Shown here in pieces: positions 1 to 29,872 of a stretch of 29,872 bases of DNA. Under the pieces are notes generated by a model. The model was not told the DNA's origin, did not search any database, and worked only from the letters and a program-made list of their open reading frames with translations. The stretch lies in IMG/VR virus record IMGVR_UViG_3300046789_000071, positions 1 to 29,872 of that record, one strand, 5' to 3'. Position numbers and translations under genes: made by a program. Every line of letters begins with the position of its first letter. Position 1 is the first letter of the stretch. Source of the DNA: a virus. Its lineage: Duplodnaviria; Caudoviricetes.

Positions 1-181
1 CCCCGAAAAAAGAATCGGGCGCAATTTCGAGGTGGTTTTTGTCGGCAAAGGCGTGCGCAGCCCTACGCATGCCCACAATTCACCGCGTTTTATGGCAACT
101 AACGCAACGCCGGTGTGCAGCGAGCCCTGTTTTTTCTGTCAAGCAAAAACAGTGCGGCCGATGGCGGCGGTGCGTCGAAAC

Positions 182-772
182 TCAGACGTCAAGTCGATCG
201 AGCAACGCGGCGACGCGCTCGGCGGCTTCGGGATAGTGTGCGAGCACGTCGGCGAGCCCGTCGCGAATCTTCGCCCAACGCGGGTTGGTGCGAATGATCC
301 GATCGTCCATGGCTTCGGCGGCTTGTTCGAACTGCGCAATCTGGCGCAGCAGGTCCATCTCCATGCGGACTGAGCGGAAGTAGTCCATCGAGCTCGTACC
401 CTCGGCGGTGCCCGACGCCGGGCGGCGAGCTCGCACCTCGCGCAAGAGCGCCCGTACGCCCGCGAGCGCCGAGCTCGACACGGTCGGGACGTTGGGCCCG
501 GCGTCGCCGAGCTCGCGCGGCTCGGCGTCTGTGGCGTCGGGCTCGCCGGTCGTTGGGCGGCTCCACGCGTCGACCGGTATGCCGTACGTGGCCGCTAGTC
601 GTTCGCGCGACTCGGGCCCGGGTAGCTTCAAGCCATGGCGCCAGAACTGGACTGCTTGCGGGCTGCGTAGCCCGAGCGCCGTGGCGATCTTGGCGACCGA
701 GTGAGGCAGCTCGCGTAACATCGATTCGCCGAGCGTCGCGGGCTCGGTCTTGTATGTGCTTACGTTCGGCAT
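182..772 (-). CDS. Putative terminase small subunit (N-terminal Cro-like HTH)
   Basis: HTH-like VAKIATALGLRSPQAVQFWRHG; helical C-terminus W..IR..L..VLAHYPEA. GAGGGG RBS overlaps the terL stop, and the gene is directly downstream of terL. Confidence 0.55.
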   Translation of the reverse strand: MPNVSTYKTEPATLGESMLRELPHSVAKIATALGLRSPQAVQFWRHGLKLPGPESRERLAATYGIPVDAWSRPTTGEPDATDAEPRELGDAGPNVPTVSSSALAGVRALLREVRARRPASGTAEGTSSMDYFRSVRMEMDLLRQIAQFEQAAEAMDDRIIRTNPRWAKIRDGLADVLAHYPEAAERVAALLDRLDV

Positions 773-779
773 ACGCCCC

Positions 780-2444
780 TCATCCCCGTCGCCTCGGGTC
801 CCACGTGTCGCGCATCTCGTATGGGTCGACCATCGGCACGCGCAGGTCGGGCGGCGGCGGTGGCGGCGGCTGCGGTGACTGCTGGTCGTGTGTCCAGACG
901 GGCTCCCATACGCTCAGCGTGGTCGCATCGAAGCGGTCACTCGAGCGCTTCAAAATCCGGCGTATTTCATCTTTGTCGATGAGCACAAGCCGGCTTCGGT
1001 CATCGACTGACCAACGCATCACGTGCATCTCGCCGGCCAGCTTCGGGTCGGACAGGATCGCGCCGCCCGCTTTGATCCAGCGCTCAAACGATGCCGCTAC
1101 TTGGTCGCGCACCATCGCGTAGTTGTCCGCCTCACGGAATGGTCGGACCATGCCGCGGACGCCGACGAGCTTGAACGCTGTGGGGTTATTGTCGACGAAC
1201 GTGCGCATCACACCGTAGTTCTCAGCACCGACGGCGCCATCACGGTCGAGCACGACGACGGGCACTTCACCGTCGCGCTTGTGTGCACGGATGACCATGA
1301 GCACGTGCCCGAGCACGGCGTTTGCGGTCAAACCGGTGTGCGCGTCGAGCGAGAGCTGCCGATAGCCACGACGCGCGGAGATCGCCGTCTCGTCGCCCTT
1401 GGAGCCTGCGCCGGCTGGGTCGACGCCGATGTACAAACGCCCGGCGTCGAGCGCGTCTTCAATGCGACCTTGCGCGGTCACGATGAGATCCATGGGAAAC
1501 AAGCGCCCGATCTCGGCGACGCAAAACTTGCCGAGCACGCGAACCATGAAAAAAGCCGAGTCGCGTCCGTACTCGCGCTCGAGCTCGGCGATGTACTCGC
1601 GCGTCGCCAAGCCCGGGATCACGATGCGCCCGGCGACGACGTTCGGTGATTCCTCCGACGAGATAGTCAGTCGGTGATAGACCGACTCGGCATCGTTGAA
1701 GATGTCGTAGAAAAATCCGTGATTTCTCGTTGGATTCGAGATGCACACGACCTTGCCGCCGCCGCTCAAGTTGCCGCGTATGGCTTCGTATACGAGGTCG
1801 TCGATGCCTGAGCACTCATCGAGCAAGTACAGGTTGTTAGGCCCTGAGATGCCTTGCACCGCTTCGGGCTCGCGCGAGGTAAAACCGAAGATCATGCGCG
1901 AGCCATCGGCGCTCGTGATGCCTGTGCGTGCGAGCGAGCCGTTGCGCCCGAGGTCGATGAACGCCGAGTGCGGGCACGGTCGCGGGCCGTGAGGGTTCGA
2001 TCGCTTGCACTCGACGCACCGTCCGGCGTCAACGAGCAACTTTTGCAGCTCGAACCACACGACCTTGTTGAGCTGTCGGTCGGTGGTCGAGCTCAGGATC
2101 GTTTGCGAGCCCGGCGTACTGCAGTACCACCACAGCGCGAGCGCTGCGATCGAGCGCGTCTTGCTAGTCTTCTGGCCGGAGCACACCGAAACCCTGTCAT
2201 GGTCGCGCACCGCCTCGAGGAGCTCGGTCTGCCGCTCCCATGGCTCGAAGCCGAGGATGTCGCGACAGAAACCAACCGGGTCCAGCCGATAGCGATCGGA
2301 CGGCCACGTGATGCCCTGCTCTTCAACCGTGCGTTCACGCACCGCCCGCCCGAGGTCTCCGGCGAGTGTCATGTATGGCTGGTCTAGCTTGCTCGGGCGA
2401 CCTAACCGGCGTTTGATAGCTACGTCGTTGCTAGGACTCGTCAT
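780..2444 (-). CDS. terL: Terminase large subunit
   Basis: Walker A-like VCSGQKTSKT, Walker B LYLLDE, motif III ISNP, RNase H-like nuclease IGVDPA...DRFDA. Start uncertain (2444 chosen; 2372 or 2513 possible). Confidence 0.92.
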   Translation of the reverse strand: MTSPSNDVAIKRRLGRPSKLDQPYMTLAGDLGRAVRERTVEEQGITWPSDRYRLDPVGFCRDILGFEPWERQTELLEAVRDHDRVSVCSGQKTSKTRSIAALALWWYCSTPGSQTILSSTTDRQLNKVVWFELQKLLVDAGRCVECKRSNPHGPRPCPHSAFIDLGRNGSLARTGITSADGSRMIFGFTSREPEAVQGISGPNNLYLLDECSGIDDLVYEAIRGNLSGGGKVVCISNPTRNHGFFYDIFNDAESVYHRLTISSEESPNVVAGRIVIPGLATREYIAELEREYGRDSAFFMVRVLGKFCVAEIGRLFPMDLIVTAQGRIEDALDAGRLYIGVDPAGAGSKGDETAISARRGYRQLSLDAHTGLTANAVLGHVLMVIRAHKRDGEVPVVVLDRDGAVGAENYGVMRTFVDNNPTAFKLVGVRGMVRPFREADNYAMVRDQVAASFERWIKAGGAILSDPKLAGEMHVMRWSVDDRSRLVLIDKDEIRRILKRSSDRFDATTLSVWEPVWTHDQQSPQPPPPPPPDLRVPMVDPYEMRDTWDPRRRG

Positions 2445-2453
2445 ATGAGACTG

Positions 2454-2531
2454 TCTACCGCCACGCGAGTAGATACTGTCAGGTCGACACAAAAAGCACA
2501 CTAAATAACGCATCTACCGCGCTAGTAGATA
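2454..2531. promoter_or_regulatory. Two related palindromes TCTAC-N10/N7-GTAGA in the divergent terL/portal intergenic region
   Basis: TCTACCGCcacgcgAGTAGATA (2454-2475) and TCTACCGCgctAGTAGATA (2513-2531), with an A-rich stretch between them. Confidence 0.55.
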
Positions 2532-2557
2532 GACTTGAGCCACAGGCTGCGTGCCCG

Positions 2558-3946
2558 ATGGCCGGTATGGGTCTCATGCCCAATGGCTTGGTGCGCTTCG
2601 TCGACGTCTTGTTGGGACGCTCGGCATACGCACGTCCGCCTGCGGCCGGAGCGACCAACTCGCTCGACGCGCCTGAAGTCATCCGTGTACGTGAGCAGCT
2701 TGGCGGCCAGCTTGGGCCGCCCGGCCGCACTCCGACGCGGCTGTACCTCGCCGACATCGAGAGCGCGACGCAGGCCGCCGACCTCGGGCAAATCGGTCCG
2801 GCGGCGCAGCTCATGATCGCGGCCAAGCAAGACGGCGTGTACTCGGGCGTGCTCTCGACGCGTACCGATGGGCTCGTGAGCTTGCCGAAGCGGTTTCGCG
2901 GCGACGCTGAGATCTGCGCCGAGCTGCAACCGGGTAACACTGCCGACTCAACAGGCAACGACGATCCGCGGTCGGTCTTCGACGAGATGTGTCCGCCCAA
3001 AGAGCTCGCACTGCTCGCCGCCGACGGCTTGATGCTCGGCATAGGTGTCGCCGAGCTCGTGCCCGTCGCCGGCCGTGCGTGGCCCGTGCTCGTGCGCCGC
3101 GACCCGCAGTTCCTGTTCTATCTGTGGTCGGACAACACTTGGTACTACCAGTCGGTTGCCGGCTTGTTGCCGATCACGCCCGGCGACGGTCACTGGGTCT
3201 TGCACTGTCCGGGCGGCCGAGTGTCACCGTGGCAGAACGGATTTTGGCGCGCCATCGCACGCGCATACATCCGCAAAGAGACTGCAAGTCTCTTGAAAGA
3301 CAACTGGGAACAAAAGCTTTCGAATGCCGCGCGCGTCGCCGAAGCGCCGCAAGCTGCGACGGAAGAGCAAGCGCAAGGCTGGTTTCAGCGGGTGGCCGCG
3401 TGGGGCATCAACACGGTCTTTTCGACGAAGCCCGGCTACACAGTCAAGCTCGTCGAATCGAACGGTATCGGTTGGCAGTCCTACTCGAAGACCATCGAGG
3501 ACCAAGACCGCGAGTTTCAAGTCTGCGTTGCGGGCCAAACGGTCACGACCGAGGGCAAGAGTGGCTTCGTCTCGGCCGAGCTGTTTTCGACCATCCGCAG
3601 TGACTTGATTCAGTCGACCGGCAACGACCTCTCGTACACGGTCAACACGCAAGTGTTGCCGGCGTACGTGTACCACCAACATGGCGAGCAAGCGCTCCTG
3701 ACGCGTTCGGTCGTGATGGAATGGGACACAACTCCGCCGAAGGATCTCAACGCCACAGCGAGTTCGCTCGTCACCGCGGCGACCGCGATCAAGACGCTCA
3801 CTGAAGCGCTCGCCCAGCACAACGTGCAACTCGACGTCGCTGAGCTGTGTGCGCAGCTCGGCGTGCCAACGGCGGGCGTGCTCAAGCTCATCAAGCCCGT
3901 GTCGGCGCCGACCGGGGCAGCCGATCCCGTGCAGGAAGCCGCATGA
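2558..3946 (+). CDS. Portal protein (Mu gp29/DUF935-like)
   Basis: 462 aa, first gene of the head operon. Resembles DUF935-type portals (ADGLMLGIGVAELV; VAGQTVTT; DLSYTVNTQVL). ATGA overlap with the protease. Confidence 0.82.
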   Translation: MAGMGLMPNGLVRFVDVLLGRSAYARPPAAGATNSLDAPEVIRVREQLGGQLGPPGRTPTRLYLADIESATQAADLGQIGPAAQLMIAAKQDGVYSGVLSTRTDGLVSLPKRFRGDAEICAELQPGNTADSTGNDDPRSVFDEMCPPKELALLAADGLMLGIGVAELVPVAGRAWPVLVRRDPQFLFYLWSDNTWYYQSVAGLLPITPGDGHWVLHCPGGRVSPWQNGFWRAIARAYIRKETASLLKDNWEQKLSNAARVAEAPQAATEEQAQGWFQRVAAWGINTVFSTKPGYTVKLVESNGIGWQSYSKTIEDQDREFQVCVAGQTVTTEGKSGFVSAELFSTIRSDLIQSTGNDLSYTVNTQVLPAYVYHQHGEQALLTRSVVMEWDTTPPKDLNATASSLVTAATAIKTLTEALAQHNVQLDVAELCAQLGVPTAGVLKLIKPVSAPTGAADPVQEAA

Positions 3947-5382
3947 AATACGACCCGACCAAGCCGCTTCGGAAGTTTGAGCGCACCGGCATCCTCGCCG
4001 TGCGCCCGCAAGCGTTCTTCGACTTCTTTGCCGAGCCCGTGTCGCGCAGCAACGAGCTCGTCGGCGATGTCGAACTGGTCGACGTGTGCGGGCCGATCGC
4101 TCAACACGACGACTATTGGACCGACTCATTCGACGCGATACTCGCGCGCGTCGCCGTCGCGTGTGCGCGGCAAGAGACCAAGGCGATCGTGCTCAAGCTC
4201 GACTCGCCGGGCGGCGATGCGCAAGGCTGCATCGACTGCGCTCGGGCCATCGAGGCGACGTGCGCGCTCGCGGGCAAGCCGTTGTATGCCTACGTCGACG
4301 GGCAAGCCTGTTCGGCTGCGTACGCGCTCGCATGCGTCGCCGAGCGGATCGTCATCGGCACAACTTCGTTTGCGGGCTCGATCGGCGTCGCGCTCGCGCG
4401 CGAGGACGTTTCGGCGCGGCTTGCAAACAACGGCGTGCGGATCGCGGTCATCGCGTCGGGCGCGCGCAAGCTCGATGGCAACCCGAGCCAACCGATCACA
4501 GATGACGAGCTGCGCGCACAGCAAGAGCTCGTCGACGCGATGGCGGGCGCGCTCTTCGAGCACGTCGCTGCGAATCGAGGTTTAGCGGTCGAAGCGGTCG
4601 CCGCGTTCGACGCGAAAGTATTTGCCGGCAAGGCGGCGATAGTCGCCGGGCTCGCCGATGAGCAAGCGACTTTGAGTGCGCTGCTCGCAAGCATTGCAAC
4701 GGGAGAGATCGCGATGACTGCGATGGAAAAAGCGCGTAGCGCGCTCGAAGAGGCATCCAAGTCCGATGACGCCGAGGTCGCCGGGCAAGCCCGCAAAGCG
4801 CTCGCCGCGATGGACGAAAAAGACAAACCCGCCGCCGCGGACGATGAGCCGCCTGCGGACGACAAGGACAAGGACAAGCCCGCCGCCGAGGGCGACGAGC
4901 CGCCCGCCGACGACGACAAGGACAAGCCAGCCGCGCGCGGCGTGAGCTCGGCGGCATTCGTCGCAGTGACACAAGCGCTCACCGAATCGCAAGCCAAGGT
5001 GCGCAAGCTCGAAGCGGCGCACGCATCGCGCGAGCGTACCGAGCTCATCGCCTCACGGCCCGACTTGCCCGCCGAGCTCGTCGCGACCTTCGAGCGACTG
5101 TCGCTCGATGAGATCAAGGCGATCGTGAAAGCGGTGCCCAAGGCGGCGATGCCGCTCAAGCCGGTCGTTACGACCGTACCGGTGCCGCAAGGCAAGCGCG
5201 CCGACGGCTTGCCGGGCACGCCCGGGCGCACGTTGCCGCCCGACCAGCAAGCCAAGCTCGACGCGCGCATGGGTCTCGCGCCCGCCAAAGCGCTCGTCAA
5301 CAAGCGCATCGGTAACACGACCTTCGTTGGCGTGCCCGAAGACTATCAACTGCCGTCGGCGGTCGACGGGGCAAAGGGTTAG
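3943..5382 (+). CDS. S49-family (SppA/ClpP-like) head maturation protease fused to scaffold
   Basis: LDSPGG, ACSAAYALA (catalytic Ser), AGSIGV, GARKLDGNP; acidic and coiled-coil C-terminal half. ATG 3943 overlaps the portal TGA. Confidence 0.9.
   Translation: MKYDPTKPLRKFERTGILAVRPQAFFDFFAEPVSRSNELVGDVELVDVCGPIAQHDDYWTDSFDAILARVAVACARQETKAIVLKLDSPGGDAQGCIDCARAIEATCALAGKPLYAYVDGQACSAAYALACVAERIVIGTTSFAGSIGVALAREDVSARLANNGVRIAVIASGARKLDGNPSQPITDDELRAQQELVDAMAGALFEHVAANRGLAVEAVAAFDAKVFAGKAAIVAGLADEQATLSALLASIATGEIAMTAMEKARSALEEASKSDDAEVAGQARKALAAMDEKDKPAAADDEPPADDKDKDKPAAEGDEPPADDDKDKPAARGVSSAAFVAVTQALTESQAKVRKLEAAHASRERTELIASRPDLPAELVATFERLSLDEIKAIVKAVPKAAMPLKPVVTTVPVPQGKRADGLPGTPGRTLPPDQQAKLDARMGLAPAKALVNKRIGNTTFVGVPEDYQLPSAVDGAKG
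4813..4935 (+). repeat. Imperfect tandem coding repeat DKDKPAA-x-DEPPADD in the scaffold region
   Basis: About 2.5 copies visible in both DNA and protein. Confidence 0.8.
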
Positions 5383-5385
5383 GTC

Positions 5386-5799
5386 ATGGCTCGATTCATC
5401 AACCACGTTGCGATCAGTCAGTATTCGTTTGCACTGAAAGCCGCCGACGTCGCCGTGCAGGGCTTCGCGGCATTCGGCGATCCGGCGACAGGCAAGGTTA
5501 CGATCACGCCGTCGGAGACGACGATCGCGATCGGTCACTTCGCCGAAGGCTTTACCGGCGACGGCACGAAAAAGATCGGCGTCCGGCTGTTCGCCGAGGT
5601 GCAAGCGTACTGGTTCACCAACGACACCGGCACAGCGATCGCGCTCGCATTCGTCACAGCGAACTATCTCAACGGTTCCACGGTGACGGGCGCGGCGGGT
5701 TGCCCGGCGGGTTACGTGCTCGAAGCGAGCACGGCGAAAGTGCTCATCGTGCCGCGAATCATCGCCGCGCCAGTCGCCGATCCGGTGCCCGAAGTTTGA
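5386..5799 (+). CDS. Putative capsid decoration/cement protein
   Basis: 137 aa, beta/Gly-rich, between protease and major capsid protein. Confidence 0.6.
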   Translation: MARFINHVAISQYSFALKAADVAVQGFAAFGDPATGKVTITPSETTIAIGHFAEGFTGDGTKKIGVRLFAEVQAYWFTNDTGTAIALAFVTANYLNGSTVTGAAGCPAGYVLEASTAKVLIVPRIIAAPVADPVPEV

Positions 5800-5842
5800 T
5801 GGCGGGCGCCTAACAACAGATCACAAGGGATAGGCAAATCAC

Positions 5843-6862
5843 ATGATTATCGATCCAGCGTTTCTCGGCTCACTCGAGTCGAACATGCGCGTGCTCTTCG
5901 ACCAGAAATACAAAGCGCTCAACGATGAGGCCTGGTGGCAAGTCTGCACGTATCAGAGCACGAGCCGCTCACTCAAAGAGATCGTGTATTTCTCGCTCGA
6001 ATCAGCGCGCTTGCACCGCGGCTACAAGGGCGGCTTCAAAGATTTCGACGAGATCCGCTACCTCAATACGGCGGTCGAAAACGAGTACACACAGTCGGGC
6101 TTGGAGCTCACCGAAGCCGAGCTTTCGGACCTCGACGGCAACGGCGTGCAGTCGGCGACCAAGTGGATCGGCGAGATCGGTCAGCTCACGGCACACCATC
6201 CGCAACAGATGTTGGCCGACGCGATCCTCGGGAATCCGCTGACGTATGACGGGTTGTCATATTTCAACTCGGCGCACTTTACGAACGGCGTCGACACGAA
6301 CGACGGCGTTTACGGCAACGACCTCTTCGGCTCGGCGTCGGGCTCGTATCCAGGCGCGTTGCCGATCGGCGGCGCGACGACACTCGATGCCGCCGCGATC
6401 AATCTCACCAAAGCGATCGCATACATCAAGTCACTGAAGACGCCGACGGGCTACCCGCGCAAGCTGCGCGTGAAAGCACTCATTGTGCCGCCCGCGCTGT
6501 ATGGGCGCGCGGTGCAACTCGTCATGGGCGCGTTCTTGCCGGGCGCAGCGGTTAGCGGCGGCGGCACTGCCGACAACAAGCCACTCGCGGCATCGTGGGG
6601 CATCGGGCAACCGCTCGCCGCCGACGAGCTTAGCGCTTCGTTCACAAACGGAAGCGACTCGACTTATTACCTCGCGACCGAGTTCACCGGCGAGGAGTCG
6701 GCGTTCATTTACTCGAACCGGCAACCTTTCGCCGTTCGCTACAACTCGGGCATGACCGACGCCGAGCTCGAGCGAGCGGACAAACTGCAGTGGACGTGCA
6801 AGGGCCGTAACGGGCTGTTGCCGCTCCATCCGTACGGCTTGTTTCGCGTCAAGGCGACCTAA
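5843..6862 (+). CDS. Major capsid protein (Mu gpT-like)
   Basis: 339 aa with gpT-like motifs YDGLSYFNSAH, LIVPPAL, FIYSNRQP; typical position. Confidence 0.88.
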   Translation: MIIDPAFLGSLESNMRVLFDQKYKALNDEAWWQVCTYQSTSRSLKEIVYFSLESARLHRGYKGGFKDFDEIRYLNTAVENEYTQSGLELTEAELSDLDGNGVQSATKWIGEIGQLTAHHPQQMLADAILGNPLTYDGLSYFNSAHFTNGVDTNDGVYGNDLFGSASGSYPGALPIGGATTLDAAAINLTKAIAYIKSLKTPTGYPRKLRVKALIVPPALYGRAVQLVMGAFLPGAAVSGGGTADNKPLAASWGIGQPLAADELSASFTNGSDSTYYLATEFTGEESAFIYSNRQPFAVRYNSGMTDAELERADKLQWTCKGRNGLLPLHPYGLFRVKAT

Positions 6863-6895
6863 CACGCACGACACGCAGGACGCGCGCGGCAATCC

Positions 6896-7381
6896 ATGGC
6901 CTATCTAACGAACGCACAGTTTCAACTGTACACGCTGGTACCAGCGGAGTTCGTCGCGCGCGTCGACATGCAATACCCGGGCTTTGTTGAGGCACAGCTC
7001 GAGTTGCAGTCGGCGTTCATCGATGCGCGCCTGCGCAAGCGATACGAGGCGCCCTTCAAGGCGCCGTATCCGCTCGTCGCGCAGGGATGGCTCGCGCGAC
7101 TCGTCACGATGAGCGTTTGGCTTCGGCGTGGCTTCTCACCAACCGACGAAGACGCGCAGACCTATCAAGATCAGTACACCCAGACGCTCAACGAGCTCAC
7201 GGAGGCCGCCGACAGCGAGAACGGCTACCTCGACTTGCCGTTGCGCGCAGACACAAAGCAGACCGGAATCGTCAACGCGGCGCCGCACGTGTACAGCGAG
7301 GCGAGCCCGTACGTGTGGACCACGTTGCAGCGCCGACGCGCGCGCGACGAAGACTCGAACGGAGGAGGCACGTTTACATGA
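6896..7381 (+). CDS. Head-tail connector (Mu gp36/DUF1320-like)
   Basis: MAYLT start, SAFIDARLRKRY..PF motif; follows the capsid gene. Confidence 0.75.
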   Translation: MAYLTNAQFQLYTLVPAEFVARVDMQYPGFVEAQLELQSAFIDARLRKRYEAPFKAPYPLVAQGWLARLVTMSVWLRRGFSPTDEDAQTYQDQYTQTLNELTEAADSENGYLDLPLRADTKQTGIVNAAPHVYSEASPYVWTTLQRRRARDEDSNGGGTFT

Positions 7382-7782
7382 CGGTCGCCATCCAACGGAT
7401 CGACGAGCTCATCGGCAAGGTCGAAGGATTGAAAGGCATCGCGCTGCGCGCGGCGCCCGAGGTTGCCAAGGTCGTCGACGCGCACTTGCGCAAGTGCATC
7501 GCCCAAGGCACCGACCCATACGGCAATCCATGGAAGCCGCGCAAGATCGACGGCGGGCGCCCGCTGCAACACGCCGACCAAACGCTCTTCGTGAAAGCGC
7601 TCGGTCAACACGTGATCACTGAGATTCACGGCATTGACGCTCGGCATCATCACGGTTGGGTCAAAGGCAAGATCAAGCGCACGGTCATCTTCACGAAGCC
7701 CGAGCTACCACCCGAGCTCGTCATCGAGATCCGCAAGGTACTCACCGCCGAGTACCAAAAGACGATCGAGGCGACGCCATGA
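7378..7782 (+). CDS. Virion morphogenesis / neck protein (Mu gpG-like)
   Basis: DPYGNPWKPRK motif; ATGA overlaps at both ends. Confidence 0.7.
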   Translation: MTVAIQRIDELIGKVEGLKGIALRAAPEVAKVVDAHLRKCIAQGTDPYGNPWKPRKIDGGRPLQHADQTLFVKALGQHVITEIHGIDARHHHGWVKGKIKRTVIFTKPELPPELVIEIRKVLTAEYQKTIEATP

Positions 7783-8657
7783 CTGAGATCTTGGCGCTCG
7801 AGCACTTGTACAACGGCGTGCGCGCATTCTTCGATGCGCAAGGTTGGGAGTGCTATCAGCCTTTCGGTTGGCGCGAGCCCGCGCAGCAACAGATCACGCG
7901 CAACAGGATCGTGTGGGTACCCGGCGATCGCTCGGGCTACATCGGCAATATCATCGGCCCGAGCCAACCGGGCGGCGTGCCGCGCTACCTCGCGACCATC
8001 AAAGAGACCTTCTACGTCGTGATCTCGACTTGGGCCGACGATGCCGAGCCCGAGACCGAGCTGTTGCAATGGCGCTCCACGCGCAAGCTCTTCGACCAAT
8101 GGTTCACGGCGGCGACGTACACGGCGCTAAGCACGTTTGAGATCATTCGGCCCGAGTGGATTCAGATCCACAAAGAGCGCCGCTCGGGCACCGCGCTTGC
8201 GCTCACGGTCGCAATCCAGTCGCCGATCGCCGACCAGTCGGATGACACAACGCTAGCGCCGTCGCCGGTGCGCGGCGTCATCGACGTGATCGAGCTCGAT
8301 GTGACCGAGGTGCTCACGACGGCGCCGCCGCCGCGCACCGTCGTCGCGTGCTCGACCGGCCCGCTCGTGCTCTCGGGCGAGCAACCGGTCGACGACGTGC
8401 CGTGCATCAACGCCGACGACGTGCTCGTCAACGCGCAAGCCGACTGGCGCGAGAATGGCCTTTACACGGTCGTCGCGGGCGGCGCTTGGACGCGCACCGC
8501 CGACGTGCTCACGCAAGGCTTTTTCGTCGGCGTGTTGCCGGGCGGCACGGTCAACGGCGACACGGGTTACGAGCTCATCACTTCGGATCCTATCGTGATC
8601 GGCGAGTCGCCGATCGTGTTCGAACTACTTGGCCCGATGAGGACACAAACACCATGA
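7779..8657 (+). CDS. Putative tail completion/terminator protein with C-terminal beta domain
   Basis: Position just before the sheath; ATGA overlaps. C-terminal LSGEQPVDDV..DDVLVNAQ..ENGLYTV..GAWTR domain. Confidence 0.55.
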   Translation: MTEILALEHLYNGVRAFFDAQGWECYQPFGWREPAQQQITRNRIVWVPGDRSGYIGNIIGPSQPGGVPRYLATIKETFYVVISTWADDAEPETELLQWRSTRKLFDQWFTAATYTALSTFEIIRPEWIQIHKERRSGTALALTVAIQSPIADQSDDTTLAPSPVRGVIDVIELDVTEVLTTAPPPRTVVACSTGPLVLSGEQPVDDVPCINADDVLVNAQADWRENGLYTVVAGGAWTRTADVLTQGFFVGVLPGGTVNGDTGYELITSDPIVIGESPIVFELLGPMRTQTP

Positions 8658-10432
8658 CGCAACCCGCGGTCACTATTACCGAGCTCGATGGCGCGTTAGG
8701 CAATCTCGCGACCGGCGGATTGCTCGCGCTCGTCGGCGCAAGCTCGAAAGGACCACTCAACATACCGGCGACGTTTGCGCGCATCGCCGACGTGCAAGCC
8801 AACTTCGGCACCGGGCCGTTGGTCGAAGCCGCCGCCCGGGCGATCGACTTGTACGGGCAACCCGTGTGCGTCGTGCGCGCGGGCATGCTCGGCACACCGG
8901 GCGAGTATGGCCCGATCGACGTGTCGGGCGTCACGGGCACCTCGGTTGCGACGACCGACGAGGCAAGCCCGCCTCTCGGCTCGTACGAGGTCGAGTTGAC
9001 GGTCACCACGGGCGGCACCATTGGGTCGGCGGGCATCATGCTTACGTCGAGTCTCGACGGCGGCACGACGACGAGCCCGGCACAAGCACTTGGCACGGCG
9101 GCGTCGATCACGATCCCGAGCTCGGGCGTGAAGATCAACTTCGCCGCCGGTACGCTCGTCACGGGCGACGTGATCACGGTCTCGACGACCGCGCCGATTC
9201 CCGGCACGCCTGTGGGCGCATACAGCGATATCGATGTGACCGGCGTTACGGGCACGTCAGTTGCGACGCTCGATGAGACAGTCAAGCCGTTCGATTCCTA
9301 TCAGGTCGTGATCAAGGTCGTCGCGGGCGGCACGCTCGGAGTTGCCGGTATCCAGCTCACCGTGAGTCTCGACAACGGCAACACGACGAGCCAACCGCAA
9401 GCGGTCGGCGTCGATCTGTTCTTCACCATCACCGAAGCCAACATCAAGGTGTTGTTTGCCGCGGGCACGCTCGTTGCCGGCGACGTGATCACGTTTTCGA
9501 GCTTCGCACCGAATCCCGACTCGACCACGTACGGCACGGCGCTCACGGCGCTCGGCAACTCACAGGTTGCTTGGCGTGTGTGCGAGATCGTCGGCACGGT
9601 CGACGCCGCGACGGCGGGCGCGATCGACCAAAAGTTTGTGGGGCTCCAAGCCGCGCACAAGCCGCGCTACTTCATCGCCAACACGCGCTTGCCCGACTTC
9701 ATCGTGGGCGAGACCGCAGCCGAGTATCTCGAAGACTTGTCGACGGCATTCGCCGACTTCGCAACGAAGTTTGGATCGGTCGCCGCGGGCGCGGTGCAGT
9801 TGCCGAGCTCGGTCTCGGGCCGACAATACAAGGTGCCGGTCAACTACGCCGCCGGCCCGCTCATCGCGAGCGTCGACGAAGACGTTGACGTCGCTGACAT
9901 CAACATCGGCGTGTTGCCGGGAGCAAAGCTCACCGATACGAACGGCAACCCGATCTTGGGCTTGCACGACGAAAGCCTAAATCCCGGGCTCGATGACGCG
10001 CGGTTTCTGACACTGCGCACTTGGGTCGGCGTGCAAGGCGTGTACGTGAATCGCCCGCGCGTGATGTCGGCGACGGGCTCTGACTTCTATCTCGTGCCGC
10101 ACCGCTTGATCATGAATCTCGCCGAGGATGCGCTGTATCAGTATCTGATTCGGCGCTTGAACCAAGGCGTGCCGGTCAACAAGAAAACCGGTTTTATAGT
10201 CGAGTCGGCGCGACTCGAGATTGAAGCAGGCGGCACCGCGGCAATGGCTGCGGTGTTGCTCGCCAAGCCCAAAGCGAGCGATTGCAGCTTCGCCCTAAGC
10301 AAATTCGACAACGTCTTGTCGACGAAGACTTTGACCGGCGAAGCGCGCGTTTTGCCGTTTGGCTACGTCGAAGAGATCAAGGTCAACATCGGTTACGTCA
10401 ACCCGGCACTGCGCGTGCTCGTCGCCGCGTAA
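8654..10432 (+). CDS. Contractile tail sheath protein (DUF2586-like)
   Basis: 592 aa; MTQPAVTITELDGALG start, LDDARFLTLRTW..GVY, C-terminal VLPFGYVEEIKVNIG; precedes the tube gene. Confidence 0.87.
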   Translation: MTQPAVTITELDGALGNLATGGLLALVGASSKGPLNIPATFARIADVQANFGTGPLVEAAARAIDLYGQPVCVVRAGMLGTPGEYGPIDVSGVTGTSVATTDEASPPLGSYEVELTVTTGGTIGSAGIMLTSSLDGGTTTSPAQALGTAASITIPSSGVKINFAAGTLVTGDVITVSTTAPIPGTPVGAYSDIDVTGVTGTSVATLDETVKPFDSYQVVIKVVAGGTLGVAGIQLTVSLDNGNTTSQPQAVGVDLFFTITEANIKVLFAAGTLVAGDVITFSSFAPNPDSTTYGTALTALGNSQVAWRVCEIVGTVDAATAGAIDQKFVGLQAAHKPRYFIANTRLPDFIVGETAAEYLEDLSTAFADFATKFGSVAAGAVQLPSSVSGRQYKVPVNYAAGPLIASVDEDVDVADINIGVLPGAKLTDTNGNPILGLHDESLNPGLDDARFLTLRTWVGVQGVYVNRPRVMSATGSDFYLVPHRLIMNLAEDALYQYLIRRLNQGVPVNKKTGFIVESARLEIEAGGTAAMAAVLLAKPKASDCSFALSKFDNVLSTKTLTGEARVLPFGYVEEIKVNIGYVNPALRVLVAA

Positions 10433-10444
10433 GGAACATGCGTC

Positions 10445-10921
10445 ATGGCCGATCAAGTCACGATCAATGGGTCACAGATGAGTTGGGCATCGCTCACCGT
10501 GCGCGTGAGTGGCATGCTGCTCTCGGGCTACACGGCGTTGTCGTACGACGACAAACGCGAGCAAGCGTTGCTGTGGGGAGCTGGACACGCACAGATCCCG
10601 CGCGGCAAAACGTCGGGCCAATACACGCCCGGCGTTTGCAAGATCACGGGCTATGTGTCGACCGTACAAGAGATGCGAGCGTTGCTCGCGCAGCAATCGC
10701 CGTCGGGCACGAGCTACGGCGGGGTTGACTTTCAAGTCGTCGCGCAGTTCATCGAGCTCGGATCCGAGGAGGCGCAAACCGTCGTGCTCGGGCGATGCAC
10801 GTGGGTAAGCAACTCGGCGAGCTTCCAACTCGGCACCGATGGGCTTGCCGAGGATGTCGAGTTCCAACCGATGTGGATTCTCCGCAACGGCCTGTCGCTG
10901 TACGAACCTTTGGCACTGTGA
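10445..10921 (+). CDS. Tail tube protein
   Basis: 158 aa after the sheath; INGSQMSWAS...ALSYDD...PRGKTSGQY pattern. Confidence 0.8.
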   Translation: MADQVTINGSQMSWASLTVRVSGMLLSGYTALSYDDKREQALLWGAGHAQIPRGKTSGQYTPGVCKITGYVSTVQEMRALLAQQSPSGTSYGGVDFQVVAQFIELGSEEAQTVVLGRCTWVSNSASFQLGTDGLAEDVEFQPMWILRNGLSLYEPLAL

Positions 10922-10942
10922 CGTAACTGGGGGCACTGAGAC

Positions 10943-11389
10943 ATGTCAGATGAGGCAAAGCAAAAGCTCGCCGAGGTGCGAGCGAAGCGCGAGGCGATGG
11001 CCAAAGCGCGCGAGGAGCGAGCCGAGCAATCCGTCGACGAGCAACTCGAGACCGAGTCGCGGGCGCTCGCCGACGACGAAGCGATCGAGCGGCTCGAAAC
11101 CGAGCTCGGCGCCGTCGGCAAAAAGTTGACAGTTGTACGCACGCGACTCGGCGCGGTCGTCATGAAAAAGCCGACCAACGCCGCTTGGCGCAAGCACCTC
11201 GATGAGCAACTCAAGCTCGGGCACGCCGACACGACCGCGACTGAAAAGCTCGTGCGGCAGTGCCGCGTGTATCCCGACGTCGCGGCGTTCGAAACGATCC
11301 TCGATGAGTACCCGGGCTCAGCTCAAGCGTTTTACGGCGCCGTGGCGCTACTCGCGAAAGGAGGCGCCGACGAAGCCAGCTCAAAATAG
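10943..11389 (+). CDS. Tail assembly chaperone (gpG-like)
   Basis: Helical 148 aa between tube and tape measure; ends TCA AAA TAG. Confidence 0.75.
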   Translation: MSDEAKQKLAEVRAKREAMAKAREERAEQSVDEQLETESRALADDEAIERLETELGAVGKKLTVVRTRLGAVVMKKPTNAAWRKHLDEQLKLGHADTTATEKLVRQCRVYPDVAAFETILDEYPGSAQAFYGAVALLAKGGADEASSK

Positions 11390-11586
11390 CCGAGCGGTTC
11401 AAGGCGGCGCATCGCAACGCGGCGATTGCCGCGGAGTCGGTGTTGACGCTTTTCGGCGGCGATCGACGGCTCGAAGTCGACGGCGACGACGCGACCGAGA
11501 TCAGGCTGTACGTCGGCGCGTTGCTCGTCGTTGAGCTCGCCGCAAACATTCGAGCGATTGCACACGCACTGTCTAAGTCGAAGTGA
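11383..11586 (+). CDS. -1 frameshift extension of the tail chaperone (gpGT-like)
   Basis: The -1 frame is open across the 200-bp gap: KIAERFKAAHRNAAIAAESVLTLFGGDRRLEVDGDDATEIRLYVGALLVVELAANIRAIAHALSKSK*. No ATG; missing from the ORF track. Confidence 0.72.
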   Translation, partial: KIAERFKAAHRNAAIAAESVLTLFGGDRRLEVDGDDATEIRLYVGALLVVELAANIRAIAHALSKSK

Positions 11587-11598
11587 CAAGGCCCGACC

Positions 11599-13545
11599 AT
11601 GGCGAGCTCAAGCGGACAAAGCGCAGTATTCGATCTCGGGCTCGACTCGGGCGCGCTCACGGAGAGTGCCGACGAGTCGGCGAAAGCGCTCAAAGAGCTC
11701 GGCGACACGATCGCCGCGGGTACCAAAGAGCTCGCCAACATGCAAAAGGCCGTGCGCTTGCTCAAGTCGGGCGGCGCCGAGACCGCCGAGCAAACCAAGG
11801 CGTTGACGGCACAGATCAAGGCGCAGAAGTCGGCGCTCGCGCAGTCAACGGGCGCATACCTGAGTCAAGGCGGCGCACTCGCCGACATCGGCAAGAAAGT
11901 GCCGGTCGTCGTCGAAGAGGTCAAAAAGCTCACGGGCACGGTCGACATAGCGGCGCTCGCGACTGAAAAGCACGCGACCGCTTGGGAGCGCTTTGCGGGT
12001 GTCGTCGGCGGCAAGACGGCGCAGTCGCTACGCATGCTCGCCGCGGCGTTTGCCGCCGTCACAGTGGCAGCGCTTGCCGCGGTCGGCGCCTTGCTCAAGT
12101 ACGGGCTCGCGTCGGCCGACGCGCGGCGCAGCGAACTGTTGCGGCTCGAAGGTTTGACCAAGGTACGCAACTGGTGGGGCATCGCCGCCGGCAACGCCAA
12201 AGAGATGCAAGCGTCGCTCGACCGTGTAAGCGAGTCGACGGCGGGCGCGCGCGAGGAGACCGCGCGCTACCAGCAACAGCTTTACCAAGCCGGGCTACGC
12301 GGCAAAGCGCTTGACGACGCGCTCGAAGCCATGGCGATCACGGCGTCGACGCAAGGCGAGGCACAAGCGCAAGTCTTCGCCGGTTGGGCGGCGGCGATGG
12401 GTCGCACGGGCGGCTCGGTCACGAAGCTCGCCAACGACGTAAAGGCGCGGCTCGGCGGCATCGCTGCGCGGCAAATGCTCAGCCTCACCGTGCTTACGAA
12501 AAAGTTTGGCGAGGTAACGTCGAAGCTCTTCGACCAACTCGAGCTCGAGCCGCTCGGCAAAGCGGTGCAAGAGATCGTCAAACTGTTTTCGCAGTCGACG
12601 GCGTCGGGCCGTGCGCTCAAGACGTTGCTCACCTCGCTCCTGCAACCGCTCGTGCGAAGCATTACGGCGACGGCAAAGACCGGGCGCGCGTTTTTCCTCG
12701 GCATGATTTACGGAGCGCTCAAGCTAGAAAGCGCGATCTTGTCAGTGCTGCTGTGGTGGAAAAAGACTTTCGGCTTGCCGGCGGTCAAGCAAGTCGACGA
12801 CGCCGCCGACGCATTCGACCACGGTGCGACGGCGATCCAAGCGGCGGCGGCGGCGCTCGTCATCTTCGGCCCGCTCCTCGCCGGGCTCGCGCTACTCGGC
12901 ACGATCGCGTTGGTCGCCAAGCTCGCCGTCGCGTTTTGGGCGTTGGTCGCGCCCGTATGGGCGCTCGTCACGGGCTTCGCTTCATGGGTCGTCGTGCTCG
13001 CGCCGCTCGTGCTCTGGCTCGCGCTCATCGTCGCCGCCGTCGTGTTGCTCGGCGTCGTCATCTACGAACTGTGGGAGCTCTGGCAAGAGATCGACTGGGA
13101 CTTCTTAGGCGACGCGATCATGGACGGTTTGATCTCGTCCTATCACGACACGCTCAAATGGTTTTCGGACATGGGCGGCTCGATCGGCGAGGTGTTCAAG
13201 AACGCCCTTGGAATCGCGAGCCCGTCGAAGGTCTTTGCGTCGTACGGCGAGGCGATCGGCGACGGCTTGAAGCAAGGCATCGAGTCGACCAAGCCCGAGG
13301 TCAACGCGTCGGTCAATACGCTCGTCAAGCCGCCCAAGCTCGATGTGCCGGCGAGCTCGGGCGGCGGGCCGAAGCAAGCCGCAACCACGATTCAGATTGG
13401 CGACGTCAACATCGTGATCGAGCGACGCGAGGGCGAGGATCCGAGCGCGACCGGGCAACGCATGGGCGATGCGTTTGTCGAGCGGCTTACGACCTTGCTG
13501 CGCGGCGTCAACGACCAACTCGGCGGCGGCGAGGTCGCGACATGA
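11599..13545 (+). CDS. Tape measure protein
   Basis: 648 aa, Ala-rich helical, long hydrophobic block, LGIASPSKVF motif. Confidence 0.88.
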   Translation: MASSSGQSAVFDLGLDSGALTESADESAKALKELGDTIAAGTKELANMQKAVRLLKSGGAETAEQTKALTAQIKAQKSALAQSTGAYLSQGGALADIGKKVPVVVEEVKKLTGTVDIAALATEKHATAWERFAGVVGGKTAQSLRMLAAAFAAVTVAALAAVGALLKYGLASADARRSELLRLEGLTKVRNWWGIAAGNAKEMQASLDRVSESTAGAREETARYQQQLYQAGLRGKALDDALEAMAITASTQGEAQAQVFAGWAAAMGRTGGSVTKLANDVKARLGGIAARQMLSLTVLTKKFGEVTSKLFDQLELEPLGKAVQEIVKLFSQSTASGRALKTLLTSLLQPLVRSITATAKTGRAFFLGMIYGALKLESAILSVLLWWKKTFGLPAVKQVDDAADAFDHGATAIQAAAAALVIFGPLLAGLALLGTIALVAKLAVAFWALVAPVWALVTGFASWVVVLAPLVLWLALIVAAVVLLGVVIYELWELWQEIDWDFLGDAIMDGLISSYHDTLKWFSDMGGSIGEVFKNALGIASPSKVFASYGEAIGDGLKQGIESTKPEVNASVNTLVKPPKLDVPASSGGGPKQAATTIQIGDVNIVIERREGEDPSATGQRMGDAFVERLTTLLRGVNDQLGGGEVAT

Positions 13546-14069
13546 CGAGCCCATTCATCGAGCCCGAGATGCTCGACAAGATCTTCTTCGCCGGACGAAT
13601 GAGCCCGGGCTATTGCGAGATCAACGGGCTCGAAGAGGTGCGCAAGTTTGACGAGAAAGCCGGCATGGGCATGTCGGGCGCGATCGTCGTGTTCATGGGT
13701 CGCGGCATCTGTCACTTCACAGTCAAGTTTTTCTTGTCGACGCAACTCGAATGGGATGCGTGGCTCGAGTTCAAGCCGTTGCTCGAGCGCTTGCCGATCC
13801 GCGGCAACTCCAAAGGCATCGAGGTCAAGCACGCGCTGATCAACCACGTCGGCATTACAGCCGTGTACGTCGAAGAGCTATTCGCGCCCGTACAGGAATC
13901 GCCCGGGCTATGGGTCGCCGAGGTGCGGCTCGTCGAAGCGCGCGGGCCGAAGTTTCAGCTCGCGCAGTTGGACGGCGCCGAAGCTACGCCCAACGACCCA
14001 TTGCAAGCCCGAGTCGCCGCCGCCGAGCTCGTCGTCAAAGGACAACTAGACGAGCTGTCAAGACCATGA
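13542..14069 (+). CDS. Putative tail tube initiator / baseplate protein
   Basis: ATGA-coupled to the tape measure; 175 aa with a tube-like beta pattern. Called from synteny. Confidence 0.55.
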   Translation: MTSPFIEPEMLDKIFFAGRMSPGYCEINGLEEVRKFDEKAGMGMSGAIVVFMGRGICHFTVKFFLSTQLEWDAWLEFKPLLERLPIRGNSKGIEVKHALINHVGITAVYVEELFAPVQESPGLWVAEVRLVEARGPKFQLAQLDGAEATPNDPLQARVAAAELVVKGQLDELSRP

Positions 14070-15316
14070 CCGACGCACTCGTCACACTTGGCAACGCTCG
14101 CGTGCGGCGCATGTCGCTCACCGTGCCCAACGTCGGCGTGTGGTGCGCCGATATCGAGCTAAGCGAAGCGCCCGAGCTCGCCGACGGCGCCGCGGTCGAG
14201 CTCCACATCGGCGCGACGACATGGCGAGGCACTGTGGCGCCCGGCGAGAACGGCGCTTTTGCGTTGACGCGTAAGTGCATGGTGCGCGGCGGCGCGGGCG
14301 CTTGGAGCCGCACGTTGCCCGCAAAGCACTATCACAACGACTTCGGCGTGCGCGCGCAGCTCATCGCCGAGGATCTGTGCCGTGAGACCGGCGAGACGCT
14401 CGGCTCGTTTGTGCCGGCGAGCGAGCGGCTCGGCGTCGACTACGTGCGGCAAGCCGCGACCGACTTTACGGCGGCGGGTACGCTCTCCGACGTCATCGGC
14501 GGCGTGCCATGGTGGGTCGCGCAAGACGGCACGACGAGCGTTGGGCTTCGACCGGCGACACAGGTCAACAGCGATGCATACGAGCTACTTGCGTACGATC
14601 CTCGCTTGCGCATGGCTACGCTTGGCGTCGCCGATAGCAACATCGCACCAATCCAGATCGGCGCAACGCTGGTCGACGAGCGGCTCGATCGCGCCGCCGT
14701 GATCCGTGAGTACACGGTCGAGCTCGAAGAATCGAAGCTGCGCGTGCAAGCGTACTGCGGCGGCGACGACCGCGCGGCGGGCAACCTTGCACAGCTGATG
14801 ACCTCGATCGTGCGCCGGATCATGGACGAGCGTTTGACCGGTCGCTTTCGGTATCGCGTCGTCAACATGCGCACCGATGGTCGCGTCGACTTGCAAGCGG
14901 TCAACCGGGCGTCGGGTGTGCCCGATCTGCAGTTCATCGCCATGTGGCCCGGCGTCGCCGGTGCGCACGCCGAGCTCACGCCGGGCGCCGAGGTGCTGGT
15001 CGAGTTCATCGAGGGCGACCGCGCGAAGCCGATCTTGACCGGCTTCGGCGGCAAGCAAGCGCCCGGCTTCGTGCCGGTCGGCATTGTATTCGGCGGCTCG
15101 ACCTCGGCGGCGGCACGCGTTGGCGACGTGGTTGCAGTTGCGCCCGCAACACCGGTGCCGCCCGCGACACCGCAAACGATCACGCTTGCGGGCGCAGGAG
15201 CGGGCGCGGGCACTTACACGTTTAGCTTTTCGCCGGTCGCCGTGCCGGGCGAGGAGACGCCGCGCGGCGTGCTGCTCGGCACGATCGTCACGGGCTCACC
15301 GAAGGTCAAACTATGA
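14066..15316 (+). CDS. Baseplate hub-spike fusion (VgrG-like)
   Basis: Hub-like N-terminus; OB-fold-like YRVV..GRVDLQ..PGAEVLVEFIEGDRAKPIL; C-terminal AARVGD..GTIVTGSPKV. Confidence 0.7.
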   Translation: MTDALVTLGNARVRRMSLTVPNVGVWCADIELSEAPELADGAAVELHIGATTWRGTVAPGENGAFALTRKCMVRGGAGAWSRTLPAKHYHNDFGVRAQLIAEDLCRETGETLGSFVPASERLGVDYVRQAATDFTAAGTLSDVIGGVPWWVAQDGTTSVGLRPATQVNSDAYELLAYDPRLRMATLGVADSNIAPIQIGATLVDERLDRAAVIREYTVELEESKLRVQAYCGGDDRAAGNLAQLMTSIVRRIMDERLTGRFRYRVVNMRTDGRVDLQAVNRASGVPDLQFIAMWPGVAGAHAELTPGAEVLVEFIEGDRAKPILTGFGGKQAPGFVPVGIVFGGSTSAAARVGDVVAVAPATPVPPATPQTITLAGAGAGAGTYTFSFSPVAVPGEETPRGVLLGTIVTGSPKVKL

Positions 15317-15786
15317 ACGCGACCATGCAAACCGCGATCGACGGCTACATCGCGCGACTGTCGCGCAAGGTGAAAGCGCCGAAGCCGCCGCTCGCATGGG
15401 GCGTCGACTTGAGTTGCATTACGGACATCGACGACCGTGCGAGCGAGGTACGCGCAGACTCGCCGACTGCGATCGGCCAAGCGGTCGCACGTCGGCTCAT
15501 CACACCGCGCGGCATGGTCTCGGATGACCTCGCGTACGGCTTCGATCTCCGCGGGTTGTGCAACACCGGCGTGCCGGCGGGCAAGCTCGCGCAGTTGTCG
15601 AGCGACATCGCCGCCGAAGCGCGCAAAGACGAGCGTGTCTCGAGCGTCGATTGCTCGTGCACGTATTCCTACCAAACGCGCGCGTTGCGCGTGCAACTGT
15701 CGATCTTGCCGGTCGGCGCGTTGAGCGACTTCGACTTCGTATTCAGCGTGGTCGACGGCGCCGTGCTTGTGGAGCGTTTGCTATGA
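15313..15786 (+). CDS. Baseplate wedge, gp25/gpW-like
   Basis: RRLITPRG..DLAYGFDL..KDERVSSV motif. Confidence 0.75.
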   Translation: MNATMQTAIDGYIARLSRKVKAPKPPLAWGVDLSCITDIDDRASEVRADSPTAIGQAVARRLITPRGMVSDDLAYGFDLRGLCNTGVPAGKLAQLSSDIAAEARKDERVSSVDCSCTYSYQTRALRVQLSILPVGALSDFDFVFSVVDGAVLVERLL

Positions 15787-16979
15787 CAAGCATCTTCGAC
15801 TTCGACGCACTCATCGCACCGGCGACCGCCGAAGAGGTGCAAGCCAAGTATTACGAGATCCTCGGCACGGTCGGCATAACCACGACACAGTGGCAACCGG
15901 GCTCGGTCCTGCGCACGTATATCTCGGGCACGTCGATCCTGGTGTCATCGCTATCCGAGGTGATGGCGCTCATGGCGCGCTCGGGATACCTCGAGTTTAG
16001 CGAGGGCGATTGGCTCACGATCGTCGCGCACTACGTCTACGGCGTCGACCGCAACCTTGCGACCTTTGCAAGCGGGCACGTCACGCTCGTCAACGCGGGC
16101 GGCGCACTGTACTCGCTCGGGCCGGGCGATCTCATCGTGCGGGATCCGACCACTAACAAGACGTTTCGCAACGAGGCGGCGTTTACGCTCAACCCGCTCG
16201 CTACGTTGACCGACGTCGCGATCGTCGCCGACGAAGCGGGCGCCGACTCGACCGCCGCCGCCGAAGACATCAACCAGATCGTGACGACGTTGCTCAACGT
16301 CACAGTGTCGAATCCTAGCGCAGTCGTCGGCGACGACGCCGAGGAGGATCCCGAGCTACGCGACCGGTGCTATTCGAAGCTCGGCTCGCTTAGCCCGTTC
16401 GGACCGTGGGATGCGTATCGCTACGCGGCGATCAATGCGACGCGTAAGGACGGCTCAAACATCGGCGTCAAACGCACGCAAAATCATCGAGACGGGTACG
16501 GCAACCAAACAACGTATGTTGCGACCGACTCGGGCGAGGTGCCGGGCACCGTCGGCGATTTGGACACAGACCTCGGGCGAGTCGACGACGCGATACAACG
16601 CAAGGCGGCGCCGCTTTGCGTGACGGCGTACACAGTGTCGGCCGTCGACGTCTCGTTTGAGATTGAGTACGAAGTTTGGATGTACAACACGGCGTCCTAC
16701 ACGCCCGCGCAAGCCGCCGCGGTCATCCACACCGCGCTGCTCGCGATGTTTTCCGCGTTGCCGATTGGCGGTGCGGTCATCACGCCCGGCTCGACTCCGG
16801 GTTATGTGTACCGAGACGCCATCCTGTCGGCGATAGACGCGGCGATTCCTGAGATCTTCCACGTCGAACTGTACACGCCGGCTTCGGACGGCCCGCTTGC
16901 GGTCGGCGCGGTTGCAACGCTAGGGCCTGTGTCAGGCGTTGTGCATCCGGTGCCGCCCACGGAAGGTTTCGGAGGATAG
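15783..16979 (+). CDS. Baseplate J-like protein
   Basis: GDWL..YGVDR..ATFASG, GDDAEEDPELRDR, GPWDAYRY motifs. Confidence 0.88.
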   Translation: MTSIFDFDALIAPATAEEVQAKYYEILGTVGITTTQWQPGSVLRTYISGTSILVSSLSEVMALMARSGYLEFSEGDWLTIVAHYVYGVDRNLATFASGHVTLVNAGGALYSLGPGDLIVRDPTTNKTFRNEAAFTLNPLATLTDVAIVADEAGADSTAAAEDINQIVTTLLNVTVSNPSAVVGDDAEEDPELRDRCYSKLGSLSPFGPWDAYRYAAINATRKDGSNIGVKRTQNHRDGYGNQTTYVATDSGEVPGTVGDLDTDLGRVDDAIQRKAAPLCVTAYTVSAVDVSFEIEYEVWMYNTASYTPAQAAAVIHTALLAMFSALPIGGAVITPGSTPGYVYRDAILSAIDAAIPEIFHVELYTPASDGPLAVGAVATLGPVSGVVHPVPPTEGFGG

Positions 16980-16983
16980 CTCC

Positions 16984-17673
16984 ATGGCCGAAACCGTTGC
17001 CGTCACGCTCCTGACTTTCCGCGACATGATCCGCAAGATCTCGCCGCCGTGGCTTGCCGTCGGCAACAACGAAGCGGTCTTGTATGGCGCGCACACGTTG
17101 CTCGATGCGACGGGCGCTTCGACGCAAGCCGGCGTGCTGTCGCGCTTCCCGGGCTTGGTCGACTATCAGTCACTGCCGTTCATCGGCAAAGAGCGTCGGA
17201 TCCGTCGCGGCATCTACGAAGACGATGCGACGTACGCCAACCGCTTGCGCTCATGGTTGAGCGACCATCCGTACCGCGGCGGGCCGTATGCCATGCTGCA
17301 ACAGCTGTATCTGCACTATGCGCCGCACAGCTTTCCGATCGAGCTCATCTATCGCTCGGGCAAGCGGTACACGCTCAATCCGAGCAACGGCGAAGTGACG
17401 ACCGATATGGTCGTATGGAATCCCGACGTAACGCCGGAGCGTTGGGCGCAGTGGTGGCTCGTCTTTTACACCGACCTATTCACGTTTCCCTTGAACGAAG
17501 ACCAGCTCAACGACATCAAAGCGATTCCCATCGAATGGAACGCCGCGCACGCGGTTGGGCACTTAGTCGTCATGCAAACGGGCGCCGAGTTTTGGAACTC
17601 GCCCGCGCCCGAAACCTGGAACTCGCCGGGCACGTGGGATGCAACAGTCGGCCCGGTCTACATCGATCTGTGA
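16984..17673 (+). CDS. Baseplate wedge / tail protein I-like
   Basis: GGAGG RBS; LPFIGKERRI..EDDATYANRL motif; follows baseplate J. Confidence 0.7.
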   Translation: MAETVAVTLLTFRDMIRKISPPWLAVGNNEAVLYGAHTLLDATGASTQAGVLSRFPGLVDYQSLPFIGKERRIRRGIYEDDATYANRLRSWLSDHPYRGGPYAMLQQLYLHYAPHSFPIELIYRSGKRYTLNPSNGEVTTDMVVWNPDVTPERWAQWWLVFYTDLFTFPLNEDQLNDIKAIPIEWNAAHAVGHLVVMQTGAEFWNSPAPETWNSPGTWDATVGPVYIDL

Positions 17674-17682
17674 GGTGAGCGC

Positions 17683-18678
17683 ATGGCACATGCATTGACC
17701 GAGGTTTCTAGCTTTGACACGCCGCTCATCGTGCCCGACGGCACCGATCCGGGCACCGATCGGACCGAAGACGTTGAAGCGATCGCCCAAACGCTCGGCA
17801 ACCGCACGACGTACTTGATCGACACGACGGCGAAGGTCGGCGAGGAGAACACCTTTACCGAAGTCAACACGTTTACCGAGAGGATTTTGAGCGCGCTCAC
17901 AAGCGCGGTCATCGCGTCCTTTGACGTCGCACGCGTTGTGACTGGTGGGCCGATCTGGCAGCTCGCCTTGCGCGTGTCGCTCAACGCGAGCGGGAGCGTG
18001 CACGCGGGCATTTGGGCCGGTGCCGACGTCGCCGACAACCGCTTGATGATTGTGACCAACGCGCGTTGGAACGGCTCGGCATGGGAGCAAGAGACGTCGT
18101 CGCGCAGCTCGACCGCGATCGGCTTTACGTCGACGAGCTTGCAAGCGTTGACGATCTATCAAGTGCCCGCAGGCACGGCGCCATGGACGGCTTGGAATCT
18201 CGGCACGCTCATCGGCGGCATCGTGACGGCGACCGACTTTGTCTACAGCAAGAATCGCGCAGTGCCCGTGCCGCTCGGCGGCTCGTCGACCGAGTACGAC
18301 ATGATTGCGGGCGCCAACTATGGCTCGCTGTTGCCGATGAGCACGGCGAACAGCAAGCACATCGCGTTGCGGTTTCCCGCAAACATGAACGGATGCACGT
18401 TGCAGATTCAGCACTACAAAGCAGATACGGCGAGCTCGGCTTTTGAGGTGCTCGCGATGACAGTCAACTGGACTACGCCGGGCGCGTTGACGAGCACGAC
18501 CGTCGGCGGTGTACAGACGTCGACGACCGCGGGCGCGCAGATCACATCCATCACAATCCCGACGATCGTGCCCGGCACTGAATACAGGTTGCGTTGGGCG
18601 GCGGCAAACACCGGCGATCGACTGCTCGCCGTGCGCGCCAACTCGATGAGCGACGCCGGTCCGCTCAACACGCTTTAG
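17683..18678 (+). CDS. Putative tail fibre / baseplate-attached protein
   Basis: QTLGNRTTYL and NTFT repeats typical of fibre N-termini; Thr/Ser/Gly-rich. Confidence 0.65.
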   Translation: MAHALTEVSSFDTPLIVPDGTDPGTDRTEDVEAIAQTLGNRTTYLIDTTAKVGEENTFTEVNTFTERILSALTSAVIASFDVARVVTGGPIWQLALRVSLNASGSVHAGIWAGADVADNRLMIVTNARWNGSAWEQETSSRSSTAIGFTSTSLQALTIYQVPAGTAPWTAWNLGTLIGGIVTATDFVYSKNRAVPVPLGGSSTEYDMIAGANYGSLLPMSTANSKHIALRFPANMNGCTLQIQHYKADTASSAFEVLAMTVNWTTPGALTSTTVGGVQTSTTAGAQITSITIPTIVPGTEYRLRWAAANTGDRLLAVRANSMSDAGPLNTL

Positions 18679-18690
18679 GAGGCGAGCCAT

Positions 18691-20415
18691 ATGTCGACCT
18701 ATCTTGATTCACTGCTATCGGCTCAACGGGCGCTCGCCTTGGCGACGAAGCAAACCGGCGTCGACGTCGATGTGTCGAAGTCGGCGCCGCCCGAGCCCGG
18801 GCAAGTGCTCGTCGCGATCGATGCGACCCATGCCGAATGGCAAGACGGCGGCGGCGGCGGCGGCGCCGCAAGCGGCATCGCAACGACCGGCGAGCCCGTC
18901 GACGTCGCGAGCTCGGCGCCGCCCGAGCCCGGGCAAGTGCTCACGGCGACCGACGCCGAGCACGCCGTTTGGCGTGTGCCCGGCTTGCACTACGACCCGT
19001 CGATCAAGTTTTGGACCTCGAGCATCGGCTCGGCGACGATCTTGCCCGGGACGTGGGGCTTCATCGAGCAACCGGGCGACGAGACGGGCGACATCACCGT
19101 GTACATCGTGTCGTCACTGGATGCGCCGCCAGTCGACTCACGCTTCGGTCTGTACGTCGGGCGTGATGTGACGATTCCCGTGACGGTGAGCGTCGTCGGC
19201 GCATCGCAGATTCAAGGCACCGACGGCGAGCTCGGATCAAGCACAACGCTGTTGCCCGGTGCCGATTACGAATGGGTTTTTTACCACGAAGACTCGGCGG
19301 CGCTGTGGGGCTTGGTTAGTGACACAGCGGGGATTGCGAAGCGGATTGCAGTGAGCGGCGGATACGTTGACGTCGCCGCCGCTGCGCCGCCTAACCCTGG
19401 TGACGTGCTCACTGCGATCGATGCCGAAAATGCCGAATGGGCGCCGCCGAGCGGCGGCAGTGGATGGCTAACATTCACCACTGATTTTGACCCTGCCGAC
19501 GGCCAATGGATCATCGCTGCCAATGCGACATCCAATTTCTTGCCAGCGGCAACCGCACCGGGGATGCACGTCGCCGTGTACGTTCCGATCGGCTACACGG
19601 ATGTAAACATCAAGTGTGTTGCCAATGCCTTCCAGATAGACCGCAAAACCTATGATGCCGGTGGACAAGTCGAGGTGCGGCCGGGCGCTTGGTACGAATG
19701 GGTGTCCGTTGACTTCGGCTCGGACATCCGCTGGGTCCCTGTTGGTGGCTCGGGAACCTCGGCGCGTCCACCGCTAGAGTATGCAGCGCCGCCGTACCCG
19801 GATACTCCCGGCGCTCTAAACAATAAGTGGTTGTTAGGCAGCGACAACACCGCGTTGGAGCTTCCGATTCAACTTATGCATGGTGATTCGATAGCGATAT
19901 TTGCTGATGTTACGTGCACCGTGCGGCCCGGTAATAGCACGTTCTTAGAAGCACCGGACCTCTCCGCGACCGTGGCATGGCCGACGTACATTACGCTTGC
20001 AGCTGGAACGTATTACGAATGGATCTACACGGACACGGACAACACTTGGCACCCGCGACAGAACATGTTGCCGAGGATTGCAGTGGGCAGCACGTTTGCT
20101 TGGTCGGCCAACGCAGCGACGATTGCCGTCTCCGGCATCGCGACATGGGCGGCGTCGAACACGATGACGGGCAACTGCACGTTGACTCTGTCAGGCGGCG
20201 TCGATGGGGTGCGCGGCTCGTTTTACGTCAAGCAAGACGCCGTCGGCAGTCGCACGCTCACGTTGACCGTGTCAGGCCGCACGATCCTACGCGACACGGG
20301 TGTGACCGACGACAATCCGAGCGCCGGTGCAAACACCATCACAGCCTATGAATACGAGTTCGTAACCATTGCCGGCACGGCATCGGTGCGCATCCGAAAG
20401 ATGCCGCTCGTATGA
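18691..20415 (+). CDS. Modular tail fibre-like protein
   Basis: AGGAGG RBS; repeated APPxPGQVLxAxDAxHAxW linkers and three YEW-containing domains. Confidence 0.7.
18781..18942 (+). repeat. Exact 30-bp direct repeat TCGGCGCCGCCCGAGCCCGGGCAAGTGCTC
   Basis: Copies at 18781-18810 and 18913-18942. Confidence 0.9.
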
Positions 20416-20443
20416 CCGCTCGAGACCGTCATGAGGTGCCGCC

Positions 20444-21943
20444 GTGCCTGACTTCGTGATCGTTGTGCCGAGCTCGCCGTCGCCGGTCGTCGTCGCGGCG
20501 CCGTCACCGGTCGTCAAAGTCAAAGTCACCGACGAGCAAGGTCCGCAAGGTCCGACCGGCCCGCAAGGTCCGCAAGGCGAGGTCGGACCGACCGGCCCGG
20601 AAGGCGACGTCGGTCCGCAAGGTGAGCAAGGCGTGCAAGGCGAGGTCGGCCCGATGGGCGCGACTGGTGCGGCCGGTGCGACCGGCCCGCAAGGCGAGCA
20701 AGGCGAGGACGGCCCGACCGGTGCAACGGGCGCGACGGGCGCGCAAGGTCCGCAAGGCGAGGTCGGACCAACCGGCCCGCAAGGCGCAAACGGTGCGACG
20801 GGCGCGACCGGTGCGCCCGGCCCGAGCAACATCATCCGTGAGTCGGGCGGGCCGACCGATCTAACTGTCGGAGCATGGGCCGACACGACATGGCTCAAAC
20901 GTGTAGGCGCAACCGCGGTCGGTGCCACACCTAGCGCTAGCGACGTTGGTGCTGCGCCCACATCACGCGTAATCGCGGCCGGCACAGGATTGACCGGCGG
21001 CGGCTCGTTAGCAGCGGATCGCACGCTCGCCGCCGACTTCGGCACCGGAGCGGGCAAGGTCACGCAAGGCAACGATTCGCGCTTGGGCGACGACCGCACG
21101 GCATCCGGCTTGCGAACGGCAACAAGCGTTGTGTCTGTGTCGGCCGCTGCCGCTCCATCGGCCGGCCAGATACTTGTCGCAACCGGCGCGGCGGCTGCGG
21201 CCTGGCAGTCGTTGGTCGGATCGCAGAGGTACTTTTCTAACTACTCGGTGGCACCGGCGTCGCCTAGCGCGGTCGACGACGAGTTCACGAGCGGCTCGGC
21301 CGATCTGGCCGTGCGTGGTTGGACTATCGTCAGCGCTGCGGGCGTGGTGCTGACGCGTGCCGGCGATATTCAACCTTGGGTCGCTCCGACCTCGATTCCG
21401 GCGACTCAGTACCGGTCGACCATTACGCCTGACGGCTTACTGATTCAGGCTGCCGGCGAGACATGGGTTTACAGGTCGAGTGTCGGACCGGCGGCGTACG
21501 TATGCGAAAGCATGACCTCGACCACGCCGACAACGACCAATTACACACTCGCCCCGTTGATATTCAACGTTGCGACTCCTGTGTTGAATAACACGCTGTT
21601 GCGCGTGTACATCGAAAGCTACAACAATAACAAAACGCTCACGATCATGACGCCGCCGCAGTCGTACTCCGGGCTTGGCTCGGCCGGTGCAGGCTCCGCG
21701 ACCTATCAGACTATCGGGATGATAGATATCAACGGCGCGAGCAACCCTGCGATCTACGCCACGGCTGCAGCCTCCTATAACATGTGGCTCGGGCTCACCA
21801 CTGGCCCTAACACGCCGGCGGCGTTCGTGCCGCAGGCTGCGGGATTCGGCTTCCGGCTAGGCGCGACGCTTCGCACGTGGGCGCACTTTCGTTACTTCCG
21901 CAGGTACCCGCAAGGCGTTTGGCCGTTGCTAAACGGGCTCTGA
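20444..21943 (+). CDS. Collagen-like tail fibre / receptor-binding protein
   Basis: 32 consecutive Gly-X-Y triplets (20540-20827); [17 protein letters not shown] and QGNDSRL fibre motifs; beta-rich C-terminus. Confidence 0.82.
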
Positions 21944-21968
21944 CATCGCCATCGCAAACGGACGAACG

Positions 21969-22328
21969 ATGCTGACACTCAACTTCATTCCCGCATCTAT
22001 CACGGTCGCCAGTGTGATCGGCGCGACGCTCTCGTTTAGCATCACGGCGAAACGAAGCGACGGCACGCCTTTCGACTTGAGCGGGTACACGATCACGGCG
22101 CCACTCGCTTCGGCCCAAGTCGACGGCGCCGAGCCGCCCGTGCCCGCCTTTACGATCGCAGTCACCGACGTCGCAACACTCACGCTATCGCTCGACTCCG
22201 GGCAAACGAGCTCGCTCGGCGCGGCGTACCTCGGCACGCCGCTCCCTTGGCGTTGGTCGGTATGGCTGCAAAACGATGCCGAGCGGATCGAACTCGTGCG
22301 CGGCGAGGTCGTGCTGCACCGGGCGTGA
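21969..22328 (+). CDS. Small BppU-N-like (Ig-type) structural protein
   Basis: GATLSFSIT..DGTPFDLSGY..TLSLDSGQT..LVRGEV pattern; last gene of the operon. Confidence 0.6.
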   Translation: MLTLNFIPASITVASVIGATLSFSITAKRSDGTPFDLSGYTITAPLASAQVDGAEPPVPAFTIAVTDVATLTLSLDSGQTSSLGAAYLGTPLPWRWSVWLQNDAERIELVRGEVVLHRA

Positions 22329-22364
22329 GCGTGTTAGTCTGCGGTTGGTTCGCTAGTTGCCTCG

Positions 22365-22407
22365 CGCCGCCCGTGCCTTGCCCCCAATGCACGGGCGGCG
22401 TTTTTTT
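22365..22407 (+). terminator. Intrinsic terminator ending the virion operon
   Basis: 12-bp stem CGCCGCCCGTGC/GCACGGGCGGCG followed by T7. Confidence 0.92.
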
Positions 22408-22425
22408 GTGCCGCACACGTGGCAT

Positions 22426-22454
22426 TTCATGCGACGGCCCGTACCGGCGACAAT
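22426..22454 (+). promoter_or_regulatory. Possible sigma70-type promoter for the lipoprotein
   Basis: TTCATG-17 bp-GACAAT, 9 nt before ATG 22464; no SD visible. Confidence 0.3.
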
Positions 22455-22463
22455 GATCGGCCT

Positions 22464-23129
22464 ATGCCGTACCGGTCGCTACTGAGCGTGTGTGTTGCGT
22501 GTGTTTTGTGTGCATGTGGTGCCGCCGCGGGCGGCGACGCCGTCGACAAGCTCGATGCTTCCATGGCGGAGACCGAGCCCGACGCCGCCATGGCGACCGA
22601 GTGCAAGCCGGTGAAGACCGCCGAGCCGGTCGCTTGCAAGCCGGTCGCGTGCGTGCCGGCAAGGCCCGCGGCGCCCGTCGCATGCACGCCTGTGGCATGT
22701 ACAGCGGTCGACTGCACACCGGTCGACTGTGAGCCGGTCGCGTGCACGCCGACCGAGCCCGAGGCGCCCGCGCCCGTCGCGCCGACGTTGCCGCTCACCG
22801 TGTATAGCGTCGACGACCCATTCTGCCGAATCAGCAACACGGGCTCGGCGCACGATGGCGAGATATGGGGTTGTCGCTCGTATCCGCTCAACGTTGGCGA
22901 GGTGCGATACCCGACGGCCGAGCCCCGCGACCTCATCGGGTGCAACACGCCGACGACATGGCCGTGCGGCGAGGGCTCGCCCGCGGGTTGCGTGCGTTAC
23001 GAGCGCCGCTTCGTCGCCGACGTGCCGTGCCCGGTCGACGGGCAATGCACCGTGTGGTTGGGCGGCAAGAGCTACGCGGGCAAGTGTGTGCCGCAAACGG
23101 CGTCGCAGATCGGCGTGCGCGCGCGGTGA
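22464..23129 (+). CDS. Cys-rich putative lipoprotein (moron)
   Basis: Signal peptide MPYRSLLSVCVACVLCA-C-G with a lipobox-like Cys; seven [PA]V[AD]C repeats; Cys-rich C-terminal domain. Confidence 0.72.
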   Translation: MPYRSLLSVCVACVLCACGAAAGGDAVDKLDASMAETEPDAAMATECKPVKTAEPVACKPVACVPARPAAPVACTPVACTAVDCTPVDCEPVACTPTEPEAPAPVAPTLPLTVYSVDDPFCRISNTGSAHDGEIWGCRSYPLNVGEVRYPTAEPRDLIGCNTPTTWPCGEGSPAGCVRYERRFVADVPCPVDGQCTVWLGGKSYAGKCVPQTASQIGVRAR

Positions 23130-23163
23130 AAGTCGCCAAGGTTCGGCGGCGCCCGGCTCGAGC

Positions 23164-23634
23164 GTGAAGGGCGTCGCATCTCGTGCTGCTCTTGCTCACA
23201 CGCGAACACCACACCTGACACCGAAACGGCCGCCGCGAACAACTTCTGCCGCATCACCCGTCCTTGACGAAACGATCGTCTCAGGGAAGTGGACCGGCTG
23301 TCACGATGCGGAATTGGAGGCGGCGACACCACAATCCGTCAGACTAGCGCTTTACACTGACAAATCGGGTGTTAGGTTAGCCGGCGTTCGTATGATTCAG
23401 TTTGAACCTACTCCATACCGATACAGCGCGTTTCTCCGTCCAAACAGCGACGGCAGGCTTCCGAGGACCGGGGAATACGTGACGGATCGCATCAATACCT
23501 ATTGCGTCGCGGCCGAAGCGGATTCTTCGGGCCTCGGCGAAGTGGACTTTATAGACCCGAAGTCGTTGGACGAAGGAACAGCCATCGTCGGCGACTGTGA
23601 GCTCCGCGAGGTGATTCGCTTCCCACTGGGTTAG
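23164..23634 (+). CDS. Hypothetical protein, atypical composition
   Basis: Open frame with protein-like C-terminal ~110 aa in a visibly lower-GC patch; start uncertain. Confidence 0.35.
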   Translation: MKGVASRAALAHTRTPHLTPKRPPRTTSAASPVLDETIVSGKWTGCHDAELEAATPQSVRLALYTDKSGVRLAGVRMIQFEPTPYRYSAFLRPNSDGRLPRTGEYVTDRINTYCVAAEADSSGLGEVDFIDPKSLDEGTAIVGDCELREVIRFPLG

Positions 23635-23657
23635 ACGCCGCGCGCCGTCGACGCCGC

Positions 23658-24107
23658 TCACGGCGCTTGCTCCGGCTCGAGCATCATCAGCACGCAGCAC
23701 AGCCGCGCGCCATCGCCGCGGCTGACGACGAGCTCGCCGGCGAGCCCGCCGCGCGACCAGATGCGCACGAGCTCGTGCGCGCCGAGCTCGGTCACCTCGG
23801 CGGAGCTCACGACGTGGTCGCTCGGGCTCGGCTCGCTGCCGGCCGGGCGGACGTAGCGGCGCTTGTGCGTGCCGCGTTGCTCGTATGCCTCGCGCATGGC
23901 CTGCAAGACCTTCAGCTCGTCGCCGGGATCGTCGGTGTTGAGCGACGCGCACACGAGATTGAGATCGGCGCCGGCGCGGTTGTAAACGGCGATCAGCGCC
24001 GCGAGCTCGTCCGGAAGCGCTGCCTCGAGGGCTTCGAGCTGCTTCAGTACGGCGCTCCGCAGACCGTCGACGGGTCCGTCCACCGGTGGTACACGAGGAT
24101 CGTTCAT
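23658..24107 (-). CDS. Hypothetical protein
   Basis: AGGGGG RBS, high-GC3 codon usage, preceded by leader hairpin A. Confidence 0.7.
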   Translation of the reverse strand: MNDPRVPPVDGPVDGLRSAVLKQLEALEAALPDELAALIAVYNRAGADLNLVCASLNTDDPGDELKVLQAMREAYEQRGTHKRRYVRPAGSEPSPSDHVVSSAEVTELGAHELVRIWSRGGLAGELVVSRGDGARLCCVLMMLEPEQAP

Positions 24108-24138
24108 GCGGTGCCCCCTACGATGCCGTGTGAACCGT

Positions 24139-24168
24139 GGCCCGGGCCGTTCGATGCGGCGCCGGGTC
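24139..24168 (-). promoter_or_regulatory. Leader hairpin copy A
   Basis: GACCCGG-C-GCCG-CATCGAA-CGGC-CCGGGCC, ~30 nt before ATG 24107. Confidence 0.65.
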
Positions 24169-24205
24169 GGTTCATGTCTGGCGGCGACGATGGCATGTGC
24201 GACGG

Positions 24206-24245
24206 AACAAAATCAAACGGCCCGCGCCGAAGTAGCGCGAGCCGT
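24206..24245 (-). terminator. Intrinsic terminator after the RHH gene
   Basis: Minus strand ACGGCTCGCGC-loop-GCGCGGGCCGT then TTGATTTTGTT. Confidence 0.7.
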
Positions 24246-24276
24246 CATCCATCACGCCTTGTGTGCCGTAGCTAGA

Positions 24277-24651
24277 TCACGCTTCGCGCACATCGCGTGC
24301 CGCATGTAACGCGTCACGGATGCAGCGCATGCGGTGCGTCTCGTCGGTCGACCACAGCGCTTCGAGGGCGGGCCGCAGAACCGGCTCACCATAGCCCGCG
24401 ACCTCGGACACGAGCCGGGTCAGCTCGGTCTTGGTTTTCTGGCTCGACGTCGCCGATAGGCGTTCGAGCATGATGGCGGTGATCGACATGCCGAGCCGAT
24501 CGGCTTCTTCGGCGCACTCGGCGTGGATGTCGCGCGGGATACGTAGGTGCATTTTGACGTCTTCCGGATTTTTGCGGCGCCGGCGCCGTACTTTTGTGCC
24601 GCTTGTATTTGCCGCTCTTGTCGTCTTTTCTGTATCTTCCTGCTTGCTCAT
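24277..24651 (-). CDS. Arc/ribbon-helix-helix DNA-binding protein
   Basis: VKMHLRIPRDIHAECAEEADRLGMSITAIMLERL has the RHH strand-helix-GxS-helix pattern. Confidence 0.8.
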   Translation of the reverse strand: MSKQEDTEKTTRAANTSGTKVRRRRRKNPEDVKMHLRIPRDIHAECAEEADRLGMSITAIMLERLSATSSQKTKTELTRLVSEVAGYGEPVLRPALEALWSTDETHRMRCIRDALHAARDVREA

Positions 24652-24677
24652 TCGGACCTGGTTTCCGGGTGGGCCAC

Positions 24678-24707
24678 GACCCGGGCCGTTCCTAGCGGCG
24701 CCGGGTC
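24678..24707 (-). promoter_or_regulatory. Leader hairpin copy B
   Basis: GACCCGG-C-GCCG-CTAGGAA-CGGC-CCGGGTC, 26 nt before ATG 24651. Confidence 0.65.
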
Positions 24708-24736
24708 ACATGTATTTTGGGGTGTGCCATGGACGG

Positions 24737-24850
24737 GCGGGCATCGGCAAATTCCGCGGTTCAACGGGACCGCTGAGCGAGTGCCGGGCATCGACAGGCA
24801 GCGCGCTCACTGTCAGGATGACTGATGTCCGCAGCTGATGGCGGCGGACA
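24737..24850 (+). ncRNA. Candidate structured RNA in a divergent intergenic region
   Basis: 11-bp closing stem (with G-U pairs on the + strand) enclosing two internal hairpins, plus an overlapping alternative hairpin. Confidence 0.4.
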
Positions 24851-24858
24851 AATGAAGT

Positions 24859-24887
24859 GGCCCCGCGCTGCGCTAACAGCCGAGGCC
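24859..24887 (+). promoter_or_regulatory. Leader hairpin copy C
   Basis: GGCCCCG-C-GCTG-CGCTAA-CAGC-CGAGGCC followed by an SD-sequestering GGAG-TAA-CTCC and ATG 24911. Confidence 0.6.
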
Positions 24888-24910
24888 GTGACACCGAAGG
24901 AGTAACTCCG

Positions 24911-25804
24911 ATGTCTGAGGATCTTAGTCCGGCGCCCAACGGGGCTGCCAAGTTTTCCACGAACGCGACACCTACATCCGCACCGCTCGAGTCGCTCACG
25001 CTCGACACGCTGCGGCGACTCGCGGACAGCGGGCCCGACGCCGCCACGCGTGCTCGTGCCCGGCGCGAGGTCGAAGCGCGGACGGCCGCCTCGGGGCCGA
25101 GCACGCTGCGGTGCTGGGTCCACGTCGGGCGCTCCGGCTTCGGTACGCCCGAGCCCCGGCTAATGGTCGAGCTCGACGGCGGCGCGTGCGGACGGCGCTG
25201 GGTGCAGGCAGCGCTCTACGAGCTCGCCGCCGAGCTCGAGCGCGCGATCGCCGCGACGCCCGAGGGCTGGGTGGTCGGCACGCGCTACATGACCGATGGG
25301 CACGGCTTCGTCTTCGTCGAGCTGATGGACGGCTCGCCGGCCGAGGTGCGCCGCGCGACAGCCGTGCTAGAGCCGCTCGCCGGCACGGCGCCGACGGGCA
25401 AGAGCGCCGGCCGGCGGCCCGGTCGGACGCGGCAAGTTGGAGCTGCACCTGTGCCGGACCGGACGGCTGAGGGCACCGTGGAGGCTGCTCAGGCCGGCGT
25501 CACGGCGGCGGCTTCGGAGCCCGAGGGCGAAGCGGCTGTGCCGGACGACGGGGTACCGGCGGCGCCGGACGTGGCCGACGAGAGCGAGGGGCGTGCCCGG
25601 CGCCGCAAGAGGCAACGGTACCGCGAGGCGGCCGGACACGCCGCCGGTGACTTCGAACGCGAGCAGCTGTCCGGGGATGCTGGACAGCTACCCGAGTGCG
25701 CTCGAGCGGCGCTCGGCGGCGGACCGAAGAGCGGCGCGTACTGGGATTGGTTGCTCGAGCAGTGGCGGCACGCGACGCCGGCGGCAGCGGACGGTGCCTC
25801 ATGA
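24911..25804 (+). CDS. Hypothetical protein
   Basis: AAGGAG RBS, GC3-biased codons, ATGA overlap with the next gene. Confidence 0.7.
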   Translation: MSEDLSPAPNGAAKFSTNATPTSAPLESLTLDTLRRLADSGPDAATRARARREVEARTAASGPSTLRCWVHVGRSGFGTPEPRLMVELDGGACGRRWVQAALYELAAELERAIAATPEGWVVGTRYMTDGHGFVFVELMDGSPAEVRRATAVLEPLAGTAPTGKSAGRRPGRTRQVGAAPVPDRTAEGTVEAAQAGVTAAASEPEGEAAVPDDGVPAAPDVADESEGRARRRKRQRYREAAGHAAGDFEREQLSGDAGQLPECARAALGGGPKSGAYWDWLLEQWRHATPAAADGAS

Positions 25805-26004
25805 CCAAGCTCGTCGCCGCGCTGCCCGCCATGTCCACGACGCAGCTGCTCATGATGCTGGACTTCTACGAGGGTGAATCGATCCGTGTGCACTACGCCG
25901 GCCTGCGGGCGGACATCCGCGCCGTGTTGCGGGCGCGCGGTGTCTCGGACAGCGAGCGCGCGAGTGTCCGGGGTGCAGCGGGCGGTCTGAAGCTAGTGCG
26001 CTAG
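25801..26004 (+). CDS. Hypothetical protein (67 aa)
   Basis: ATGA-coupled; MTKLVAALPAMSTTQLLMMLDFY...GGLKLVR. Confidence 0.6.
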   Translation: MTKLVAALPAMSTTQLLMMLDFYEGESIRVHYAGLRADIRAVLRARGVSDSERASVRGAAGGLKLVR

Positions 26005-26085
26005 ACTGCACGTGCCCTCTAGTTGCTGATGGTCGCTACGGACAGCACGGCCCGGTGAGTCGCCTTGCTCACCGGGCCGTTGTGT

Positions 26086-26385
26086 TCAGGGCATCAGCGC
26101 GACGTCCCACGCCGCTACGCTCGAGCCGTACACCGGTCCGGTCATCGTATTGGCGAGCCGGACCGCTGACGCCCGCCCGCCGCAGTGTGAGCAGCGCAGC
26201 CGACCGAAGACCTCGCGCAGCGGGCGGTCGCCCTCTCGCCGGAACGTGTGCTTGTTGAGTCTGCAGCGCGTGACCTGTCCGCAGCCGCCGCACGTCACCA
26301 CCAGCCACAGGCCGGCGAGCTCGACGACCGGCGTGACGAGGAACTCGTCGCGGGTCTTGGGGGGAGGGGCGGCGCTGGGACGCAT
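26086..26385 (-). CDS. Small zinc-ribbon protein
   Basis: LVVTCGGCG...RLRCSHCGGR, two CxxC pairs, 99 aa. Confidence 0.72.
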   Translation of the reverse strand: MRPSAAPPPKTRDEFLVTPVVELAGLWLVVTCGGCGQVTRCRLNKHTFRREGDRPLREVFGRLRCSHCGGRASAVRLANTMTGPVYGSSVAAWDVALMP

Positions 26386-26431
26386 GCTGCTCACGTGCGC
26401 AGTACGGTAGCCGGCCGGCGACGGATCCGCA

Positions 26432-26459
26432 CTAGTGTGGATGCTTGCAACCACACTAG
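26432..26459. repeat. 28-bp near-perfect palindrome
   Basis: CTAGTGTGGAT-GCTTGC-AACCACACTAG. Confidence 0.85.
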
Positions 26460-26502
26460 CTTCGCCTCGCAACCTGCCGGACGGACACCCGATGTGTCCG
26501 CC

Positions 26503-26643
26503 ATGACCATCGAGGTGGAACCGTTCGGCGGGCTCGTCGTGAGGTGGCAGGCGCTCGACGCGTGGCTGCTCGTCGACGTGACCGGGGCTTACTGCGTGTG
26601 GCGGGGAAGGGTGCTTGGGCGGGTTGCGGTGGGGGTGGCGTGA
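26503..26643 (+). CDS. Possible 46-aa protein
   Basis: MTIEVEPFGGLVVRWQALDAWLL..., plausible codon usage, preceded by hairpin 26482-26500; no clear SD. Confidence 0.35.
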   Translation: MTIEVEPFGGLVVRWQALDAWLLVDVTGAYCVWRGRVLGRVAVGVA

Positions 26644-26727
26644 GGGCCGAGTCTGGAAATCAAGGCGACCGAGGGTGTGCTCCGCTTCGGAGACCAGCAC
26701 ATCGAAGCGGAGCACACGGTCGCACTC

Positions 26728-26895
26728 GAAAAACCCACGGAAAAACCCACGCCTGTTTGACGCTACGTTCTAAGTATGCGAAATCGCGGGTCTGCACCCA
26801 TAGCTCAGCCGGATAGAGCAGCGGCCTTCTAAGCCGTTAGGGGACACAACAGTTACATACAGTTAGACACCGTTTGTACCTAGCGTGGGTTTTTC
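26728..26895. other. attP: arm-type repeats flanking a tRNA-derived core
   Basis: GAAAAACCCACG twice in tandem (26728-26751) and an exact inverted copy (26884-26895). IHF-like TAAGTATGCGAAA at 26771-26783; ACAGTTA twice at 10-bp spacing (26849, 26859). Abuts the int stop. Confidence 0.85.
26794..26841 (+). tRNA. 5' half only of tRNA-Arg(UCU), att core
   Basis: GCACCCA-TA-GCTC-AGCCGGATA-GAGC-A-GCGGC-CTTCTAA-GCCGT-TAGG. Anticodon TCT at 26828-26830; no T-arm or 3' acceptor strand follows. Confidence 0.9.
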
Positions 26896-28106
26896 GTGTT
26901 ACGCAGTGGAACGGGCTGCTTCTCAAGCCCCGCACGCATCTCTTTGTGTAGTCTGTCAACACCTCTCGATGCGTAGTGACTCGTGGTCGTTTGCACGTCG
27001 TCGTGGCCGAGCATCTCGGACACTTTCTCGATCGGCCACTCGTGACCGCTCGCGAAGAACGTGCCCTTGAGCAAGTGCGTCGCGCAGGTGTGTCTGAGAT
27101 GCATGAAGTGAATGTGGTCGCGAATGCTGGCGAGTGTCCGGTACCCGGTGCGCACAACTATCTCGCCGTTCTTGCGGCGTCGCTTGTCCGTCCACCGAGC
27201 GTTCGAACTATCGCAGCGGATGCCGCCGTCATCGCCGGGGAACACCACGCCGGCAATCGGCGCAGCCGGCAAGCTGTCTCGATACCGGCGCAGCGCGGCG
27301 ACCAGCTGCGGCAACATCGGGATCTCACGTTGCGAGCTCTGCGTTTTCGTGGGCGCGTCGTACGACCAGCGGATGTGCAGCTCGGGCTCGTCGCCGTCCA
27401 GGCGGACAACGTTCTCCCAACGCAGCCCCCAAATCTCGTCGACGCGCAGCCCGGCGTAGATGCCGAGCGCATACACGGCACGGTGCTCGTCGATGAGCTC
27501 GGGCAGGGCGAAGAGCCGATCGATCTCGTCCGCGTGCAGGTGCGGTTTGCGGTCGCCGTCCACTCGCTGCTTGATCTTGCGGACCTTTGGGATCTTGGTC
27601 CCGCGTGCCGGGTTGCCTGTGGGCAGTCCGGGCACCGTGTCGAAGAAGAGGGACAGGCGCGAGCGGACCTTCTGCGGCGTCCGCTCACCGATGCGCCGAC
27701 CGGTGTCGACCTTCTCCGCGCCGCCCCCTGCGAGCGGCGCATGGTGCAGCGCCGGCTTCTTCACAATCTCGTCGAGCAACTGCTGGACGTGCTCGCGCCG
27801 GATGTCCTTCGCGCGCATGCGATAGAACTTGGCCGGCCGGATGTGTCGGTCCCACAGCGACCACTCCTTATCGAACATGCTGACGTTGCCGCGGCGCTTA
27901 CGGTGCAGCTGCTCTTCGTTCTGCATGTACGCCTCACCGAGCTCGCCGAACGTGTCGCCTGTCCGCTTCGCATCGTCAATCAGCGCTGCTTCGATGACGC
28001 GCCACGCTTGCTCTTCACTGTCGAAGGAGCCGAGGCGTTCGCGTCCGATACGCGCAAGGTACTTGTCGCCGCGCCGCTCGACGGCGCCGGTCTTCTTTCT
28101 GGGCAT
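26880..28106 (-). CDS. int: Tyrosine integrase
   Basis: AGLRVDE (R), TKT (K), HLRHT (HxxR), LGH, SHY (Y); AGGAG RBS. Confidence 0.95.
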   Translation of the reverse strand: MPRKKTGAVERRGDKYLARIGRERLGSFDSEEQAWRVIEAALIDDAKRTGDTFGELGEAYMQNEEQLHRKRRGNVSMFDKEWSLWDRHIRPAKFYRMRAKDIRREHVQQLLDEIVKKPALHHAPLAGGGAEKVDTGRRIGERTPQKVRSRLSLFFDTVPGLPTGNPARGTKIPKVRKIKQRVDGDRKPHLHADEIDRLFALPELIDEHRAVYALGIYAGLRVDEIWGLRWENVVRLDGDEPELHIRWSYDAPTKTQSSQREIPMLPQLVAALRRYRDSLPAAPIAGVVFPGDDGGIRCDSSNARWTDKRRRKNGEIVVRTGYRTLASIRDHIHFMHLRHTCATHLLKGTFFASGHEWPIEKVSEMLGHDDVQTTTSHYASRGVDRLHKEMRAGLEKQPVPLRNTKNPR

Positions 28107-28107
28107 G

Positions 28108-28353
28108 CTAGAAAACTCCTTTGCGCGCTCGTCGCGCGCGTACTAGCTCGAAGTCCGCAGCTGTTGGCTGCGCTTTCTTATTCTGCCGAACCGCCGGCTC
28201 AACGCAAGGGCCCGCAACGGTCTCAGTCACCGCCGCCGCCTTGGCGACCCTGCGCATGATTTTGTGGAAGAGCAGGTCAGCGACGCGCTGCGCTAGGCGT
28301 TCGACGTCCGCGTCGGACAGCGTGTGAGAGGTGTCGTTATCGTTCGCTGCCAC
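28108..28353 (-). CDS. Small protein upstream of int (possible directionality factor)
   Basis: GAGGGG RBS plus GTG; stop 1 nt before the int ATG. Position only; no clear winged-helix Xis motif. Confidence 0.5.
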   Translation of the reverse strand: MAANDNDTSHTLSDADVERLAQRVADLLFHKIMRRVAKAAAVTETVAGPCVEPAVRQNKKAQPTAADFELVRARRARKGVF

Positions 28354-28369
28354 GGCCGCCCCCTCGCTG

Positions 28370-29242
28370 TTAGTTGTCCTCGTCGCGCTTCTTCGTGCCG
28401 GTCTCGAACAGACCAAGCTGTCCGTCGTGCTCGGCGAGAGCGTGCCGAGCGGCGCGAAGTCCGCCCAGCTTGCGAATCACGTCGACCTCCCGAGCGCGCA
28501 ACACAGCGAGCGCGTCGGACAGCTGCGACACCGGGAGCATCCGCCACGGCTTGCCCTTCGTTCCCCAACGCAGCACTTCGGCGAGATGGTTGCGGATGCC
28601 GGCCGATGCGCGCTCAACCGGCGTCCGGACACGTCGCCGTGCTCCTGTGAGGGAGAGCGCTTGGCCGGCACGGCGCTGACGCATCGGCTTGTCCGGCCAG
28701 TCGCCTGCGAGCACCTCGAGCAGCGCTTGGCGCTTGATCGCCATCGTTAGCGCGTCGTACTGCGAGTCGGAGATGATGGCGCCCGGCGTGGCGTTCGTGT
28801 TAGCCGGGATGGTCATTGCCTGCTCGATGAGCTGCTCGAGCCGGCCGAGGCGATCGGACAGGTTGGCGTAGTCGGCCGGAGTCGACCGTCCGATCAGGCG
28901 CTCACGGAGCACGCGCGTTGCCCAGATCCGGAACTCGGTGCCGCGACGGGACTTCACCCGGTAGCCGACGGAGATGATCGCGTCGAGGTTGTACAACGTG
29001 ACCGTGCGCCGCTTGCCGTCGCCAGCAACGTACAAGGATTCCTTGTGAGTTGAATCCTGCGTGATCTCGCCGTCCTTGAGAGCGTTGCTCAGGTGAAGCG
29101 CCGCGTTCTGCTGCGTCGTCGTGTACAGCTCGCCGATCTGCGACTGCGTCAACCACAGGTCGTCGCGGTCGACCGCGACACGCAGTGATATCAATCCGTC
29201 GCCGCTCTTGAACTCAACAACTTCCGCTGATTGCTCACTCAT
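28370..29242 (-). CDS. RhuM-family N-terminal domain protein (antirepressor-like architecture)
   Basis: LWLTQSQIGELY...YNLDAIISVGYRVKSRRGTEFRIWATRVL is the RhuM signature; GGAGG RBS; unrelated C-terminus. Confidence 0.82.
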   Translation of the reverse strand: MSEQSAEVVEFKSGDGLISLRVAVDRDDLWLTQSQIGELYTTTQQNAALHLSNALKDGEITQDSTHKESLYVAGDGKRRTVTLYNLDAIISVGYRVKSRRGTEFRIWATRVLRERLIGRSTPADYANLSDRLGRLEQLIEQAMTIPANTNATPGAIISDSQYDALTMAIKRQALLEVLAGDWPDKPMRQRRAGQALSLTGARRRVRTPVERASAGIRNHLAEVLRWGTKGKPWRMLPVSQLSDALAVLRAREVDVIRKLGGLRAARHALAEHDGQLGLFETGTKKRDEDN

Positions 29243-29266
29243 AGTTCTAACCCTCCCTATCGAACC

Positions 29267-29506
29267 TCACACTTCACTCCTCAGCTTCACCTCAAGCTCG
29301 TCCACGCTCGCCGCACTAAGCACGCCCTGCAGGATCTTCACCGCGCCGTCCTCGAAGACTCCGGACGCCACAATCAACCGCGGACGCGCGCTCGACGCCG
29401 ACTTCCGTCCGAGCACGAAGAACCCGCGCCGTCCGCGCCGCAGTGTGCCGACCGCCGCCGATAGGCCGCGCTCGAGCTCTACCCACGTCGGCCGGGCCGA
29501 TGTCAT
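29267..29506 (-). CDS. Hypothetical protein
   Basis: ATGA-coupled with the upstream gene; GGAGG RBS. Confidence 0.6.
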   Translation of the reverse strand: MTSARPTWVELERGLSAAVGTLRRGRRGFFVLGRKSASSARPRLIVASGVFEDGAVKILQGVLSAASVDELEVKLRSEV

Positions 29507-29652
29507 GTCCGCCTCCGGCCGGAGGCGTTGCGCTCGATGAGCTTGGCCTCGCGCTGTTTCCAGTAACGCTCTCGCCGGCGCGCACGGATCCTGTCGCGGT
29601 GCGCCTCGTAGTAGCGCTGGTTGTTTACCCGGCGACGGTCGGCCGTGCTCAT
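29503..29652 (-). CDS. Small Arg-rich helical protein
   Basis: MSTADRRRVNNQRYYEAHRDRIRARRRERYW...; ATGA overlaps at both ends. Confidence 0.6.
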   Translation of the reverse strand: MSTADRRRVNNQRYYEAHRDRIRARRRERYWKQREAKLIERNASGRRRT

Positions 29653-29872
29653 TTCGGCCTCACCTTCAAACACCCGACGCACTCCGGCTGTGGCCGGACA
29701 TCGATAGCTATCTCTGCAACGTGTCCGCGTGCGCAGCGGCACCGTGCGTACTCGATGCCGTCACGCTCGCCGAGCTCGGCGACGATCGACCAGTTCGCGG
29801 GGAGCGGCTCTGCCTCCTTACGCTTCGCCTCTTTGACCCTGTACTTCGCCTGGTAGCGGCAGCGCTGCTTCT
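29649..29872 (-). CDS. Partial CDS (runs off the window), putative Zn-binding
   Basis: ...EYARCRCARGHVAEIAIDVRPQPECVGCLKVRPK*; stop overlaps the next ATG. Confidence 0.6.
   Translation of the reverse strand, partial: KQRCRYQAKYRVKEAKRKEAEPLPANWSIVAELGERDGIEYARCRCARGHVAEIAIDVRPQPECVGCLKVRPK

What the first reader, a model, noticed from the sequence alone, without database searches (positions are those of the whole stretch)
26728..26895. attP carries the 5' half of tRNA-Arg(UCU), so integration would put the host tRNA behind phage DNA
Seen: 5' acceptor strand, D-arm and anticodon arm of tRNA-Arg(UCU) with no T-arm, flanked by 12-bp arm repeats in inverted orientation, one of them inside the last int codons. 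Established: most tRNA-targeting tyrosine integrases carry the 3' part of the tRNA, so the host promoter keeps driving the restored gene. Inference: here the restored tRNA would be phage 5' half plus host 3' half, cut off from the host promoter and dependent on phage upstream sequence. A TTGACG sits at 26757-26762, but I see no canonical -10.
Basis: partly seen in the sequence, partly recalled or inferred. Interest (0 to 1): 0.8.

Follow-up and report, generated by a model that had tools for sequence, protein, structure and literature searches.

The report
Phage attachment site, reversed tRNA half
A soil phage carries the front half of a bacterial arginine tRNA gene beside its integrase, so on inserting it would likely rebuild that tRNA behind its own DNA and a predicted phage promoter, an uncommon but already described way of integrating.

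Summary
Observation confirmed. 26794-26837 is the 5' half of tRNA-Arg(UCU), with no T arm, between three exact 12-bp arm repeats next to a tyrosine integrase: an attP. Ten other phage contigs with related integrases also carry 5' halves and nine carry 3' halves in the same architecture (25 loci read); the label needs 4 changes on the integrase tree. In two public runs the phage left-arm contig abuts a low-depth contig that continues as a tRNA 3' half pairing 7/7 with the phage acceptor strand: either the predicted junction or the host gene. No complete lysogen was found; 0 of 94 related integrase loci in Polyangiales genomes are of the 5' type, and they belong to other clades. The motif may still be only att architecture. 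The 5' type is known: 159 of 3919 Islander islands, Zhao and Williams 2002, and junction-verified pelagiphages. This scan found it before on other DNA. New member of a known kind; interest 0.3.

The parts
26670..26722 (.). Strong hairpin just outside the int-distal arm; likely a terminator or retroregulation element for int read-through (inferred)
   Evidence: 20-bp arms, 90% complementary; z about -6.5 on both strands; hairpin-like sequence at the same place in L002 and L003 read by eye
26728..26751 (+). Two tandem 12-bp repeats, likely integrase arm-type sites
   Evidence: tandem repeats at this position in relatives, with sequence changing as the integrase changes
26757..26785 (+). TTGACG, 17 bp, TGC-GAAATC: predicted promoter for the rebuilt tRNA; overlaps a conserved TGACNNTACG box and an IHF-like site
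   Evidence: 11.6 bits against a Polyangiales tRNA-promoter model, 60th percentile of cross-validated host scores; 0 of 398 background windows score as high; TGAC and TACG invariant in 7 of 7 aligned 5'-type arms; a similar box also in 3'-type L009 and L010
26771..26784 (+). IHF-like site, left (consensus recalled, not tested)
   Evidence: sequence; near-identical element in both arms of 3'-type L012 and in 5'-type relatives
26794..26837 (+). 5' half of tRNA-Arg(UCU): acceptor 5' strand, D arm, anticodon arm; att core, with the crossover likely in loop 26826-26832
   Evidence: identical 43 bases in phage contig L002; 1-2 mismatches to full bacterial tRNA-Arg(UCU) genes
26851..26866 (-). IHF-like site, right, inverted (consensus recalled, not tested)
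   Evidence: sequence; aligned in relatives
26884..26895 (-). Single inverted 12-bp arm repeat inside the last int codons
26880..28106 (-). Tyrosine integrase, 408 aa, pointing at the att site
   Evidence: PF00589 E 2.7e-16; phrog_1 E 3.5e-40; R221, K254, R338, H368, Y378 invariant in 26 of 26 aligned proteins

Best explanation
This is the likely attachment site (attP) of a temperate tailed phage: it holds the 5' half of a tRNA-Arg(UCU) gene, and its tyrosine integrase would cross over in the anticodon loop of the host gene, leaving the whole tRNA behind the phage's int-distal arm, where a predicted phage promoter would transcribe it. Shown: the half tRNA, the repeats, the integrase, the same layout in related phages, and a matching 3' half abutting the phage contig in two runs. 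Inferred: the crossover point, the host (probably order Polyangiales), the two junctions, IHF binding. Least sure (about 55%): that TTGACG-17-TGC-GAAATC is the working promoter, starting a few bases before 26794. The other junction would keep the host promoter (in about half of Polyangiales loci also tRNA-Pro(UGG)) in front of a 5' stub that faces the end of int.
For: (1) Anatomy: double arm repeat, box, IHF-like site, tRNA piece, anticodon loop, inverted IHF-like site, inverted arm repeat; the same order in 5'-type and in 3'-type relatives, only the tRNA piece is turned round. (2) Of 25 phage or metagenome loci with related integrases (L002-L020, L042-L047), 12 carry a 5' half (one repeats L004, one is this phage), 9 a 3' half, 3 none, 1 is cut short. 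Targets differ: Arg UCU, UCG, CCG, ACG, Thr CGU, Lys UUU. (3) The 5' halves are nearly invariant to the end of the anticodon loop and drift right after it, as expected if only the part before the loop must be kept. (4) L004's record is a complete genome with terminal repeats and has one tRNA match, the 5' half. (5) Contigs bridge the unsplit attP in runs X2, X3, X4 and X6; X2, X3 and X6 may be this DNA's source. In X1 (also a possible source) and X5 the phage left contig ends at 26836, and a second contig (73 nt, depth 2.6; 145 nt, depth 2.7) begins at 26807 with no mismatch and runs on as variable loop, T arm and an acceptor strand that pairs 7 of 7 with 26794-26800; that acceptor is found in only 3 of 49 held tRNA-Arg(UCU) rows. 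(6) Promoter model from 94 Polyangiales tRNA upstream regions: window 11.6 bits (host median 10.8 cross-validated); 7 of 11 5'-type arms score 10.8 or more, 0 of 9 3'-type arms exceed 6.8, mirror arms reach at most 8.6; p 0.002, and 0.006 with one arm per cluster. (7) Precedent with sequenced junctions in pelagiphages.
Against: No complete lysogen or left junction was found. 0 of 94 integrase loci read in Polyangiales genomes are 5'-type (67 full tRNA convergent, 14 3' pieces, 13 none), though these lie outside the window's clade. The box-plus-tRNA pattern hit 0 of 351 genomes and only known attPs or unrelated tRNAs among 6 viral hits. The exact 43-mer is in none of the genomes scanned, so the host is not identified; 8 of the 11 near matches carry labels outside Polyangiales (one of them, G003, falls in that order's sample). 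In one search no host-upstream branch is seen, so the low-depth contig may be the free host gene with its upstream branch pruned, and 2 of the 4 runs laid show no such contig. The TTGAC box and the bases at -12/-11 also occur in 3'-type arms (L009, L010, L012), G at -12 is rare in host promoters (6%), 4 of 11 5'-type arms score low, and the model was seeded with the E. coli consensus.
Confidence: 0.8

Rival explanations
1. Same reversed integration, but TTGACG...GAAATC is only att architecture (an accessory-protein box plus an IHF site); the rebuilt tRNA is made by read-through from phage genes upstream, or only weakly. This is a variant of the best explanation and shares its probability.
For: The box is in 3'-type arms, where it cannot drive a tRNA (L009 has the same TTGACG; L010 a similar box), and 3'-type L012 has a nearly identical IHF-like site. 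L043, L047, L002, L020 score 4-6 bits. No sigma-70 match by the strict scan.
Against: 5'-type arms outscore 3'-type and mirror arms. A strong hairpin at 26670-26722 lies between the nearest upstream phage ORFs and the arm, although it has no U tract on the + strand.
Confidence: 0.35
2. The site is real but these phages seldom form stable lysogens: the rebuilt tRNA is under-supplied, or the phage persists mostly free.
For: 5'-type sites are 12 of 25 in viral and metagenome loci but 0 of 94 in genomes. tRNA-Arg(UCU) matched once in 70 of 71 genomes with a match (one of the 71, G126, is unpublished), and only it reads AGA (established). attP-path contigs are deeper than the junction-like contig.
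Against: The genomic integrases are other clades and MAGs often lose prophages and tRNAs; the half tRNA and an intact integrase are kept across many phages; contig depth is no measure of cell share.
Confidence: 0.12
3. The piece is a left-over (captured junction DNA, assembly chimera, or a tRNA-half RNA gene) and not an attachment core.
For: No lysogen seen; the record is a linear fragment.
Against: Independent assemblies hold the same joint (L042); relatives carry halves of six different tRNAs at the same spot between arm repeats, and sister clades carry ordinary 3' halves there.
Confidence: 0.05

Closest known systems
Islander islands with a 5' tDNA fragment, anticodon-centred site A (Hudson, Lau, Williams, PMC4383910; read parts 1-2 of 3)
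   Same: Tyrosine integrase, tRNA target, displaced 5' fragment; 159 of 3919 islands have a 5' fragment and 2083 are anticodon-centred.
   Different: Islander maps integrated islands; here only the free attP is in hand, from an uncultured soil phage.
[quoted passage not shown]
   Same: Recombination with the 5' part of a tRNA gene, cited as considerably less frequent. Recalled, not read: the Mesorhizobium loti element carries a promoter with the 5' fragment.
   Different: A cryptic element in an alphaproteobacterium (recalled); here a tailed phage of another lineage, with the promoter candidate overlapping att sites.
Pelagiphages HTVC021P/022P/109P/120P (bioRxiv 10.1101/410191, section 11 and passages) and HTVC028P (PMC8477408, passages)
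   Same: attP holds the 5' end of a host tRNA (Cys, Leu, Arg, Asn); the gene is split and completed by the phage's 5' part; junctions sequenced or PCR-verified.
   Different: Podoviruses of SAR11; the word 'promoter' does not occur in either main text, so tRNA transcription in the lysogen was not addressed there; supplements not seen.
Ordinary 3'-type tRNA-targeting integrases of Polyangiales (this work)
   Same: Same broad integrase family, overlapping tRNA targets including tRNA-Arg(UCU), similar arm and IHF-like layout.
   Different: They leave the whole tRNA behind the host promoter; they are 25-37% identical to this integrase.

Membership tests
tRNA-targeting tyrosine-integrase attP | Adjacent tyrosine integrase with catalytic residues | tested here: met
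   PF00589 above cut-off; R221, K254, R338, H368, Y378 invariant; the His of HxxR is M335 here and mostly R or K in relatives
tRNA-targeting tyrosine-integrase attP | End fragment of a tRNA gene, not a whole gene, next to int | tested here: met
tRNA-targeting tyrosine-integrase attP | Arm-type repeats on both sides of the core | tested here: met
   three exact 12-mers; binding by Int not tested
tRNA-targeting tyrosine-integrase attP | [quoted passage not shown] | tested here: inconclusive
   no exact 43-mer in genome contigs; 1-2 mismatches in 11 genomes; exact 30-base overlap with a matching 3' half in runs X1, X5
5'-fragment (reversed) class | Fragment runs from the tRNA 5' end to the crossover | tested here: met
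5'-fragment (reversed) class | In the lysogen the 5' fragment lies upstream and the whole tRNA at the far end | tested here: inconclusive
   junction-like contig in 2 of 4 runs; 0 of 94 genome loci, all other clades
5'-fragment (reversed) class | Element supplies a promoter for the rebuilt tRNA | tested here: inconclusive
   host-like score, but motif shared with 3'-type arms
Anticodon-centred site A | Strand exchange across the 7-base anticodon loop | not testable with these tools
   indirect only: conservation ends at the loop, identity ends 4 bases after it
Usual 3'-fragment class | attP holds T arm and acceptor 3' strand | tested here: not met

The most novel reading that the evidence does not exclude
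One integrase lineage flips its direction of integration at tRNA anticodon loops again and again (at least 4 changes), and can afford to because the att arm already holds a TTGAC box and an IHF-like site that double as a host-type promoter. The host's only AGA-reading tRNA would then be made from a promoter that Int and IHF sit on, so that att-site occupancy sets the tRNA supply of the lysogen, while the orphaned host promoter fires antisense into int.
Probability: 0.2. Interest if true: 0.62.

Novelty: new member of a known kind. Interest (0 to 1): 0.3.

Why it matters
It adds a phage clade from soil, probably of myxobacteria-like hosts, in which the rare reversed type is common and sits beside ordinary sisters, a good set for asking how integration direction switches and who transcribes the rebuilt tRNA. 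Prophage finders and host-prediction tools that look only for 3' tRNA ends would miss these sites. The basic arrangement is known, so the surprise is modest.

Tried and rejected
Host by exact match: none in genome contigs; a 16-base piece of the loose end hit 4 viral contigs, all non-tRNA chance matches. Close integrases in genomes: best 271 bits in 401 genomes of the order, nothing closer in 32 of one family or 401 of the phylum; only 4 candidates a genome were scored in the large searches. I read 94 integrase copies from the 117 places listed; the weakest and some contig-end places were not fetched. L021-L030 (weak hits) were only motif-scanned. L179 has an IHF-like stretch before a full tRNA-Arg(UCU), but no integrase on that contig: not counted. 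L020's ARAGORN 'tRNA' is a 5' half with no T-arm motif. AGA coupling: int has 4 AGA of 50 Arg codons against 3 of 334 in 12 other genes (Fisher p 0.007), but integrases that target tRNA-Arg(UCU) are no richer in AGA than others (15/506 vs 64/3332, p 0.40): rejected as a rule. Expression: no RNA holder listed. Loose ends at 90% likeness were mostly other organisms' tRNAs. Literature: searches gave 0 papers; others gave listings only for the rest; Williams 2002 and Zhao and Williams 2002 are not held. No paper on tRNA transcription in a 5'-type lysogen turned up in searches, which is no proof of absence. No look-alike earlier notes by place.

Full report
Setting. The window is a whole linear virus record, 66% complete by CheckV, with terminase, portal, protease, capsid, sheath, baseplate and fibre matches and a 408-aa tyrosine integrase at 26880-28106 on the minus strand.

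Observation. 26794-26837 is acceptor strand, D arm and anticodon arm of tRNA-Arg(UCU), with no T arm. The 12-mer GAAAAACCCACG stands twice in tandem at 26728-26751 and once inverted at 26884-26895, inside the last int codons. Between repeats and core lie two inverted IHF-like stretches (consensus recalled) and, on the left, TTGACG at 26757. A strong hairpin lies just outside, at 26670-26722. A second assembly of nearly the same phage has the same att region (L042), and public contigs bridge it in four runs, three of which may be this DNA's source.

Relatives. A protein search gave 30 relatives; scans of viral and metagenome contigs gave 25 usable loci. Twelve carry a tRNA 5' half after int (one repeats L004, one is this phage), nine a 3' half, three none, one is cut short. 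In the closer relatives the order is the same: double arm repeat, a TGACNNTACG-like box, IHF-like site, tRNA piece, anticodon loop, inverted IHF-like site, inverted arm repeat. The 5' and 3' types differ in which way the tRNA piece points. The whole cassette is also inverted relative to int between this phage and L004 (62% identical integrases), with the repeat encoding the same C-terminal K-N-P-R either way. On a 32-protein tree the 5' label needs 4 changes, in all bootstrap trees examined; direction and order of events were not tested. Among seven aligned 5'-type sites the tRNA is nearly invariant to the end of the loop and drifts after it, which points to crossover in the loop. L004's complete 110-kb genome has no other tRNA match.

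Host and junction. The exact 43-mer is not in the genome collection. Near matches include Polyangiales, and 90 of 401 genomes of that order hold related integrases against few in the wider phylum sample, so the host is probably of that order (inference). There tRNA-Arg(UCU) matched once in 70 of 71 genomes with a match, follows tRNA-Pro(UGG) in 16 of 31 distinct loci read and has no tRNA behind it in any; a reversed insertion would therefore cut off this one tRNA. No lysogen of the clade was found: of 94 integrase copies read in genomes, 67 face a whole tRNA in the usual way, 14 a 3' piece, 13 nothing, none a 5' piece, and all fall outside the window's clade. In runs X1 and X5 (two studies; X1 may be this DNA's source) the exact phage contig from the left ends at 26836 and two contigs start at 26807: the phage right arm, and a low-depth contig that continues as variable loop, T arm and an acceptor strand complementary 7 of 7 to 26794-26800. 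The last 16 printed bases of that loose end can come only from the longer record in each run and are the same in both. No contig brings host DNA in from upstream. This is what the predicted junction (phage arm + whole tRNA) would look like in an assembly graph, but a free host gene whose upstream branch was pruned would look the same. X6 and X9 show no such contig.

Promoter. The strict E. coli scan finds nothing. A two-box model trained on 94 Polyangiales tRNA upstream regions (seeded with the E. coli consensus; 11.3 bits median against 5.3 for shuffled training) shows a TTG(A/C) -35 and a loose TG-C-TA -10 with A at -11 in 97% and T at -7 in only 35%. The window's TTGACG-17-TGC-GAAATC, ending 8 bases before the tRNA, scores 11.6, the 60th percentile of cross-validated host scores; none of 398 background windows reaches it. 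Seven of 11 5'-type arms score 10.8 or more; nine 3'-type arms reach 6.8 at most; mirror arms 8.6 at most (p 0.002; 0.006 with one arm per cluster). Against this: four of the seven are one clade, G at -12 is rare, four 5'-type arms score low, and both the TTGAC box and the GA of the -10 are parts of att architecture that 3'-type sisters share. I put a working promoter here at about 55%.

Mechanism. Int, with IHF bending (inferred), would recombine attP with the host gene in the anticodon loop. One end would read host promoter (often with tRNA-Pro), 5' stub, single arm, int end facing it; the other, hairpin, double arm, promoter candidate, phage 5' half plus host 3' half. Integration would also part int from the hairpin, as for lambda sib (recalled).

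Comparison. Islander lists 159 of 3919 islands with a 5' fragment (PMC4383910, Table 1). PMC6563490 cites Zhao and Williams 2002 for the rarer 5' type; that paper was not held, and its promoter claim is recalled. Pelagiphages with 5' cores have sequenced or PCR-verified junctions. Five earlier notes of this scan describe the same kind on other DNA, one also with sister phages carrying the other half; they are unchecked leads, not support.

Verdict. Real, correctly read, and a new member of a known minority class. What is worth keeping is the clade: many reversed sites, repeated switching, and a testable overlap of promoter and att sites. Interest 0.3.

Noticed in passing
window 26728-26895 vs L004 7290-7450: The att cassette between the inverted arm repeats is flipped relative to int in close relatives, and the repeat encodes the same last int residues in both orientations.
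   Followed up: partly
L002 2935-3105 and flanks: A phage about 80% identical in neighbouring DNA carries the identical tRNA-Arg(UCU) half and similar IHF-like sites, but a 38%-identical integrase, other arm repeats and the opposite orientation: integrase and arms were likely swapped around a shared core.
   Followed up: partly
window 26880-28106: int has 4 AGA codons (3, 338, 381, 385), one at an invariant catalytic Arg, against 3 in 12 other genes; not a pattern across relatives.
   Followed up: yes
window 780-2513: The large terminase match lies on the minus strand, pointing away from the portal and head genes on the plus strand.
   Followed up: no
window 28370-29242 and 28108-28416: A RhuM-family N-terminal domain protein and a 102-aa ORF of no known family lie directly upstream of int; the small ORF stops one base before the int start and could be the excision factor.
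   Followed up: no
window 26670-26722: Strong hairpin beyond the distal arm, placed like a retroregulation element for int.
   Followed up: partly
L015 about 1200-1780: About 500 bases with an ORF-like insert separate int from its att site (tRNA-Arg(CCG) 5' half).
   Followed up: no
L179 (G007:C958): A full tRNA-Arg(UCU) with an IHF-like stretch just upstream, possibly a relic of a reversed insertion; no integrase on the contig.
   Followed up: partly
L005, L007, L046: Three integrases of the same clade have no tRNA piece beside them; two keep the arm and IHF-like layout, so they likely target non-tRNA sites.
   Followed up: no
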